The notes under the pieces were generated by a model that did not search any database, was not told where the DNA came from, and worked only from the letters and a program-made list of their open reading frames with translations. This document shows positions 1 to 64,000 of a DNA stretch of 64,000 bases, piece by piece; position 1 is the first letter of the stretch; the number at the start of each line of letters is the position of its first letter. Both the position numbers and the translations under genes were made by a program. The stretch comes from an uncultured Gammaproteobacteria bacterium (lineage in GTDB: Bacteria; Patescibacteriota; Microgenomatia; UBA8517): positions 23,832 to 87,831 of the forward strand of contig CAYSEQ010000003.1 of the NCBI GenBank assembly GCA_964430475.1. The letters are read 5' to 3'.

Positions 1-23
1 AGAAATTCTGTTGAATCATAATT

Positions 24-404
24 TTAAAATATCAACCCTCCTTTACGTACACCTTCGGCTAGAGATTTAACCCTCCCGTGATATTTATATCCCCCCCTAT
101 CAAACGCCACCTTTTTTATTCCCTTCTTAAGGGCTTTCTTAGCAAGAGATTCGCCCACTTTAAAGGCAATTTCCTTTTTGGTCAGATTTTCATTACCCTT
201 TTTTAAATCTTTAATATTAAAATCGCTTGAGCTTACCATCGTAACACCTCTCTCATCGTCAATGATTTGAGCATAAATGTGTTTATTAGAACGAAAAACT
301 GAAAGCCTTGGGACTTCTTTGGTCCCGAAAATCTTTGCCCTTATCCTCTTTCGCCTCCTTAGTCTTCTTAAAAGTTTTTTTTCAAGTTTCGGTTTTCTTC
401 CCAT
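24..404 (-). CDS. rplR: 50S ribosomal protein L18 (uL18)
   Basis: 126-aa basic protein with uL18 hallmarks ([16 protein letters not shown]...[18 protein letters not shown]); position after L6 in the spc operon. Confidence 0.9.
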
Positions 405-410
405 AAATTT

Positions 411-962
411 TTAAGCTGGACCTCCTACCGACTTGGCAGCTTTCCCTGGCTTTCTCCTAACCACTTCGTCTTTATACCTTATACCCTTACCTTTATATGG
501 CTCGGGTGGTCTAATCCTTCTTATCTGTGCTACAACCTCGCCAACAAGCTCCTTATCTATCCCTTCCACAGTTATATCGGTTTTTTCTACCTTGAAACTC
601 ACTCCTTCAGGTGCTTCTACTACCACTGGGCGAGAAAAACCTACATTAAGTATTAGTTTGTTGGCATTAACCTCACCCCTATAACCAGTCCCTACCATTT
701 CTAAAGTTTTACTAAAGCCAACTGATACGCCTTGTATCATGTTTGAGATTAAAGCTCTAAATGTGCCATGAAGACTTTTTGTTCTTTTGTTTTTTCCTTT
801 TACAGCTACCTTCAAAAAGCCCTCTTTTTTCTCCACACTTATCTCATTAGGCAAAACTTTTTCCAAACTCCCTTTAGGTCCACTCACCCTTATTACATTA
901 CCCTCCACTTCTACACTAACCCCTTGAGGGATGGCAATTGGTGTTTTTCCAATTTTACTCAT
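411..962 (-). CDS. rplF: 50S ribosomal protein L6 (uL6)
   Basis: 183 aa, MSKIGKTPIAIPQGVSVEV...; two-domain uL6 pattern; spc-operon context. Confidence 0.9.
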   Translation of the reverse strand: MSKIGKTPIAIPQGVSVEVEGNVIRVSGPKGSLEKVLPNEISVEKKEGFLKVAVKGKNKRTKSLHGTFRALISNMIQGVSVGFSKTLEMVGTGYRGEVNANKLILNVGFSRPVVVEAPEGVSFKVEKTDITVEGIDKELVGEVVAQIRRIRPPEPYKGKGIRYKDEVVRRKPGKAAKSVGGPA

Positions 963-1005
963 AAAACTTTAATAAACCTCCTTATGAAAAAAATGAAAAT
1001 TAACT

Positions 1006-1455
1006 TCATAGAATCTCGGCAATAACCTCTCCACCCACTCTTTTCTTAATTGCTTCCTTAGATGTCATTATTCCTTTGGGAGTGGAGATAATCAAAATGG
1101 AAGGTCCCTTCTTTTTCTCCATCTCTTCCACACTCATATACAATCGGAATCCGGGTTTAGAAACTAAGCGAATATCGGTCAAAACAGGCTCTTTTTTACG
1201 ATAAACAATGTCTAGTGAAAGAGTGTTTCCTTTTTGGGAAATATTCTCAATATATCCCTCCTTTTCCAAAACATCAGCTACCTTTTTAACAAATTTACTT
1301 GCAGGTGCTTCAACATTCTTTCTCCTTGCAAGAGCAGCATTTTTTAACCTAATAAGAAAATCACCAACTCTATAATTTGTGACTCCAAACTTTCCGAGTT
1401 CACTAGTACCTTCTTTTTTAGACTTTTCCTTTTTTTGAATCTTAACTTTTGCCAT
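1006..1455 (-). CDS. rpsH: 30S ribosomal protein S8 (uS8)
   Basis: ORF runs to 1542 but would overlap rpsN. Internal Met at 1455 (MAKVKIQ...) is taken as the likely start. VTNYRVGDFLIRLKNAAL...IISTPKGIMTSKEA matches uS8. Carries a ~25-aa lysine-rich N-terminal extension. Confidence 0.8.
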   Translation of the reverse strand: MAKVKIQKKEKSKKEGTSELGKFGVTNYRVGDFLIRLKNAALARRKNVEAPASKFVKKVADVLEKEGYIENISQKGNTLSLDIVYRKKEPVLTDIRLVSKPGFRLYMSVEEMEKKKGPSILIISTPKGIMTSKEAIKKRVGGEVIAEIL

Positions 1456-1465
1456 ATTTTTATAA

Positions 1466-1651
1466 CTACCAACTTGCCTTTCGCACACCAGGAATTTCAC
1501 CCCGTAAAGCATGCTCCCTAAAACAGATTCTACAAAGACCAAACTTTCTCATATAACCCCTCGCCCTCCCACAGAGGCTACATCTATTTCTGTACCTGAT
1601 CTTGTACTTTAGCTTTTTTAATTCCCGAACTTCTTTTGCCTTTCTAGCCAT
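1466..1651 (-). CDS. rpsN: 30S ribosomal protein S14, Zn-ribbon Z-type (uS14)
   Basis: 61 aa with C-x2-C...C-x2-C (CSLCGRARG...CRICFRE); between L5 and S8. Confidence 0.9.
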
Positions 1652-1751
1652 AAACCTTATAAAAACCTTTAAAAAGGTTAGCTTGAATATTTTATCTTTT
1701 ATTTAAAAATATTCCATATGAAACCACAAAAAAATAAGTTCTATCCCAAAT

Positions 1752-2291
1752 CTATTTTTTTTCAAAAGGCATACCCATAAGTTCAAGTAATCTCTTTGAT
1801 CGGGCAATTTCCTTGGTACTTGTAACTATATTGATCCCTAAACCCCTTTGCCTGAATTCCACATTATTAACCTCGGGAAATACGTCTATTTCGACAAATC
1901 CCAAATTATAATTTCCAAATCTATCAAACCCACTTTCTGGCACACCCCTAAAATCCCTAAGTCTTGGTAAAACTATAGAAAAAAGTTTATCCAAAAATGC
2001 GTACATCCTTTCGCCTCTTAAAGTTACCCTTAAACCAACAGGCATTCCCTTACGAACCCCAAAACTCGCCACCGACTTTTTTGCGGTACGTACTTCAGGA
2101 ATTTGACCTGTGATCGCTGCAAGTGCCTTTTTAGCTGAATCCAAAAGCTCCTTGTCTTTTGACGCATCACCAACACCCATATTAATTACCACTTTTACTA
2201 GCTTGGGAACCCCCATTTTATTCTCAATTCCAAATTCACTCATTAATGTAGGAACAATTTCTTCTTCGTATTTTCTTTTAAGTCTATTCAT
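1752..2291 (-). CDS. rplE: 50S ribosomal protein L5 (uL5)
   Basis: 179 aa, MNRLKRKYEEEIVP...VVINMGVGDA...; classic uL5. Confidence 0.9.
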   Translation of the reverse strand: MNRLKRKYEEEIVPTLMSEFGIENKMGVPKLVKVVINMGVGDASKDKELLDSAKKALAAITGQIPEVRTAKKSVASFGVRKGMPVGLRVTLRGERMYAFLDKLFSIVLPRLRDFRGVPESGFDRFGNYNLGFVEIDVFPEVNNVEFRQRGLGINIVTSTKEIARSKRLLELMGMPFEKK

Positions 2292-2304
2292 GGTTTAATT
2301 TTTT

Positions 2305-2637
2305 TTATTTCTTTAAAGACTTCGTATCGATAATTTTTTCGCACTTTTTACAGTACCTAAACTTTTCACCATCTGATTTCTTAAAGCCAACGCGGGTTTG
2401 TTTCTTACAATTTGGGCAAATCAGGGCAATTTTTGAAAAGGGAAGAGGCCTTGGCAATTCATAAATACCTCCTTTTCTTCCTGGCATTCCCTTTACATGC
2501 TTTTTATAAACATTAATACCCGGAACAACCACACTTTCCTCTTTAGGAAAAATTCGTTCAATTATCCCTTCACGACCCTTATCTTTACCCTGGACTATTT
2601 TTACCTTGTCACCAACTCTAAACTTAAGCATAGGCAA
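2305..2637 (-). CDS. rplX: 50S ribosomal protein L24 (uL24) with C4 zinc-ribbon
   Basis: KOW-like N-terminus (VGDKVKIVQGKDKGREG). C-terminal third carries CPNC-x17-CKKC where E. coli uL24 has a non-Cys beta-hairpin. Confidence 0.85.
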   Translation of the reverse strand: MPMLKFRVGDKVKIVQGKDKGREGIIERIFPKEESVVVPGINVYKKHVKGMPGRKGGIYELPRPLPFSKIALICPNCKKQTRVGFKKSDGEKFRYCKKCEKIIDTKSLKK

Positions 2638-2652
2638 AATTTTTTATTTTTT

Positions 2653-3018
2653 TTAAACTACCTCCCTTGCAAGGGAGGCAATCTTAGTGTATCCTCTTTC
2701 TTTAATCTCGCGGGCAATTGGTCCGAATATTCGCGTTCCTCTGGGTAAACCTTGGGAATCAATAACTACTGCCGCGTTATCATCAAATCTTATATATGTC
2801 CCGTCGCTTCTTCTAACCTCTTTTTTAGTCCTCACAATCAAAGCTCTAACCTTTTCTGCGTCTTTGACAACACCATTAGGATCTGCACCATCTACAACAC
2901 ACCTAACAACATCTCCAACGCTTGCGTACTTTCCAACCTTAGGCGGAAAACCAATAACCTTGAGTCTTTTGGCACCTGAATTGTCTGCTGGCTTTAAAAT
3001 TGTTCCTAACTGAATCAT
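2653..3018 (-). CDS. rplN: 50S ribosomal protein L14 (uL14)
   Basis: [23 protein letters not shown]... canonical uL14 start; 121 aa. Confidence 0.9.
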
Positions 3019-3022
3019 ATCT

Positions 3023-3265
3023 TCAAGAACTTTTACCTTTTGAAACTATTTCTATAATTTTCCATTTCTTTGTCTTGCTGTAAGGCTTTGAATCGGTAAA
3101 ACGCACAATCTGACCAACTTGAGATCCTAAGTCGTCATGAACATGGTATTTTTTAACTTTTCTTACCTTCTTTTTGTACAGAGGATGAGTCACTACTCTC
3201 TCAACCGCAACTGTTGCGGTCTTTTGCATTTTTTTGCTAATAACAATACCTTTAAAAACTCTCAT
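3023..3265 (-). CDS. rpsQ: 30S ribosomal protein S17 (uS17)
   Basis: 80 aa; [18 protein letters not shown]...HPLYKK pattern of uS17. Confidence 0.85.
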
Positions 3266-3486
3266 GTTTCCCTCTTAAATTCAAATTCTAAAATCTCTTT
3301 CTCTTTAATCAATGTTAAAATCTGAGCCAAATCTCTCCTTAGGTTTTTTACCTTCTTTAAGTTTTTTTCCCTACCAGAGACAATTTCTGCCCTCACCCTT
3401 TCAATCTCCAGCCTCTTCTCCTCAGCTAGATTCTTGAGTTCAGGAATTTCTTTTTTTCTTAGTTCTTGCAAATCTTTTTTCTTCAT
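3262..3486 (-). CDS. rpmC: 50S ribosomal protein L29 (uL29)
   Basis: 74-aa helical protein (LRKKEIPELKNLAEEKRLEI...); lies between L16 and S17; 4-nt overlap with rpsQ. Confidence 0.8.
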   Translation of the reverse strand: MKKKDLQELRKKEIPELKNLAEEKRLEIERVRAEIVSGREKNLKKVKNLRRDLAQILTLIKEKEILEFEFKRET

Positions 3487-3517
3487 GAGATTAGCAAAAA
3501 TTTCTAGCTAAATGACA

Positions 3518-3934
3518 TTAACCTGACGACTCCCTTGAAACAAATTTTGTCTTAAATGGCATCTTGGAAGCAGCTTTGGCAAAGGCTTCTTTGGCTAATT
3601 CATAATCAATACCAGCAACCTCATAGATTATCCTTCCAGGAGTAATCACGGCAACATATTTTTCAACCTCACCTTTTCCTCCTCCCATTCTCTGTCCTGC
3701 AGGCCGAGAGGTAACTGGTTTATCAGGAAAAACCCTAACCCACAATTTTCCACCCTTTTTAAGACTGTGAGTAATCGCTCGCCTTCCAGCTTCAATACTC
3801 TTGGCAGAAAGCCAACCTCTACCAACCGCCTTAAGACCATATTCCCCAAAAACCAAAGTTGAACCACGCACTGACTTCCCCCTCATCTTGCCTCTAAAAC
3901 TTTTTCTAAATTTTGTTTTTTTAGGCTCCAACAT
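3518..3934 (-). CDS. rplP: 50S ribosomal protein L16 (uL16)
   Basis: MLEPKKTKFRKSFRGKMRG... canonical uL16 N-terminus; 138 aa. Confidence 0.9.
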   Translation of the reverse strand: MLEPKKTKFRKSFRGKMRGKSVRGSTLVFGEYGLKAVGRGWLSAKSIEAGRRAITHSLKKGGKLWVRVFPDKPVTSRPAGQRMGGGKGEVEKYVAVITPGRIIYEVAGIDYELAKEAFAKAASKMPFKTKFVSRESSG

Positions 3935-3959
3935 TGCTTTTTAGGTACCTTAGAAAAAA

Positions 3960-4625
3960 TTATTCCTCTACCTTTTTATGAATATAAACCTTCACACCGA
4001 CATATCCTTTCTTTAAAAGAGCAGGTACTTGAGCGTAATCTATATTCTCTCTTAGGGTCTGGGTCGGAACTGAACCTTCCTGATACTTCTCAACCCTCGC
4101 TATCTCTGCACCAGCAATTCTACCGGATAAAATTACTTTTACTCCTAAAGCTCCTGCCTGCATAACTTTCTCCATAGCTCTGTGAACTACCCTCTTGTGA
4201 GGAAGACGTCTTTCTAACTCAGAGGCGATCCTGCTCGCAACTAAATACGCTGAAAGTTCTGGATTTTTGACTTCACTCACTCTTAAATCAATTTTTAACT
4301 CTTTCTCTAATTCTTTAATTCCTTTTTGGCGTAATTTACTAATAACCTCAAGAATGCTTCTTTTCAGCTCTTCTAGACCACTTCCTCCCCTTCCAATAAC
4401 CATTCCCGGTCTTGACACAGTAAGGTCTATATGGATACTTTTAGGTAGTCTTTCTATTTCTACATTGGTAATCCCAGAAAGTTTAAGTTTCTCCATCAAC
4501 ATCTCTCTTATCTTTATATCTTCAAGAAGGTAATTTTTTAAATTTCTACCTTCGACAAACCAACGAGACTTCCAGGGAGTAAAGCTCCCTACCCTAAATC
4601 CTATTGGATTAACCTTCTGTCCCAT
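3960..4625 (-). CDS. rpsC: 30S ribosomal protein S3 (uS3)
   Basis: MGQKVNPIGFRVG... KH domain; 221 aa. Confidence 0.9.
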   Translation of the reverse strand: MGQKVNPIGFRVGSFTPWKSRWFVEGRNLKNYLLEDIKIREMLMEKLKLSGITNVEIERLPKSIHIDLTVSRPGMVIGRGGSGLEELKRSILEVISKLRQKGIKELEKELKIDLRVSEVKNPELSAYLVASRIASELERRLPHKRVVHRAMEKVMQAGALGVKVILSGRIAGAEIARVEKYQEGSVPTQTLRENIDYAQVPALLKKGYVGVKVYIHKKVEE

Positions 4626-4682
4626 TTTTTTTAAAAAACAAATAATCTTAAAATAAGCATCTTTCTTAAATTTAGTGCCATA

Positions 4683-5087
4683 TTAGCCCTTTTTTGCTTG
4701 CTTTCTTTTTGTAACGGAAATTGCATCTGGCCTTGATTCAGAAACACTTTGCATTTGCTTTCGCGTTGTAAGCACAATTCTTACATGACTCATCCTTCGT
4801 TGATAAGGCTTTATCCTAGATCTCGCACCCGCTCTCCACCTTTTTAACCTAGGTCCTTCATTTATCTGAATCTCTTTAAAAACAAGCTGATTCGGATCAA
4901 CTCCACTTCTTAAAGCATCTGCAATTGCTGATTGAATTACCTTTCTAAGAGGCTCGGCAGCCTTTTTCTTCACAAAACTAAGAACTTCGACAGCCTCTGA
5001 AGGGCTTAAATTTTTAACCAATGAAACTATCTGCCTTAACTTCTTTGGCGTTGGGTAGGTATATCTTTGGATTGCCTTAACTTCCAT
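4683..5087 (-). CDS. rplV: 50S ribosomal protein L22 (uL22)
   Basis: 134 aa; position between S19 and S3; basic C-terminal tail. Confidence 0.85.
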   Translation of the reverse strand: MEVKAIQRYTYPTPKKLRQIVSLVKNLSPSEAVEVLSFVKKKAAEPLRKVIQSAIADALRSGVDPNQLVFKEIQINEGPRLKRWRAGARSRIKPYQRRMSHVRIVLTTRKQMQSVSESRPDAISVTKRKQAKKG

Positions 5088-5112
5088 AATATAGGTTATA
5101 GAAACTTAAATT

Positions 5113-5394
5113 TTAAGTTTTTTCAAGAATCCTTTTAACAACTTGCCCATGACCTCGAAATGTTCTCGTGGGAGCAAATTCTCCTAACCGGTGTCCTACC
5201 ATATCTTCAGTAATAAATACATTCACAAAAACCCTACCATTGTGTACTTCAAAATATTTGCCGACAAACTCCGGCGGAATTTGGCAAGCTCTGTTCCATG
5301 TTCTTATTGGTTTTTCTTTTGTTCCAAGACCCGCCCTCACCTTTTTAAGTAGGCGCTCGTCAACATATGGACCTTTTTTCAAACTTCGTGACAT
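5113..5394 (-). CDS. rpsS: 30S ribosomal protein S19 (uS19)
   Basis: [19 protein letters not shown]...; 93 aa. Confidence 0.9.
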
Positions 5395-5399
5395 AGTTC

Positions 5400-6152
5400 T
5401 TAAACCTGTACACCTTTCTTTCTAGGTGAAACAATTAACTTATCGGAGTACTTTTTCGGTCGCCTTGTTTTACCAACTGCCTTTTTTCCAAATGGAGTCT
5501 TAGGAAAAGGCAAGCCCACACCACTTCTTCCTTCACCACCACCATGAGGATGAGCAGCGGGGTGCATAGCAACTCCCCTCACTGTAGGCCTTATCCCCAT
5601 CCTTCTTTTCCTACCTGCCTTACCCAGTTTCAGTGTTTTTGCCTCAATGTTACCAACCTGACCGATGGTCGCCCAGGCTTTAGGATTGAATCTTCTTATC
5701 TCGCCTGAGGGAAGCCTTACAAGCACGTACTCACCTTCTTTTCCTTGAACAACCGCGGAGCTTCCTGCTGACTTGGCTATTTGTCCACCCTTACCGGGCT
5801 TTATCTCAATATTGTGTACTTGGGTGCCGGTGGGAATTTTCTCTAACGGCAAAGCGTTGCCAATTTCAATCGGAGCATCTTCGGAAGCAACCACCCTACT
5901 ACCCTCTTCTAAACCTAAAGGGGCAAGTATATAACTTCTTTCACCATCTTCATACAAGACTCTTGCAATTCTTGCATTTCTATTTGGATCGTATTCAATG
6001 GCCTCAACTACACCCCAAACTCCCTTTTTATTTCGTTTGAAATCAATTTCACGCAAAAATCTTTTGCTTCTCCCACCTTTATGTCGCACGGAAATACGAC
6101 CTTGGGTATCCCTCCCACTTTTTTTTGGCAAAATCGTAAGTAGATTTCTCAT
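5400..6152 (-). CDS. rplB: 50S ribosomal protein L2 (uL2)
   Basis: 250 aa; GRNxxGRITVRHKGGG-type core ([12 protein letters not shown]), GGGEGRS loop. Confidence 0.9.
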
Positions 6153-6430
6153 TTTTTCTCCTCCTCAAAAAGCTCTATCTTTTCTCCATCTTTTAGAGTG
6201 ACTATGGCCTTCCTTTTTTTACTAATTACTATCTTTCTTCCCCGAAAGTCCCTCTTCAATTCTCCACCCAAGCTCAAGGTATTAACATCAATAACATTCA
6301 CTTTAAAAATCTTTTCTACCTCTTTTTTTATCTGGTGTTTGCTCAAATTTTTATCTACCAAAAAAACGTACTTACCAACCTTTGCCAATTTCATTGATTT
6401 TTCTGTGATAACCGGAATAATGGATCCCAT
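6149..6430 (-). CDS. rplW: 50S ribosomal protein L23 (uL23)
   Basis: 93 aa; ATGA overlap with rplB; uL23 pattern and position. Confidence 0.85.
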
Positions 6431-6435
6431 ATTTT

Positions 6436-7218
6436 TTAATTTTTATTCTTGGATTTAAAAGTTTTCCCTTTTTGGGTTTTCTTTTCTTTGGTAGACACTT
6501 TTTTAATTTTAGTTTTCAAGCTTTTCCCAGTTTTATGTGTTTCCTTAGAAAGTGTTAAAATTTTTTTAGTTCTCTTATCTTCAGGACCCTTGCCCCCAGA
6601 AAATCCTAAAATAGCGTCCTTCTCAATAAGAACTAGTCCGCCGGAAATAACTTCGTAAGCGTTAAGGCTTCCAAATGGAACTACCTTCAAATTTTCCAAG
6701 TTCCTAAAAAATCTAACCACCTTTCTATTCTCTTCTGAAACAACCAGAGTAATTTTATTAGGCCTTTTGCCCTTAAGCTCCTTTTTGATAATCAAATCCA
6801 AAAATTTAGCAGCATCTTTGGTTTTTTTAATACTAACAAGTTTATCCACACCCACCAAATTACCTTCTTTGGCTTTTAGTCCTAAAGCTAGCTCCAAAGC
6901 CTTACGACGGATATTCTTTGTTAGAGAAAGAATCCTTTTTACACCCTTCGGACCATGGGCAACACCACCACCAACAAATATGGGCGCTTTTACGCTACCA
7001 TGTCTTGCTCTACCTGTACCTTTTTGCCTCCATATCTTGGCAGTTGAACCTGCGACTTCACCCCTGGATTTAACTTTAGAAGTCCCTGGGTGTAGCCTAT
7101 CCTCATAAACCCTCTTGGCTTGAGCAAGTAAGTACAAATTTAGGTCTTCAAAAGCTTTTGGTAGGGCAGAACTACCTCTTTTGCCACTTTTTACTTGATA
7201 GATATTTATTTTCAACAT
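6436..7218 (-). CDS. rplD: 50S ribosomal protein L4 (uL4) with ~55-aa Lys-rich C-terminal extension
   Basis: QKGTGRARHGS motif of uL4; 260 aa, against ~200 typical. Confidence 0.85.
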   Translation of the reverse strand: MLKINIYQVKSGKRGSSALPKAFEDLNLYLLAQAKRVYEDRLHPGTSKVKSRGEVAGSTAKIWRQKGTGRARHGSVKAPIFVGGGVAHGPKGVKRILSLTKNIRRKALELALGLKAKEGNLVGVDKLVSIKKTKDAAKFLDLIIKKELKGKRPNKITLVVSEENRKVVRFFRNLENLKVVPFGSLNAYEVISGGLVLIEKDAILGFSGGKGPEDKRTKKILTLSKETHKTGKSLKTKIKKVSTKEKKTQKGKTFKSKNKN

Positions 7219-7221
7219 ATT

Positions 7222-7980
7222 TTAAGCTTGGGATTGAGAATTAATCTCTGCTGATTCATTCTCGTTTTTATTGGTTTCACTCTCCTCCTCTTCCTGAACC
7301 ACCTGAACTTCTGGAGCTTTTTCTTCAAGTTCTTCAATTTTTCCACTTCCCAATCTTTTTATGATTAAAAGACTGCCCCTCTGCCCTGGTAGCAAACCCG
7401 AGATAGCCAAAAGATTCTCCTCCGCTTGTATATCTACAACTACCAAATTCTTAACCGTGACCTTTCTGCCTCCCATCCTTCCAGCCATTTTTTTACCCTT
7501 CCAAACCCTACCAGGAGTAGTACCTTGACCTATGGAACCTGGTGCACGCTCACGATCACTTTGTCCATGTGTTCGGGGACCTCCACTAAATCCCCACCTT
7601 TTCACAACACCAGCAAACCCTTTTCCTTTGGAAATACCAGTTACCTGAACAACATCTCCTTTCCTAAAGATGTCAGAAACAGCGATAACATCACCAACCT
7701 TAAGTTCAGGCTCTTTATCAAGTTTTACTTCCCTTAAAAAACGCGGCGCTACCTTTTTTGACTCAACTACATTTCTAAGATGACCCAAAAGTGGCTTTGA
7801 AATATTTTTGATCTTTTTTTCTCCAAAACCCAGTTGAACTGCCCAATAACCATCCCTTGCTGGTTTTTTGACCTGAGTCACAACGCACGAACCCACCTTA
7901 ACCCAAGTAACAGGTACTCTTGTTGCCCCTATAAAAGTCTGGCTGGATTTTTCCTTTGTCGCTAGAATCGTATCTAACAT
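7222..7980 (-). CDS. rplC: 50S ribosomal protein L3 (uL3) with acidic C-terminal tail
   Basis: N-terminus aligns to uL3 (GATRVPVTWVKV...); C-terminal EEEESETNKNENESAE tail. Confidence 0.9.
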   Translation of the reverse strand: MLDTILATKEKSSQTFIGATRVPVTWVKVGSCVVTQVKKPARDGYWAVQLGFGEKKIKNISKPLLGHLRNVVESKKVAPRFLREVKLDKEPELKVGDVIAVSDIFRKGDVVQVTGISKGKGFAGVVKRWGFSGGPRTHGQSDRERAPGSIGQGTTPGRVWKGKKMAGRMGGRKVTVKNLVVVDIQAEENLLAISGLLPGQRGSLLIIKRLGSGKIEELEEKAPEVQVVQEEEESETNKNENESAEINSQSQA

Positions 7981-7990
7981 AACTTTTTCT

Positions 7991-8016
7991 CAAAAAAAAG
8001 AGCGCCCAAGGCGCCC
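7991..8016 (-). terminator. GC-rich hairpin (GGCGC/GCGCC) followed by a U8 tract on the minus strand, ~11 nt upstream of the rplC start; intrinsic-terminator/attenuator-like
   Basis: Seen directly: aaaaaaaagagcgcccaaggcgccctc on plus; its reverse complement gives stem-loop then UUUUUUUU. Confidence 0.5.
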
Positions 8017-8208
8017 TCTTCTAGGCACATCTTGGATATATCTTTGTGGTTTTTAAGTGTTTTGAACCACCTCCACTTTAGTGGTAAATTATATCAAACC
8101 CATACCAAAATTAGCAAGACTAAAAGTCTAGACAACAAAGTTGCACTCTTTGTACTATTAATGATATAAAATAAAACCTATAACTTGCTCACCTAAGCCT
8201 AAAATTTT

Positions 8209-8526
8209 ATGAAAGAAAGAAAATCTAATAAAGCACCTATCGCTATCCCGGAAAGAACAAACGAATTCTATGCCGACGAACAAACTAAAAGAGTATACGA
8301 AACCGCCCAAAAAGCAGTGCAGACTGCGTCTAAAATCCCTCCAGAAGGCCTAGAGCTTGCGAGAAATCCTATTACCTTTAAACCCGAGTATGAAGAAGAA
8401 GGGTTGGCTGTGGTTTTTGCTGTCGGAGGATTTCTTCCTTGTGGGGAAGATGAAAGGGTTATCCAAGTCCCAGATCGTACCTTGAAAGTTTTAGCTGAAA
8501 TGGGTATCCCTTATCAAATCTCGTAA
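8209..8526 (+). CDS. hypothetical protein (105 aa), first gene of a plus-strand module inserted between rpsJ and rplC
   Basis: Clean ORF; a TTGCAC-18nt-TATAAA promoter-like element lies upstream (8141-8170); no recognisable family. Confidence 0.4.
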   Translation: MKERKSNKAPIAIPERTNEFYADEQTKRVYETAQKAVQTASKIPPEGLELARNPITFKPEYEEEGLAVVFAVGGFLPCGEDERVIQVPDRTLKVLAEMGIPYQIS

Positions 8527-8612
8527 ACCCAACTTTAATCTCGCTACCCTTATAAATACTTTCCAGTAAACCCAATCTAACCCCACTTGATATATTCGTA
8601 TTTTTTCGTATC

Positions 8613-9785
8613 ATGAGCTTAAAAATGAAAAGGGGTATAGCAACCTTCAGTCTTGATTGGGGTAGAACTCCACAATGGCTTTTTGAGAGAATGCTAAAAC
8701 TTGCAAGAGAAATAACTTATGTTTTGATAGACGAGTATGGACCTGATGAGTACATAAAACGACTAGCTGATCCTATCTGGTTTCAATCTTTAGGAACGCT
8801 ACTTGCATTTGACTGGAACGCATCTGGATTGACAACAACTTTAACCGCAGTCCTAAAGGAGGCAATTCGTGGCCAAGAAAAAAACTTGGGCATCTTTATC
8901 TGTGGTGGAAAAGGAAAAGCTTCTAGAAAAACACCAAATGAAATCCAGTACTGGGGAGAGAGACTTAATCTTTCTGGAGAAAGGGTAAAAAATTTAATCT
9001 ACAACTCACGAATGGCAGCCAAGGTTGATAATTCTCTCGTCCAAGATGATTATCAAATTTACCATCACTGCTTTCTTTTTAGTAAAAATGGTTCCTGGAG
9101 CGTTATCCAACAAGGAATGAATTTAAAAAATCAAACCGCACGGCGCTATCATTGGCATTCGGAAAATATCAAAGATATCATTGAAGAACCTCACACAGGA
9201 ATTGCCAGCCAATTGATTCTCCAAAAAACCCTAAACTTAACTTCGTCTAAAAGTTCAAAGAATAGGGAGATTTCCCTTCAACTTGTAAATGCGGGTTTCG
9301 CAGCTTTAGTGAAAGATCTAAAAATCTTACGCAAACACTCCAGTAAATTGTCTAAAGTCTATACCTTTAGATACAAATCTGACGAATATTCTTGGATGAA
9401 ACTTGAGGATATTGAATTTTACTCTCACCCTGTTGAAAATGAAAACTTTTGGGAAAGCAAATATCTTGAAAAAATTCTGCGAAAGCTTTCAGATAAAAAA
9501 CCTAAAAACTACGAGGAGCTTCTTTCAGAAAGAGGTGTTGGGCCAAAAACTATTCGAGCTTTATCTCTAATTTCAGAATTGATTTACAATGCAAAACCTT
9601 CTTACGAAGACCCTGCACGCTACTGCTTTGCTCATGGAGGAAAGGACTCAATACCCTATCCTGTAGACAAAACCACTTACGATAAAACTATAAATATACT
9701 AGCTGAAATTGTTGGAAAAACAAAGTTGAATTCAATACAAAAAGACAAGATCCTAAAAAGACTCAACTCTAATCTTACATTTTAA
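8613..9785 (+). CDS. DUF763-like protein with helix-hairpin-helix motif (uncharacterised family, mostly archaeal)
   Basis: N-terminal MKRGIA...WGRTPQWLFERM...DPIWFQSLGTLLAFDWNASGLTTT...GGKGKASRKTP resembles DUF763 from memory. GVGPKTIRALSLISELIY is a classic HhH. 3' end overlaps the rpsJ 3' end convergently by 11 nt. Confidence 0.5.
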   Translation: MSLKMKRGIATFSLDWGRTPQWLFERMLKLAREITYVLIDEYGPDEYIKRLADPIWFQSLGTLLAFDWNASGLTTTLTAVLKEAIRGQEKNLGIFICGGKGKASRKTPNEIQYWGERLNLSGERVKNLIYNSRMAAKVDNSLVQDDYQIYHHCFLFSKNGSWSVIQQGMNLKNQTARRYHWHSENIKDIIEEPHTGIASQLILQKTLNLTSSKSSKNREISLQLVNAGFAALVKDLKILRKHSSKLSKVYTFRYKSDEYSWMKLEDIEFYSHPVENENFWESKYLEKILRKLSDKKPKNYEELLSERGVGPKTIRALSLISELIYNAKPSYEDPARYCFAHGGKDSIPYPVDKTTYDKTINILAEIVGKTKLNSIQKDKILKRLNSNLTF

Positions 9786-10086
9786 TTTCTATGGAGACAC
9801 CAGCCGGAAGGTCAAGATTTGAAAGAGAATCAATAGTGCGACTTGTAGGATCAATAATATCAATTAAACGCTTATGAACCAGCACTTCAAAATGCTCTTG
9901 GGCATTTTTAACTCCTCTGGAAGTTGATGGAACAACTGAAATTAATGTCTTTTTAGTTGGAAGAGGAATTGGACCTTTTATTTTTGCACCCGTTGCAATA
10001 GCAGTATCAACAATCTTAACGGTTGCTTCATCCACAACTCTATGGTCGTAACCTTTCAATTTAACCCTTAACCTACTCGATCCCAT
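9775..10086 (-). CDS. rpsJ: 30S ribosomal protein S10 (uS10)
   Basis: 103 aa; RVKLKGYDHRVVDEA...LDLPAGVSIEI aligns with uS10. Confidence 0.9.
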   Translation of the reverse strand: MGSSRLRVKLKGYDHRVVDEATVKIVDTAIATGAKIKGPIPLPTKKTLISVVPSTSRGVKNAQEHFEVLVHKRLIDIIDPTSRTIDSLSNLDLPAGVSIEIKM

Positions 10087-10144
10087 AACTTTCTAAGGTG
10101 CAATCTTTTAATCCTAAAAAACCCTCCTTAAGACTTGAAAGTTA

Positions 10145-11344
10145 TTAAGCAATAATTTTGGTAATTACTCCAGCACCAACTGTGTGACCACCCTCACGAA
10201 TAGCAAATCTCAAACCTTCCTCAACCGCAACAGGTTGTATAAGCTTCACTTTCATCTTTGCATTATCACCAGGCATTACCATTTCTATCCCTTCTGGAAG
10301 AGTCACTTCACCAGTGACATCTGCTGTGCGGATATAAAATTGAGGCTTGTAGCCGGTAAAGAAGGGGGTATGCCTTCCTCCTTCCTCCTTACTTAAGATG
10401 TAAACCTCAGCATCAAACTCTGTATGAGGAGTAACACTACCGGGTTTTGCTAATACCTGGCCTCTTTCAACCTCATCCTTTTCAATACCCCTTAAGAGTA
10501 TACCGACATTGTCTCCTGCTTGGGCTTGATCAAGTGTCTTTCTAAACATCTCTATACCTGTAACTACTGTTTTTCGGGTATCCCTTAAACCAACAATTTC
10601 TACCTCCTCATTAAGCGATAATATTCCTCTTTCTACCCTACCAGTGACAACAGTTCCCCTTCCCTTAATCGAGAAAACATCCTCAATAGGCATTAAAAAT
10701 GGCTTCTCTGTTTCGCGTTTGGGCTCAGGTATATACTCATCGACAGTTTTCATTAACTCCAATACCTGTTTTTCAGCTTCAGCATCCCCTTCTAGGGCCT
10801 TGAGAGCAGAGACTCTTACAATAGGGGTATCTTCAGAATATTGATATTTCTTAAGAAGATCTCTTATGTCCGCTTCCACAAGTTCTATAATCTCCGGATC
10901 ATCAACCTGATCAATCTTGTTTAATGCAACAACCAATGCCGGAACATTTACCTGCCTTGCCAAAATAATGTGTTCCCTAGTCTGAGGCATGGGTCCATCC
11001 GGCGCTGAAACGACCAGGATTGCTCCATCCATTTGTGCTGCTCCGGTAATCATGTTTTTGATATAGTCAGCATGCCCCGGTGCATCAATATGGGCATAAT
11101 GCCTTTTGTCAGTCTCGTATTCTACATGGGTAATGTTAATTGTTACTCCTCTTTCCTTTTCTTCGGGAGCATTATCTATCTCATCAAAGCGGTAAGGCCT
11201 ATTTACTCCACCAGGAAAATTTTTTGCCAGCACAGAGGTTATAGCAGCTGTCAAAGTGGTCTTACCATGATCAACATGACCAATAGTACCTATATTGATA
11301 TGAGGTTTTGTCCTCTCAAATTTTTTCTTTGTTTCTGCTGCCAT
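10145..11344 (-). CDS. tuf: elongation factor Tu
   Basis: [23 protein letters not shown]-like, NKxD motifs; 399 aa. Confidence 0.95.
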
Positions 11345-11453
11345 TTTTTTAAATCTAATTTAAATCCAAAAAGAGACAAATTTAAACCACGCTTAGCGTG
11401 GCTAGTGTGTATTATAGTAAAGGCAAAATTAAGGTGTCAAGACCTAAAGTTTT

Positions 11454-13631
11454 TTATGTGTTTCTATGAAATGTTACCGTGCCTCTCTGGGATATTAAAT
11501 TACTAGCTATATTTGGCGGAACTTCTTCATAATGGCTAGGCTCCATATAAAAACTTGCCCTGCCTTGGGAAATTGAACGAAGTCGTGTGGCGTATCCTGC
11601 TAGTTCAGCAAGTGGGGCTAATGCTAAAATGACCGTAAGATTTCCCCTCTTTTCTGTCCCTTGGATCTGGGCTCTCTTACTTGACAGATCGCCGATGATA
11701 TCGCCCATGAATTCTTCTGGTGCAGTCACTTCAAGTTTCATGATAGGCTCAAGGAGCACCATATCAGCTTTTTTTGCCGCCTCCTCAAGTGCTAAAGATC
11801 CTGCAATCTTGAATGCTATCTCGGAGGAATCAACTTCATGAAAGCTTCCGTCATAAACAACAACCCTCATATCAGTCATTGGGAAACCCGCCAAAATACC
11901 ATTTTCCATCTTTTCTCTGACCCCTTTTTCAATGGCAGGAATAAATTCCGCAGGAATGGCACCACCTTTTATTTCACTCTTCCACTCAAAACCCTGCCCC
12001 CTACCAAGAGGTTCTATTCTTAAAAAGCAATGTCCATATTGCCCTCTTCCCCCGGTTTGGCGTATATATTTTCCTTCACCAGTAGCAATCTTTTTTATAG
12101 TTTCTTTATAAGCAACCTGAGGAGTACCAGTTTTGGCATCGACACCAAATTCTCTCTTCATTCGGTCAACAAGTATCTCAAGTTGGAGTTCTCCCATACC
12201 GGAAATAATCGTCTGACCCGTTTCAGGATTTGACTTTATCCTAAATGTAGGATCCTCATCTGAAAGTTTCTGAAGCGCAATACCCATCTTTTCCTGATCC
12301 TGTTTAGTTGCAGGCTCGATAGCCAAAGAAATCACGGGTTCAGGAAATGTAGGCGGTTCAAAAAGAATTGGATGGTTTCTATCTGCCAAGGTGTCTCCTG
12401 TTGAGGTATCTTTTATACCTACTGCAGCCACAATTTCGCCTGTAAATGCCTCCTCAATCAATTCTCTCTGATCCGCATGAAGAAGTACAAGTTTCCCTAT
12501 ACGCTCAGCTTTTTGTTTACTAAAATTGTAAACAACATCACCTACCTTTACCTTTCCAGAATAAATTCTCAAGTATACTAGCCTTCCCACATGCGGATCC
12601 GTAACCACTTTAAAAGCAAGCGCAGAAAAGGGGGCGTTGTTGCTGGGTTCTCTTGTTTCTTTCTCTTGTGTCTGAGGATTTAACCCTTCCACTGGAGGTA
12701 AATCTAATGGCGAAGGTAAATACTCGATCACTGCGTCTAAAAGAAGCTGGACAGTTACCATTCGGTTATCCCCACCTAAAATTGGGAAAAATTTGCCCGT
12801 AATTACACCCTTTCTTATTGCTCTTTTAAGCTCTACTTCGCTGGGTTCCTTACCCTCCAAATACTTTTGCAACGCTTCATCATCAAACTCAGAAACCTTC
12901 TCAATTAACTCAGCTCGGTAAGCTTTTGCCATTTCCAAAACCTCGGCTGGAATTTCTTCTTCTGTCAATTTATTATCGTCAATACCTTTGTAAGTGTAAG
13001 CCTTCATTTTCACTAGATCGACAACACCCCTAAGCGCATGTTCTAACCCAATTGGAATTTGAATTGGGGAAGCGTTGGCACCAAGACGCTCCCTTATAGA
13101 TTTAATACTCCCCTCAAAATCCGCACCTATTAAATTTAATTTATTCAAAGAACAAATCCTTGGAACATGGTATTTATCTGCTTGCCTCCAAACTGTTTCT
13201 GATTGACTCTCTACACCAGTCCTACCATCAAAGACCATTATTGCACCATCCAAAACCCTTAATGAACGTTCGACTTCAGCGGTGAAATCAATATGGCCAG
13301 GGGTGTCAATGATATTTATCCTATAATGCCCTTGGGCTAGGGGTGAATTTTCTTCTCTAAGATCCCAAAAAGTAGTAATCGCTGCCGAAACAATTGTTAT
13401 ACCTCGTTCCCTTTCCTGTTCCATCCAGTCAGTAACTGTAGTTCCTTCATCAACGCTTCCTAGTTTATAGGTCTTTCCGGTCTCAAAGAGAATTCTTTCT
13501 GTAGTCGTGGTCTTTCCAGCATCAATATGAGCAATAATCCCAATATTCCGGATTTTTTCCAATGGAACAATACGGTCTTTTGTAACCGTCATCACCATAG
13601 CTGACTTTTTTTTGATCTGCTGTGCCGGCAT
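11454..13631 (-). CDS. fusA: elongation factor G
   Basis: AHIDAGKTTTTERIL, five-domain length 725 aa; str-operon position. Confidence 0.95.
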   Translation of the reverse strand: MPAQQIKKKSAMVMTVTKDRIVPLEKIRNIGIIAHIDAGKTTTTERILFETGKTYKLGSVDEGTTVTDWMEQERERGITIVSAAITTFWDLREENSPLAQGHYRINIIDTPGHIDFTAEVERSLRVLDGAIMVFDGRTGVESQSETVWRQADKYHVPRICSLNKLNLIGADFEGSIKSIRERLGANASPIQIPIGLEHALRGVVDLVKMKAYTYKGIDDNKLTEEEIPAEVLEMAKAYRAELIEKVSEFDDEALQKYLEGKEPSEVELKRAIRKGVITGKFFPILGGDNRMVTVQLLLDAVIEYLPSPLDLPPVEGLNPQTQEKETREPSNNAPFSALAFKVVTDPHVGRLVYLRIYSGKVKVGDVVYNFSKQKAERIGKLVLLHADQRELIEEAFTGEIVAAVGIKDTSTGDTLADRNHPILFEPPTFPEPVISLAIEPATKQDQEKMGIALQKLSDEDPTFRIKSNPETGQTIISGMGELQLEILVDRMKREFGVDAKTGTPQVAYKETIKKIATGEGKYIRQTGGRGQYGHCFLRIEPLGRGQGFEWKSEIKGGAIPAEFIPAIEKGVREKMENGILAGFPMTDMRVVVYDGSFHEVDSSEIAFKIAGSLALEEAAKKADMVLLEPIMKLEVTAPEEFMGDIIGDLSSKRAQIQGTEKRGNLTVILALAPLAELAGYATRLRSISQGRASFYMEPSHYEEVPPNIASNLISQRGTVTFHRNT

Positions 13632-13809
13632 AATCTAATTCTTTAAAAAAATTATCTTTACACAAAAAAACTTCCTCCTTAAAACCCTTAAAATTTAAAA
13701 AGGAAGAAGTGAGATGAATTTTAGCAATTCTAAATTTATTTAGCAAACCCCAAAGAAGATTCACCATGAAACCTTTTTAAGGGTTTAAAACTTCTCAAGT
13801 TTTCATGAA

Positions 13810-14286
13810 TTACCACCTAAAATGTGCAAAGGCTTTATTTGCTTCGGCAATTCGTTCTACCTCCTGACGTTTTTTAACTGCTCCTCCTTCTCCTATCGCT
13901 GCATCTTTTATCTCCGCCGCAAGTTTTTCCGCAAATGTATGGTATGTAGAACTTGGACGCGCGCGAGCAGCAAAGATAAGCCACCTAATAGCTAAAGATT
14001 CTCTTCTCCTACCCTTGACAGGCATAGGAACCTGATACGCTGCACCCCCAACTCTTCTTGGACGAACCTCTTGGGTAGGCTTTATATTTTCAATTGCTTT
14101 AACAAAAACCTGAATAGGATCTTTTCCCTCACTTTTAATGATCTCAAAAGCTCGATATACCTCTCTTTGAGCAACAGATTTTTTCCCGTCTCTCATACAA
14201 CGGTTGATGAGTTTCGCAACCAGTTTATTGTTATAAACTGGATCTGGCTTTATCTCTCTTGGTTTAACTGGTCCTTTCCTTGGCAT
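13810..14286 (-). CDS. rpsG: 30S ribosomal protein S7 (uS7)
   Basis: MPRKGPVKPREIKPDPVYN... canonical uS7. Confidence 0.9.
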   Translation of the reverse strand: MPRKGPVKPREIKPDPVYNNKLVAKLINRCMRDGKKSVAQREVYRAFEIIKSEGKDPIQVFVKAIENIKPTQEVRPRRVGGAAYQVPMPVKGRRRESLAIRWLIFAARARPSSTYHTFAEKLAAEIKDAAIGEGGAVKKRQEVERIAEANKAFAHFRW

Positions 14287-14303
14287 ATATATAAATTCCT
14301 AAG

Positions 14304-14780
14304 TTAAGGGCTGGGGGATTCAGTTGAAGCCCCTCCTACTGAAACCTTACTCTGGATACCTTCCTTACCTTTAGTACCATATTTGCTCCTTGAAGTCTTC
14401 CTCCCGACAACACCTGTGGTATCGTATTTACCCCTGACAATAGTGTATTTCACTCCAGGCAAGTCCTTGACTCTTCCACCCCTTACCAAAACAATGGAGT
14501 GTTCCGCTAATTCATGCCCTTCTCCAGGAATATAAGCCGTTACCTCCTGTTTATTCGACAGCCTAACCCTTGCAACCTTCCTGAGCGCAGAATTAGGTTT
14601 CTTAGGGGTCATAGTTCGAACCTGCAAAACAACCCCTCTTTTAAAGGGTGCTGGAAATTCAGAAAATCTCCTATCTTTGGCACTAAACCAGCGCTTTAGC
14701 GCCTTTTTCTTTATCTTTTTCAAGATCTTTTTTCTTCCTTTCCTTACTAATTGAGAAACTGTTGGCATAGTATTAATCAA
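14304..14780 (-). CDS. rpsL: 30S ribosomal protein S12 (uS12) with internal insertion and C-terminal extension
   Basis: [11 protein letters not shown]...[12 protein letters not shown]...core; 158 aa against ~124. Alternative start at MPTVSQL (14768). Confidence 0.85.
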
Positions 14781-15148
14781 AAATTAAAAAGGGGAATAGC
14801 TTCCCAAGCCTAAAATTCTACTACAATTTTCCTCTCTCGGCAATATCCTTTACACATTAAAATAAAGATTGCAAAATCCCTAGATTATTAAATGTTAATT
14901 CTAAATCCCAAAACCTAATTTTTTAAAATTTTAAACAAGTCTTAAATTCCAAACTTAAAATTAAAAATCCTAAAATACCAAACCACAAATATTGGTTTTC
15001 TGATACTCCAAATAGAAACCTTTATTCCAAAAAATTATCTAGAAACCAAAACCATTAAAGGCAGGGATTCTTGTTATCAAGAAACTATCATTGGTTATTA
15101 ATATCTTTTGGAGGTATCATTAAACTACTGGTATTTTTTCTAAGAACA

Positions 15149-18100
15149 TTAAGATTTAACTTCCAAAGAAGCTCTTTCAGGGGTAACTGGTATAAGACGA
15201 CCTATAATAACATTCTCCTTAAGACCTATAAGTTTATCTTCTTTGCCCAGAAGGGCAGCGGTTGCGAGTACATCTGTTGTTTGCTGAAAAGATGCAGCTG
15301 ACAGCCAAGACTCTGTAAATAGTGCTCTTCTGGTGATGCCCAGAATTACTTGTTGAGCTGTCGCAGGTTCGCCACCAGCTGCTAACACTTTCTCATTCTC
15401 TTCTTCAAAAGTAGCCTTCTCAATAAGTTCACCAGGAAGAAGGGGAGTATCACCAGAGCTTAAGATTCGTACCTCATCGCTCATTTTCCTCACTATCACT
15501 TCGAAGTGTTTATCATGAATAGGTATTCCTTGGCTTTCATAAACCTTTTGTACCTCGTTAACCAAGTACTCTTGAGCGCTTCTTAAACCCTTGATTGAAA
15601 GAATTTCGCGAATATCAAGGGCGCCTATCGCCAAAGGCGTGCCTACCTCAATTATTTGACCATCCTCAACTGCAAGTTGAATCGTTTTGGGTATGATATA
15701 TTCTCTTTCTTCCTTTGGTTTTTGTTTCACTGAAACAATAGTGACCTTCCAACCTTCTTCCGTCTCACCAATTCTTACCTTACCAGAAATCTCGGCCAAG
15801 GGAGCCATCACTTTTGGTGTCCTTGCTTCAATCAACTCTTCAACTCTCGGCAAACCCTGTGTCACATCTATACCCACAATTCCTGCTGCGTGTTTCGTCT
15901 TAAGAGTCAGCTGTGTCCCGGGTTCACCTATCGACTGTGCAGCAATTACACCAACTGGGGTTCCTACCTCTACAAGAGACTTGTTAGAAAGGTCCCAACC
16001 ATAACACTTAACACAAACACCGTACCTTGTCTTACAAGTCAAGGGTGAATAAACGCTAACTTGCTCCACTCCAGATGCATCAATTTCATTAGCTTTGACT
16101 TCATCTATTAAATCTCCCTTGAGTGCAAGAATTTTTTCCTTCCTTCCTTGCTTAATCTTTACATCCTCACTAACAAATCTGCCTGTGATACGAGTTGCAA
16201 AAGATTTGGGCCTAGGTTCTCTTTTTATGATAAATCCCTCGTTAGTACCACAATCTTTCATCCTTACAATTACATCGTGAGCAACATCAACAAGTCGCCT
16301 TGTAAGATATCCTGCATCGGCAGTTTTCAAGGCTGTATCAGTCAAACCCTTCCTTGATCCTCTGGAAGAAGTCACATATTCAAATACTGGCAACCCCTCC
16401 CGGAAATTGGATTTTATTGGTAATTCCACTATTTTGCCCAAAGGATCCACTACCAAACCTCTCATCGCTGCGAGCTGTTTGACCTGATCTCTTGAAGTTC
16501 TCCCAACACCTGCATCAATTGCAATCCTAATAGGGTTACTAGAATCCAAAAGACTCCAGGTCTTGTCAGTTAATTCCTCGGCAATTTCTATCCAAACCTC
16601 CTGAGTAAGCCTTCTTTTTTCTTCGTTAGTTATCAGCCCCTGTGCGTAATTTTCCTCAATCTCGGCAATCTTTGCATTTGCTTGTCTTATCAATTTTTCT
16701 TTCTCTGGATGAACCTTTGCGTCAAAAATTCCAAAAGAAACTCCTGACACTGTCCCACCAAAAAATCCAAGATCTTTTATTGCATCGATCATTTCTACTA
16801 CTTTTTCTCTCGGAACAGTGGTAAATGCTTCGGTAAATAATTTTTTGATTTTTGAGGACGTGATAGATTCATTTACAAAACCAAAACTTTCAGGTAAAAC
16901 CTCATTAAAAATAATCCTGCCCACTGTAGTTTCAACAAGACTGCCATTGACTCGTAGCGTAATTTTTTGCCTTAAATCGATCTTCCCGACCTGATAAGCA
17001 AGAATTGCCTCTTTAGTGTCAGAAAAGATGCTTTTCGATGGTTCAATCCTTGAATCCTCACTGGTTAGATAATAAATTCCTAGCGCCATTTCTTTACTTG
17101 AAGGAGTGGTGATTGGTGAACCATCTGCAGGTCTTAAAAGATTATGCCGAGGAAGCATCAATTCTTTTGCCTCTTTAATTGCCTTTTTAGAAAGAGGAAC
17201 ATGCACAGCCATTTGATCGCCATCAAAATCTGCATTAAACCCACTACAAACAGCTGGGTGAATCCTAATTGCAGATCCTTCAATAAGGATGGGGTAAAAG
17301 GCTTGGATACCTAATTTGTGAAGCGTGGGTGCACGATTCAGAAGGACTGGATGATCCTTCGTTATTTCCTCTAGAATATCAAACACTTCTGGTGGGCGAT
17401 GCTCTAGCATATTCTTAGCACTTTTGACATTAGGAGCAATTCCTCTGACTATCATTTCTCTAAGAACAAAGGGTTTAAACATCTCAAGTGCCATATCCTT
17501 TGGCAAACCACATTGGTTGAGCTTAAGCTCAGGACCGACGATAATGACTGACCGACCGGAATAATCCACTCTTTTTCCTAAGAGATTCTGTCTAAATCTA
17601 CCCTGTTTACCGCGAAGCATATCGGAAAGTGATCTTAACGGCTGTCTTCCTCTACCTCTCCGGGTTGCCTTCCTTTGAGATGCATCGATAAGAGAATCCA
17701 CAGATTCTTGCAACATTCTCTTTTCATTTCTTAGAATTATTTCAGGAGCACCTAACTCAATAAGGTGTTTTAAACGATTATTTCTATTGATTACTCTTCT
17801 ATAAAGATCATTCAGATCGCTAGTCGCAAACCTTCCCCCTGAAAGTTGGACCATCGGACGAAGGTCAGGTGGAAGAACAGGAAGAACCCTCAGTACAAAC
17901 CAGGAAGGGTTAATTTTGGCCCTTCTTAAACCATCAACCAATTTCAATCTTTTGGTTAACTTGACATAACGATTACTATCCCCTTTTGTCGCCTCAAGCT
18001 CTTTACGAAGACTAGCTGCAAGTTCCTCAAGGTTAATCTTTTCAATGGCTGCAAGGACTGCCTCAGCACCCATCTTCGCCTCAAAAAAGTCTGAAGCCTT

Positions 18101-18880
18101 GTGGGTAGTTAACTCTTCGTACTCCTCTTCCGAAAGTATTGACAAAGGCTTCAAGCCCCTTACCAAGTTATTAAGGTTTTCAAAAAGTTGAAGAGTCCTT
18201 TCGATACTTGCCTTTTCTTCTTCACTAAGCGCAGTCTCCTTTTTCCTCAACTCAAGTTCAATCTCAGAAATAGCAAGTGTGGCTTGCTCTTTGTCTTTAA
18301 TCTTTCCTAGAATTTTTTTCTTGTCCTCTTCGGATTTTTCCCGAAGTGCTTTCCTTCTTTCGGCAAAGGTCTTTCTTATTTCTTCTTCCCTTTGAGCCAA
18401 AGCCTGCTCGAGTTGCTTGAGCGCGTTCTTCTTTCCATTCTTATCAACCGATAAAACCAGATAGCGTGCAAAGTAAATTACTTGTTCTATAGCTCGAGGT
18501 GCTACATCGAGAAGCAAAGAAATTTTTGAAGGCGCACCCTTGAAAAACCACACATGAACAACAGGGGAAGCTAATTTTATATGGCCCATTCTTTCACGAC
18601 GAACCCTACTTTGCGTCACCTCTACGCCACACTTATCACAGATAACTCCTTTATAACGTATTCTCTTATACTTTCCACAATAACATTCCCAATCCTTTGT
18701 AGGTCCAAAAATTCTTTCATCAAAAAGTCCATCTTTTTCCGGTTTAAGAGTCCTATAATTAATGGTTTCGGGTTTTGTTACCTCACCACGCGACCAGCGG
18801 ACTATCTCTTCCGGAGAAGCCAGCCTTATTATCAAACTTTTAAAATCTGTAAGATCTTTTAATCCTGCCAAAGGTTCCAT
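15149..18880 (-). CDS. rpoC: DNA-directed RNA polymerase subunit beta'
   Basis: Zn-finger CYCGKYKRIRYKGVICDKCGVEV, NADFDGD catalytic motif; 1243 aa. Confidence 0.95.
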   Translation of the reverse strand: MEPLAGLKDLTDFKSLIIRLASPEEIVRWSRGEVTKPETINYRTLKPEKDGLFDERIFGPTKDWECYCGKYKRIRYKGVICDKCGVEVTQSRVRRERMGHIKLASPVVHVWFFKGAPSKISLLLDVAPRAIEQVIYFARYLVLSVDKNGKKNALKQLEQALAQREEEIRKTFAERRKALREKSEEDKKKILGKIKDKEQATLAISEIELELRKKETALSEEEKASIERTLQLFENLNNLVRGLKPLSILSEEEYEELTTHKASDFFEAKMGAEAVLAAIEKINLEELAASLRKELEATKGDSNRYVKLTKRLKLVDGLRRAKINPSWFVLRVLPVLPPDLRPMVQLSGGRFATSDLNDLYRRVINRNNRLKHLIELGAPEIILRNEKRMLQESVDSLIDASQRKATRRGRGRQPLRSLSDMLRGKQGRFRQNLLGKRVDYSGRSVIIVGPELKLNQCGLPKDMALEMFKPFVLREMIVRGIAPNVKSAKNMLEHRPPEVFDILEEITKDHPVLLNRAPTLHKLGIQAFYPILIEGSAIRIHPAVCSGFNADFDGDQMAVHVPLSKKAIKEAKELMLPRHNLLRPADGSPITTPSSKEMALGIYYLTSEDSRIEPSKSIFSDTKEAILAYQVGKIDLRQKITLRVNGSLVETTVGRIIFNEVLPESFGFVNESITSSKIKKLFTEAFTTVPREKVVEMIDAIKDLGFFGGTVSGVSFGIFDAKVHPEKEKLIRQANAKIAEIEENYAQGLITNEEKRRLTQEVWIEIAEELTDKTWSLLDSSNPIRIAIDAGVGRTSRDQVKQLAAMRGLVVDPLGKIVELPIKSNFREGLPVFEYVTSSRGSRKGLTDTALKTADAGYLTRRLVDVAHDVIVRMKDCGTNEGFIIKREPRPKSFATRITGRFVSEDVKIKQGRKEKILALKGDLIDEVKANEIDASGVEQVSVYSPLTCKTRYGVCVKCYGWDLSNKSLVEVGTPVGVIAAQSIGEPGTQLTLKTKHAAGIVGIDVTQGLPRVEELIEARTPKVMAPLAEISGKVRIGETEEGWKVTIVSVKQKPKEEREYIIPKTIQLAVEDGQIIEVGTPLAIGALDIREILSIKGLRSAQEYLVNEVQKVYESQGIPIHDKHFEVIVRKMSDEVRILSSGDTPLLPGELIEKATFEEENEKVLAAGGEPATAQQVILGITRRALFTESWLSAASFQQTTDVLATAALLGKEDKLIGLKENVIIGRLIPVTPERASLEVKS

Positions 18881-18915
18881 AAATTTTATTTCTACAAAGA
18901 AATTAACTTCTAATC

Positions 18916-21900
18916 TTATTCTATTACCTCTTCAACCTCCATTGGTCCTTTCTCTTCTAACAATTCTGATGTTGCCACAACCTTAGCACCTGATGCCTCG
19001 GCAAGTTCTTCTGCTTCCGGACCCTCTTCAACTTCTTCTTTCGCATAAACTCCACCTTTTGCCTCAATCGCCAATCCCAACGAATTTAACTCTCTTACCA
19101 AAACCTTAAAGCTTTCAGGGACAGTTGCTTCAGGTATGTCATTTCCTTTCACTATTGCCTCAAATGCCCTTGCTCTTCCCACAACATCGTCTGACTTTAA
19201 GGTAAGCATTTCCTGGAGTGTATAAGCTGCTCTATGTGCTTCGAGTGCCCAAACTTCCATCTCGCCAAGCCTTTGTCCACCCATTTGTGCTTTACCACCA
19301 AGGGGTTGCTGAGTTACTAAAGAATAAGGACCTGTAGAGCGAGCATGAGTTTTGTCTTCAACCATATGTTTAAGTTTTAGAATATAACCCACACCAACAA
19401 CAGAATCTTCCTTAAAAGGCTCCCCTGTCTTCCCGTCGTAAAGCCTCGCTTTTCCAGTCACAGGGAGCCCTGCCTTCTTAAGTTCACCAACAATAACTTC
19501 CTCTGGAACTTTGGTAAAAACAGGAACTGCACATTTTAACCCACTTTTAGAAAGCGCCCAACCCAGGTGTGTTTCTAGAAGCTGTCCCAGATTCATTCTT
19601 GCAAGAACACTCAAGGGTGAAATAATAACATCAACTGGGGTGCCGTCCTCCAAGTAAGGCATATCGGAGATAGGCATTATTTTTGCTATAACTCCCTTAT
19701 TCCCATGACGTCCTGCAATCTTATCTCCTACTGTAATCTTCCTAATCTGAGCTACCTTTACAATTATCCTCTTAATCACTCCGGGACCTAACTCGTCTCC
19801 TTTTTCCCTATCCAAAATCTGAACATCCACAACAATCCCCCTTTCTCCATGAGGAACTCTCAAGGAAGTATCTCTAACCTCCCTCGCCTTTTCTCCAAAA
19901 ATCGCTCTTAAAAGTCTTTCTTCAGGAGTTAATTCTGTCTCACCTTTTGGTGCAATCTTCCCAACCAAAATGTCATTCGGACCCACCTCTGCACCAATCA
20001 CCACAATGCCATCCTCTGCTAAATTAGCAAGATCAGTCTCTGCTACATTTGGAATATCCCTGGTAAGCTCTTCGGGTCCGAGCTTCGTATCAACTACATC
20101 TGCCTCATACTCCTCAATATGAATCGAAGTAAGAAGGTCTTCCTTAACCAGGCGGTCGGAAACTAAGATTGCATCTTCAAACCCATACCCCTCAAAAGAA
20201 ATATAAGCGACAAGTAGATTTCTACCCAAAGCTAATTCCCCTTTATCAATTGCTGGCCCATCAGCAAGGACATCTCCTTCTTTAACCTTCTGACCTACTG
20301 AAACTATTACTCTTTGGTTGTAGCATGTAGAGTTTGAGGTTCGTTTAAACTTAGTTAAATAATAAATTTCTTGATCACCGTTCTCGCTAATCTCAACTTC
20401 CTCTGAGTTGTTAATCTTATTTATCTGACTTTCATCCAACTTTCTTTTTAACTTCACAATTACCTTCTCGCTGTCAGCATAAATTACTTCCCCTTCATGG
20501 CGTGCCTTAACAAACCTACCCATCGCTTGAGCAACTTCAGTTTCCATCCCCGTGCCAACGATTGGCGCCTCAGGAGAAATAAGCGGCACTGCTTGACACT
20601 GCATGTTAGCTCCCATCAAAGCCCTATTACCCTCGTCGTGTGAAAGGAAGGGTATAAGAGAGGTTGAAGAACCAACGACCTGGCGAGGCGTTACATCCAC
20701 TAAATCCACTAGTTCCACAGGACCCTCAGTTACCAACCCTTTATATCTGAAAGGGACTCTTTTCTCTAAAATATATCCCCAAGCATCGGTGGCAACATTT
20801 GAGGTAGTAATATGATATTCCTCTTCATCATCCGCAGTAAGATAAACAATTTCATCGGTAATTTTAACCCTAACTTTTTTCTCATCTTTAACCTTAACTA
20901 CTTTTCTGTAAGGTGTCTCAATAAATCCGTACTCGTTAACCCTTGCATAGAGAGCAAGATATGTTACTAGTCCAATATTTGGACCTTCTGGCGTTCTTAC
21001 CGGATCAATCCTTCCGTATTGGGAGGAATTAACATCACGAATAGAAAACGAGGCTCTTTCCCGGCTTATTCCCCCCTGTCCCAAAACCGAAACTCTTCTT
21101 AAGTTATCAATTTCAGATAAGGGATTGGTATCATCCAGTATTTGAGATAACTGGCTTGAACGGAAAAATTCATTCAACGCTGCAATTAATGGTCGGGCGT
21201 TAATAAGGGTTGCAGGCATCACTTTGTCCTCAGGAGAAATTAGACTCATCTTTTCCTTAATCGATCTTTCTAGTCTTAAAAGTCCCACCCTAAAGGCATT
21301 AGTGGCAACTAGTTCTCCAACTCTTCTTAAGCGTCTATTCGCCAAATGGTCAATGTCATCAACACTTCCTTCCCCATTCTGAAGCTTGATGAGATATAAA
21401 AGTGTCTCAACAATATCATTTTTAGTAAGAACCCAATTTGCCTTTTCATTTGGGATATTTATCTTTAAGCGTTTGTTAATTTTAAATCTACCCACCTTTC
21501 CAAGATCGTAACGGCGGGGATCAAAGAAAAGGTTCTTAAGTAAATTTTCAGCATTCTCTAAGATTGCTGGTTCACCCGGGCGCATTTTTCTATAAATCTC
21601 AATAATAGCCTCCTCTCTAGTTTTTGTTGGATCTTTCTCTAGGGTTGCCGAAATGTACTTATGATATTGATCTTTATCAACACCCTCAAACAAGGCCAAT
21701 ATTTCCTCGTCACTTTCTATACCGACAGCCCTAAGAAGAATAGTGGCTAGAACCTTTCTTCTCCTGTCTATACGTGCAGAAATCACGTCATTTCTTTCAA
21801 CCTCAAATTCCAGCCATGAACCCCGCAGTGGCCTAATCTCGGATTTATAAAGCATCCTACCACTTGAGGCGTCAAGATCTCCAGAAAAATAAACACCAGG

Positions 21901-22305
21901 GCTTCGGACAATCTGATTTACAACTACCCTTTCCACCCCGTTTACGATAAATGTGCCACGAGGGGTCATCTGGGGTATATCACCCAAAAAGACTTCCTGG
22001 GTTACTTTCTCGCCAGTTCTTTTATTTATAAGGGTGGCAGTAATTTTCAAGGGAACTGAATAGGTTAAACCTTTTTGTGAAGCAATACGCGGATTGATCT
22101 TTGCTACGTCTAATTCAGGATTTTCTAAAATAAGCTGCCAGTTTTTACCAGTAAAGTCATCAATAGGATTAATTTCTGAAATCTCTTCTGAGATCCCTTC
22201 CCTAATAAACCAATCCCAAGATTCCTTTTGAACACTAGATAAGTCCAATTTTGGAAGAAACTTTTCCTCTTTTTCGAAGCAAATCCTATCGGTTTTAGGC
22301 GACAT
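18916..22305 (-). CDS. rpoB: DNA-directed RNA polymerase subunit beta
   Basis: 1129 aa; conserved beta-subunit blocks; immediately upstream of rpoC. Confidence 0.95.
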   Translation of the reverse strand: MSPKTDRICFEKEEKFLPKLDLSSVQKESWDWFIREGISEEISEINPIDDFTGKNWQLILENPELDVAKINPRIASQKGLTYSVPLKITATLINKRTGEKVTQEVFLGDIPQMTPRGTFIVNGVERVVVNQIVRSPGVYFSGDLDASSGRMLYKSEIRPLRGSWLEFEVERNDVISARIDRRRKVLATILLRAVGIESDEEILALFEGVDKDQYHKYISATLEKDPTKTREEAIIEIYRKMRPGEPAILENAENLLKNLFFDPRRYDLGKVGRFKINKRLKINIPNEKANWVLTKNDIVETLLYLIKLQNGEGSVDDIDHLANRRLRRVGELVATNAFRVGLLRLERSIKEKMSLISPEDKVMPATLINARPLIAALNEFFRSSQLSQILDDTNPLSEIDNLRRVSVLGQGGISRERASFSIRDVNSSQYGRIDPVRTPEGPNIGLVTYLALYARVNEYGFIETPYRKVVKVKDEKKVRVKITDEIVYLTADDEEEYHITTSNVATDAWGYILEKRVPFRYKGLVTEGPVELVDLVDVTPRQVVGSSTSLIPFLSHDEGNRALMGANMQCQAVPLISPEAPIVGTGMETEVAQAMGRFVKARHEGEVIYADSEKVIVKLKRKLDESQINKINNSEEVEISENGDQEIYYLTKFKRTSNSTCYNQRVIVSVGQKVKEGDVLADGPAIDKGELALGRNLLVAYISFEGYGFEDAILVSDRLVKEDLLTSIHIEEYEADVVDTKLGPEELTRDIPNVAETDLANLAEDGIVVIGAEVGPNDILVGKIAPKGETELTPEERLLRAIFGEKAREVRDTSLRVPHGERGIVVDVQILDREKGDELGPGVIKRIIVKVAQIRKITVGDKIAGRHGNKGVIAKIMPISDMPYLEDGTPVDVIISPLSVLARMNLGQLLETHLGWALSKSGLKCAVPVFTKVPEEVIVGELKKAGLPVTGKARLYDGKTGEPFKEDSVVGVGYILKLKHMVEDKTHARSTGPYSLVTQQPLGGKAQMGGQRLGEMEVWALEAHRAAYTLQEMLTLKSDDVVGRARAFEAIVKGNDIPEATVPESFKVLVRELNSLGLAIEAKGGVYAKEEVEEGPEAEELAEASGAKVVATSELLEEKGPMEVEEVIE

Positions 22306-22328
22306 TGGGTATGTTTTTTAAATTCAAA

Positions 22329-22376
22329 GTCCCAGATCTTGTCTGGGACAAAAAAATTTAACGTACTTTTGTACGC
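22329..22376 (-). promoter_or_regulatory. two adjacent hairpins separated by a U-tract in the rpoB 5' leader (candidate attenuator)
   Basis: Seen: GTCCCAGA-tcttg-TCTGGGAC (8-bp stem) and CGTAC-tttt-GTACG. In minus sense the order is hairpin, UUAAAUUUUUUU, hairpin, then 20 nt to the rpoB ATG. Confidence 0.4.
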
Positions 22377-22492
22377 CTATGCTGGATTATAGCTTAGAAA
22401 ATCAAGTTGTCAAGATCCTTGTAGAAACTATGTACATTTTTAGTTACTTACTAAATTTTTAATTCCAAATTCTAGACAAACTACAAATAAAT

Positions 22493-22850
22493 TAAAAGTT
22501 TAAAGTTAAAAGTTGAAAATTAAAGTTCAAAGTTCGAAATTAAAAAATTCTAATTAATAAGTAAGAATTTAGAATTTGGAATTTAAAAAATTTTGTTGTT
22601 TGTCATTTGTAATTTGTTATTTGTTTGTGTTTTGTTATTTGTGATTTGTAATTGTTTAGAATTTAGGATTTGGAATTTTTCTAGGGTTTAGCTTGTCTGC
22701 CACCTAGGCAGAAATTTAGGATTTCTTAATTATTAACCATTAATAGTTGTTTGGAATTTGTGTTTTGGAATTTGTTTGTGTTTTGTGTTTTGTTATTTGT
22801 GATTTGAATTTTTTAGGATTTAGAATTTGGAATTTAAAAAATTGACTTAA
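22493..22850. repeat. complex AT-rich repeat region: (A/T)AAAGTT array, two copies of a ~100-bp TTGT-rich segment each ending TAGAATTTGGAATTTAAAAAATT, with a central palindrome (22696-22712, contains CCTAGG)
   Basis: Direct reading of the 558-bp rpoB-mltG spacer. Confidence 0.6.
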
Positions 22851-22863
22851 GACAAAACATTAA

Positions 22864-23877
22864 TCATTTTCCTAGATATTTTCTTACATTTTCATTGTGC
22901 TCTTCTAATGTCTTTGCGTAGTGAACATTTCCTTGAGGATCATGCAAATAATATAAGTAGTCTGTTTCGATGGGTGATACTACCGCTTCAATTGAAGAAA
23001 GGCCGGGATTTGTAATAGGGTTAGGAGGAAGTCCTGGGTACTTGTAAGTATTATATTGAGAATCCACCTTTAAATCTTCGCGTATCAAAATTGGCCACCA
23101 ATTCTCACAATCTTTGCTCTCTACCTTACACTTTATACTTGCCACTGCATACTGTACTGTAGCATCCGCCTGAAGTGGCATCCCAATCTCTAATCTTTTA
23201 AGAAGGATTCCTGCAACTACACGCCTTTCTTCGTCTTCACGCGCCTCTCTTTCTACAATCGAGGCAAGAATCACCAAATCTCTAAACGAAAGCCGTGAAG
23301 CTGATATTTTGTCTTCTAGTCCCTGTACCTTTTTGGTGAAATTATTCTTTAGCGTAGAAACAACTAAAGATGCATCCGCTTCTCTTGAAAAAAGATAAGT
23401 GTCTGGAAAAAGAAAACCCTCGGAATCCTCCGTTAATGCTAAAAAATCTTGTCTAAATTTATCTTCCTCTTCAGCTTCTTTTGAAAGTCCCTTTATCAAA
23501 CGCTCGACCACTTCTTCTCTTCTTAATCCTTCAGGAATAGTCACCCAAACATCTCTCGGACCTTTTACTAGTTGATCCACAATCTCTATCAAGGAAAGAT
23601 TAGGAGAAAGAGAATATCTGCCTGCTTGGATCTTTCCAGATAAACCCTTTAATTGCACATAAAATTTAAATACTTTCGGGTTTCTTATCAAGCCTTTCTT
23701 ATAAAGTTCTTGGGCTATATTCTCTGCGGTTTGTCCTTTGAGTATTAAGAAATCAAGTCTTTGACTACTTGTCTTAGATACAGCTTCACTCTCGTTTTTC
23801 CACCAGAAATAAGTGCTAAAAGTTCCAACTAAAATAAAGGCAAGGAAAGTTATCAAAAAAAATATAGATTTTTTCAT
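22864..23877 (-). CDS. mltG: endolytic murein transglycosylase MltG (YceG-like)
   Basis: N-terminal TM, then the YceG-family pattern (KIQAGRYSLSPNLSLIEIVDQLVKG...); 337 aa. Confidence 0.75.
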   Translation of the reverse strand: MKKSIFFLITFLAFILVGTFSTYFWWKNESEAVSKTSSQRLDFLILKGQTAENIAQELYKKGLIRNPKVFKFYVQLKGLSGKIQAGRYSLSPNLSLIEIVDQLVKGPRDVWVTIPEGLRREEVVERLIKGLSKEAEEEDKFRQDFLALTEDSEGFLFPDTYLFSREADASLVVSTLKNNFTKKVQGLEDKISASRLSFRDLVILASIVEREAREDEERRVVAGILLKRLEIGMPLQADATVQYAVASIKCKVESKDCENWWPILIREDLKVDSQYNTYKYPGLPPNPITNPGLSSIEAVVSPIETDYLYYLHDPQGNVHYAKTLEEHNENVRKYLGK

Positions 23878-24042
23878 CTTGTTGATTTATTGAAACAATT
23901 TTACCTTATGATTTTAAGGATCGTTGACAAGGCGAAATGTTTCTAAAAATTTAAAAAAGTTTTAAATTAAACAAACTTAGGCCTCAATAAAACTATTGAC
24001 TTTTATCTAAAGTTTAGTGTGAAGTCAAAAAATAAAAATTAA

Positions 24043-24243
24043 TTATACTTCTTCAATAAGAGCTCTACGGTAAGTTTTTGTTTTGGGATTATAAATATAA
24101 ATTCTTCCGCAAGAATGAGTTACTTTAAAGGTGCCATCTTTCCTTTTTTCCCTCTTAGCCTTCGCTAAAGGCTGGCCATCTGCCACACATCTCCCTTGAG
24201 AAATTAGCCACGCCTGAATTGGTGCAATGACATTTTTAAACAT
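24043..24243 (-). CDS. hypothetical small basic protein (66 aa), possible C/H metal-binding
   Basis: ORF only; CVADG...HSCG motif; no family recognised. Confidence 0.3.
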   Translation of the reverse strand: MFKNVIAPIQAWLISQGRCVADGQPLAKAKREKRKDGTFKVTHSCGRIYIYNPKTKTYRRALIEEV

Positions 24244-24284
24244 CTTTTCTTTTAGTATAACATAAATTGAAAACTTCCAAACTA

Positions 24285-24695
24285 TCAGCCTTTCCTTTTT
24301 TTAGCTAACTTTTCGTCCAAATACGATTGAAGAATCAATGCTGCAGAATAAGCGTCCTCAAACTTCTTCCTTTTTTTTCTCCTTATACCAGCCTTGATTG
24401 AAAGCTGCCTTGCTTCATAGGAAGTCAAAGTCTCGTCTTGAAAAACAATCGGAATACGCAATCTCTTTCTAACCTTTTTCCCAAATTCCAGCGTTTCTTT
24501 AGCCATCCTAGCTTCAGAAATCCCTAAAACCAACAAGTCTATTTTCTCCAATTGAATGACATTTCGGATTTTTCTTAGCACATCCTCAAAAGAATAAAAT
24601 CTAAAAACAGTGTAAGGCTGCGCAATTCCAGAATCGCTATCAGCCAAAGCTAGTCCAATTTTCTTTTTTCCAAAATCAACTCCTAATATCTGCAT
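24285..24695 (-). CDS. ruvX: Holliday-junction resolvase-like / pre-16S rRNA nuclease YqgF (RuvX)
   Basis: MQILGVDFGKKKIGLALAD... RNase H-like start typical of YqgF; 136 aa. Confidence 0.8.
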   Translation of the reverse strand: MQILGVDFGKKKIGLALADSDSGIAQPYTVFRFYSFEDVLRKIRNVIQLEKIDLLVLGISEARMAKETLEFGKKVRKRLRIPIVFQDETLTSYEARQLSIKAGIRRKKRKKFEDAYSAALILQSYLDEKLAKKRKG

Positions 24696-25371
24696 TTGCT
24701 TCTGTGGGTCTTGCTAGTCTTGCCCTGACAATTAACCTTTTGGGTTTTCTTGGGTCTCCTGGGGGTGTACAGGTTACCAAAGTTAGGTAGCTATAGCTTG
24801 AATTTTGCTCTAGAATTCCCAACTCTGTGGGTAACACTTCAAACATTTCCTCAACTTCATATTGGTAAGTAACCCCATCAAAATCCACATAGATCAAATC
24901 ACCCTTATCAAGCTTATAAAGAGTTGAGAATATTGAGAGATAATTTTTGGGATTGTAAAAAATTGGTAAAACTGAGTGTCCGAAAATAACTGTATTTCCA
25001 ATTTCTCCTGGGAAACTTGTACCTGCGTATTGGATAAGGCTTTGTGAAAGATCATCTCCGCCCACCTTGACAATTGCACTTTGAATATTTAACCTAGGAA
25101 TTGTAATCGAGTAGTATTTCACCGGGATTGAATTAAAATCCTTCTCACTAAGCCCCTCAAACCAGTTCCTTGCTTGGGTATAGTCTTTTTGGGAAAATTT
25201 AAAACTAGCCTTATCTGCATCTACCAAAGGACTGATAAGTAAAGGGTAGCGGCGAGCGGACTCCCATTCGTAGGAAAAGATAGGATAAAGACTCGAAAAC
25301 AATATAACAACACCTGATAATCCCATAATCACCGCACAAATTCTTAGAATAATCTTCTGTGCCATAACCAA
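24676..25371 (-). CDS. sortase family transpeptidase
   Basis: N-terminal TM; catalytic His (VIFGHSV) and TLVTC Cys motif followed by conserved Arg (RLIVRARL). Confidence 0.7.
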   Translation of the reverse strand: MVMAQKIILRICAVIMGLSGVVILFSSLYPIFSYEWESARRYPLLISPLVDADKASFKFSQKDYTQARNWFEGLSEKDFNSIPVKYYSITIPRLNIQSAIVKVGGDDLSQSLIQYAGTSFPGEIGNTVIFGHSVLPIFYNPKNYLSIFSTLYKLDKGDLIYVDFDGVTYQYEVEEMFEVLPTELGILEQNSSYSYLTLVTCTPPGDPRKPKRLIVRARLARPTEANADIRS

Positions 25372-25376
25372 TTTTG

Positions 25377-27626
25377 CTATTGATTTTCCGCAGTTAATTC
25401 TACCTCAATATTTTTCGCGACATGAGGAAGAGTTTTTAACCTACCGGGAAAGGTAGGCCGAATCCTAATCTCTGCCCTTACAAACCCAGGTACTTCCTTC
25501 TCCAATGTCTCCTCCGCTACATCGATATACCGCCCTCTAACCCTTTCTACTACCTTATCAGTATCAACCTTAGGCAGAAGGTTTGCGGAAACTTTTAATT
25601 TATACTGATACAAATTATCTTTCATAGTTTTTACATCAAAACTGAAATTCATTTGTTCACTCTTGAGGACAAAACCCTCAGGTAATTTTTCCGAAAGCTT
25701 TTCCTGAGAAACTCTGACTAAATCTTCCTTCTTAACAAAAACCCCCTTAACCTTTAAGGTTAAAAGGAGCTTTAAACTAGTAGCTTCATCACCTACCTTA
25801 TTACTAAATTCTTCGGAAGAAGAAGAAACACTAATTGATTCTTCGATAAAAAATTCATCGCTTGATAATTTTTTCAGAAATTCTTGCTTAGCTTTATCTA
25901 AAAGTTCATCTTCCAACTCTTTGCTTAGAAGTTCGCGGTCTTTCTCGGAAACTGCACTTATCTCACGGCTTGAACCGCCACTAAATGCGTTTTCATTTTT
26001 TGCTTCAACATCGTTAGTGGAAAAGTTTGCAACACTAAAACTTGTACCCGAGGCAAGATTGTACTGTGCACCAATGTCTTCAGCCGTAACCGGACCTTTT
26101 GCAGTTCCTGGCGAACTTGCACTCCCACTAGCAACAGTCAATGTCGTATCGAGTATAAAATCAAGGTCATCCGGACCATGAATAATCGTCCCTGTAGGAA
26201 GAGTCAACTCTGGCCCAACCCTATAAAAAGTAACTTCGCCCTTTGCTTTTTCTCCGACGGTTTTTGTACCTGTTGTCTCCCTAGTTCTTTCTCCTGAAAC
26301 CTCTACTTCCTCAATTCTGCCTCCAACAACCAATGCCTCCGAATTTTGGCTTAAGTCTTGAGTATTACTAACTATTATATCAATCTCCTCCTTCAATGAC
26401 CGAGGTGCTACATAAATTGTTATTTCAGCTTTAGGATAAAACCACCAGAACAAAAATCCTAAAGCCATAAAAATAAAAAGGGTTAAAAATCCGTAAAAAA
26501 TGGGTGTTTTTACTGGACCTCTGAAAAGATTTATAGGAAAACTTAGAACTTGCAAAATACCTTCTTTCAACCTTCTCTTTATAGCATTTATTACACCAAC
26601 CAAATAAGACGAGACCTTGGAATTTGAAACCGAAGTGTCTATTTGGGTTTTTGAGCTTGAAAATTCATCTACTTGAAGATAGTCAGGTGAAGGAGGCAAC
26701 TGAGAAACCTCTTCTTCTTTTGCTTGGGATACTGACACATCCTTTTCCAAAACAAAACCCATTTCTTGAGGAGAAACTTTTTCTTCCTCCTCATCTTCTT
26801 TAGGCTTGGCTGTTTCATCAACCCCCACGGAAGCCTCCTCTGGGAAATTCTCTTTGGCTAAACTTATCGAAGTTGCCTTTCCTATTTCCGCCGCACCAGC
26901 AAGTGACACAGCGCTTACCTTATTTATAGGGTCAATAATTTCAACCTTTGGTGTATGAAAAAACTTTAACTTGTCTTGCTCTTCCCACTTTACATTCAAA
27001 ATCATCTGCCTAGCTTCTTCTAATTCTCCTTCCTTGCCGTTGTAAAGCACAAACCTTGAAGGGAGATCTACACCAACAAAACGCGAAAGGCCCTCTATAA
27101 GATCGTCAGCTAAAGATACACTTCTTGCGACATTGCTTGTGCCTACTAAATTTCCAAACTTAAACACAGAGATTTCAATATTGTCTTTATAGACTCCAAT
27201 TATTACTGCATTAACTGCACCACCTTCCTGACTCTTGATAAAGTGAGCTATAGCTTCAGATATAACAACAAATCCTATAGGAGTAAGGGATAGTTCTGAA
27301 CATAAAGACTTTACTTTTTCAAGATATTCTTCCTTGATTTGGTCGCCTGAAATCCAAGATGAGGGAAAACCAAAGACAGCCTTTGATGGTTCACGCTCTT
27401 GTGGTTTGAACTTTTGAATCGCGGAGGATAATGCGGAATCCGCTGCATCTACCAACTCCGGGTCTTCTTGCCAAGGACAGGAATTACTGCTTGCAATAAC
27501 CTGCGTACTATTTTCAAAAATCCTCCATATGCCTGCAGTTACCCAACCTGGCTCAATTATTAATGACCAATAATATTCTTCCGAATCTCCGAAAGATTCT
27601 TTGGGCAGAAATTTTTTAAAATTCAT
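25377..27626 (-). CDS. membrane protein: N-terminal actin-fold (PilM/FtsA-like) cytoplasmic domain, acidic linker, single TM, ~360-aa extracellular domain
   Basis: Hydrophobic patterning of ASKHA strands (LIIEPGWVTAGIW...; GAVNAVIIGVYKDNIEISVF...GTSNV). TM at PIFYGFLTLFIFMALGFLFWWF. No LPXTG at the C-terminus. Confidence 0.45.
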   Translation of the reverse strand: MNFKKFLPKESFGDSEEYYWSLIIEPGWVTAGIWRIFENSTQVIASSNSCPWQEDPELVDAADSALSSAIQKFKPQEREPSKAVFGFPSSWISGDQIKEEYLEKVKSLCSELSLTPIGFVVISEAIAHFIKSQEGGAVNAVIIGVYKDNIEISVFKFGNLVGTSNVARSVSLADDLIEGLSRFVGVDLPSRFVLYNGKEGELEEARQMILNVKWEEQDKLKFFHTPKVEIIDPINKVSAVSLAGAAEIGKATSISLAKENFPEEASVGVDETAKPKEDEEEEKVSPQEMGFVLEKDVSVSQAKEEEVSQLPPSPDYLQVDEFSSSKTQIDTSVSNSKVSSYLVGVINAIKRRLKEGILQVLSFPINLFRGPVKTPIFYGFLTLFIFMALGFLFWWFYPKAEITIYVAPRSLKEEIDIIVSNTQDLSQNSEALVVGGRIEEVEVSGERTRETTGTKTVGEKAKGEVTFYRVGPELTLPTGTIIHGPDDLDFILDTTLTVASGSASSPGTAKGPVTAEDIGAQYNLASGTSFSVANFSTNDVEAKNENAFSGGSSREISAVSEKDRELLSKELEDELLDKAKQEFLKKLSSDEFFIEESISVSSSSEEFSNKVGDEATSLKLLLTLKVKGVFVKKEDLVRVSQEKLSEKLPEGFVLKSEQMNFSFDVKTMKDNLYQYKLKVSANLLPKVDTDKVVERVRGRYIDVAEETLEKEVPGFVRAEIRIRPTFPGRLKTLPHVAKNIEVELTAENQ

Positions 27627-27779
27627 ATCCCTTATTTTTGAGACTAAAAAAATCTATAAACTCCTTTTTAAAATATCCTTTCCTCAAAATCCCAACGGTT
27701 AATTCCTGACTACTTCCTACATCCCACTAAATCCAAAATTCAAAAATTCGGATGCTTAAAGATTATTTATAAACTTCCT

Positions 27780-29600
27780 CTATTTTTCTAAAACGCTATA
27801 AATTCTAATAAGCCCACTTCCTACTTTTTCCTGCTTCTTAATTTTAACACGCCCTATCTCAGAAGTACGAGAAACATGAGGTCCTCCACAAAATTCTTTA
27901 CTGAACGCATTCTCTAAGCTTTCTCCGATAAAATAAACCTTTACCATATCAGCGTATTTCTCATTAAAGGCATGTATGGCTCCAGTTTTTAAAGCCTTGT
28001 CTTTAGGCATGATCTGAAAATTGACGGGTAGGTCCTTCTCGATAACATCATTAACCATATCTTCGACTGCCTTAAGCTGGCTATCGCTTAATTTCTCGGG
28101 ATTAGGAAAATCAAATCTACTTCTTTCTTTAGTTATGTTTTGTCCCATCTGGATAACATGCTCACCCAGTATCTTTCTTAAAGAGGCTAATAAAAGATGC
28201 GTTGCTGTGTGGAGCTTGATTGTCTCAGGTGAATTATCAGCAAGTCCTCCTTTAAATACTCCCGCTGAGGTTGTACGACTTAAATCCCTATGTTTTTGAA
28301 ATTCTCTCTCAAACTCCTTTTCGTCTAATCTCAAACCCTTTTTTTGGGCTAATTCCTTGGTAACCTCAAACGGAAAACCATAAGTCTGGTATAGGTCAAA
28401 GGCAATCTTAGCATCAATCTCTTTTTTTTCTTCAATAATTTTTAGACCATACTCAAGGCTCCTACTGAATTTCAAAAGTTCCTCCTCTAAGACATTTTCT
28501 ACCTCTTTTCTAAAAATTCCACTATCAGGAAGTATTTCTTGATAAGTCCTTATTACTTCGTCCCCAAGGTCCTTTAGCTGAGGTATGGAGACTATTCCCT
28601 GTCCAAGCTGATAAAACTTGACTGCACTTCTCCTTATCAGCCTTCGCAACACATAGCCATGTAATTTATTTGAAGGAAGTACCTTGTTTGCTATTAAAAA
28701 AACACTCGCTCGTATATGATCCGCTATTACCCTAAACTCTGGTTTGTTCTTCTCATACTCTAAACCGGTCAGTTTTTCAATCTCCAACAAAAGATTTTTG
28801 AAAAGATCAGTCTTAAAAACATCCGGATCATCGTTAGTAGCTGCAGTAATCCTTTCCAAACCCCCTCCAAAATCAACATTTTTTTGAGGCAGTTCTTGCA
28901 ACCTACCCTCAACCTTCTTATATTGAATAAAAACGGAGTTTCCTATTTCCAAAAATCTTCCACAGTTACAGTTAGGATGGCAAGGACGAGAGGCGTTTTC
29001 CGAATTCTCATGAATCTTTTTTTTAGCATCAGGGTCAAAATCGTAAAAAACTTCTGAATCTGGACCACCTATTTCTCCAATAGGCATTTCATCGGGTGTC
29101 CCGCTCCTACTCCACCAATTTTTCTCCACTCCATAATAAAAAATCCTTTCTTTGGGAATGCCTATCTTTTTCCAAATATGAGTTGATTCTTCATCTCTGG
29201 GAACATTTTTATCACCTTTAAAAACAGTCACCCACAACCTTTCCTTGGGTAAACCTAACTTTTGGGTCAAAAATTCAAAAAACCAGACCAACTGTTCCTT
29301 CTTGAAATAGTCACCAAAACTCCAATTGCCAAGCATTTCAAAAAAAGTAAGATGGTGAGTATCACCAACCTCTTCTATATCAACAGTACGTATACATGGC
29401 TGGGAGTTAACAAGTCTTTTTTTGCCCGAAGGGTGAGGTTCACCCATAAGGTAGGGGACTAGGGGTTGCATTCCTGAAGAAATAAAAAGGGTTGTAGGAT
29501 CATCTTCCAAGACTAAAGGGGCGGGGGCTATTTCAATATGATTTCTGGGAAATTCCTTAAAAAACTCTATGAATTTAGTTCTAACTTTTCTTGACTCCAT
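27780..29600 (-). CDS. alaS: alanine--tRNA ligase lacking the C-Ala domain
   Basis: Catalytic-core motifs (RLVNSQPCIRT, FFEMLGNWSFGDYFK), editing-domain HxxxH (TATHLL) and CGGPH; ~607 aa from Met at 29600. The ORF continues to 29681 but the AlaRS alignment begins at MESRKVR. Confidence 0.85.
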   Translation of the reverse strand: MESRKVRTKFIEFFKEFPRNHIEIAPAPLVLEDDPTTLFISSGMQPLVPYLMGEPHPSGKKRLVNSQPCIRTVDIEEVGDTHHLTFFEMLGNWSFGDYFKKEQLVWFFEFLTQKLGLPKERLWVTVFKGDKNVPRDEESTHIWKKIGIPKERIFYYGVEKNWWSRSGTPDEMPIGEIGGPDSEVFYDFDPDAKKKIHENSENASRPCHPNCNCGRFLEIGNSVFIQYKKVEGRLQELPQKNVDFGGGLERITAATNDDPDVFKTDLFKNLLLEIEKLTGLEYEKNKPEFRVIADHIRASVFLIANKVLPSNKLHGYVLRRLIRRSAVKFYQLGQGIVSIPQLKDLGDEVIRTYQEILPDSGIFRKEVENVLEEELLKFSRSLEYGLKIIEEKKEIDAKIAFDLYQTYGFPFEVTKELAQKKGLRLDEKEFEREFQKHRDLSRTTSAGVFKGGLADNSPETIKLHTATHLLLASLRKILGEHVIQMGQNITKERSRFDFPNPEKLSDSQLKAVEDMVNDVIEKDLPVNFQIMPKDKALKTGAIHAFNEKYADMVKVYFIGESLENAFSKEFCGGPHVSRTSEIGRVKIKKQEKVGSGLIRIYSVLEK

Positions 29601-29702
29601 ATTGAATTGAATTATAGCGTTGATAGAAGTTTGAATCCAGATTAAAAACTCAAGAAAGATCCAAGTACGAGTTTCCTGCAAGAGGTATTTATTAAAGAAA
29701 AC

Positions 29703-29984
29703 TTAACCCTTTTCAGGCTCATTAGTTCGGGAGCTGCCTACATTTACCTCACCTTCACCCAATTTCTCCATCTTTTTATTTTTACCAAAAAGCTCTAAAA
29801 TCCCAGTGATCTTTTCTGGTCTTATCAATCCTCCTCCCAGGATAGCGTCTTCTAAGATGCTATTTAATCTTTTTAAGGTACGTCTTAAATCAAGAATTAT
29901 TAAAACAACCTGCACTCCCACTATCACAAGAAGAATCGTTAAAGAGACTATAACTACTGCAAGTAACTTTTGTAGTCCATCCAT
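29703..29984 (-). CDS. hypothetical small membrane protein (DUF948-like?)
   Basis: N-terminal TM plus helical region; 93 aa. Confidence 0.35.
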   Translation of the reverse strand: MDGLQKLLAVVIVSLTILLVIVGVQVVLIILDLRRTLKRLNSILEDAILGGGLIRPEKITGILELFGKNKKMEKLGEGEVNVGSSRTNEPEKG

Positions 29985-30038
29985 ATTTCCTTATTTTATG
30001 CTTGTCCAAGTTTATACTAAAATTTCTTAAAGACTTAC

Positions 30039-30668
30039 CTAACTTTTTAAATTTGGTTCTATCTTACGTCTAACAACAGTCTCTTTTCCAGCCCTAGATT
30101 TAGCCAACACCACGATCTCATAAGTTTTTTCTGAAATCTCGATTTCAGCTTCAAACCTACCATCCTCTCCAACTAATGTTGGCTGGTTATTTATAAGAAC
30201 AGCAGCATCAGGATCAGTTTTCCCCTTGACGATAAGCACCTTTCCAAATACTTTCTGATTTTCTGTAGGGGACTCTATCAAAAGTTCAGGCGGTTTTATA
30301 AAATTAAAATATTCATAAATCAAATAACCTACAATAAACAAGCCAGCCAAAACTACTCCCAAAATAAAACTTAACCTTGGAGTCCAAACAAACTTTTCGG
30401 GAATCTCCACTTTGGGATTTATCTTAACTTCCCTCGGGGGATAGTCTCTTCTTAAAAGGGCGAGAAGAAAAGACTCGTTAAGTTTAAGGATGGACGAAAG
30501 ACTCTTGACAAAACCCACGACTACTGGATATTCTGGCAACTTTCCCCAGTCTCCTTTTTCTAAGGCTTCAATGAACTCTTTTTTAATCTTAGTTTCTTTC
30601 TCAAGCCTCTCCCTGGAAAGTTTCTTTTTGACACGTGCTTCCTTGATTATTCCACCAATAGACTTCAT
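30039..30668 (-). CDS. RodZ-like HTH-domain membrane protein
   Basis: N-terminal XRE-type HTH (SRERLEKETKIKKEFIEALEKGD), central TM, C-terminal beta-rich domain. Confidence 0.5.
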   Translation of the reverse strand: MKSIGGIIKEARVKKKLSRERLEKETKIKKEFIEALEKGDWGKLPEYPVVVGFVKSLSSILKLNESFLLALLRRDYPPREVKINPKVEIPEKFVWTPRLSFILGVVLAGLFIVGYLIYEYFNFIKPPELLIESPTENQKVFGKVLIVKGKTDPDAAVLINNQPTLVGEDGRFEAEIEISEKTYEIVVLAKSRAGKETVVRRKIEPNLKS

Positions 30669-30755
30669 AAATAGGACAAACTCAACAAAGTGGATAAATA
30701 TTATTAAAATACTCGTTCATACATAAATCTTTTTAAATTAAAAGGTTATTCTACT

Positions 30756-32879
30756 CTAATCCACTTGACCCTGGCTTATGTTTTTACTAAAAACCTCCTC
30801 TGGATTTCTAATTAGAACATCTCTGTGTTTGGAGGGTTTGGAAGGATCTTGTGGCCCAACCACACCTGCCTCCTCTAATTGATCCAAAATTCTGGCAGCC
30901 CGGGCGTAACCTATTGAAAGTCTTCTTTGAAGAAGTGTTGCTGATGCTTTCTCATATTGACAAACCAGCTCAACTGCCTTTCTAAAAAGTTCATCAACCT
31001 CCATACTCACTCCTTGGATTGTCAAACCTCCGGATTCGGCTTCAACTGTAATTTCTGGAGCATATTGCGGAGTCATTCCCTGACCTCTTAAGAAAGTAAC
31101 CAAGGCATTTACATCCTTGTCGCTCACATAAGCACCTTGTATTCTCAAAGGCTTTGCTGCATCCGGGGGAAGATAAAGCATGTCACCTCGCCCTAGAAGT
31201 TTTTCTGCACCTTGCATATCTAAAATCACCCTTGAATCAACTTGGGATGGAACTGCAAACGCGATTCTACATGGGATATTTGCCTTAATTAAACCTGTAA
31301 TCACCTCAACGGAGGGGCGTTGAGTAGAAAGTACCATATGAATCCCCACAGCTCTACTCATCTGAGCTATCTTGGTTATCGCGTCCTCAACTTTGACAGG
31401 TGAAAAAAGCATAACCTCGGCCAACTCGTCAATTATCAAAACTATATAGGGGAGAGTTTGAAATCCGCTCACTTCGTTGTAGGTTTGAATGTTTCTTACG
31501 CCTGCTTGCGCAAAAAGCTTATAACGTCTTTCCATCTCCTCTTGAATCCAATTAAGTGCTGAAATGACCTTCTTGGGATCAACAATCACTGGTGTTAAAA
31601 GATGAGGAATATCATTATAGTTAGTAAGTTCCACTCTTTTGGGATCAACAAGTATAAATTTAACCTCCGAGGGACTTGCCCTAAAAAGCATAGAACAAAG
31701 AAAGGTGTTTATACAAACGCTTTTGCCAGAACCTGTTTGACCAGCAATAAGCACATGAGGCATTCGAGATAAATCAGCAACAACAGGTTTCCCAGAAACA
31801 TCTAAACCCAACGCAACAGCAAGCTTACTGGGATTTTTCTTCATGGTGTCAGACTCCAACATTTTCTTTAAAGGAACAAACTCCGGACTTCTATTGGGAA
31901 GTTCTATTCCAACCAAGGAACGTCCTGGAATGGGGGCTTCAATTCTAATCGTTCCAGTGGGCGCAGCCAAAGCAAGGGCAAGATTTCTCTCTAAACCTGT
32001 GATTTTTGAAAGCTTAGTCCCAAGACCAACCTGGAGGGCATACTGCGTAACTGCTGGACCTAGATTTACTTCAACAACTTTAGCGGTAATACCGAAACTT
32101 TCTAGCGTCTGTTCAATGTTTGCAGCATTCTCTTTGATATCGCCCCTATCTGCTTTTCCTATTTCTCCTTCTGAAAGCAGTTCCAATGGCGGATATTTCC
32201 AGATTTTTTCCTCACCCGGAACATTACTTATCAACTTATCTTGCACCAGTAAATCCTGAGTAGTTTTAATTTTTGAAGAATCTTGTATCTCAGTGTTTTT
32301 CAAAGAAGCTGTGGATTTAACTCCTTCTCCTATAACGTTGAGAGGGGTCTTACCAAAAATATCGAGCTTCTTTTTCACACCTCCCTCCCTCACGATAAAT
32401 TGCCTATAAAATCTAACTAAAAACTCCAAAATCTGATCAAGAGAGGTATTAAAAAGAATCAGTACTCCCACCAAGGTTGTACTTCCAAGAACAATGTACG
32501 CACCAATAGGAGTTACCAGGACTGATATTCCTTCGAATGCTTTGTCCCCTAAGAACCCAGATCTTGTCAAGGAAACAAAAGAGACAAAAAAAAGTAAGCT
32601 CCCAATCACTACATTAGGTTGCCCTAATGGGGTCTTAAATCTAGAGACTAGAAACGCAAATGAAATAAAAATAAAGGGTAAAAAAATACTAGCCCAGGAA
32701 AATAGACTAAACAAAATCTCGTTTATCCTATTAAGAAGAAGCCCCCTTCTTGAAAAAGAAATTAGTACCAATCCTGCTAACAAAAAGAAGGTAATTTGGA
32801 CAATAGAAAAGACGGTGGCTGTTTTGAGCTTAGGTCGAAACGCTCGTTTATCTTTTAACCTCTTTCTTCTACTTTTCAT
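30756..32879 (-). CDS. ftsK: DNA translocase FtsK/SpoIIIE
   Basis: N-terminal TM helices; Walker A GQTGSGKSV; C-terminal winged-helix gamma domain (RRLSIGYARAARILDQLEE). Confidence 0.9.
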   Translation of the reverse strand: MKSRRKRLKDKRAFRPKLKTATVFSIVQITFFLLAGLVLISFSRRGLLLNRINEILFSLFSWASIFLPFIFISFAFLVSRFKTPLGQPNVVIGSLLFFVSFVSLTRSGFLGDKAFEGISVLVTPIGAYIVLGSTTLVGVLILFNTSLDQILEFLVRFYRQFIVREGGVKKKLDIFGKTPLNVIGEGVKSTASLKNTEIQDSSKIKTTQDLLVQDKLISNVPGEEKIWKYPPLELLSEGEIGKADRGDIKENAANIEQTLESFGITAKVVEVNLGPAVTQYALQVGLGTKLSKITGLERNLALALAAPTGTIRIEAPIPGRSLVGIELPNRSPEFVPLKKMLESDTMKKNPSKLAVALGLDVSGKPVVADLSRMPHVLIAGQTGSGKSVCINTFLCSMLFRASPSEVKFILVDPKRVELTNYNDIPHLLTPVIVDPKKVISALNWIQEEMERRYKLFAQAGVRNIQTYNEVSGFQTLPYIVLIIDELAEVMLFSPVKVEDAITKIAQMSRAVGIHMVLSTQRPSVEVITGLIKANIPCRIAFAVPSQVDSRVILDMQGAEKLLGRGDMLYLPPDAAKPLRIQGAYVSDKDVNALVTFLRGQGMTPQYAPEITVEAESGGLTIQGVSMEVDELFRKAVELVCQYEKASATLLQRRLSIGYARAARILDQLEEAGVVGPQDPSKPSKHRDVLIRNPEEVFSKNISQGQVD

Positions 32880-33039
32880 TTTGGTACAGGCGAAATCATT
32901 ATAACAATTTTAATCCTAATAAAAGCAAATTTGTATAAAAAAAACTTTGTCGGGTTTATAAAAACTAGCCAGATTTCAAAAATTTAGTCAGAAAAACTAA
33001 AATCTCCTATAAAGGTCCTGGAAATTTTGCCAGCGTTTC

Positions 33040-33440
33040 AATTCCTTCCGCCTTGACTCTAAGATTGCTAGATAAGACCTCCACTCCAAGATGATCAAGG
33101 TGGCGAATATTTACTATTAATAGCTTGTATCTCGGATCAATGTTTTTTCTCCAACGATTAACTTGAGGGCTTCAAAATAATCTCTTAACTCGTCCAGGTT
33201 CTTAAACACATACTTCCTTAAGACCTTATAGCCCAAAATAGTTTCTTAAAAATCTTTCTTTGGCTTTTGATTCATCAAAATTCTGGGGTCCTTCAAAAGC
33301 CTTTCTTGTAACCTCCAATAAAGTACCTTCCTTTTTTGAAGTCCTCTACCTATTTTGCCTTTGTATATTCTTTCGTCCCAACTGTTTGTGAAGATTCCCA
33401 ACCACTTCTTGACTCTGAAAGGTTCTCTTCCTCGGACATA
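33040..33440 (-). pseudogene. candidate decayed coding remnant in the ftsK-rnj spacer
   Basis: Minus-strand frames give protein-like fragments split by a frameshift and an in-frame stop: MSEEENLSESRSGW..., GKIGRGLQKRKVLYWRLQERLLKDPRIL..., ETILGYKVLRKYVFKNLDELRDYFEALKLIVGEKTLIRDTSY. Confidence 0.3.
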
Positions 33441-33466
33441 ATATTAATTTACATAGGAATCAAAAC

Positions 33467-35143
33467 TTACACCTCAACTACTAAAGGTAACACCATGGGT
33501 CTTCGTCTTGTTTTCTCATAAAAATAGCGTTCTAAAAAATCTATCGCAATATCTTTCGCGCTTCTTTTATTTAAACTCTTTTTACTTTTGAGCCTTTTTT
33601 CAAGATTCCTACTTGAAGATATCAACAAATCCTTCATTTTTTTAGAATAAACAAATCCCCGGCTAATAATCTCAGGCTTGGCAATTAGTTTTCCCCTTAT
33701 CCTATCTACTTGTATAAGAACAATAACAATTCCATCCTGAGAAAGTTTCTGTCTATCTCTAAGAACTACATTCCCCACATCTCCTATACCCAAGCCATCT
33801 ACTAAAACATCCCTCACTGGAATCTCTCCCCTGTAAATACCATTTCCACTTTCAAATTCAATTACCCCACCTGCCAGAGGCTCGAAAACGTTCTCACCAT
33901 CAAACCCCATTTTTACCATCAAATCACGATAAGCCCTCATGTGCCTTATAGTACCTCCAATAGGAATAAAATATTTTGGTCTTACTATACTTGCAAGCAT
34001 CGAGATATCTTCTTGACTTCCGTGCCCTGATACATGAAGATCCTCTTGTGTATCGTAGTAATGAACCTCACAGTTGAGTTCAAATAACCTATCAACCACA
34101 AAATCAACATTATCTTTTGTGCCGGGAGGAGCTGGATCACCGGAAAAAATTACCACATCTTTTTCTTCTATTCTTACCAAGTCGTGCTCTCCCAGCGCAA
34201 CCCTATACAAAGCACTGCCTACCTGACCGTAACTTCCAGAAACTATATACATCCTTTCCTCTTTGGGTAACTTCCTTAATCGCTTAGGATTAACTAGCAT
34301 TTGTTTTGAATAATGTAAATAACTAAGATCACTTGCAATCAAAGCCTTGCTCTCAACTGATCTGCCAATAAAAGAAACATATCTACCAAGCCTCTCAGCA
34401 ATATTCAAAGCTTGTTGCACTCTTGATATATTTGAAGAAATAGTAGTAAAAAAAACTTGTCCACTTGTCCTCCTCACAATATCCTCAATTGTTTTCTCAA
34501 TCTCTCTTTCACTCTTGGTGTAACCTGGAGAAGTAGATCCTAAACAATCTGAGACTAAAGCCAACACACTACCTTGAGCAAGGAGTGCAACCTTTTTAAT
34601 GTCAAAAGGGCGCCCATCAACCGGTGTCCAATCAAATTTATAATCTGCAATATGGAAAATCATACCCTCTGGTGTGTCTAATGCATATCCCACAGAATCC
34701 GGTACTGAATGCGACACTCTGAAAGGAGTAATCCTAAAAGAACCGATATCTAGGGTATCGGTTTCTGGGTTAATAACCCTAACCTCCGCTACCTTCTCCC
34801 CATACTCCAAGAACTTATCCTTTATGAAACCGGCAACAAGTTTTGTAGCATAAATAGGTGCACTTACTTCTCGGATTAAAAATGGTAAAGCACCAAAGTG
34901 GTCTTCATGACCATGAGTAATAAGAATTCCCTTAAGCTTATGCCTATTTTCGACGATATAAGAAAAATCAGGGATGACCAAATCAACTCCATACATTTCG
35001 GATTCCGGAAATCCAACGCCACAATCAACCACAATCAAATCCTCACCATATTCATAAACATACATGTTTTCAGTTACGTCTGTAGTGCCGGAAATTGCAA
35101 TAAATTTTAATGACATAAAGTAAGCTGATTCCTCATCTTTCAA
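33467..35143 (-). CDS. rnj: ribonuclease J (metallo-beta-lactamase/beta-CASP)
   Basis: HGHEDH motif, beta-CASP layout, 558 aa. Confidence 0.85.
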   Translation of the reverse strand: MKDEESAYFMSLKFIAISGTTDVTENMYVYEYGEDLIVVDCGVGFPESEMYGVDLVIPDFSYIVENRHKLKGILITHGHEDHFGALPFLIREVSAPIYATKLVAGFIKDKFLEYGEKVAEVRVINPETDTLDIGSFRITPFRVSHSVPDSVGYALDTPEGMIFHIADYKFDWTPVDGRPFDIKKVALLAQGSVLALVSDCLGSTSPGYTKSEREIEKTIEDIVRRTSGQVFFTTISSNISRVQQALNIAERLGRYVSFIGRSVESKALIASDLSYLHYSKQMLVNPKRLRKLPKEERMYIVSGSYGQVGSALYRVALGEHDLVRIEEKDVVIFSGDPAPPGTKDNVDFVVDRLFELNCEVHYYDTQEDLHVSGHGSQEDISMLASIVRPKYFIPIGGTIRHMRAYRDLMVKMGFDGENVFEPLAGGVIEFESGNGIYRGEIPVRDVLVDGLGIGDVGNVVLRDRQKLSQDGIVIVLIQVDRIRGKLIAKPEIISRGFVYSKKMKDLLISSSRNLEKRLKSKKSLNKRSAKDIAIDFLERYFYEKTRRRPMVLPLVVEV

Positions 35144-35760
35144 AGAATACTTAGTTGTTCACCTTCTGTTTTAACCTTCCTATTGACTTCAGCGATGATC
35201 TTTGACAGTTTCTTAAAATCTTCGAAAAGCTGCTCTTTTATTTCAACGTTCCTTAAACCTGCTGCTGGGTGATACATGGGTACTATTACCAACTTTCTAC
35301 CCTGCCAATTTATTTCAAATTTTTTACCATGAACATCAGATATTCTAGAACCTGGCAGGAACTTTCCCATTGAAAATCTCCCTAGGGTAACAATGATCTT
35401 AGGACCCACTGTCTTAATAATCTCGTCAAGATAGGGTTGAAAGGCTCTTATCTCGTCGAGTTCTGGATCTCGGTTCCCCGGAGGCCTATAGTGAACAACG
35501 TTTGTGATATAAATTTCCTCTCTTCTAATTCCAATTCCAGAAAGAAGTTGATTCAAAAACGCTCCTGCATTTCCGACAAAGGGTTCCCCTTTTTTGTCTT
35601 CCCAAAAACCCGGCCCTTCTCCAATAAACATAATATCTGCATCTGGATTCCCAACACCAAAGACTAAATTTGTCGCATTTTCTCTCAAAGGAAGATTTTT
35701 GTCTTTCTCCATCCTGTTTCTAAGTGCTTCAAGAATTTTCACTTTTTCTCTAACATCCAT
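35140..35760 (-). CDS. uracil-DNA glycosylase, family 4
   Basis: [20 protein letters not shown] motif diagnostic of family-4 UDG. Confidence 0.8.
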
Positions 35761-35785
35761 AAAAAGTCCTCTAGAAAAATGCTTA

Positions 35786-36835
35786 TTAGCTCTGACTCAT
35801 AAACTCCTTCAAATTATCAGGCGTAATTTTAAAATTTTGTCCTTGGCCTAATACTATCTTTTTAGCGACCTTTCTCACAATTTTCTCAATAGTCCTCTCC
35901 AATGTCCTCATACCAGCATCAAATCCTAACGGCCTAACAATTAACGGCCAAGTGGATTCATCGATAACCAAAGACTCCCTTGGAACTCCTGCCTGATAAA
36001 GGATCTTTGGGAGCATATAGTCTTTTGCTATCGTTATTTTTTCTTCATCGGTATACGAAGGCATCTTTATTGGTTCTAGTCTGTCCATCACGGCTGTTGA
36101 GATATTATGTGTGTTATTCGCAGTGGCTATAAACAACACCTCGGATAGATCAAAGGGGTAATCAATATAGTGATCGACAAACGACTTGTTTTGTTTAGGG
36201 TCTAGAAGTTCCACCAAAACGCCCATGATTGAAGATCTTCCTTGCTCAGTTACCCGATCAATCTCATCAAGCAAAATCACACAGTTTTTTGATCCTGTGG
36301 TTCTTAGGGCCTTGATAATCTTCCCAGGTTCTGCTTCGGGGTAAAGTCTTGATTGTCCACGCAGATCCAAAGGATCACCCATACCACCAAAGGGGATTCT
36401 TGCAAAATTCCTTCCCATAGCCTCAGCGATCGAGGAGGCTATGGTTGTTTTTCCAGTACCAACCAATCCTACAAAACACAAGATAGGGGCACGGAGCACA
36501 TCTTCTCCTTCACCTCTTTCTCTTTTTAACTTCATAACAGAAATATACTCAATAATCCTATCTTTTATCTCGGCCAAACCATAATGGTTTTTATCTAAAA
36601 TTTCTCTAGCTCTTTCCAAATCAAGGACATCTTCGGTTCTTTTGTTCCAGGGCAAAGAAATTACCCATTCTATATATTTATTTATCCTATCAAATTCAGG
36701 TAAAAATGTAGGGGATTCGACTAAAAAACTCAGTTGCTCGAGCCTATTTAAAATCCTCTTTTTTAGTTCTTCAGGGATTTCTGCCTGTTCGGTTAATTGA
36801 GAAGATTTTGCTAAACTCTCAGATATTTTTGACAT
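35786..36835 (-). CDS. Lon-like AAA+ ATPase module without N-domain or protease domain
   Basis: Aligns to the Lon segment from the LPW region through the AAA+ alpha-subdomain (GLVGTGKTT Walker A, LLDEIDR Walker [10 protein letters not shown] sensor). Ends 25 nt before the next gene. Confidence 0.7.
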
Positions 36836-36898
36836 AGGGACTTACTTTAACTTTATCACAAATCCTAAAAGTATATTATCTCTAAAGTTCTACAAAAG

Positions 36899-39100
36899 TC
36901 ACTTCCTTTTAATCTCGCCCAAAAGTCTACTTCGTGGAAAATGAGGCCCGGCAGTGCGTGGTTTTGAGGAGCTTCTTTTAAAATCTCTGTGTCCTTCTCT
37001 TCTTAAACCTCCTTTATGCTTTTTTTGGGCATCAAATCCCGGATCTAAAACCATTGAAAAATTGAGTCTCCCCAATTCATCAACCTCTTTTAACCTTACC
37101 TGTACCTTATCACCAACCTTCAAAATCTCTGAAGGATCCTTTACATATCCTTCACTCATATCAGAAACATGAACTAACCCTTCCTTTCCTGGAGCTATTT
37201 CAACAAATACCCCAAAAGGCTGAACCCTTTTAACTACACCATCGTAAATCTCACCTGGAACAGGTATCCTAGTAATCGCTTCAATCCTCCGAATGGCCTC
37301 TGTTAGCACCTCATGAGTTGTCCCAGAAACATAAACTGTTCCATCCTCATCAATATCAATTTGGGAGCCAGTTTCGTTAAGTATTTTCCTAATAGTCTTA
37401 CCACCGGGACCTATTAGATCTCCTATCTTCTCAGGGTTTATTCGGATGATTTTTATCTTAGGGGCATACTTTGAAACACTTTCTCTAGGCTTATCAAGAG
37501 TCTTAAGCATCACATCAAGAATTTTCAAACGCGCATCTTTTGCTCTTTCCAAAGCTTCTTTAAGAATAGGAAGAGTGAGTCTTTGCGTTTTAACATCAAG
37601 CTGGAGAGCGGTTATACCCTCCTTACTCCCAGCAACTTTAAAGTCCATATCTCCATTCGCATCTTCAACACCCACGATATCCGTAAGAATCACATGTCTA
37701 GCATTCTCCACAACCAAACCCATTGCAATCCCAGCAATCGGAGCTTTTATTGGAACTCCAGCATCCATGAGAGAAAGCGTTGACCCACATACCGAAGCCA
37801 TGCTTGTTGAACCATTAGAACTTAATATCTCCGTGACAACACGAATCGTATAAGGAAACTCTTCCTCCTCAGGAATAACTGGAAGTAATGCCCTCTCTGC
37901 TAACGCACCATGTCCTATCTCCCGTCTTGAAGGAAATCCTATCTTACCAGTCTCACCAATTGAATAGGGAGGCATGGAGTAATGATGGATAAAGCGTTTA
38001 GTTTCTTCACCCGCTGCGGTTTCAATAAGTTGTTCAAGTGAAGGAGCTCCCAATGTGACTATACTCAAAGCTTGTGTCTGACCTCTTTGGAAAATGGCGG
38101 ATCCGTGAGTTCGCGGAAGAACGGAAACCTGACAAAAAAGTTCTCTTATGTCCTCAGGCTTTCTAGAATCAGGTCTTTTCCCCAACAAGATTAGATCCCT
38201 GACCCTTTTTTTGAGAAGTTTGTCAAAGAATTTAGCCACCTTTTCTTTCTCATCTTCCTCAAAAGACTCCACAACACTTCTTCTTAGTTCATCTAGAGCT
38301 TCTAGTCCTTCTTCTTTGCTCGCAAGCTGAGGTATTAAATTATCTATACCTTCTGCAAGTTTTTCTACTTTATTTTGAAGGCTTAAAGGAAAAATTTCCT
38401 TTTCAATCTTTTCCTTCTTTGGATTTACTTCACTAGCTAATTCTTTAATAAGAGCAGTAATCTTTTTTGCTTGTTCTTTGGCAAATTCTATACCCCTTAA
38501 AATATCCTCCTCGGGAACCTGAAACGCACCTGCTTCTAACATCAAAATTGCATCTTCTTTAGAAGAGACAACAAGATCCAACTTGGAATTCTTAATTTCG
38601 GATTCGGTAGGATTAACAATCAGCTCGCTGTCCTTCATTCCAACCCTAACCACCCCCACCGGTCCATCCCAAGGTATGTTTGAAATAGCTAGAGCAGCGC
38701 TTGCAGCAACCGTTGAAATAACATCTGGTGAATTTTCAAGATCCACAGACAAAACAGTAATTATAATCTGGACTTCCTTTTTATAATCTTCAGGGAAAAG
38801 AGGTCTAATCGACCTATCAATTAGCCTAGCGGAAAGAATTTCCTCATCAGTTGGCCTACCCTCCCTTTTAACCCAACGACTTCCTTTTATTCGACCTCCG
38901 GCATAAAGCCTTTCCTGATACTCTACACTCAAGGGAAAATAGCCTAAATCTGTCAGTAAAGGTCTGGAAACAACTGTAGCCAAAACCACACTCTCTCCAT
39001 ACGAGGCAAGCACAGCTGAAGTAGCTTGCTGTGCCAGATGACCTGTAGAAATAGTGAGGGTCCTGCCTCCTAATTCTATAGACTTTTCAATCTTTCTCAT
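36899..39100 (-). CDS. pnp: polyribonucleotide nucleotidyltransferase (PNPase)
   Basis: Two RNase PH domains, KH and S1 domains, basic C-terminal tail; 733 aa. Confidence 0.9.
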   Translation of the reverse strand: MRKIEKSIELGGRTLTISTGHLAQQATSAVLASYGESVVLATVVSRPLLTDLGYFPLSVEYQERLYAGGRIKGSRWVKREGRPTDEEILSARLIDRSIRPLFPEDYKKEVQIIITVLSVDLENSPDVISTVAASAALAISNIPWDGPVGVVRVGMKDSELIVNPTESEIKNSKLDLVVSSKEDAILMLEAGAFQVPEEDILRGIEFAKEQAKKITALIKELASEVNPKKEKIEKEIFPLSLQNKVEKLAEGIDNLIPQLASKEEGLEALDELRRSVVESFEEDEKEKVAKFFDKLLKKRVRDLILLGKRPDSRKPEDIRELFCQVSVLPRTHGSAIFQRGQTQALSIVTLGAPSLEQLIETAAGEETKRFIHHYSMPPYSIGETGKIGFPSRREIGHGALAERALLPVIPEEEEFPYTIRVVTEILSSNGSTSMASVCGSTLSLMDAGVPIKAPIAGIAMGLVVENARHVILTDIVGVEDANGDMDFKVAGSKEGITALQLDVKTQRLTLPILKEALERAKDARLKILDVMLKTLDKPRESVSKYAPKIKIIRINPEKIGDLIGPGGKTIRKILNETGSQIDIDEDGTVYVSGTTHEVLTEAIRRIEAITRIPVPGEIYDGVVKRVQPFGVFVEIAPGKEGLVHVSDMSEGYVKDPSEILKVGDKVQVRLKEVDELGRLNFSMVLDPGFDAQKKHKGGLRREGHRDFKRSSSKPRTAGPHFPRSRLLGEIKRK

Positions 39101-39241
39101 CTTTAGTTTTTAGCCTTAAATCAAATACCTACAAAAGGTAATATTTAAACTTGGATAGGCTTCTTCAAGCTAGGCGAATTTGAACTTCCCTTTGAAGAAC
39201 CATCCTTACTTAAATTCTTTTTTTCACCAAATCACCTGAAG

Positions 39242-39511
39242 CTATTTCTCTAAACTAAGTTTTTTTATCAAATTAGTATAGCGTTCCTCGCTTTGTTCTT
39301 TAAGATAATTTAATAATCTTCTCCTTTTCGCCACCATACTTAAAAGTCCTCTTCTTGAATGAAAGTCCTTCTTATGTTCCTTTAGGTGCTTTACTAGTTT
39401 ATCTATCTGAGCTGTGAGAAGCGCAATTTGCACCTCAGGAGAACCTGTGTCACCCTTCTCACGGGCAAAATCTCTAATAATTTTTTGTTTCTCCTCTTTA
39501 GTTAATGCCAT
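39242..39511 (-). CDS. rpsO: 30S ribosomal protein S15 (uS15)
   Basis: 89 aa; [14 protein letters not shown]...[12 protein letters not shown] canonical uS15. Confidence 0.9.
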
Positions 39512-39622
39512 TTAGTAAAAGACTAAGTATAGCGGACAATCGCTAAACCTGGTCTTTAACCTAAGTTTTAGGTAATGATAACACTTTTGCATTAAAAATC
39601 AAAATCCAAATAATTTAAATTT

Positions 39623-40579
39623 TTAGCTAATCGATGTGCCCTTGTAAATTTTGGGCTGAAGCCACTCTTCAGGAGGCTTTTGAGATTCATCTTTCTTACT
39701 AGAATCCACGCCTAGCCCTTCTTGGGTTTCTTCTTCTTGTGGTTTTTCTTCCTCTTTTTTTAAAAAAGCATCCCTCTTCTTTATCTCCAAGGGAGGGGTA
39801 AAATGTAAAGTCGGAGGCATTTGTGGTAAACCTGAAACAAGGGGGTAAGTTTGCAGGGAAGGAGAGGCAAGTAGTCTTTTTCCACCCAAGCGCAGGAGTT
39901 CAGAAACAAGGGCAAATGTTTCTGCAGAAGTCTGGGGAGAAGTAAAGGTCTCAGTGGCAAATTCGATTCCCATTAAGAGGTTTGTTGATATATCCTCATC
40001 AAGTCTTAAGTTACTTTGCTTGATAATACCAGCCACCACCTCTGAAATAGATGGCGCGGGTCTTGAAAAAGAAGCGTAGCTTTTTCTTCTTGAAAATTGG
40101 ATATCCTTAGTCCCAATATGGAGAATATTTGAAGGATTTAATTGTCCTGAAAAAAGGGAAGGGAAATCTGATTCGTCTGTTCCTCCAATAAGAATGACAC
40201 AGTCCGCAGTTATTCCAGCATACAAAATTTTAACCTGCTCTTTAGTAGGAGGAAGGGCATTCTCTTTAGGAACAACCGTGAGACTAAACTCTCCATTCTC
40301 AATATCCCAACTAACTGTTTCAATATCAGTTGCTTTATAATCCACAAATTTAATAACTAAATTTTTATTTCCAATCTCTTGAGAAATTTTATTTACTCCC
40401 ACCAAACGGTTAAACTCCACAGTAATCGGAGAAGGGCAATAGATATTAGTTTCCTTAATCTCTTTCAGGGCAAGATAAAGAGAAAGTCCTGAAGCAGCCT
40501 GGTCAAGATCCAACTTCGTTGGAAGAACAATAAGAATGGATTTCGACCTGTCAACTATTGACCTAAATGAATCTTCCAT
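39623..40579 (-). CDS. DHH/DHHA1-fold protein (NrnA-like) with degenerate catalytic motifs
   Basis: Fold-level match (LLMGIEFATETFTSPQTSAETFALVSELLRLGG ~ DHHA1 region), but motif I is PTKLDLDQAAS and motif III DHH is replaced by TDESDF. Confidence 0.4.
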   Translation of the reverse strand: MEDSFRSIVDRSKSILIVLPTKLDLDQAASGLSLYLALKEIKETNIYCPSPITVEFNRLVGVNKISQEIGNKNLVIKFVDYKATDIETVSWDIENGEFSLTVVPKENALPPTKEQVKILYAGITADCVILIGGTDESDFPSLFSGQLNPSNILHIGTKDIQFSRRKSYASFSRPAPSISEVVAGIIKQSNLRLDEDISTNLLMGIEFATETFTSPQTSAETFALVSELLRLGGKRLLASPSLQTYPLVSGLPQMPPTLHFTPPLEIKKRDAFLKKEEEKPQEEETQEGLGVDSSKKDESQKPPEEWLQPKIYKGTSIS

Positions 40580-40636
40580 AAATTTTATTGTTGTTTTTTC
40601 TTAAGACGAAAATTCCTAAACCTACTCTATTAAAAA

Positions 40637-42100
40637 TTATTTGCGCAGTGATAGTAGCATATCACCCACCCTGAAATCAAGTTGGGGGGTAAAAAGGATA
40701 CCACATTCTTCACCTTCCTTAACCTCCGAAACATCAGTCTTACCCTTTCTCAGCGAAAGGATTTTTACCTCGCCCAAGATTGCCTCGCCTCTCTTTAGTG
40801 TCAAGACATCCTTAATGTTTATCCTTCCTAAACTAACCTTGCAACCCGCAACTCTTTTCCCTTCAAACACAAATTCTTTAAGAATATTACCAACGCCCAG
40901 CACTTCTACCTTTCCCTCTTTTATTAACTCCTCAAGCCTCTCTAAAAGTTCGTAGATAATCTCAAAGCTTTCAATTATCACCATCTCATTTTCTGCTAAT
41001 TTCGACACTTGACCTGGAACTTTTAAGCCGAAAGAAAAAATCCTTGCCTGGGAAGGCTTGGCTAATAAAACATCTGACTCTGTCACTTCGCCAACACCTG
41101 AATTGATAACCGAAACCTCCTTTGGCAAACTCGCTAAAATCGCCTCTAACGATCCAGCGCTGTTGGCTTTTAATATAATAGGAAGTACACTTTTAGAGGT
41201 AGGGGTTGTCTTTACACTTTCTTCGAATTCCGTTGGGGTTAAAATAGGTATATTTTTTTTATGTGAAACTAAGCTTCCCACCTTAGGCAAATCCTCAAAC
41301 CCCAAAATTTTGGCAGGCTCGCCAGGCCCAATTTCTTTAATTGGCCTTTGCCTAAAATCAAAAAGCGCCCTAACTTTCGCCTGTATTCCATCGCTTACAA
41401 TTTCGTCGCCCACACGAAGTTTTCCATTGCGAACTAAAACGCTCGCCGTTATTCCTTCTCTACCCTTTCCAACCTCAATAATCACAGCTTCAAGCCCGCC
41501 TTGAGGATCGCCTTTAATTTCATAAAGTTCAGAAATTAAAAGGATCATCTCAATAATTTCTCTTACCCCTTTACCTTCCTTAGCTGATATAGGAATTAAG
41601 GGTACATCTCCACCTCTTCCTTCAAAAAGAACCCCTTCTTTCTCTAATTGGCTTCTGACATTCTCTACAGAAGCGGTTGGTAAATCCACCTTTGTCGCAG
41701 CAACTATAAATGGAATTCTTGCCAACCTTATATGTCTTAATGCTTCTATTGTCTGGGGTTTTACTCCGTCGTCTGAAGCCACCACCAAAATTGCTAAATC
41801 CGCTACCTTCGCACCACGAGAACGCATATTAGAAAACGCTTCATGTCCGGGAGTATCAATAAAGGTAATCTTCTTACCCTCCTTTTCTATTACTGAAGCT
41901 CCGATGCTTTGGGTTATTCCCCCCGCCTCTTTTTGGGCAACATCCGTTTGTCGTATGGCATCCAAAAGGGTCGTTTTACCATGGTCAACATGCCCTAAAA
42001 CCACCACAATTGGAGGTCGAAGTACTGCAGTAGGGGTTGGTGAATTTGCGTTTTTCATACTGGTAAAACCTCCTTTCCCTCCGGATTCCACAAAAATCAT
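40637..42100 (-). CDS. infB: translation initiation factor IF-2 (short form, G-domain to C-terminus)
   Basis: [24 protein letters not shown]; 487 aa. Confidence 0.9.
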
Positions 42101-42138
42101 AAAAATTAAACTTAAATAATACTCTCATCTTAAATCTC

Positions 42139-43212
42139 CTATATTTTGGAATCCTTGCTTTTGGTTGACAGAATAGAACCTTGAACTTCAGATTCTTTCT
42201 CCTCAACCTTGGCTTCCTTTTTTTTCTTCTTTTCCTTAGGTACAACCTTTATTTTGATCTTCCAACCAGTAAGCTTTGCGGCGAGCCGAGCATTCTGGCC
42301 ATCCCTTCCAATAGCAACAGAAAGCTCTTCTTCAGGTGCTTGGACTACCGCAGTTCTTTCCTTTTCATTAAGCTTGACAATTAAATTTTCAGCAGGGGCT
42401 AAAGCCACCTTTATGAATTCAGCGGGATCTTCTCTAAACTGAATTACATCCACCCTTTCCTCTCCTAGTTCATTTGTTACTGCCTGGACCCTAATTCCTT
42501 TTTGCCCAACACAAGAACCAACTGGATCAACTCCGCTCTGACCTGAAAAAACCGCCATTTTAGTCCTAAGACCAGGCTCCCTAGCAATTGCTTTAATTTC
42601 AACAGCACCGGAAGAAAGTTCTGGAACCTCCCTTTCAAAAAGCTTCTTGACAAAATCCTGAGATGCTCTTGAAAGAATTATCACCTTCCCCTTGGCGGTT
42701 TCTCTAATTTCTTTCAAGAGGAAGGTAAGCCTTTGGTTAGGGGCTAAATGCTCATTTGGAATTCTTTCTTCCCTCGGCATAACCCCTTCTGCTTTTCCCA
42801 AATCTACTCTAACATCAGAACCTTCAAATCTCAAAATCACTCCCGAAATCAGCGATCCCACTCTTCCTAAAAATTCATTCATGACTGCATCCTTCTCAGC
42901 CTCCCGAATTTTCTGATGAATTACCTGCTTTGCTACTTGCGCAGCTATCCTTCCAAATCCTGGGGGGGTTACTTCACTTTTCTTGTCCGGTTGGTCTTTT
43001 GGCCAAGCAAAGATTCTTGCCTCACCACTAACCGGATCAAGCTCAACCTCAAAATCCATTCCCTCAGTATCTTCACCTTGTTCCCGAGCATCTCTCCTAT
43101 ATGCCGCAATTATTGCTTGCTTTATACTTTCCAAAATTACCTGAGAATCCAAACCACGCTCAGCAGCAACCGCCCTTAATGCTTGTGCAAATTCAGTTCT
43201 GGGTTTCTGCAT
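42139..43212 (-). CDS. nusA: transcription termination/antitermination factor NusA
   Basis: S1 plus two KH domains; Lys-rich C-terminal tail; precedes infB. Confidence 0.9.
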   Translation of the reverse strand: MQKPRTEFAQALRAVAAERGLDSQVILESIKQAIIAAYRRDAREQGEDTEGMDFEVELDPVSGEARIFAWPKDQPDKKSEVTPPGFGRIAAQVAKQVIHQKIREAEKDAVMNEFLGRVGSLISGVILRFEGSDVRVDLGKAEGVMPREERIPNEHLAPNQRLTFLLKEIRETAKGKVIILSRASQDFVKKLFEREVPELSSGAVEIKAIAREPGLRTKMAVFSGQSGVDPVGSCVGQKGIRVQAVTNELGEERVDVIQFREDPAEFIKVALAPAENLIVKLNEKERTAVVQAPEEELSVAIGRDGQNARLAAKLTGWKIKIKVVPKEKKKKKEAKVEEKESEVQGSILSTKSKDSKI

Positions 43213-43244
43213 ATCTTTATAAAAACTTTAAACTTATTAAAAAA

Positions 43245-43264
43245 GGTGGGCTTTCATTCCCACC
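43245..43264 (-). terminator. GGTGGG/CCCACC hairpin followed by U6 on the minus strand, 32 nt upstream of the nusA ATG
   Basis: Seen: aaaaaaggtgggctttcattcccacc. Confidence 0.45.
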
Positions 43265-43537
43265 CCCTTCCTCTAAACTTATAACCTCATTGAATTCTAC
43301 TCCAAAACCCTCAATCAGTCAATAAAAAATTACAGACTTTTTAAAGATCCTCTCCTTTACATCCAAAATAATCTTTAAATTGAAAATTGAAAACTTCTAG
43401 GTGATAAATAATAAATGAAAATTCTTTTTTTGAATAGGAATCTAGAAAATTGGAGAATTGTTTAAGAGTTAGGACAGGGAGTAAAATTGGCTTTTTAACT
43501 AGTTCTTAGAAAAAGGAAGAATATTACCAAACATTTA

Positions 43538-44428
43538 TCAAAGTCCTTTATCTTGAAGTTCCTCGATCAATTCCCTTTGTTCTTTAGTTAACTTTTCTGG
43601 AACTGAAACTATTAATCGTACATATTCATCGCCCCTTCCTCTGCCGTGCAAGATTGGCACACCCTTACCCCTTAGTCTTAACGTCGTCCCACTTTGAGTC
43701 CCCGGCCTTATCCTTATCTTCACAGGTCCGTCAATTGTAGGTACCTCAATTTGCCCTCCTAGAACTGCTAAGGAATAGGGGATTGCCACACGAACATAAA
43801 TATCTTTTCCATCTCTTTCGAAAATCTCGTGCGGTCTTATATTTATCGAAAGAATAAAATCCTCAAACCTTATTCTCTGCCCCTCATCTACTCCTGCCGG
43901 AATCTTTATCTTTCTTTTTCTGCCTTCAATCTCAACTTCCTTTTCCACACCTCTAACTGCTTCCATAAAATCAATGGTGATAGAATACCGCGGAACCCTT
44001 CGGGTGCGAGAAAAAGGGGATGCTTCGCCAAAAAATTGTTCAAAAATCTCAAAAGGATCTCCGAAGTCAAAACCAGCAAATGGGGATTCACCGCCTGTTG
44101 TAGTATAAGTATAAGTAAAAGGCCCCCAACGACCTGTCTGAGTAAAAGGACCAGCACCTCCAAACCCCGACCAAGAAGAAGCCCCTCCTCCTGGGGCAAA
44201 GGCTTCGTGGCCAAACCTATCGTAAGCGGCGCGTTTCTCGGGGTCGGATAAAACTTGGTACGCTTCGTTTATCTCTTTAAAACGCTTTTCCGCTACTTCT
44301 TTGTCTGCACCCTGGTGTCTATCAGGATGCCATTCTAACGCTTGTTTCCTATAGGCTTTTTTTATCTCTTCTTGGGTAGCATCTTTTGAAACTCCTAAAA
44401 TGTCGTAGTAATCAGATTTTGCTGCCAT
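43538..44428 (-). CDS. DnaJ-domain co-chaperone (CbpA-like, no Zn-finger region)
   Basis: J domain with HPD (YYDILGV...HPDRH), G/F-rich linker, C-terminal substrate-binding domains; no CxxCxGxG repeats. Confidence 0.75.
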
Positions 44429-44434
44429 ATCTTC

Positions 44435-46597
44435 CTAATTTTTGTAAACAGGTTCAATTTCTAACCTCGCGTTTTCAACTTTCAAGTAAATTTCGTCCTT
44501 GGGTTTAACTTTACCTTCCAAGATTAATAAAGATACCTCATCTAAAAGTTCTTGCTCAATAAGTCTTCTTAATGGCCTTGCACCAAATACAGGATCATAA
44601 CCCTTTTGGGCAAAATATTGTACCACAGCATCATCGTACTTAAGTTTGATATTCTGCTCAGAAAGAAGAAGTCCTGCTTTTTCTAAAGTCTTCCTTGCTA
44701 TCTCAAGCATTACCTTCTTGGTTAACGGTTTAAAGAAGACAATTTGATCTAGGCGATTTAAGAATTCGGGTTTAAAGGTCTTTGCCAAAAGTTCCTTCAT
44801 TAAATCCTCCAACTTCTCGCTATCCCTTTCTGAATACTTACTTATCAACTCACTTCCTAAGTTACTTGTCATAATAACTACAGTGTTTCTAAAATCAACA
44901 GTAAATCCTTTTGCGTCTGTCAACCTCCCGTCTTCCAATATCTGCAAGAAGAGATTAAAAACCTGGGGATGGGCTTTTTCCACTTCATCAAACAAAACTA
45001 TGGAGTAGGGATGTCTTCTTACTGCTTCCGTTAGCTGTCCTCCTTCCTCAAACCCCACATATCCAGGAGGGGCACCAATTAACCTTGAAACTGTGTGAGC
45101 CTCTTGATACTCACTCATATCAATCCTTATTATTGCATCTTCGTCGTTAAACAGTGCTTCTGCTAAAGCCTTGGCGGTTTCGGTCTTTCCAACCCCGGTT
45201 GGACCCAGAAACAAAAAGGACCCTATTGGACGTTTCTCTTCTTTGAGTCCGGCACGCGATCGGCGAATGGCATTGGCAATAAGAACCAAGGCTTTGTCTT
45301 GACCAACCACCCTTTCTTTCAAAACTTCTTCCAGTTTAAGAAGTCTTTCTGATTCAGAAGTAAGAAGACGCCCTAAAGGAATTCCTGTAATTCTCGAAAC
45401 CACCTTAGCAATATCCTCATCACTTACCTCCTCCCGCAAGACTCTTTCCTCTTCTGGAATTTCCTGCCAGCTTTTCTCAAGTTCTGAAAGTTTAGCCTCA
45501 AGACTGGGAAGCCTTCCATACTTGATTTCAGCTGCCTTTTCAAGTTGAACTTCTCTTTCTGCTTTTTCAAGTTCAACTTTCAACCTATCTATCTCTGAAC
45601 GAACTGCGTGAATTTCCTGTATTATCTTTCTTTGAAACTTCCATTTTTCTTCAAATTCTTGAATATCTTTTTTCAGTTTTTGAATATTTTCCCTGACCGA
45701 CTCCAACCTAACTTTTGCACTTTCTCCCTTTTCCTTCTTCAAAGCAGCTTCCTCAATCTCAAGTTGGGTAAGCCTTCTTTTAAGTTGATCGAGTTCCGAA
45801 GGCATACTTTCTGTCTCTATTCTTATGCTAGATGCAGCTTCGTCAATTAGGTCTATCGCCTTATCAGGTAAGAATCTGTCTGTAATATAACGTTGGGAGA
45901 GTTTTGCTGCAGCAACTAAAGCATCATCGGTAATCCTTATTCCATGATGAAGCTCGTAGCGTTCTTTTATTCCTCTTAGAATTGCAATTGTATCCTCGAG
46001 TGACGGCTCCTCGACTAAAACGGTTTGGAATCTGCGAGCTAAGGCCGCATCTTTTTCGATATATTTTCTATATTCTTCAACGGTAGTTGCCCCAATCATC
46101 CTCAAAGTCCCCCTGGCAAGAGAGGGCTTTAGAATATTTGCAGCGTCAATTGCTCCCTCTGCGCCCCCACCGCCAACAAGCATATGAAGCTCGTCGATAA
46201 AGATTATATATTTCCCTTCTTCCTCCTCAATTCCCTTGATTACCGCTTTGAGTCGTTCCTCGAATTCTCCCCGAAATTTGGTTCCTGCAACCAAAAGGGC
46301 AAAGTCAAGGATAAGAAGTTCGCGATTTTGCAAAGTGGTCGGAACATCCCCACTTGCTATCCTTTGTGCCAAACCTTCAACTATTGCAGTTTTCCCAACT
46401 CCCGGATTACCTATTAGAACGGGATTATTCTTGATTCTTCTTGAAAGAATCTGCATAACCCGCCTTATCTCGGTATCCCTTCCGATCACGGGATCGAGTT
46501 TCCCCTCTCTTGCCTGATCAGTGAGATTGACCGTATACCTATCGAGCGCCTCCTTGGGGCTTGGTGGTTTAAAAAGTGACTGTAAGTCGTTTTCCAT
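44435..46597 (-). CDS. clpB: chaperone ClpB lacking the N-terminal domain
   Basis: Two AAA+ modules (GNPGVGKTAIVEGLA; GPTGVGKTETAKALA) plus long coiled-coil M-domain; begins at the equivalent of E. coli residue ~150. Confidence 0.9.
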   Translation of the reverse strand: MENDLQSLFKPPSPKEALDRYTVNLTDQAREGKLDPVIGRDTEIRRVMQILSRRIKNNPVLIGNPGVGKTAIVEGLAQRIASGDVPTTLQNRELLILDFALLVAGTKFRGEFEERLKAVIKGIEEEEGKYIIFIDELHMLVGGGGAEGAIDAANILKPSLARGTLRMIGATTVEEYRKYIEKDAALARRFQTVLVEEPSLEDTIAILRGIKERYELHHGIRITDDALVAAAKLSQRYITDRFLPDKAIDLIDEAASSIRIETESMPSELDQLKRRLTQLEIEEAALKKEKGESAKVRLESVRENIQKLKKDIQEFEEKWKFQRKIIQEIHAVRSEIDRLKVELEKAEREVQLEKAAEIKYGRLPSLEAKLSELEKSWQEIPEEERVLREEVSDEDIAKVVSRITGIPLGRLLTSESERLLKLEEVLKERVVGQDKALVLIANAIRRSRAGLKEEKRPIGSFLFLGPTGVGKTETAKALAEALFNDEDAIIRIDMSEYQEAHTVSRLIGAPPGYVGFEEGGQLTEAVRRHPYSIVLFDEVEKAHPQVFNLFLQILEDGRLTDAKGFTVDFRNTVVIMTSNLGSELISKYSERDSEKLEDLMKELLAKTFKPEFLNRLDQIVFFKPLTKKVMLEIARKTLEKAGLLLSEQNIKLKYDDAVVQYFAQKGYDPVFGARPLRRLIEQELLDEVSLLILEGKVKPKDEIYLKVENARLEIEPVYKN

Positions 46598-46695
46598 ATT
46601 ATTTTTTGAGATTTATAAATATTTCTTAAATTCTACATTCAAACATGTACTTTTGTAAGGTCTGGGAAAAATATAACATAAAGCTTACTACTAAT

Positions 46696-46722
46696 TTAGC
46701 ACTCTGTCAATAAGAGTGCTAA
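46696..46722. promoter_or_regulatory. perfect CIRCE operator (TTAGCACTC-N9-GAGTGCTAA) upstream of clpB
   Basis: Seen: ttagcactctgtcaataagagtgctaa. Confidence 0.8.
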
Positions 46723-46752
46723 ATAGGGGCTGCCTACACGGGGAGTCTCTTT

Positions 46753-47664
46753 TTAAAGCTTGAGGGCTTTTTTGATATCATCCAACCTAAAAGCGATGTC
46801 AAAAGTTGAAGAATCACCGACATTAACATAAAGGTGTAAAAGGTTATTCTTTGGCTTGAACAATCCTCCACATACATAAACAACGTTCCTTACTTTCGGT
46901 CTAAGTTGCTTTACTTTAACACTCCTTCTAAGCATTTCTCCATCTAAGATTGGCTCTTTATAAATATCCACAAAAAACCTACCTCCTTCTTTCCTAATTA
47001 GACTAATTCCAATACTGTAGCAATACTTACTATTCTTGACTGAGATCCCATGGATTATAAAGATACCTCTTTTTTCATTAATCCAAATCGGAGGACATCC
47101 TGCTCCGATCTTCCAGGATGCCCAGGCAAGATTTTTTGGAAAAGAAAGGTCACCGACTTTCTTAGGTAAAGAGTCTTTGTAGTAAAAGACTAGAAGTTTA
47201 TGGGTATATTGTTCTGAATCTGGCCTGAATAGAAAATAATCTTCTATTATAGGTGTGATGTTTTTCCCAGGACCGAATGTCTGAATTAAGGTAACAGGAG
47301 GAAAGTAAGAATTCCAATCACCGGTAACAGTGGCCAAACCAGGAAATGTTTGAATACCTCTTTTCGCTCGTAGAACAACCGTCAATCCTATTACAATCCT
47401 TCCGTCATTATATACAAATGCACGAGGGTCCTCTAAATAAAAACTTTCATACTTAGGCTCCCAGACCACCCTTTTGTGCAAAATTTCGTCCTTGGGATTG
47501 ATCTCATAGAGAACAATCTTCCCAACATCCGGCTCTCCACGACTACCTTTCTGGGACAGCTCCCTCCCTACAAGGATGATGTTTTCACTACCCCTTTTAT
47601 GCCAGGCAGCTACATTAAAAAAAGATGCTTCTTTGAGTAAAGGGGTTATTGAAACTATATTCAT
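46753..47664 (-). CDS. GH130-like beta-propeller glycosidase/phosphorylase (COG2152-like)
   Basis: EDPR motif (FYLEDPRAFVYNDGRIVIG), repeated blade-like segments; 303 aa. Confidence 0.4.
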   Translation of the reverse strand: MNIVSITPLLKEASFFNVAAWHKRGSENIILVGRELSQKGSRGEPDVGKIVLYEINPKDEILHKRVVWEPKYESFYLEDPRAFVYNDGRIVIGLTVVLRAKRGIQTFPGLATVTGDWNSYFPPVTLIQTFGPGKNITPIIEDYFLFRPDSEQYTHKLLVFYYKDSLPKKVGDLSFPKNLAWASWKIGAGCPPIWINEKRGIFIIHGISVKNSKYCYSIGISLIRKEGGRFFVDIYKEPILDGEMLRRSVKVKQLRPKVRNVVYVCGGLFKPKNNLLHLYVNVGDSSTFDIAFRLDDIKKALKL

Positions 47665-48830
47665 ATTTTCATCTCTTCGACGATTAACCTTGATAAAAGA
47701 TATGATAGCAAAGACTCAGCACCCTGATTTCGATTTACCCCTTGGGGAGTAAGACCATCAAAACAGCCTCCTGTTTTAGGATTATAAAGAGCCTGGCCTA
47801 AAATATTATTACCCAAAAACCACAAAAAAACTTTACGAAGATACTTTCTAAAGAGGGGCTTTTTAGTGAGCTTATAAGCTTCGGAGAGGGCAAAAATCAT
47901 ATGGCATGCCTCTTCAGGCTGCTGATCAAACAGCGACCTTTCTTTGCCTTTTTTATACCATTTACTCTGTCCGATCGGAACAAAAACATCTCCCCAAAAA
48001 CATTCTTTGCACAAAAACCCCAAAGATTCAATGCCCACGCCTTGACTTTCACTATTACCCGACAATCTTGCATACCTTAGTAAGGAAGCAGGCAGTATGC
48101 CATTGGCATAAGTTAGACTATCCTCAAACCACTTCCAACCGGGGATTGAGCTTTTCTTAAAACTCGAGACTAACCTTTTAGCCAAAAATTTTTTTTGAGC
48201 TGTGTAATTACTGGGTAAGAGAGAAAGGCGGTACAGACAAAACGCAATTGACCTTAAGTGAGAAAATGACTCCAAACATTTGACAATCGTGTCCACAATT
48301 GACTTTGCCCTTTTATTTATGTTTGAGTTCACAAAATAGTTGCTAGCTAGAAGTTCGCACATCGACCAAACAATTCTTCCCTGAGTATCTTCCAAATCCC
48401 ACTCTTTATTAACACCAGAAGCAAGCTTATTTCCGGCAAAATAATTCAAAAACTTACCATCTTCTTGCTTACTTTTTTCAATAATTTTAAGGAAAAAGGA
48501 AGTTTTCTCCCTAAGCTCGCGTTCTTCGATAAACTTGAGTTTAAACAAATAAAGATATGTAACCAGTGCGCGAGTATTATCATCAATCGTATACCCGGAT
48601 CTCAGGTCTGGTTTAGAGGAACTAGTAAATTGAATCAGTCCAAACTCATCAAGCATTCTTTCAAGATGTTTTTTACTTAAAGGTGGCAAAAAGACTCTCG
48701 AATCTGAATTCCGATTGCAGATAAGCCTACAGTACTCATCGGCAACATTATTCCAAAGCATGTTTCTAGTTGCCCTGTAAGCATTCCAGTGCATTTGTTT
48801 TAAGTTCTCTTGGTCTGATAATAAATCCAA
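47661..48830 (-). CDS. hypothetical (alpha/alpha)6-barrel glycoside-hydrolase-like protein
   Basis: Helix-rich 389-aa protein with W/E-containing segments (NQGAESLLSYLLSRL) reminiscent of GDE_C/GH63-type toroids; ATGA overlap with the downstream GH130-like gene. Confidence 0.3.
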   Translation of the reverse strand: MDLLSDQENLKQMHWNAYRATRNMLWNNVADEYCRLICNRNSDSRVFLPPLSKKHLERMLDEFGLIQFTSSSKPDLRSGYTIDDNTRALVTYLYLFKLKFIEERELREKTSFFLKIIEKSKQEDGKFLNYFAGNKLASGVNKEWDLEDTQGRIVWSMCELLASNYFVNSNINKRAKSIVDTIVKCLESFSHLRSIAFCLYRLSLLPSNYTAQKKFLAKRLVSSFKKSSIPGWKWFEDSLTYANGILPASLLRYARLSGNSESQGVGIESLGFLCKECFWGDVFVPIGQSKWYKKGKERSLFDQQPEEACHMIFALSEAYKLTKKPLFRKYLRKVFLWFLGNNILGQALYNPKTGGCFDGLTPQGVNRNQGAESLLSYLLSRLIVEEMKI

Positions 48831-48857
48831 AAATGCTTGAGTTATCGATTCAGGATT

Positions 48858-49877
48858 TTAAGGTTTTACTAGTCTACCCACATCTTTTTTTACTAAATAT
48901 TTTGCCTGTCTAAAGCCTGTGGTATTTACAGCTCTTCCGCTCCCTAATGCATAAGACAAGGTTCCACTTACAGACTGGTCGTGCGCAAGATTACAAATAA
49001 CGCAAACATCCGAGGCCTGGATAAAAGAAAGTAGTTTCCTTAAAGAAAGATAACGATTAATAAACCTCACATTATTCTTAATACCAAGATCGGAAACTTT
49101 TTTCATCAAAAACTTTCTATAACTTTCTCCCTGACTTTGCTTGACAACAGGATGTGTGGCACCTAGAACCACATAAAGAAGATTGGGGTGATGAGCGATA
49201 ACTTGAGGCAGAGCTTGAATAACATACTCAATACCTTTATTTGGATTAAGTAGACCAAAACTTAAGGCTAAAATCTTTCCACTAAACCCCAAATGCTCCT
49301 TGACAAAACCACTTTCCTGAAAAACTACTGGGTGAATTCCATGAGGAATAATGTAAACTTTCTTGCTCGAAACATTTTGATAATTTTTAAGAAGAATTCT
49401 TTTAGAATCCTGCGTCATCACTATAACCTTGTCTGCCCTATCAATAATTTCTTGAGTGAGGCAACGAACTTCTTCTTGGGGTTTGGTAAGGATTGTATGA
49501 AGCACAGCAATGATAGGCTTTCTAATGTGTTTCAAGAATTCCAATAAATTTTTTCCGAACATACCGCCAAAAATACCGTATTCATGCTGGACAACGACGC
49601 AGGCTACACTCTTTCTAGCATTTATTTTCTCAGCCACATCCTTATAATCCTCAACTTTCTCTTGACAAATAGTCCATTCAACTTCTTTTGGATACTTCTT
49701 AATAGGAGAAAAAGGGTCTTCTAGCGCGGCAACTTTTATTCTAACCTGATTAAGGGTGATTTTTTGGATGGCATTAACCAAGTCTTGGCTAAAGGTGGCT
49801 ATCCCGCAACGCCTTGGCGGATAGGTAGTCAAAAAAACTATCTCCAACGCGTTCCCTGCCATAATCTTTTTGTGCAC
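48858..49877 (-). CDS. glycosyltransferase family 4 (GT-B), C-terminally short
   Basis: N-terminal Rossmann half and donor-binding half up to the G-R/K-LV-P motif; ends ~50-60 aa earlier than typical GT4. Confidence 0.65.
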   Translation of the reverse strand: MHKKIMAGNALEIVFLTTYPPRRCGIATFSQDLVNAIQKITLNQVRIKVAALEDPFSPIKKYPKEVEWTICQEKVEDYKDVAEKINARKSVACVVVQHEYGIFGGMFGKNLLEFLKHIRKPIIAVLHTILTKPQEEVRCLTQEIIDRADKVIVMTQDSKRILLKNYQNVSSKKVYIIPHGIHPVVFQESGFVKEHLGFSGKILALSFGLLNPNKGIEYVIQALPQVIAHHPNLLYVVLGATHPVVKQSQGESYRKFLMKKVSDLGIKNNVRFINRYLSLRKLLSFIQASDVCVICNLAHDQSVSGTLSYALGSGRAVNTTGFRQAKYLVKKDVGRLVKP

Positions 49878-50012
49878 TAAACAAAGAATTAAAGTAAAAA
49901 TTCCTTCCTTTAGGAATAACTAAAATAGCCAACAAAAGAAGTCTAGTAAAAATAAGAAATTAAGAAGTAATTTAATAAAATTTCCATACAAGTAACCATA
50001 AAAAATTTTTTA

Positions 50013-51920
50013 TTATTCAACTACTTCGCCTTCTTCCACATCTTCCCTTTCCTTGCCATCTTTATCCTTCTTTCTTTTTTCCTCATCATCCGAAACCTGA
50101 GATTGGGCACTTCCTGGTTGTTGAGCGTACATTGCCTGTCCAATCTGGCTTAAAGTGTCCGATAATTCTTTTGTTGCTGCTTCAATTTCTTCTTTACTTG
50201 CCCCTTCCTTTGCAAGAATATCCTTGACATTCTTAATTTTCTCCTCGACCTTATCCTTAATATCCTTGGGGGCCTTCTCTCCGGCATCTTTGAGCGCCTT
50301 CTCAGCTGCGGCAAGCATTGCGTCAGCTCTGTTTTTGGCCTCCGCTAGTTCAGCCCTTTTCCTATCTTCTTCTTTGTGACGCTCGGCTTCTTCCTGCATC
50401 CTCTTTATTTCTTCTTCAGAAAGGCCTACAGCACCAGTAATCTTGATGTTTTGCGACTTTCCGGTGGCCTTGTCTTTAGCAGTAACCGTCAAAATTCCGT
50501 TTGCATCAATATCAAAGGTAACCTCAATCTGAGGAACTCCACGCGGTGCAGGTGGAATACCATCGAGAATAAATCTTCCCAGGCTTTTGTTATCTGCTGC
50601 CATTGGCCTTTCGCCTTGAGTAACATGAATCTCGACCTGGGTTTGGTTGTCTGCTGCGGTTGAGAATATCTCTGTCTTTGAGGTAGGAATTGTTGTGTTT
50701 CTCGGAATCATAGGTGTTGCAACACCCCCCAGTGTCTCGATTGCCAAAGTCAAAGGGGTAACATCAAGAAGCAAAATATCCTTTACCTCACCTGCCAAAA
50801 CTCCTGCCTGTATTGCAGCACCAACTGCAACGACCTCGTCAGGGTTTACAGACTTGTTTGGTTCTTTGCCAAAATATTCCTTGACCGTCTCGACAACCTT
50901 TGGCATCCTAGTCATTCCTCCTACCAAAATGACTTCGTCAATCTCGTGAGGGTCAAGTTTTGCATCCTTTAAACAAGCCTCCACCGGCTTCATTGTCTTT
51001 TGGATTAGGTCTTCAACCAAACTCTCCAGCTTTGCCCGGGTTAATTTCATCGTAAGGTGCAGTGGTTGTCCATCCTTTTGGGTAATATAAGGTTGGTTTA
51101 TTTCTACCTCTGTTGCTGCTGAAAGCTCGATTTTCGCTTTTTCCGCAGCATCACGAACTCTTTGGAGTGCTTGCTTGTCGGAACGCAAATCCACGGCATA
51201 TTCTTTCTTAAACTCCTCACAAATCCAATCAACAATCCTTTCGTCAAAATCGTCTCCCCCTAGGTGTGTATCTCCGTTGGTAGCCTTTACCTCAAAAACT
51301 CCTTCTCCCAGCTCAAGAATTGAAATATCAAATGTCCCCCCACCTAGGTCGTAAACGGCAATCTTTTGGGCGTTCTTTTTATCAAGCCCATAAGCCAAGG
51401 ACGCGGCAGTTGGTTCATTTATTATCCTTTCGACTTTGAATCCCGCGATCTCTCCAGCTTGTTTGGTTGCCTGTCTTTGAGCATCGTCAAAATAAGCAGG
51501 TACTGTAATGACAGCCCTTTCTACGGTTTCTCCAAGGTAAGCTTCGGCATCCTTTTTCAACTTCATTAGTATCCTTGCAGATATCTCCTGTGGGGTATAT
51601 TCCTTCCCCTCAACTTCAACGACCGCCATTCTGTCTTTTCCTGCCTTTATGGTGTAGGGGACCATCTTCTTTGTTCTTTCTACCTCAGGATCGTCAATCC
51701 TTCGTCCCATGAGTCTTTTTATTGAATAAATAGTATTCTTGGGGTTTAGTATCATCTGCCTTTTGGCAACGTCTCCCACTAGATTCTTTACCGGCTCAAC
51801 AACTGACGGGGTAATGTTTCTGCCGGTGTCGGAGGCTGGAATCACTTTGGGTTGTCCTGCCTCCATTACAGCAACGACTGAATTAGTCGTACCTAAATCA
51901 ATTCCAACTATTTTTGACAT
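50013..51920 (-). CDS. dnaK: chaperone DnaK (Hsp70)
   Basis: [16 protein letters not shown], acidic EEVE-type C-terminus; 635 aa. Confidence 0.95.
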
Positions 51921-51956
51921 ATTTATTTATAAATCCTAAATACTAATTTCTAAATC

Positions 51957-52460
51957 CTAAACATACTCTCCTCGAGAAATCTCTTTCTCCAACTCCTTTT
52001 CTTTTTCAATCTTTTCAGCGTAGACCTTAACCTTTGCAATCCTTATAACCGGTCCGTCACTATACTTCCAACCCGGCAAAATGGTCTCTGCAATTTGACC
52101 GTGCTTTCCTCCGTCAACTGATTCTACCGCTTCGTGCAGCTCTGGATTAAAATCTTCACCTTTTTTGGGATTTATCTCTTCTATTCCTTCCTCTCTTAAA
52201 ACATTTTTAAACTGATCTATCGCCATTGCTAGACCTTGATCTTTGAGGTGATCTTGAGCAGATTCCAGTATATCCAAAATAGGCAAAAATTTAACTACTA
52301 ACCTTTGGGAGGCAAATTTAGATAAGATTTCCCGCTCTGCCTCGGTCCTTTTCCTTAAATTATCATAATCTGCCAAAGCTCTAGCAAGCTGATTTTTCAA
52401 TTCCTCAAGTTTTTCACTTTTTGATTCTGTCTTTACTTTTTTCCTTGTCATCGCTTGCAA
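51957..52460 (-). CDS. grpE: nucleotide exchange factor GrpE
   Basis: Coiled-coil N-terminus, C-terminal beta domain; sits between hrcA and dnaK. Confidence 0.85.
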   Translation of the reverse strand: MQAMTRKKVKTESKSEKLEELKNQLARALADYDNLRKRTEAEREILSKFASQRLVVKFLPILDILESAQDHLKDQGLAMAIDQFKNVLREEGIEEINPKKGEDFNPELHEAVESVDGGKHGQIAETILPGWKYSDGPVIRIAKVKVYAEKIEKEKELEKEISRGEYV

Positions 52461-53182
52461 GCCTCCTCAATAACATCTCCCAAAAACCTCACGGCTGGAA
52501 TTACTTTCGGATAAGAAAGTCTTGCTGGTCCTATGACCCCAAGCGCTCCGCGTTTCCCAAAAATCTCAAAATGCGTTGCCACAATTCCAACAGGTCTAAA
52601 ACCCGGCCAACCCAACTCCTCTCCAAAAATAACTTCAACGGGAGAAGTTCCGGTCATTCTTTCAAATAAAAGTTCATGTATTCTTCTTACCTCCTCAAGT
52701 AGTGAGAAGAGTGAAACAGTGGCTTGTAGGTCAGTAAATTCAGGGTTTAAAAAAACATTAGAATATCCAGCATGCCATACTTTTTCTTCACTATCAAGAG
52801 CAGCAACAGCCAAAGACTGAGTTATTTTAGAAAGCTCCTGCGTTGCCTCTTCCATAAGTCTGTTGATATCCTCTTTTGCGCTCAAAACATCCTCTTTAAC
52901 CTTTACCTCTTCAGCAACACTTAGGGTTTTTTCTTCCATCAATTGATCAATATAAAACTTCATCGCTTTCGGAGTAGGCATTCTACCTGCAGAGGTATGA
53001 GGCTGTCTTAAATAACCCATCTGAGTAAGCATAGACATTTCATTCCTTATCGTAGCTGGAGAAACACCTAAGTTATATTTTTTTTCCAAAGCCTCAGATC
53101 CCACTGGTTCGGCTGTGGCAATATATTCATCAACCAAAGCTTTAAGGATTTGTATTTGTCTTGCAGTTAAGGCGTCACTCAT
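52448..53182 (-). CDS. hrcA: heat-inducible transcription repressor HrcA (short)
   Basis: N-terminal winged helix (LTARQIQILKALVDEYIATAEPVGS); hrcA-grpE-dnaK order; 244 aa. Confidence 0.8.
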   Translation of the reverse strand: MSDALTARQIQILKALVDEYIATAEPVGSEALEKKYNLGVSPATIRNEMSMLTQMGYLRQPHTSAGRMPTPKAMKFYIDQLMEEKTLSVAEEVKVKEDVLSAKEDINRLMEEATQELSKITQSLAVAALDSEEKVWHAGYSNVFLNPEFTDLQATVSLFSLLEEVRRIHELLFERMTGTSPVEVIFGEELGWPGFRPVGIVATHFEIFGKRGALGVIGPARLSYPKVIPAVRFLGDVIEEACKR

Positions 53183-53191
53183 AACTACCCA

Positions 53192-53218
53192 TTAGCAGTA
53201 AAATAACATGAGTGCTAA
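53192..53218. promoter_or_regulatory. CIRCE-like operator (one half-site perfect, other degenerate) 10 nt upstream of hrcA
   Basis: Seen: minus-sense TTAGCACTC-atgttatttt-ACTGCTAA. Confidence 0.6.
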
Positions 53219-53238
53219 TTAATGTCAAGTCCCTTAAG

Positions 53239-54969
53239 TTAATTGGATGTATCTGTCGGCGGAGGCACGAGAGGCTCTTGCTCCTTTTTGGGAATTGGAG
53301 AAACTTTTCTTCGGATAAAGAGGCGTTTTATCAAATTAAAAAAGTTCCAAACTTGTTCTGATCCGAGAATGATTGAAATTCCCAAGTAAGTTATACCTCC
53401 GACCAAAGCTACAATCAAGGTTAAAATCATTAAATTTAGAGTATATCTGGTATCCAAAACGAATTTCTCGAATGGAAAGTTTTTGGTAGCGTCAATTGTT
53501 GCAATAAACGAAAGCCTTTTAACCCAAACACTTTTATCAAAAAATTTGAGAATAAAAAACATCACCCCTCCTGCAACTAAAGAGGCAAAACCTGATTTAA
53601 GGATAGGGGAAAGCATCTTAAAAAGTGAGTGATCGCCTATCCTTTTATTAATTAAGTAAAAAAGTGCTAAAGATTGTATTCCACTGCCGAACGAAAAGCT
53701 TGCAGCTAAACCCCAAACATTTATCCCCAAAATTTCTATCAAGATATAATCCATTGCTATTACAAAAATGATTGAAGAAATGGAAACTATTACTGGGGTT
53801 TTGGTATCGTGAAGGGCATAAAAAGCTCTTGCCAATAGGCTGGAAACTGATTGAAAAATAATTCCAGGGGCAAAGGCACTCACAACATACCCTGTTTGGA
53901 CCGTTGCTTCCCAACTAAAAACATCTGTACCATAGATAATTCTTACGATTGGAATTCTTAGAACCATTAACATAGTCGCAATAGGGGTAATGAAAAAACA
54001 AACATCGTAAAGAGCTGAGAAAAGAATCTTTTTAAATCTTGCAGGAGAAGCAGTTTCCCTTGCAAGAGTAGGGAGGGCAGCTTTTGCGATTGATGTTCCA
54101 AAAAGTCCTACTGGCACTAGTTGAAGAGTATTACCAAAAGTATAGTAGGTGTAGGAGGCAGTCGAAATTAGGGAAGAGAAAAAAAGCTCAGCGGATTTAG
54201 AAATTTGTAGAAAAAAAGTCTCTAAAATCCTAGGAAGGGCAAGTTTTGCAATTTTCTTCACCTCCTTTGTTAACGAAAAACTCGGTACAAATCGAAATCC
54301 AAGTCTAATCGCAAGGGGAAGCTGAACTAAAAAATGAGCACTCGCACCCAAAACTACCCCAAAGGTGGGAGCAAACAAATTTAGTTTATCTGCGAAAAGA
54401 AAAGTACCTAAGATTATACCAAGATTATAAAAAAGTGGGGCCAAGGCTGGTATCAAGAACCTCCGAAGAGACTCCAAAACGCCAGTTAAAACATAGCTTA
54501 TTACAAAAAATCCCTGGGCAGCAAAAAGTATCTTGGCAATTGTGGCTATTTTCAGTATCTCCTCATCGCTAAATCCAGGAGCTATAAAGTTGTATATAAA
54601 ATGCGCAAAAGTTGCAAGCATGAAAGCAGTGACTATAAAAATCAAAAGTCCAATATTTGCTACTATCCCCGCTGTCCTCCAAGCTTTATCTTTCCCTCCC
54701 ACTTTAAGAGTATGAGTAAAGACTGGAATAAAAGCGGATGCAAAGGTTCCAAAAACCAAAACCTCGAAAACAAGATCCGGAAGTCTAAAGGCCGCAAAAA
54801 AAAGAGAAAGTTCACTCGGAGAAAAGAAATGTGCAAGTACTCTTTGTCTAACCAATCCCAGAAGCCTCGAGACAACAACCATCAACATGATAATCGAGGC
54901 GGCAGAAAGAACAGATTCTTGGGGACGCGTTAATAACTCTTTACTTTTTTTTAAGAAATTTCCAAACAT
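53239..54969 (-). CDS. murJ: lipid II flippase MurJ (MviN)
   Basis: 14-TM MOP-family pattern; N-terminal LLGLVRQRVLAHFF...; 576 aa. Confidence 0.8.
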   Translation of the reverse strand: MFGNFLKKSKELLTRPQESVLSAASIIMLMVVVSRLLGLVRQRVLAHFFSPSELSLFFAAFRLPDLVFEVLVFGTFASAFIPVFTHTLKVGGKDKAWRTAGIVANIGLLIFIVTAFMLATFAHFIYNFIAPGFSDEEILKIATIAKILFAAQGFFVISYVLTGVLESLRRFLIPALAPLFYNLGIILGTFLFADKLNLFAPTFGVVLGASAHFLVQLPLAIRLGFRFVPSFSLTKEVKKIAKLALPRILETFFLQISKSAELFFSSLISTASYTYYTFGNTLQLVPVGLFGTSIAKAALPTLARETASPARFKKILFSALYDVCFFITPIATMLMVLRIPIVRIIYGTDVFSWEATVQTGYVVSAFAPGIIFQSVSSLLARAFYALHDTKTPVIVSISSIIFVIAMDYILIEILGINVWGLAASFSFGSGIQSLALFYLINKRIGDHSLFKMLSPILKSGFASLVAGGVMFFILKFFDKSVWVKRLSFIATIDATKNFPFEKFVLDTRYTLNLMILTLIVALVGGITYLGISIILGSEQVWNFFNLIKRLFIRRKVSPIPKKEQEPLVPPPTDTSN

Positions 54970-55039
54970 ATTATTGCTATTACTTTGTTTTTAAAGTATA
55001 CTCATAATCTAATTCATGTGAATAGGATCTTTTTTTTGA

Positions 55040-55318
55040 TTGAAAAATATGCCTGTAACTAGAACAGCAAAACGCGCCTTAAGGTCGTCACAGCGCAAGC
55101 ATCTTGTCAACAAAAGTATTATTTCGCATCTTGAAATTGCTATAAGGCTTGCAAGAAAATCAAAAGGGCTTAACGACATAAAAAAGGCAATCTCATTAGC
55201 AGATAAAGCTGCGAAAAAACACGTTATACACAAAAGGAAAGCGGCAAGAATAAAATCGAAGCTTTCAAAACTTTTGTTATCACCCAAAACAAAAAAATCC
55301 TCCACCAAAAAAAGGTAG
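55040..55318 (+). CDS. rpsT: 30S ribosomal protein S20 (bS20)
   Basis: 92-aa Lys/Arg-rich helical protein with SAKKRxxQS-type start (VTRTAKRALRSSQRKHLVNKS). Confidence 0.8.
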   Translation: MKNMPVTRTAKRALRSSQRKHLVNKSIISHLEIAIRLARKSKGLNDIKKAISLADKAAKKHVIHKRKAARIKSKLSKLLLSPKTKKSSTKKR

Positions 55319-55430
55319 CTTTTTAAAAATCTCTTACTGTGATATATTGATATAGACTTGGCAAAATTTTGACTACATAAATTATAAATACTAAAAATTT
55401 AGGGTTTATGAAAATTTAGAGAAAAAATTA

Positions 55431-55976
55431 ATGGCTGCCCGAAAAGACCAAATAAATCTTCTACCAGGCTTGGGTTTTGAGGCAACAACGACAGGCAGAA
55501 TTCTTGCCTGGCTTCTTTCAACCTTTAGAGTAATTGTGATTATCACAGAAATTATAGTGATGGCCGCGTTTATATCAAGGTTCTGGTTTGATACCAAAGT
55601 TACGGATCTTTCAGATGAAATTAAAGAAAAAACAGCAATCTTATCATCGTATTCTAACTTTGAAAAAGAGTTTAAGGATACACAAACAAGATTGAAAATT
55701 TTCTCAGATTTTACAAAAGACGAGGACATGCTTCCAAAAACACTAAATACCATCACCTCTTTTCTTCCTACTGACCTTTTTTTGACCTCGCTTTCTTTAA
55801 GTGAAAATTCACTAGAACTTTTAGGTTCAACGCCCAATGAAAGAAGTATTCAACAATTTATTACCAATCTTTATTCAACAGAGCAATTTGAGGAGATAAA
55901 TATCGTTGACTTGCAATCAAACATTAAAACTGAGAATCTTTTAGATTTTAAGATAACAGCAAAACTTAAAAAATAA
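55431..55976 (+). CDS. pilN: type IV pilus assembly protein PilN-like
   Basis: N-terminal INLLP motif, single TM, periplasmic coiled-coil and C-terminal domain pattern (LPTDLFLTSLSLSENSLELLGST). Confidence 0.6.
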   Translation: MAARKDQINLLPGLGFEATTTGRILAWLLSTFRVIVIITEIIVMAAFISRFWFDTKVTDLSDEIKEKTAILSSYSNFEKEFKDTQTRLKIFSDFTKDEDMLPKTLNTITSFLPTDLFLTSLSLSENSLELLGSTPNERSIQQFITNLYSTEQFEEINIVDLQSNIKTENLLDFKITAKLKK

Positions 55977-55980
55977 AAAT

Positions 55981-56646
55981 ATGAATCCGGGTTGGAGGTC
56001 AAGCTACATAAGATATAAATCTTACTTCCTAAATGTGATGGCGAGATATCGCGAACGTGCAGATGTCAAGGCGTACTTAGAAATTCTACTCTCACTAGCC
56101 ACAATCTCAATTCTCGCTATTTTTGCATTAAAACCAACTCTGGTGACTATTTCTCAATTAATTAAAGAGATTGAAGCAAAAAAGGAGGCGCTTACTAAGA
56201 TGAATGAAAAGATTCAAAACTTAAGTAGGGCACAAAATCTTTACGAGAAAGAAAAATCCAAAATTTTACTTCTTTCAAGTGCAATTCCTGAAAAAGCAGC
56301 CCCTGAGTTATTTGCACGACAAATTCAGGGTTTGGCTGACAAACATAAGGTAGACGTCCCCTCACTCGGAATTCAGGGTGGTGTAATTTTGGGAGGGCAA
56401 TCTTTACCAAGAAGCCCAGAAACCTCTCAGTCCAAAGAAAATGTAAATGAATTGAAATTTTCGATTAATGTCGACTCCTCCCTAGAAGGATATATTCGAC
56501 TTGTTAATTTCCTCACAGACCTCGAAAAGCTAAGGACAGTCAACAAAATTGATTCTTTGAAAATTGCGACCATTACCAAAAATAACCAAAAGTCTTTGTT
56601 AATGTCTATAAACGGTAATCTACCATATTACTTTAAACAACAATGA
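55981..56646 (+). CDS. pilO: type IV pilus assembly protein PilO-like
   Basis: TM, coiled-coil, C-terminal domain with GYIRLVNFLTDLEKLRTVNKIDSLKI pattern; follows pilN with a 4-nt gap. Confidence 0.45.
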   Translation: MNPGWRSSYIRYKSYFLNVMARYRERADVKAYLEILLSLATISILAIFALKPTLVTISQLIKEIEAKKEALTKMNEKIQNLSRAQNLYEKEKSKILLLSSAIPEKAAPELFARQIQGLADKHKVDVPSLGIQGGVILGGQSLPRSPETSQSKENVNELKFSINVDSSLEGYIRLVNFLTDLEKLRTVNKIDSLKIATITKNNQKSLLMSINGNLPYYFKQQ

Positions 56647-56999
56647 TGAAACCAAAAGCACCTAGACTAGTCACGGTTGCGATTCTAACTACTATTACCA
56701 TTATCTTTTGGGTTTTTTTTGATGTTTATAGAATTTTGACCGCACCTTCAAAAATAGATATAGACCCAAAACTTCTTGAACCCTTTGATCCCTCTTTGGA
56801 CTTAGATTCACTAGACAAACTCGAAAATAGGTTATTTTTTGAGGAAGGAGAAACCAGCGAATTTCCACTAGAAAAAACACCAACAATTACACCGCCTACC
56901 ACTCCAACCTCTACCCTGTCAGGACAGTTGAGTGGTTATTTACCTATTGATAAACAAAGTGGTAATAGCTTATTATTAATTTGTACATTCTTTTCTTAA
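56643..56999 (+). CDS. hypothetical small membrane protein (118 aa) with Pro/Thr-rich tail
   Basis: ORF overlapping the pilO stop; N-terminal TM. Confidence 0.3.
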   Translation: MMKPKAPRLVTVAILTTITIIFWVFFDVYRILTAPSKIDIDPKLLEPFDPSLDLDSLDKLENRLFFEEGETSEFPLEKTPTITPPTTPTSTLSGQLSGYLPIDKQSGNSLLLICTFFS

Positions 57000-57005
57000 C
57001 TAATT

Positions 57006-57692
57006 ATGCCGGTTAAAGACAATCAACAAAATTTACCAAATACCCCATTATCAACCAATCCTAAGGGGCAGACAGATTATCCTACCTTCATACCTCACCA
57101 AGAAGTTTCCCAAAATGACAAGGAAACTACCCTTGATCCTCAAAACTCCCAAAATACAATGGCGGAAAATCTTGGAACCCCACCAAGCCCTCCATCAAAT
57201 CCGCCCGGGACATCCGATCCCCAGGATTTTGTAATCTCCCCTCACAACCCAAGAAAAAATTCTGGAAAAAAGATCATCGCGACAATCTTCGGAGTTTTAA
57301 TTCTCATAGGAGGTATTTCTGCAGGAGTACTACTTGTCCAAAGAAATCAGGAAATAAGAGAAAGGGCTGCCATTCCTACACCACCCTCAAGTGCAAGATG
57401 CATAGGAGTAAGAGCTTATGACACTAACTGGAATTTGTTAACTCAAGAGGACCTTTCAAGATTAAGACCTGGGGATAAGGTTTACTTCGCGGTTTCTGGC
57501 ACTGCTACTTCAGGAACTTTTGATAAAGCTAGATTTACTATTAACGGTGTCCAAAGAAAAGAGGTTACCACAAGGACACCAAATTCCGCCTTAGAATTTT
57601 ACGACGAATACATCATTCCTCAAGGAATACCAGGAACTAACAACTTTACAGTGAAAGGAGAGATTCATCACACGGAACTAGGTTGGATTTAG
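57006..57692 (+). CDS. hypothetical bitopic membrane protein (disordered N-terminus, TM, ~110-aa extracellular domain)
   Basis: ORF; TM IIATIFGVLILIGGISAGVLLV. Confidence 0.35.
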   Translation: MPVKDNQQNLPNTPLSTNPKGQTDYPTFIPHQEVSQNDKETTLDPQNSQNTMAENLGTPPSPPSNPPGTSDPQDFVISPHNPRKNSGKKIIATIFGVLILIGGISAGVLLVQRNQEIRERAAIPTPPSSARCIGVRAYDTNWNLLTQEDLSRLRPGDKVYFAVSGTATSGTFDKARFTINGVQRKEVTTRTPNSALEFYDEYIIPQGIPGTNNFTVKGEIHHTELGWI

Positions 57693-57717
57693 AAAATTAA
57701 TATCAAAAACAAATTTT

Positions 57718-58176
57718 ATGAAAGAATTTTTTAAAACAAAATTCATTACACTCCTTGTTGTTTCTGCGACAATAATTTTAACATTTGTTGCAGTTTTTAC
57801 AGCCTGGAAATTGTATCAAACAACAAAGCTAAGTCCTGAGGAATCTTTGGGTCAAGAAGGAGTCCCAATATATTCCTGTACGACCATTACTTTTAGTATC
57901 TCAACAAACCAACCAACGCCCACAACACCCATAGAACCAACACGACCAATTCCCACACCAACGCCAACTCCTCTGGCGCAAAGAAATACACCAACGCCAA
58001 CTCCTCTGGCGCAAAGAAATACACCAACGCCAACTCCCTCTATAAGAACCACCACACCCACTCCAACTCCAACTCCCGCTTCACTCCCACAAGCTGGAAT
58101 TATTTCACCTACACTATCGGCCCTGGGCTTAGGAATTCTGGTAATAGCAACATCGCTTGCTTTGTTAATTTTTTAG
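57718..58176 (+). CDS. Pro/Thr-repeat surface protein with LPQAG plus C-terminal hydrophobic segment (sortase-substrate-like)
   Basis: N-terminal signal-anchor, TPTPTPLAQRN tandem repeats, LPQAG followed by a 25-aa hydrophobic stretch at the extreme C-terminus. Confidence 0.5.
   Translation: MKEFFKTKFITLLVVSATIILTFVAVFTAWKLYQTTKLSPEESLGQEGVPIYSCTTITFSISTNQPTPTTPIEPTRPIPTPTPTPLAQRNTPTPTPLAQRNTPTPTPSIRTTTPTPTPTPASLPQAGIISPTLSALGLGILVIATSLALLIF
57958..58040 (+). repeat. perfect 33-bp tandem repeat (2.5 copies) inside the PT-repeat protein
   Basis: ccaacgccaactcctctggcgcaaagaaataca repeated exactly twice, then a partial copy. Confidence 0.8.
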
Positions 58177-58391
58177 AACATTTTTCCTTGAGTTTTTAGA
58201 AACCACTTTCCCTCTGACCAAACATTTAATTTTTTAAAACTTAAGTTTTTAACTTTCAAGTACCCAATTTTACAGAGGATGACTTAAAATTTTTTAAAGT
58301 TTTCGATTTTTTCAATTTCAAAAGTCATAAAAAACATCTTAATGAAGTAGATACTGTTCCAAAATTTGTTGCTATACTTTCTATAACTATA

Positions 58392-60032
58392 TTGGCTATC
58401 ATGTACGCTTTAAAGGTTTTTAGAAATCAAATAGGCGAGTTTCTCCTTCTTCTTATTTTTTTTATTTTTTCTTCAATTCTTATGTGGAAAACTTTCAGGA
58501 TTGACCCCTCCGGAAACATGCAAATTGCTTCAAAGGCTTGGAGCGATTTTTCTGCCACAATACCTCTCATCAGGTCATTTTCTTTTGGTGATAATTTTCC
58601 ACCCGAATATCCGCTGTTTTCTGGACCAGCTATAAAATACCACTTTGTTTTTTTTGCAATTGTAGGATTTTTAGAAAAAATTGGTTTACCCTTGGATTTG
58701 GCTTTAAACCTACCCAGTAGCATTTCATTCTTCCTACTTCTATCTGCCATTTATTTTTTTGGAAAGATGGTTTTTAAAAGTAAAAGGGTGGCAATTCTTT
58801 CTGTCGTTCTTTTTCTCTTTAATGGATCTTTAGGATTTCTGGAATTTTTTAAAAAAAATCCGCTATCCTACAAGATTATCTGGGAAATTTTAAAAAACAA
58901 GGAGTTTACCTCATTTGGTCCTTGGGATGGAAAGGTAGTTTCTGCATTTTGGAGTCTTAATATCTTTACAAACCAAAGGCACCTTGCCTTTGCCTATGCA
59001 AGTTTTCTCTTTCTTATTCTTGCAATCTTTAGGTTTTCTCAAAATCCACGAAGGTTTAGCTCTAAGTATATTCTTCTTATGGGAATCCTTACTGGTTTAT
59101 TTCCCTTCATCCACCTTGCTGTATTTGGAATGATGCTTGTAACTTTAATCCTTTCATCTTTAGTCTTTCCTAGAATAAGAAGGATGTTAATAATATCAAT
59201 TGTAATCTCTATTCTTTTAGCAACTCCCCAACTTCTTTACATGGGTTTTGAAAGTAAGGGTGGTTTTTTTAAACCCGGATATCTTATTGAGGAGTTAAAT
59301 TTTTTCAATTTTGTGAAATATTGGTTTTACAATTTAGGACTAACTTCAATACTTTCACTTTTGGGATTTATACTCCTTGACAAGAACCGTCGTAAGATTT
59401 TCATCCCATTTTTAGCTTTTTTTGTGATGGGAAATCTTTTTCAGTTTACCCCTGCAACTATTGACAACCATAAATTTTTTAATCTTACAGTAATAGGGCT
59501 GAATTTCCTAACATCCTTTTTTCTCGTCAACCTCTGGAATAAAAAAGTTTGGTTAAGAGCCCTTTTCTTTCCTTCCCTTCTTATCTTAACTTTAACAGGG
59601 ATCATTGACTTCTTTCCCATCATAAATGACCGATTAGTAACATTAGAAGATGCCACCAACAATAAAACAGTAAGTTTTATTCTTTATAACACTTCCCCTG
59701 ATTCCTCATTTTTAAACGCTTCTTACATTTTTGACCCTGCAAGTTTAGCCGGAAGAAAAATCTACCTTGGTTGGCACTATTTTCCCTGGTCTTTAGGCTA
59801 CGATACAACCTTTAGACAAAGACTTATTGAAGAGGTTCTGAACTCCAATGATAAAGCTACAATATGTAATTTCTCAAAATCTGAGAAGATAGACTATCTT
59901 GAGGTAAAAAAACCAGCGTCTTTACATCATGTTTTTTATAACTACGATTTCTTTAATTCAAATTTTTTTGAGGTGTTTAGAAACGGGGATAACTTCTTTA
60001 TTTACGACTTAAAAAAATCCTGTAACTACTAA
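58392..60032 (+). CDS. polytopic membrane protein, DUF2298/YYY-family paralog 1 (GT-C-like)
   Basis: Multi-TM N-terminus plus ~150-aa C-terminal soluble domain; loop motif DP...PPEYPLFSGPAIKYHFVF parallels the PD...PPQD.WF.GKPINYYWFGH of paralog 3. Confidence 0.4.
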   Translation: MAIMYALKVFRNQIGEFLLLLIFFIFSSILMWKTFRIDPSGNMQIASKAWSDFSATIPLIRSFSFGDNFPPEYPLFSGPAIKYHFVFFAIVGFLEKIGLPLDLALNLPSSISFFLLLSAIYFFGKMVFKSKRVAILSVVLFLFNGSLGFLEFFKKNPLSYKIIWEILKNKEFTSFGPWDGKVVSAFWSLNIFTNQRHLAFAYASFLFLILAIFRFSQNPRRFSSKYILLMGILTGLFPFIHLAVFGMMLVTLILSSLVFPRIRRMLIISIVISILLATPQLLYMGFESKGGFFKPGYLIEELNFFNFVKYWFYNLGLTSILSLLGFILLDKNRRKIFIPFLAFFVMGNLFQFTPATIDNHKFFNLTVIGLNFLTSFFLVNLWNKKVWLRALFFPSLLILTLTGIIDFFPIINDRLVTLEDATNNKTVSFILYNTSPDSSFLNASYIFDPASLAGRKIYLGWHYFPWSLGYDTTFRQRLIEEVLNSNDKATICNFSKSEKIDYLEVKKPASLHHVFYNYDFFNSNFFEVFRNGDNFFIYDLKKSCNY

Positions 60033-60060
60033 TTCTAAAAACCGCAATCAAACTATTGAA

Positions 60061-61749
60061 ATGATAAAAATACTTAAAGACAAAAGATTTATTTTGATTT
60101 TAATCTTTATTTTAGCAGCAATATTTAGGCTTTATGGTTTAAACTGGGACGAAAACAACCACCTTCACCCGGACGAGAGATTTCTTACAATGGTTACAAC
60201 TTCACTTGAATTTCCCAAAAGTATAAGGGGTTTCCTTGACCCTAAACTTTCAACATTCTCACCCTACAACAAAGGCTACCCCTTTTACGTATACGGGACA
60301 TTTCCTTTAATAGTTGTTAAATTTTTTTCTTCCTTCATTCACTTAAACGCGATTCCTTACAATAACATAACCTTAGTCGGAAGAACCATCTCTGCGTTTC
60401 TTGATTTGGGTACTCTTCTTCTTGTATTTCTAACTGCTTTAAAAATATTCAATAAAGAGATCGCGGTACTAGCTACATTTTTCTATTCCGTCTCTGTCTT
60501 TCCTATACAACAATCGCATTTTTTTATAGTCGATTCCTTCCTTGTCTTTTTTTCAACCTTAACAATCCTTTTTATTATCTATCTTCTCAAGAACTTTAAA
60601 ATAATTTATTCGGCTCTTGCTGGAGTCTTTTTTGGTCTTGCCCTTGCAAGCAAAATTTCAGCCTTAGTTTTACTTCCGACAATAGGACTTTCCTTCGTTT
60701 TTCTTTTAGTTTTTAAGAAAGCGAAGGCATCAAAAATTTTTCTTGCGATCTTGGTATTTTTACTTTTTGGTTACATTTCTTTTCGCCTAACTGATACCAA
60801 GACATTTTCCAGCTCAAATATCTTCAATCCCAGCCTTAACCAACTATTCGTTAATAATTTAAAACAATTAAAATCTTTTGAGGGTAAAGATACTTTCTAC
60901 CCACCCGCAATCCAGTGGATTAAGACGAAGCCACTACTTTTCCCATTTAAAAATCTCGTCTTCTGGGGATTAGGTCTTCCGCTTGGTCTTCTAGCCATAC
61001 TAGGAACTCTTTTCTCTATCAAAGAATTATTTTTAGCTTTTAGAAGCTTTAATAAATTAACCATCAACCAAGCTTTAGAAATCATCATTCTTTCCTTTGT
61101 CCTAATTCTTTTTCTCTACCAAGGTATGCAGTTTGCAAAGACTATGCGCTATTTTTACCCTATATATCCTTTTTTAAGTATATTTGCGGCAAGGTTTTTC
61201 TATCTCCTAACCAAAAAATTAAAATCACAAGTGGTCTGGGCTCTAAGTTTTCTACTTCTTGTTATTTGGCCGATTTCTTTTATCCAAATATACACTAGGC
61301 CCCACACCCGTATCTTAGCGAGCAAGTGGATTTACGAAAATATCCCTCCTGGATCTACTCTTTCTTGTGAATATTGGGACGATTGTCTTCCGCTGTCTTT
61401 TGTTAAACAAGACTCAGCAATCTTCTTCAAGACCGAGACATTGCACCTTTTTGAACCTGATACTCCAGAAAAATGGGAGAAAATAAACCGACAACTTGAG
61501 AAAATTGATTATTTAATTTTGTCCTCAAATCGTCTCTGGGGTACTATACCTAAGGTTCCAGAAAAATACCCTATCACCTCTGAATTCTACCAAAAACTTT
61601 TTGCAGAAGAACTTCAATTTAATAAAGTGGCAGAATTTACTTCTTATCCAACAGTTCCAATTCTTAATTTATCAATAAATGATCTCTCCGCGGAGGAGAC
61701 TTTCACTGTTTATGACCATCCGAAAGTAATTATTTTTAAAAAAAGATAG
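60061..61749 (+). CDS. polytopic membrane protein, DUF2298/YYY-family paralog 2 (GT-C-like)
   Basis: HPDERFL...GYPFYVYGTFP motif in the first extracytoplasmic loop; 12+ TM; C-terminal soluble domain. Confidence 0.5.
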   Translation: MIKILKDKRFILILIFILAAIFRLYGLNWDENNHLHPDERFLTMVTTSLEFPKSIRGFLDPKLSTFSPYNKGYPFYVYGTFPLIVVKFFSSFIHLNAIPYNNITLVGRTISAFLDLGTLLLVFLTALKIFNKEIAVLATFFYSVSVFPIQQSHFFIVDSFLVFFSTLTILFIIYLLKNFKIIYSALAGVFFGLALASKISALVLLPTIGLSFVFLLVFKKAKASKIFLAILVFLLFGYISFRLTDTKTFSSSNIFNPSLNQLFVNNLKQLKSFEGKDTFYPPAIQWIKTKPLLFPFKNLVFWGLGLPLGLLAILGTLFSIKELFLAFRSFNKLTINQALEIIILSFVLILFLYQGMQFAKTMRYFYPIYPFLSIFAARFFYLLTKKLKSQVVWALSFLLLVIWPISFIQIYTRPHTRILASKWIYENIPPGSTLSCEYWDDCLPLSFVKQDSAIFFKTETLHLFEPDTPEKWEKINRQLEKIDYLILSSNRLWGTIPKVPEKYPITSEFYQKLFAEELQFNKVAEFTSYPTVPILNLSINDLSAEETFTVYDHPKVIIFKKR

Positions 61750-61750
61750 G

Positions 61751-62587
61751 CTATTTCGCCGCCTTGACTATAATATTCACACTTGAATAATTGAAATTTT
61801 TACCTTCGTTTAAGCGATCAATCAACTTTATAGGCATCAAAAGAATTTTGGAAAGACTTGAGGTATCCTCGGTATCACCAAATGAGAATCTGTCAAAATC
61901 TTTCATTAACCCCAGCTCAACAAGATTCTTTCCCAATCCGTAAAGAATAAAATGCGAAAAAGGAAAGCAAAAATAAGTTGTCTTTATGACCTTTCTAATT
62001 CTAAATCCTGCTTTGATTAATTTATTAGTTAAAAGATCTCCATCGTACAAACGGATATGGTCTGCCCAAATTCCTGCAAGCCACCAAATATTTGAGGGGA
62101 CATGAAAACCAAACACTCTCTCCAATATCCAATTTAAAGGGTCCCATAAAAAGGGGTAGTTCTTGTTTGGCACTGTTACTATCACCAAACCTCCGGGTTT
62201 TAATACTCTATAAATTTCAGAAATAGCTTTTTCATCGTCTTCAATATGTTCTAAAATCTCGCTTGCTATTATTCTATCGAAAAAAGCGTCTCTAAAGGGA
62301 AGGTGGAGAACACTTGATTTTAAAAATTTTACATTCAAACCCCTACTTATCCTTTTGGCTTGTAATAAATATCTATTATCTATGTCTACACCAAAAATCT
62401 TTAAGTTCGGCCAGATGGTTTTTAGAACCTTTACATAAAACCCCCTGCCGCATCCTGCGTCCAAAACCTTCTCATCTCCCCTTAAGTCCAAACTCTTAAA
62501 AATAATTCTTGCCCGCCTTGCAAAAGCAGGATCGGCTTCTTTCTGAAGCAGTCTTTCAAGCTTAGAAACTTCCTTTCCTCTCAACAT
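61751..62587 (-). CDS. class I SAM-dependent methyltransferase
   Basis: VLDAGCGRGFY motif I, acidic motif II, LKPGG post-II. Confidence 0.75.
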   Translation of the reverse strand: MLRGKEVSKLERLLQKEADPAFARRARIIFKSLDLRGDEKVLDAGCGRGFYVKVLKTIWPNLKIFGVDIDNRYLLQAKRISRGLNVKFLKSSVLHLPFRDAFFDRIIASEILEHIEDDEKAISEIYRVLKPGGLVIVTVPNKNYPFLWDPLNWILERVFGFHVPSNIWWLAGIWADHIRLYDGDLLTNKLIKAGFRIRKVIKTTYFCFPFSHFILYGLGKNLVELGLMKDFDRFSFGDTEDTSSLSKILLMPIKLIDRLNEGKNFNYSSVNIIVKAAK

Positions 62588-63077
62588 GTATTAATTCAAC
62601 ATTTCTCAAACGCCTTTTAAGGTAGTTAAGAAGCGGGAGGTCATCGTCGATAAATAAATCTAATTTAAGCTCTTTTATCATTCTTTCTTTAAATAAATGG
62701 GGTTGTTCGTCATTGGAATTTATATAAATTTTTTCAAAAAAACCACCTAAATGATAGAATTTGAACCACTCTCGAGTTCTTTTTTCTAAAAAAGAATATC
62801 TAGACGAGACAACGAAGATCTTATATTTCTTGCTCTTATAAAGTTCTTTAATAATTTTAACATTTTCTTCTATTGGTGGTCTAAAAAGGGGGTGGTGGCT
62901 CAATACTCTAATCGTTTTTTCAAGCCTAGATGCCGGATACCGATAGGCTAATTTCCTATTTTTGCTGTTCTTTCTTACCAACATCTCCAAAAGAAATTTC
63001 GGAACTAAGGGGGGTTTATCAATAATCACCCCATCCAGATCAAATCCTATCCTAATCAATTTTTTCTTTCTTTTCAC
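62562..63077 (-). CDS. HAD-superfamily hydrolase-like protein
   Basis: GFDLDGVII motif I (DxDGV); later FIDDD motif. Confidence 0.5.
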   Translation of the reverse strand: MKRKKKLIRIGFDLDGVIIDKPPLVPKFLLEMLVRKNSKNRKLAYRYPASRLEKTIRVLSHHPLFRPPIEENVKIIKELYKSKKYKIFVVSSRYSFLEKRTREWFKFYHLGGFFEKIYINSNDEQPHLFKERMIKELKLDLFIDDDLPLLNYLKRRLRNVELIHVERKGSF

Positions 63078-63152
63078 TAATTCAAGATTATACTTTTTTT
63101 ACCGATAGTTTCCATTGACACACCTAGACCTTAAAATTTATGATTAAAAGTT

Positions 63153-64000
63153 ATGCTTGGCCAAGACCTTATTAGCATCGCAAAGTGGTGGGTAATGCTT
63201 TTTACACTAGGATTAATTTTTATTCCACTAAGCTATCTAATCTTTAAAAAATTTACAGATATTGGATATGCATTCTCCAAAATAATAGCGATTCTTGTGC
63301 CCTCTTATGTCTTGTTTCTTCTCTCAGCACTTAAAATTCTTCCTTTTGAAAGATTCTCAATCTTTTCAATCATCTTTGTCTTCCTTCTATTAAACATCAA
63401 AATATTACTTAAAAAAAATAGAGAGATTTTTAATGCGCTAAGAAAAAGTATTAAATTTATTATCTTCCAAGAACTTTTCTTCACTCTAGGATTTGTATTT
63501 TGGTCGTTTGTAAGAACGCATCAACCTGATATAAACGGCCTTGAAAAATTCATGGACTATGGTTTTATTAACTCAATACTCCGGACGCGTTTTCTTCCTC
63601 CTCAAGATATGTGGTTTGCCGGAAAACCTATCAATTATTACTGGTTTGGCCACTTAGTGACTTCCACACTAACAAGGTTATCGGAGATTCCTCAAAGCAT
63701 TACTTACAATCTTATGCTTGCAACAATCCTTGGATTTACCCTTTCCTGTACTTTCTCAATTGTGACGACACTTATTAAAAACCTAGAAAGCATCAAAAAC
63801 CCAAAGGCAGTCATTGTAGGGGGCCTTATTTCTTCAATCCTTCTTACCTTCGCAGGAAATTTTCACACTCCTTTATATGCCCTAAAAGAGGGGAAAGAAA
63901 AATACTGGTATCCTGATGCTACACGGTTTATCGGTTATCATCCGGAAACCAACGACAAAACCATTCATGAGTTCCCTATTTATTCTTTCGTTGTTTCAGA
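63153..64000 (+). CDS. polytopic membrane protein, DUF2298/YYY-family paralog 3 (partial; runs off window end)
   Basis: Open frame from ATG 63153 to the window edge, checked codon by codon. PDINGLEKFMDYGFINSILRTRFLPPQDMWFAGKPINYYWFGH loop motif. Absent from the supplied ORF track because it is incomplete. Confidence 0.45.
   Translation, partial: MLGQDLISIAKWWVMLFTLGLIFIPLSYLIFKKFTDIGYAFSKIIAILVPSYVLFLLSALKILPFERFSIFSIIFVFLLLNIKILLKKNREIFNALRKSIKFIIFQELFFTLGFVFWSFVRTHQPDINGLEKFMDYGFINSILRTRFLPPQDMWFAGKPINYYWFGHLVTSTLTRLSEIPQSITYNLMLATILGFTLSCTFSIVTTLIKNLESIKNPKAVIVGGLISSILLTFAGNFHTPLYALKEGKEKYWYPDATRFIGYHPETNDKTIHEFPIYSFVVS

Follow-up and report, generated by a model that had tools for sequence, protein, structure and literature searches.

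The DUF763 gene that lies between the ribosomal protein genes rpsJ (S10) and rplC (L3) in the window (the whole 64,000-nt stretch of DNA analysed here) is probably a lineage-specific, vertically inherited relocation into a boundary between transcription units that already existed, and not a disruption of an operon; we assign this reading a probability of about 0.7. The spacing between rplC and rpsJ is 1794 nt, as compared to 8–315 nt in 52 of 52 more distant bacterial loci (those with sufficient upstream sequence), which upholds the claim of an initial annotation, made from the sequence alone, that a conserved adjacency is interrupted. As it had also described, two plus-strand ORFs lie inside the gap (ORF list and sequence), together with a promoter-like element; a consensus scan finds such sites in either orientation. 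Of its description of a split S10 operon, the broken adjacency stands; the boundary between units, with rplC's own promoter and leader, was probably there beforehand. The minus-strand order from rplC runs L3-L4-L23-L2-S19-L22-S3-L16-L29-S17-L14-L24-L5-S14-S8-L6 and onward, and at the far side of the gap rpsJ is only 58 nt from tuf. Features are collected in Table 1; none of them is an rRNA gene, which the window lacks.

Table 1. Features at the rpsJ–rplC junction, in window coordinates
Feature	Position	Strand	Basis
rplC (L3), heads long ribosomal protein operon	7222–7980	-	Pfam Ribosomal_L3, E=3e-19
Predicted intrinsic terminator, most likely attenuator; stem 8022–8010/8006–7994, U8 7999–7992	7992–8022	-	RNAfold, covariation
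Conserved linker motif CCAAGATGTGCC	8024–8035	-	Alignments
Hairpin P1, GUGGUU (8070–8065) with AACCAC (8051–8046)	8046–8070	-	86% paired, some compensatory changes
Candidate 7-codon mini-ORF, GTG GAG GTG GTT CAA AAC ACT TAA	8053–8076	-	Conservation
Predicted rplC-operon promoter; -35 TTGCTA (8117–8112), 18-nt spacer, extended -10 TGATATAAT (8096–8088)	8088–8117	-	Consensus scan
Promoter-like site for small ORF, TAGACA-18-TACTAT, back-to-back with rplC promoter	8129–8158	+	Consensus match only
Accessory gene, 105 aa, sparse uncharacterised family, motif LPPEG...AGTV...VPERTL.IL..LGIPY	8209–8526	+	
Promoter-like site for DUF763, TTGATA-16-TATCAT; spacer with motif TTCGTATTTTTTCGTA (8595–8610)	8587–8614	+	Consensus scan
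DUF763 gene, 386 aa; HhH-like motif aa 297–319, invariant FAHGGKD..PYP near C-terminus	8625–9785	+	PF05559, homologues, alignment, AF2 model
rpsJ (S10), tail gene of rpsL-rpsG-fusA-tuf-rpsJ unit	9775–10086	-	Pfam Ribosomal_S10, E=7e-28

The order rplC<- ->DUF763 <-rpsJ was found in five independent assemblies (the window's own contig and contigs from SRR22387890, ERR15087778, SRR27730042/43 and GCA_900174565.1), and its recurrence in contigs of five other datasets shows that the layout is not an assembly artefact. Identity to the window among these loci is 67–74% for DUF763 and 67–72% for L3. Because their L3 proteins cluster together, forming one group in a neighbor-joining tree (of this single protein, without support values), the layout is, on this phylogenetic evidence, one inherited rearrangement. 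Additional gap genes vary among them: L016 has Metallophos and NUDIX genes, L021 has two small ORFs, and L017 and L018 have none. The window's 105-aa ORF belongs to a sparse but real family, and none of the other junctions with DUF763 has it. The two genes are therefore not one unit, and the “two-gene module” of the initial annotation falls away; the 105-aa gene would be unrelated to DUF763 and a later gain in the window genome.

Synteny in related genomes, which had been proposed as a check on the interruption, gave a mixed answer. Among the relatives compared at the junction (rplC 61–72% identical), rpsJ and rplC are contiguous in six loci, 124–195 nt apart, five loci, the window's own included, have the DUF763 layout, and others have unrelated cargo: in seven loci, which amount to six distinct sequences because L024 and L025 are identical, a gap of 582–3224 nt holds cargo such as a TlyA-like methyltransferase, toxin–antitoxin-like small ORFs (L024), or HTH, phosphatase and epimerase genes. 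Three further relative loci lack rpsJ in the 1.6–3.5 kb upstream of rplC. Since the cargo differs among genomes, the gap is a recurrent insertion site.

We place rpsJ and rplC in separate units because a conserved promoter and leader precede rplC even where the two genes adjoin. Across 23 loci the promoter has TATAAT in 22, the TGn extension in 20 and a 17-nt spacer in 19, so that the clade's near-consensus form is TTGCnn-17-TGnTATAAT, and this includes loci with adjacent rpsJ and rplC; from this conservation we infer that the predicted promoter is in use. According to the model that we favor for this CPR (Microgenomates-like) clade, rpsJ would close the str/tuf unit, and rplC would open an attenuator-controlled unit of its own, an operon of at least 16 genes that would start afresh at the near-consensus extended -10 promoter and run on through the leader. 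As the two units would be independent, the DNA from the rpsJ stop to the rplC promoter would be permissive for insertions, which would be tolerated there, and in one subclade a divergently oriented DUF763 would have become fixed there, equipped with a promoter of its own and an upstream motif specific to DUF763.

The leader downstream of the promoter is a conserved element of ∼90 nt found in 23 distinct loci, one copy per locus. In a covariance model search over 705 kb, in which the window copy scored 73.5 bits (E=1.8e-12), it was invariably immediately upstream of rplC and nowhere else, and it is also kept where rpsJ and rplC are only 124–195 nt apart with nothing inserted. The whole leader fold has z=-3.9 (RNAfold), and for four of the five measures none of the 500 shuffles reaches the value of the whole structure. 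An Rfam scan of the leader returned no family even at E≤10, apart from a spurious terminator-only match to Atu_C8, and a scan of the whole window returned nothing at the gathering threshold. The terminator helix is paired in 97% of cases across 24 sequences, with compensatory changes in four of its seven pairs, and ends 11 nt from the rplC ATG in the window (9–30 nt in most loci). The initial annotation had noted a GC-rich hairpin at 7991–8016 as the boundary of the module, in keeping with an insertion event. The hairpin is real, although its limits become 7992–8022 once the U-run is included (RNAfold); it is not an insertion boundary, because it forms the terminator, backed by covariation, of a conserved leader of rplC, and relatives in which rpsJ and rplC adjoin have this leader too. 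We consider it most likely to be an attenuator, since no promoter fits into the interval between terminator and rplC and all transcripts would thus have to read through it.

The upstream half of the leader is less clear-cut. Its 5′ element, (G/A)UGGAGGUGGUU, forms P1, the 5′ arm of which sits within the invariant GGAGGUGGUU, an 8–10-nt stretch complementary to the 3′ end of canonical 16S rRNA. Because P1 pairs in two registers that vary by sequence, GUGG/CCAC or GAGG/CCUC, its structure is less certain than that of the terminator. A candidate antiterminator, GUGCC/GGCGC, between the linker GUGCC and the terminator 5′ arm is 86% paired, a figure that 56–85 of 500 shuffles equal. At the position of the mini-ORF, 21 of the 23 leaders have an ORF of 6–7 codons, with ATG or GTG starts and all three stop codons in use, and the frame survives indels in L052/L043, as it does in the divergent L042 and L046 (only about three independent events). 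The mini-ORF overlaps conserved RNA elements, and its conservation may be partly structural, because the conserved stop overlaps the region beside the P1 3′ arm. It would be near-leaderless, given a start only 11 nt downstream of the -10 box; its conserved frame suggests that it may be translated. Few genes of this genome (only 10 of 53) have an SD-like motif. On these grounds we raise, as a speculation with long odds, that the leader could be a ribosome-sensing attenuator, in which engagement of a ribosome or subunit with the near-leaderless mini-ORF and its 16S-3′-end complement would decide terminator formation. A different leader peptide candidate, beginning at the conserved GATGTGCC, was rejected: its ATG is not kept (GAAGTGCC, GAGTGCC), and the frames end after 2–3 codons in L016 and L022.

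The larger gap ORF was listed at 8613–9785 on the plus strand (390 aa), and the PF05559 profile search suggested for it gave a full-length DUF763 match (E=9e-124; 413.3 bits as compared to a cut-off of 35.5; profile positions 1–319 of 319). The gene most likely starts at ATG 8625, giving 386 aa, rather than at the alternative upstream ATG at 8613, because the homologues all open with MKRGIATF and an identical protein has been publicly called at 386 aa. The protein has all of the family motifs GGKG, YHH, QQG, ARRYHW, EPH, G.GPK..RAL and FAHGGKD, and satisfies each of the 65 invariant columns in an alignment of 43 CPR and archaeal sequences; measured against the Pfam PF05559 family it is ordinary, without deviation, and unusual only in its genomic position. 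The “clear” helix-hairpin-helix motif of the initial annotation survives as an HhH-like reading at the motif level, LLSERGVGPKTIRALSLI, in which G304, G306, R311, A312 and L313 are invariant and where the AF2 model (pLDDT 73.8) has helices at 296–301 and 307–319; it did not survive as a profile match, as a Pfam search of the protein hit no HhH model and returned only HRDC, weakly (E=0.077). In the AF2 model the invariant FAHGGKD loop has low confidence. Our best guess from the HhH-like motif and the invariant His/Asp/Lys/Arg motifs is that DUF763 is a candidate nucleic-acid-binding enzyme. Searches found no solved structural relative, and in the literature searched the name (PF05559, COG1415, IPR008482) turns up in a single 2005 paper on another matter, only as a domain label, with no characterised member.

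The family is not mostly archaeal, contrary to the initial annotation: homologue searches gave ∼8000 matches per query, and members number in the thousands in CPR bacteria, archaea and rhizobia (named homologues, from which the placement of the clade is taken, include Daviesbacteria, Curtissbacteria and Levyibacteriota). Identity is 41–47% between CPR bacteria and archaea, and >60% across archaeal orders. In archaea, CPR bacteria and rhizobia alike, DUF763 is a protein of housekeeping type that evolves slowly and is usually encoded monocistronically. In the window its mRNA is predicted to be near-leaderless, and the upstream motif TTCGTATTTTTTCGTA is kept in front of DUF763 in two distinct genomic contexts and absent elsewhere among the loci examined.

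A role in translation or at the ribosome (e.g. in rRNA or tRNA processing, or as a ribosome-associated protein) could have brought DUF763 to this junction, with the position selected for co-regulation, through antisense or collision with rpsJ or through shared divergent control. The position has been kept across the subclade though L3 has diverged to ∼67–72% identity, and such extreme conservation of the protein is typical of information processing. The tail-to-tail overlap of the DUF763 and rpsJ 3′ ends that the initial annotation reported is exact, 11 nt at 9775–9785, and recurs in L021; it is not kept in the other DUF763 junctions, where the ends are 97 nt (L018) or 580 nt (L017) apart or have other genes between them (L016), and no convincing terminator was found between DUF763 and rpsJ in the relatives with a spacer. 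In other CPR genomes DUF763 sits in pyrG-rplS->DUF763<-uvrB (rplS being its neighbour in L004–L007 and L010), after TGT-Sua5/YrdC (TGT-Sua5->DUF763, L009), or alone; in Altiarchaeales it follows L31e-eIF6 with a 4-nt overlap, and in Methanocellales it is near TruD, Trm56 and PTH2. Yet no partner is constant across ∼16 distinct neighbourhoods, and most of its contexts have nothing to do with translation (PAN, Lhr, CofD, NadA, PBP/glycosyltransferases, ferredoxin/DUF1861, rhizobial chromids); links to DNA repair (Lhr, UvrB, Metallophos) are roughly as frequent as those to translation, with few cases of each. Since, moreover, close relatives with the same leader have no DUF763 at the junction, and no fold or family link of DUF763 to known ribosome factors was found, we regard selection for a translation role as unlikely. 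All the same, because DUF763 adjoins ribosomal genes throughout the subclade and translation genes in other lineages, to treat it as mere cargo could underestimate a functional link to translation.

Two other readings concern the leader and the nature of the insertion. The promoter, leader and terminator together have the anatomy of an sRNA gene (a near-consensus promoter with a strong terminator ∼95 nt on), and could be a ∼90-nt sRNA gene, a plain terminator of rpsJ read-through, or both, with rplC fed by constitutive leakage and no regulated attenuator. The failure of the antiterminator to exceed shuffles agrees with this, as does the observation that, in relatives with adjacent genes, the leader hairpin is the sole terminator after rpsJ. 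However, the short distance from the U-run to the rplC start codon in most loci leaves this essential operon no other promoter, so substantial read-through is required and the hairpin is an obvious control point; the element is also tied to rplC wherever it occurs, and no known sRNA family matches it. We find this reading improbable. Far more remote, and largely refuted, is an origin of the plus-strand genes as a selfish or mobile insertion, or a defence island, with the hairpin marking where it joined the S10 operon; the initial annotation had suggested a selfish insertion. In its favor are the reversed strand of these genes in a gene order that is highly conserved, the variable junction cargo of relatives with its toxin–antitoxin-like ORFs, and the presence of DUF763 on plasmids or chromids of rhizobia, Legionella and haloarchaea. 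But Pfam detected no transposase or integrase domain in either gap ORF, no direct or inverted repeats flank the gap, and the GC content of the inserted DNA (0.35–0.40) does not depart from that of its flanks (0.37–0.44). PADLOC models did not match either gap protein at E≤0.1, NCBIfam and PHROGs searches gave no matches, and nothing among 50,697 phage records matched DUF763. The hairpin is part of a leader that relatives have with nothing inserted, DUF763 occurs at the other junctions without the small ORF, and DUF763 at the junction was inherited vertically according to the L3 tree. Vertically inherited relocation into a unit boundary remains our preferred explanation.

Work by Zengel and Lindahl reportedly established a NusA requirement for attenuation in the E. 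coli S10 leader. In that leader, regulation by L4 depends on stem D, the attenuator hairpin being stem E, and translation of rpsJ is a further target of inhibition by L4 (PMC10578931). Like it, the leader described here is the 5′ leader of an L3/L4 operon with an intrinsic terminator directly before the first cistron, passed by all transcripts, and the attenuation logic would be alike, although the sequences are unrelated. The first cistron here is rplC as compared to rpsJ in E. coli, the length ∼90 nt as compared to ∼170 nt, and neither sequence or structure similarity nor an Rfam family match was detected; unlike E. coli, the leader has an invariant SD-like GGAGGUG and possibly the 7-codon mini-ORF. 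Transcription attenuators of the leader-peptide (ribosome-mediated) type, trp and pyrBI among them, have a very short ORF at the leader 5′ end, as our leader may, and likewise a terminator at its end, and the Bacteroidetes rpsU system, which senses ribosome state through an SD in low-SD bacteria, similarly conserves a strong SD-like sequence in a low-SD genome; in contrast, our leader has no regulatory codons and no supported antiterminator, and its SD-like sequence is inside the candidate mini-ORF and not upstream of a start. In archaea and in cyanobacteria and plastids, S10 (rps10) is in the str cluster after EF-Tu or EF-1alpha, and the L3-L4-L23-L2 cluster is separate. The close placement of rpsJ behind tuf, uncoupled from the rplC-headed unit, resembles that order, whereas here the units remain same-strand neighbours, 0.1–3.2 kb apart in most relatives, with a variable cargo site between them.

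The apparent breach of a highly conserved adjacency is thus probably explained, in that the rpsJ/rplC junction would be a unit boundary where genes can settle without harm to ribosome synthesis. Almost nothing is known of gene regulation in CPR organisms, and the leader, conserved in 23 loci with covariation and absent from Rfam, is put forward as a possible cis-regulatory RNA of the main ribosomal protein operon in an uncultured phylum. If ribosome sensing were true, that operon would be governed directly by ribosome availability and not by a repressor ribosomal protein. DUF763 itself is among the better-conserved uncharacterised proteins common to archaea, CPR bacteria and rhizobia, and has tractable hosts in Rhizobium, Sinorhizobium and haloarchaea.

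The minus strand of the window has str, S10 and spc genes in the classic order (ORF list, Pfam and gene order), interrupted between rpsJ and rplC by 1794 nt that hold two plus-strand ORFs. The larger is an unambiguous full-length DUF763 protein (Pfam E=9e-124, profile 1-319/319) whose stop overlaps that of rpsJ by 11 nt. The initial annotation had described both ORFs, the family and the convergent overlap correctly; its view that the pair is a module splitting the S10 operon stands as gene order, though not beyond. It had also considered a selfish insertion, which is not supported: at the insert we find neither repeats nor a recombinase, and no mark of a mobile element or defence system. Nor does composition shift, GC being 0.35-0.40, similar to the flanks, with strand-linked skews alone reversing. 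The GC minimum of the profiled first 20 kb is elsewhere, in the rpsL-rpoC interval (0.29-0.34). L3 and L4, encoded by rplC and rplD, have longer C-terminal tails than usual, that of L3 acidic and Ser/Asn-rich (∼35 aa), that of L4 lysine-rich (∼55 aa).

Positions of the genes and elements discussed, in the window and in loci from other genomes or metagenomes (L-numbers)
Feature	Locus	Position	Strand	Remark
rpoC, rpsL, rpsG	window		-	before fusA in minus-strand order
Low-GC stretch between rpsL and rpoC	window	14501-15250		
fusA	window	11454-13631	-	
tuf	window	10145-11344	-	
rpsJ	window	9775-10086	-	58 nt after tuf
DUF763 ORF	window	8613-9785	+	TAA stop 9783-9785
105-aa ORF	window	8209-8526	+	
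rplC leader	window	7994-8084	-	covariance-model match
rplC	window	7222-7980	-	then rplD, rplW, rplB, on through at least rplF
rplD	window	6436-7218	-	
DUF763 junction	L016 (SRR22387890)			extra: metallophosphoesterase, NUDIX gene
DUF763 junction	L017 (ERR15087778)			no extra gene
DUF763 junction	L018/L019 (SRR27730042/43)			L018: no extra gene
DUF763 junction	L021 (GCA_900174565.1)			extra: two small minus-strand ORFs
DUF763 and metallophosphoesterase	L016	5225-7388		
NUDIX gene	L016	7392-7883		in rpsJ-rplC gap
DUF763 and Lhr-type helicase	L014	5980-9902		
TlyA/FtsJ-like ORF	L022	895-1449		ribosomal-gene strand
TlyA/FtsJ-like ORF	L044	3823-4389		ribosomal-gene strand
DUF763 upstream motif	window	8595-8610	+	
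DUF763 upstream motif	L005	5978-5994		
DUF763 upstream motif	L007	3416-3432		
DUF763 upstream motif	L010	5968-5984		
DUF763 upstream motif	L017	7982-7998		
DUF763 upstream motif	L018	5972-5988		
DUF763 upstream motif	L021	5974-5990		

The more interesting result falls outside that initial framing, in a conserved unit ahead of rplC and in the use of the rpsJ-rplC interval as a cargo site. A metagenome search with L3 supplied 80 loci for comparison of the junction. Adjacency is really the rule, since the 52 more distant bacteria whose sequence reaches far enough upstream all have gaps of 8-315 nt. In close relatives, whose L3 is 61-72% identical, the junction is by contrast not stable: six loci have gaps of 124-195 nt, seven (six distinct, L024 being the same as L025) have gaps of 582-3224 nt with unrelated genes inside, and three have no rpsJ within 1.6-3.5 kb upstream of rplC. 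DUF763 is in the gap of none of these loci. Their cargo includes toxin-antitoxin-like small ORFs (L024) and HTH, histidine-phosphatase and epimerase genes (L041); L022 and L044 independently carry an ORF resembling a TlyA/FtsJ-like rRNA methyltransferase (by the motif SRAGEKLQ...SSTGGF only). The interval is thus a recurrent cargo site in this CPR clade.

The proteins closest to the window's DUF763 (67-74% identity) are encoded at the same site in the same orientation, rplC<- ->DUF763 <-rpsJ, in five other datasets, and this recurrence means that the layout is neither an artefact nor a one-off. The five loci cluster in an L3 neighbor-joining tree (a single protein, without support values), and the pattern fits one ancestral event followed by vertical inheritance. 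Away from the junction, rpsJ, rplC and tuf are all absent within 6 kb of DUF763 in L020 (68% identical) and in 14 GTDB representative loci.

The hairpin that had been taken for the module boundary is no insertion scar but part of a conserved rplC leader, found in essentially all close relatives with or without inserted genes. On the rplC-sense strand of the five DUF763-junction loci, a TATAAT box is followed by (G/A)TGGAGGTGGTT, ∼12 nt, TAA-CCAC, CCAAGATGTGCC, a GGGCGCC-loop-GGCGCCC hairpin and T6-8, with the rplC ATG 10-13 nt on. A covariance model built from 21 leader sequences and searched over 705 kb of compared loci gave 25 matches representing 23 distinct loci, one per locus and each directly upstream of rplC (window, 73.5 bits, E=1.8e-12). 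Counted over the alignment, pairing reaches 97% in the terminator helix, where four of seven pairs show compensatory changes, and 86% in the 5' hairpin, P1. On four of five measures the structure as a whole outscores every one of 500 column shuffles. Folding of the window leader gives z=-3.9, and the leader has no match among Rfam families. The promoter ahead (TTGCnn, TGn-TATAAT) is strikingly good and conserved: of the 23 loci, 19 have a spacer of 17 nt, 22 match TATAAT perfectly and 20 carry the TG extension.

From these sequence features we infer promoter use, termination and read-through at the leader. Transcription of the operon (at least 16 genes) would start at the 8117-8088 promoter or read through from rpsJ. 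Between the end of the U-run and the rplC ATG most loci have only 9-30 nt (the window has 11), which leaves no room for a promoter, and upstream of the rplC promoter the transcribed genes of the window's insert are on the opposite strand; every operon transcript would therefore have to pass the terminator, which would make the hairpin an attenuator by necessity. The rpsJ gene has no leader of its own and behaves as if it closed the str/tuf unit, an organization of S10 known from archaea, cyanobacteria and plastids. The stretch from the rpsJ stop to the rplC -35 box would then be neutral ground between two transcription units, which would explain how such varied genes came to land there and how DUF763 could be fixed.

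An invariant GGAGGUG(G/A)U in the leader is complementary to the canonical 16S 3' end over 8-10 nt, and the conserved block opens with GTG or ATG 7-12 nt past the -10 box, with an in-frame TAA, TAG or TGA after 6-7 codons (MEVVxxx*) in 21 of 23 leaders; the frame survives indels in L052 and L043 and is also kept in the divergent L042 and L046. These features suggest a mini-ORF, near-leaderless, that would melt P1 when translated. Ribosome-mediated attenuation is nonetheless a minority hypothesis, because conservation of the mini-ORF overlaps RNA-structure constraints, independent frame-preserving events are few, and pairing of a candidate antiterminator, GUGCC, with the terminator 5' arm does not exceed shuffles. 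A ribosomal-protein sensor such as L4 is equally unproven. In the E. coli S10 leader, a stem that L4 requires for its action is followed by an attenuator hairpin directly ahead of the first cistron (PMC10578931); the window leader shares this anatomy of an attenuator hairpin before the first cistron, but it is unrelated in sequence, and that cistron is rpsJ in E. coli and rplC here. Across the window, only 10 of 53 long ORFs, rplC not among them, have a Shine-Dalgarno-like tetramer at -20 to -4, and the sequence ahead of most starts is A/T-rich; the genome looks low in such sites. The predicted promoters of DUF763 and of the mini-ORF would yield leaderless or near-leaderless mRNAs.

Among the inserted genes, the 105-aa ORF is a real gene of a sparse family, which has a conserved motif, LPPEG...VPERTL.IL..LGIPY, and for which 1.84 billion representatives yielded 70 relatives at E<=1e-3; it matches no family in Pfam, NCBIfam, PADLOC or PHROGs, and is predicted to adopt a generic ferredoxin-like alpha/beta fold. 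It occurs in none of the other DUF763-junction loci and is a recent addition in this genome rather than a DUF763 partner. Occasional relatives have its domain joined to a NUDIX or MmyB-like one. One such fusion with NUDIX, the 303-aa protein P0272, and the separate NUDIX gene in the L016 gap make a functional link with NUDIX hydrolases possible.

For DUF763, homologues all open with MKRGIATF and the identical protein has a public gene call of 386 aa, so the real start is almost certainly the ATG at 8625, not 8613. A DUF763-specific motif, TTCGTATTTT(T)TTCGTA, precedes the ATG by 10-16 nt in two genomic contexts that are unrelated, and the ∼0.9 Mb of compared loci contain it at no other place; its variants, TTCGTATTTT(T/A)TTCGTA or TTTGTATTTTTTTCGTA, form a direct repeat. 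Within the junction clade the motif occupies the spacer of a predicted promoter (TTGATA-16/17-TAnnAT), from which a near-leaderless mRNA is expected. The motif could be an operator or 5'-UTR element, possibly for autoregulation.

With ∼8000 matches per search (CPR or archaeal query) and 65 invariant columns in a 43-sequence alignment, including GGKG, YHH, QQG, ARRYHW, EPH, the HhH-like G.GPK..RAL and FAHGGKD..PYP, DUF763 is among the more conserved proteins without assigned function. CPR and archaeal members share 41-47% identity, and members from different archaeal orders at least 60%. The gene is also found on rhizobial chromids (230 plasmid records), a Legionella plasmid and haloarchaeal megaplasmids, and in none of 50,697 phage records. 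Neighborhoods are heterogeneous: pyrG-rplS->DUF763<-uvrB, TGT-Sua5->DUF763, L31e-eIF6-DUF763, DUF763-Lhr, DUF763-PAN, CofD-DUF763, NadA-DUF763, ferredoxin-DUF763-DUF1861, or monocistronic. Contigs labeled uncultured Gammaproteobacteria (L004, L007 and L010) share the first of these with a Levyibacteriota MAG (L005), which points to misbinning; a DUF763 65% identical to the CPR one in the Latescibacterota-labeled L002 and L003, one of them a 4.5-Mb chromosome, points to horizontal transfer or contamination. DUF763 and Lhr-type helicase genes overlap by 13 nt in a Hadarchaeota MAG, and in L016 a metallophosphoesterase starts 2 nt past the DUF763 stop (one base between). A repair operon known from bacteria combines Lhr with an MPE nuclease, and these neighbors hint at a DNA-repair connection. 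The literature offers only the family name; a stand-alone nucleic-acid-binding enzyme for DNA or RNA repair or processing, or for a translation-related substrate, is our preferred but low-confidence assignment. The family is a good candidate for experimental characterization.

Together with the cargo site, the promoter-leader-terminator unit ahead of rplC, new to Rfam and conserved in this CPR clade, varies the familiar theme of the ribosomal-protein leader with attenuator and combines it with a known kind of uncoupling of str from S10.

Follow-up and report, generated by a model that had tools for sequence, protein, structure and literature searches.

What is encoded by the 749-amino-acid open reading frame (here gene X) that lies beside a sortase gene in a 64,000-nucleotide stretch of bacterial DNA (the window), and what could its product do at the cell envelope? 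A preliminary description of the locus proposed a PilM/FtsA-like actin fold fused through one transmembrane (TM) helix to a large extracellular domain, and placed it at 24676–27626. The open reading frame exists, but it is shorter than this span, since position 24676 belongs to the sortase reading frame (Table 1). Gene X is a member of a family found here in only one group, Microgenomates (Woesebacteria, Blackburnbacteria and Beckwithbacteria). This group is large and uncultivated, belongs to the CPR, and has a surface biology deduced mostly from genome sequences. The protein families enriched in Microgenomates mostly consist of hypothetical proteins, for many of which a membrane location is predicted (PMC6744442). 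The gene X family is large, and sits in the housekeeping core of its lineage beside a near-ubiquitous sortase.

Table 1. Coordinates of gene X, its parts and the context genes within the window.
Feature	Position	Strand	Basis
Gene X, 749-aa bitopic membrane protein	25377..27626	-	ORF call and homologs
Core-only ASKHA (actin-like) domain, predicted cytoplasmic, aa 17-256	26859..27578	-	AlphaFold2, Foldseek
Acidic, variable, probably disordered linker, aa 257-374 (~120 aa)	26505..26858	-	Low conservation
Conserved short linear motif, aa 285-297 (SPQEMGFVLEKDV)	26736..26774	-	Family comparison
Basic, hydrophobic juxtamembrane segment, aa 340-368, predicted cytoplasmic side of TM helix	26523..26609	-	Read from sequence
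Single TM helix, aa 375-398	26433..26504	-	Kyte-Doolittle maximum 2.16
Predicted extracytoplasmic domain, aa 399-749 (351 residues)	25380..26432	-	AlphaFold2 (pLDDT 87.5, pTM 0.62)
Baseplate_J-type beta-barrel, aa ~450-556, ends in FSGGSSRE	25959..26279	-	Pfam, PHROG, Foldseek
Membrane-anchored sortase, 231 aa	24676..25371	-	Pfam Sortase, E 6.5e-27
RuvX/YqgF, context gene	24285..24695	-	Pfam RuvX, E 1.9e-30
PilN	55431..55976		Pfam, E 3.6e-10
Pro/Thr-rich protein ending in LPQAG and a hydrophobic tail, possible sortase substrate	57718..58176	+

An actin-like domain, a TM helix and a baseplate-type barrel in one protein

We modelled residues 1–262 of gene X with AlphaFold2 (pLDDT 90.7, pTM 0.88). 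The model consists of two consecutive beta-beta-beta-alpha-beta-alpha-beta-alpha units, corresponding to subdomains IA and IIA of an actin-like protein within ~240 aa, and contains neither the IB/1C nor the IIB (2B) insertion. A Foldseek search of the PDB with this model returned 570 matches at E<=1e-3, of which PilM was the best (5eoy; E 1.1e-8, TMq 0.57), followed by FtsA (7q6i, 3wt0 and 4a2a) and then by Ppx/GppA and BcrAD-type ASKHA proteins. The model and the structural matches thus bear out the proposed actin-like fold. Judging by their titles, matched entries are complexes with peptides of partner proteins, namely PilM with PilN(1-12) (5eou), FtsA with FtsZ(336-351) (4a2a) and FtsA with FtsN(1-29) (7q6i). 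The kinship is one of structure: searches of Pfam, NCBIfam and PDB sequences (phmmer and profile) gave no ASKHA family match for the N-terminal domain, and we therefore rejected its membership of any such family by sequence. Gene X had no match at E<=1 to PilM_2 (Pfam) or pilM (NCBIfam), none of 41 N-terminal domains of the family matched PilM_2, FtsA or SHS2_FTSA of Pfam, and the profile of the domain found nothing at E<=10 among PDB sequences.

The domain has motifs of an FtsA-like flavour, E25-P-G at phosphate-1, PE124AIAH, and LAG244ASE, the last of which also resembles the LAGG of PilM. G144 is kept, the column of the phosphate-2 Asp is occupied by Leu, Ile or Val, and the adenosine GG is G244-A; these equivalences are read from the sequence and the strand order of the model rather than from a residue-level structural alignment. 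Because the phosphate-2 Asp seems to be lost, the ATPase activity suggested earlier is doubtful, and so is filament formation, given also the change of GG to GA and the missing 1C and 2B insertions. The domain is, as judged by its motifs, probably non-catalytic. However, 36 of its residues are invariant, many of them charged (they include E25, E124, G144, R168, D175 and G244), which would be compatible with a role in ligand binding or catalysis of the kind discounted here.

The linker that follows is acidic, as was noted previously (Asp and Glu make up 19% of it in gene X and ~21% as the family mean), and ranges from 82 to 162 aa across the family. It carries a short motif with the consensus [ST][AP]E[DE][LF]GF[VA][VLI]xxD[IV], which is present in 304 out of 356 family members, versus 25 out of 356 shuffled linkers. 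The 25 residues preceding the TM helix contain six Lys/Arg versus one Asp/Glu in gene X. Hydropathy analysis gave one peak, in agreement with the single TM helix described before, and a single hydrophobic helix is present in 355 of the 356 members. Lys plus Arg average 3.4 before the helix and 2.1 after it, and no N-terminal signal-like segment was seen. From these features of the sequences we infer an N-in/C-out orientation. After the helix gene X reads WWFYPKA. YPK(N) is the pilin motif of sortase-assembled pili. We considered this Lys as a pilin-type nucleophile and rejected it, because its column varies (103 Lys, 12 Arg, 2 Thr and one each of Gln, His and Ser).

The external domain, previously thought to belong to no recognisable family, in fact does. 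Pfam Baseplate_J (PF04865) matches aa 456–555 with 35.8 bits (gathering cut-off 21.1; E 6.9e-9), the PHROG family phrog_6 ('baseplate wedge subunit') matches the ectodomain with E 3.1e-10, and diffocin TRI-2 (8v3w) matches the barrel by sequence with E 0.0025–0.009. Foldseek run on the ectodomain model agrees, with matches to baseplate J/wedge proteins of phage XM1, diffocin, Mu, phiCD508 and phi812 in which the barrel superposes with an rmsd of 2.2–3.4 Å over ~100 residues, at 18–29% identity. The ectodomain therefore contains a phage baseplate-wedge (Baseplate_J/gp47/TRI-2) barrel, and has the F-x-GG-x-x-x-E signature in common with P2 gpJ, Mu gp47, T4 gp6 and TRI-2. Over its whole length it is colinear with baseplate J proteins (340–370 columns), but it superposes on them only at the ~100-residue barrel (TM ~0.2 and rmsd 24–38 Å overall). 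Its mean column identity in the family is 62%. In the AlphaFold2 model the alpha-beta-beta-alpha-beta-beta order after the barrel hinted at a PilN/PilO-like domain (aa 556–749); this was unsupported at the sequence level (hhalign probability 0.4% versus a 72-sequence PilN profile).

In contrast to the baseplate wedge proteins, gene X is TM-anchored, predicted to be extracellular in this part and fused to an actin-fold domain; it is carried in the chromosomal core of a cellular lineage and has no close viral relative. The Pfam and PHROG matches could in principle mark a prophage or tailocin remnant, in which a decayed tail gene was fused by chance to an adjoining reading frame. However, the full-length architecture extends over ~1,400 clusters and persists at identities as low as 28%, and the gene occupies a fixed place in a housekeeping block; sheath, tube, gp25/gpW and gpI-type genes were absent from the neighbourhood in the window and from every related locus. 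Close relatives of gene X were likewise absent from 2.9 million viral contigs, and on this ground we rejected a recent phage origin. Conservation and gene context thus effectively refute the remnant reading. Here, instead, a phage baseplate module has clearly been co-opted by a cellular membrane protein, in which it is fused to an adaptor of the bacterial cytoskeleton type.

Conservation and gene neighbourhood of gene X

We found 587 homologs of gene X, the best 120 of which are full length, 44–54% identical and aligned with it from residue 1. A profile of the N-terminal domain matches 1,427 clusters (at the 50% identity level). The order of actin-fold domain, linker, TM helix and baseplate-J-like ectodomain is unchanged in relatives down to 28% identity, and gene X is single-copy in the loci examined. 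The family is a conserved Microgenomates membrane protein in which an actin fold is joined to a baseplate-wedge-related external domain. A description of it was not found in the CPR literature searched, and 'Baseplate' and 'PF04865' had no match in the supplements of PMC6744442.

The sortase reading frame starts 5–11 nt past the stop of gene X; the sortase is a putative co-transcribed and co-translated partner. It has the residues of a catalytic sortase (FGH(132), TC(201)TP and a downstream Arg) and matches NCBIfam sortase_fam (E 7e-18), scoring under every class-specific cut-off. The AlaRS–X–sortase adjacency was seen in ~85 out of 91 related loci, i.e., wherever the contig reached far enough. 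In divergent members genes are inserted between the sortase gene and ruvX, but never between gene X and the sortase gene. Of the operon with sortase and YqgF proposed in the preliminary description, the sortase part accordingly stands, while YqgF is separable. Its reading frame overlaps that of the sortase by 20 nt here, whereas NUDIX, EamA and other genes split the two in three divergent relatives (L084, L085 and L086). RuvX/YqgF is part of a widespread alaS–ruvX–mltG backbone, and is probably outside the X–sortase system. Gene X itself was rejected as a sortase substrate, because its C-terminus has no LPXTG-like signal followed by a hydrophobic tail, and as a defence gene, since PADLOC gave no defence-system match at the locus.

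The surrounding block, RNase J–FtsK–RodZ-like–...–AlaRS–X–sortase–RuvX–YceG–rpoBC, is syntenic across the clade, and AlaRS–X adjacency is as invariant as X–sortase adjacency; the latter may thus partly reflect frozen gene order. Some of these neighbours (FtsK, the RodZ-like HTH_25 protein and YceG/MltG) would suit a tether in division or elongation, i.e., an FtsA/ZipA-like anchor with an actin-fold domain that binds FtsZ, FtsA, MreB or a RodZ-like protein, and an ectodomain that ties this cytoskeletal element to the synthesis or remodelling of the wall. FtsA ranks with the best structural matches and has in common with gene X the E-x-G phosphate-1 motif and a flexible C-terminal membrane linker; ZipA and FtsA likewise have a globular domain tethered to the membrane by a long disordered segment, and the linker motif, by eye only, loosely resembles the acidic-[IL]-P-x-F of the FtsZ C-terminus. 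However, FtsA ends in an amphipathic helix, in contrast to the true TM helix and ~350-aa ectodomain of gene X, and uses 1C and 2B for binding of partners and FtsZ, both of which gene X lacks. Gene X also lacks SHS2 and, as read from its motifs, the phosphate-2 Asp, no FtsA or SHS2 Pfam match was found in any of the 41 members, the gene is outside a dcw/ftsZ context, and the neighbours belong to a general housekeeping block. A division tether, which would leave both the baseplate-J ectodomain and the sortase unexplained, is thus rather unlikely.

Gene X as a possible coupler across the membrane

The fusion as such, which had been viewed as a departure from the soluble PilM/FtsA norm, has precedents. 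GspL/EpsL of type II secretion and PilM–PilN fusions have the same bitopic plan, with a cytoplasmic actin-like domain, one TM helix and an external domain. GspL/EpsL is a transmembrane coupler whose actin-like domain is thought not to need ATP. Unlike GspL, gene X has no T2SSL or GspL_C Pfam match, has a ~120-aa disordered linker, and carries a baseplate-J barrel instead of a ferredoxin-like domain of the PilN/GspM type. It also lies outside any secretion or pilus operon, with a sortase gene as its partner: GspE/F/M or PilB/C genes were not found near it, its neighbours being FtsK, RodZ-like, AlaRS, sortase, RuvX, YceG and rpoBC.

The gene X product is probably a transmembrane scaffold in cell-surface assembly. 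More specifically, we favour, with a probability of about 40%, a Microgenomates-specific bitopic envelope scaffold that acts as a coupler in the style of GspL/FtsA and works with the sortase. The cytoplasmic module would recognise another protein by a short peptide, and a candidate for this ligand is the linker motif of gene X itself, through which the protein may self-associate. Peptide binding would fix the site and the oligomeric state of the ectodomain, and the ectodomain and the membrane sortase would together organise at that site the wall attachment of surface proteins or of an appendage. Baseplate wedge J proteins are oligomerising structural proteins. The coupler reading draws on an actin fold nearest to PilM and FtsA, whose matched structures are partner-peptide complexes, on FtsA-like motifs with an apparent loss of the phosphate-2 Asp, and on the excess of the linker motif over shuffled linkers. 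It draws as well on the single TM helix with a positive-inside bias and no signal peptide, on the homology of the ectodomain to wedge proteins, on an architecture stable down to 28–35% identity, on the uninterrupted X–sortase gap, insertions occurring only after the sortase, and on a core-genome locus that is neither phage nor defence cargo. Against it stand the possibly frozen gene order, a gene X without a sorting signal or an invariant post-TM Lys, the low similarity to J proteins beyond the barrel, and the many charged invariant residues of the N-terminal domain. If the coupling to sortase is true, this would be a sortase system controlled from the cytoplasm; we know of none described in Gram-positive models.

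The ectodomain could alternatively be displayed on the surface of an episymbiont as an adhesin or as a platform for receptor binding, with the cytoplasmic domain relaying or regulating contact with the host. Phage baseplate wedge proteins do carry or touch receptor-binding fibres, and the restriction of the family, as seen here, to Microgenomates would fit. However, receptor-binding proteins usually change fast, in contrast to the 62% conservation of this ectodomain, and neither fibre-like nor other baseplate genes are nearby, making a host-contact structure improbable. The CPR bacteria in cultivation live as episymbionts and have surface machinery specific to their lineages (PMC11623550 and 10.64898/2026.03.03.709456), which would also fit, but for Woesebacteria such a lifestyle is itself only deduced. 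The Pam pilus system of CPR, presented in the latter source, consists of Ig-like pilins and PapD-like chaperones, has no actin-fold or baseplate-J component, and was set aside as unrelated.

The PilN/PilO-like pair and candidate sortase substrates

A pilN–pilO pair without an adjacent pilM had been pointed out elsewhere in the window, with an implied link to gene X. PilN is clear, and neither in the window nor in two relatives does a pilM adjoin it; the reading frame after PilN, in contrast, resembles GspM/PilO only weakly (NCBIfam E 1e-4, below the cut-off). PilN retains QINLLP, and INLLP is kept in 66 out of 72 homologs. In PilM, subdomain 1C helps to form the groove that receives this motif. 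Gene X could be the missing PilM of this pair, as part of a fused and possibly sortase-dependent alignment complex of a pilus: PilM is its top structural match, the PilM-binding motif is conserved, and LPxAG-tailed proteins at the pilN locus are possible sortase substrates. However, PilM (~350 aa, with 1C and 2B) is larger than the ~240-aa IA and IIA core of gene X, which lacks the PilN-binding 1C, has no PilM family match in Pfam or NCBIfam, is anchored in the membrane and shows no PilN-like profile similarity in its C-terminal part (hhalign 0.4%). It is located ~28 kb from pilN, between alaS and the sortase gene. Furthermore, a canonical pilM is reported from the main type IV pilus locus of one complete Microgenomates genome (PMC7143001), and the orphan PilN, therefore, probably uses that one. 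A link of gene X to the pair is thus unsupported, and we consider its role as the missing PilM to be improbable.

A broader form of the coupler reading would unite these elements in an assembly machine that spans the Microgenomates envelope and was not known before. It would comprise gene X and its sortase together with the Pro/Thr-rich proteins that have LPxAG tails and, perhaps, the PilN/PilO-like pair. The baseplate-derived domains would form a ring or lattice outside the membrane, positioned from inside by the actin-fold adaptor, and would template the sortase-dependent building or anchoring of a cell-contact appendage. We regard this as speculative and rather unlikely in its entirety. The LPQAG-tailed protein is a possible substrate of the sortase, as judged from its tail; its orthologs in two relatives (L088 and L089) end in LPDAG followed by a hydrophobic tail.

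Genomic setting of X

The interval 24676-27626 consists of two minus-strand ORFs, one encoding the 749-residue protein X (an N-terminal domain, a linker, a transmembrane (TM) helix and an ectodomain) and the other a sortase. The preliminary description had placed the lower end of the fusion ORF at 24676, which was wrong, as this coordinate belongs to the sortase ORF. The window carries genes for ribosomal proteins, EF-Tu, EF-G, RpoB/C, IF-2, NusA, DnaK/J, ClpB, PNPase and MurJ, and represents a CPR bacterium's housekeeping core; those homologues that are named come from Candidatus Woesebacteria or Microgenomates. G+C content is ~33-44% and GC skew is negative (-0.37 to -0.01) in every 2-kb bin, with nearly all genes on the minus strand. 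Skew and gene strand match the strand-composition disparity reported for a Microgenomates genome (PMC7143001).

The gene order in 91 related loci is FtsK, a RodZ-like protein (HTH_25 + Ig), small TM protein(s), AlaRS, X, sortase and RuvX, continuing with a 66-aa ORF, YceG/MltG, rpoB and rpoC. In the window the RodZ-like ORF spans 30039-30668. In all ~85 loci reaching past X, the sortase gene comes immediately after it. Three divergent loci (L084, L085 and L086) have extra genes between sortase and ruvX, and none between X and sortase. This adjacency alone is moderate evidence, because the whole block is frozen in the clade and AlaRS-X is equally invariant. The arrangement alaS-ruvX-mltG is widespread in bacteria (for example, B. 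subtilis alaS-yrzL-yrrK-yrzB-yrrL); the backbone is therefore formed by RuvX and YceG, and X and sortase resemble a unit set within it. At its N-terminus the sortase carries a TM helix; it matches the Sortase domain at E 6.5e-27 and contains the His/Cys/Arg residues, and scores below every class-specific NCBIfam cut-off. Sortases are reported to be near-ubiquitous in Microgenomates (PMC6744442).

Several minor features of the block were noted. The basic 66-aa ORF had no family match; ORFs of 65-66 aa occupy the same position in nine relatives examined. The 247-aa TM protein of L084 has an HEWGH zinc-protease motif. AlaRS is short, ~606 aa from its likely start MESRKV (the ORF call begins earlier, at TTG), and measures 571-649 aa in relatives; the enzymes of model bacteria are longer (~875 aa in E. 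coli). Since only tRNA-synt_2c and tRNA_SAD are present, the C-terminal part of the longer enzymes seems to be absent. Upstream of rpoB is a sigma-70 promoter matching the consensus at 12/12 positions (TTGACA, 16 nt spacer, TATAAT), with two terminator-like hairpins between it and the rpoB start codon.

Features of the window and of related loci (nucleotide positions unless marked aa)
Feature	Location	Position	Strand	Remarks
X	window	25377-27626	-	749-aa ORF
Linker motif SPQEMGFVLEKDV	X	aa 285-297		conserved in family
Sortase	window	24676-25371	-	231-aa ORF
66-aa ORF	window	24043-24243	-	between ruvX and yceG
AlaRS	window	27780-29681	-	
Sigma-70 promoter	window	22386-22413	-	upstream of rpoB
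Two hairpins	window	22329-22377		terminator-like
PilN	window	55431-55976	+	Pfam E 3.6e-10; N-terminal QINLLP
pilN-pilO-like pair	window	55431-56646	+	
Pro/Thr-rich protein	window	57718-58176	+	152 aa; N-terminal TM helix, TPTPTP repeats, LPQAG end
Large polytopic membrane protein 1	window	58392-60032	+	just downstream of LPQAG protein
Large polytopic membrane protein 2	window	60061-61749	+	just downstream of LPQAG protein
Orthologues/neighbours of LPQAG protein	L088	10834-11580		
Orthologues/neighbours of LPQAG protein	L089	12145-12756; 9593-10927		
Sortase-ruvX insert	L084	11753-13710		NUDIX gene, 390-aa polytopic membrane protein, 247-aa TM protein
Sortase-ruvX insert	L085			EamA
Sortase-ruvX insert	L086			NUDIX
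352-aa bitopic protein	L085	3358-4416		between RodZ-like gene and small genes

Domains and distribution of X

An alignment of X residues 1-262 with 40 homologues was used as input for AlphaFold2, and gave a model (pLDDT 90.7, pTM 0.88) with two consecutive beta-beta-beta-alpha-beta-alpha-beta-alpha units (aa 18-134 and 140-249). As modelled, the N-domain has an ASKHA/actin fold limited to its IA+IIA core, without an inserted subdomain. Foldseek returned 570 PDB matches at E<=1e-3, the best being P. aeruginosa PilM (5eoy; E 1.1e-8, TMq 0.57), followed by FtsA (Vibrio, Staphylococcus, Thermotoga), and then by Ppx/GppA phosphatases and BcrAD-type activase subunits; a small Bacteroides actin-like protein of unknown function was also matched. 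By sequence searches the domain is an orphan: X had no ASKHA family match in Pfam or NCBIfam, 41 N-domains of the family had none at E<=1, and the profile of the alignment found nothing among PDB sequences at E<=10.

Motif positions read off the alignment appear to be of FtsA/PilM/MreB flavour. E25 is invariant at the end of strand 1, in I-E-P-G, whereas FtsA has E-I-G there; E124 is invariant in P-E-A-I-A-H, at the 'EPxAA' position; G144 is a further invariant residue. The first helix of IIA reads R168-S169...D175..E178-G179..R182, and the adenosine position L-A-G244-A-S-E. In the family, Leu/Ile/Val takes the place of the phosphate-2 aspartate, and V-Y-K-E stands at the glycine-rich turn, which suggests that canonical ATP hydrolysis has been lost. 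The ATPase or filament activity proposed earlier is unsupported. As a separate observation, a 352-aa protein of the Beckwithbacteria relative L085 has an N-terminal ~160 aa resembling, by eye, half an actin-like domain ('IEPEVIARL') and a C-terminal part weakly matching LytR_C; it is possibly another bitopic protein of the clade with an actin fold.

Conservation is low in the linker (aa 257-374), which ranges from 82 to 162 aa across the family and has an acidic content of ~21%. The linker contains a short motif with the family consensus [ST][AP]E[DE][LF]GF[VA][VLI]xxD[IV], found in 304 of 356 members and in 25 of 356 shuffled linkers. The sole TM helix (aa 375-398) is preceded by a basic hydrophobic stretch. 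Across the 356 members, the 15 residues leading up to the helix contain on average 3.4 Lys/Arg, as against 2.1 beyond it, and no signal-peptide-like N-terminus is present, which together point to an N-in/C-out topology. The preliminary description was largely right in its observation of the actin fold (a confident model with PilM/FtsA matches), the linker, the single TM helix and the sortase/YqgF operon, where 5-11 nt separate X from sortase, and sortase and ruvX share 20 nt.

The ectodomain, previously described as of no recognisable family, does belong to one. Pfam Baseplate_J matches aa 456-555 with 35.8 bits, where the gathering score is 21.1. Further matches are PHROG phrog_6 'baseplate wedge subunit' at E 3.1e-10 and, by sequence, diffocin TRI-2 (8v3w) at E 0.009 (single sequence) or 0.0025 (profile). 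Residues 368-749, aligned with 32 homologues, gave a model (pLDDT 87.5, pTM 0.62) for which Foldseek found J/wedge proteins of phage XM1 (E 4.6e-7), diffocin, cyanophage A-1(L), Mu, phi812, Pa193 and phiCD508, as well as a barrel domain of Streptomyces GlxA; nearly all named BFVD matches are annotated baseplate J-like or baseplate wedge. The ~100-residue barrel superposes on phage baseplate proteins at 2.2-3.4 A with 18-29% identity, and over 340-370 columns the ectodomain is colinear with J proteins at a TM of about 0.2. Homology to baseplate J is secure for the barrel, and not secure for the flanking aa 399-449 and 557-749. The alpha-beta-beta-alpha-beta-beta order after the barrel recalls PilN/PilO; such a domain is not supported at sequence level, hhalign against the PilN profile giving a probability of 0.4%.

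The N-domain profile matches 1,427 clusters at 50% identity (E<=1e-3), 693 of them at E<=1e-30. Among the matches listed, almost every complete protein has a length of 670-820 aa and begins with this domain; the shorter entries seem to be fragments. Even for members with 28-39% identity to X, the alignment with it covers the full length. Species-level carriers are Woesebacteria, Blackburnbacteria and unclassified Microgenomates or Patescibacteria, to which a search from a divergent member added Beckwithbacteria; several 'uncultured Gammaproteobacteria' records hold the same CPR gene block. No relative was found in viral contigs, nor any defence-system match; that X is a prophage remnant is effectively excluded. 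No description of the family was found in the literature searched. X is a domain combination that is conserved and apparently undescribed.

A possible role in surface attachment

The PDB entries nearest to the N-domain are, by title, PilM:PilN(1-12), FtsA:FtsZ(336-351) and FtsA:FtsN(1-29), that is, adaptors holding short partner peptides. GspL illustrates that a domain of this type, when joined by a TM helix to an external one, can serve as a transmembrane coupler; the wedge J proteins, for their part, are structural units that oligomerise. We therefore favour, with a confidence of 0.4, a peptide-controlled J-type assembly that works with the sortase in surface attachment. The cytoplasmic, probably non-catalytic N-domain would bind a peptide, the obvious candidate being the motif conserved in the linker; binding would control the clustering or position of the external J-type assembly, which, with the co-translated sortase, would serve the attachment of surface proteins or an appendage. 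The overall plan of X is similar to those of GspL and FtsA, but with an external module derived from phage baseplates and a sortase as its constant partner. It is rather unlikely that X is a division or elongation tether, and less likely still that it is a host-contact platform.

The pilN locus and candidate sortase substrates

The INLLP motif of PilN is kept in 66 of 72 homologues, and the ORF that follows has a weak resemblance to GspM/PilO (NCBIfam E 1e-4). The arrangement rpsT-pilN-pilO-like is common to the window and two relatives, and none of the three has pilM at this locus, so the pair indeed lacks an adjacent pilM, as first described. In PilM, subdomain 1C forms the PilN-binding groove. 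X fits the role of the missing PilM poorly, and its acting as a PilM substitute is improbable, because it has no subdomain 1C and lies ~28 kb from pilN, and a canonical pilM is reported in the main pilus locus of a complete Microgenomates genome (PMC7143001). The suggested link between X and the orphan pilN/pilO is unsupported.

Proteins near pilN are plausible candidates for sortase substrates. The 152-aa protein ends in LPQAG followed by 25 hydrophobic residues, without a basic tail; its orthologues end in LPDAG and a hydrophobic tail, and another neighbour in L088/L089 (loci of relatives) in IPDSG, a TM segment and FRKT. Judged by these termini, the proteins may carry a non-canonical sortase signal. 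The LPQAG protein adjoins PMT-type glycosyltransferases: the second of the two polytopic proteins downstream matches PMT_2/PMT protein mannosyltransferases, which hints at O-glycosylation of the LPQAG surface protein.
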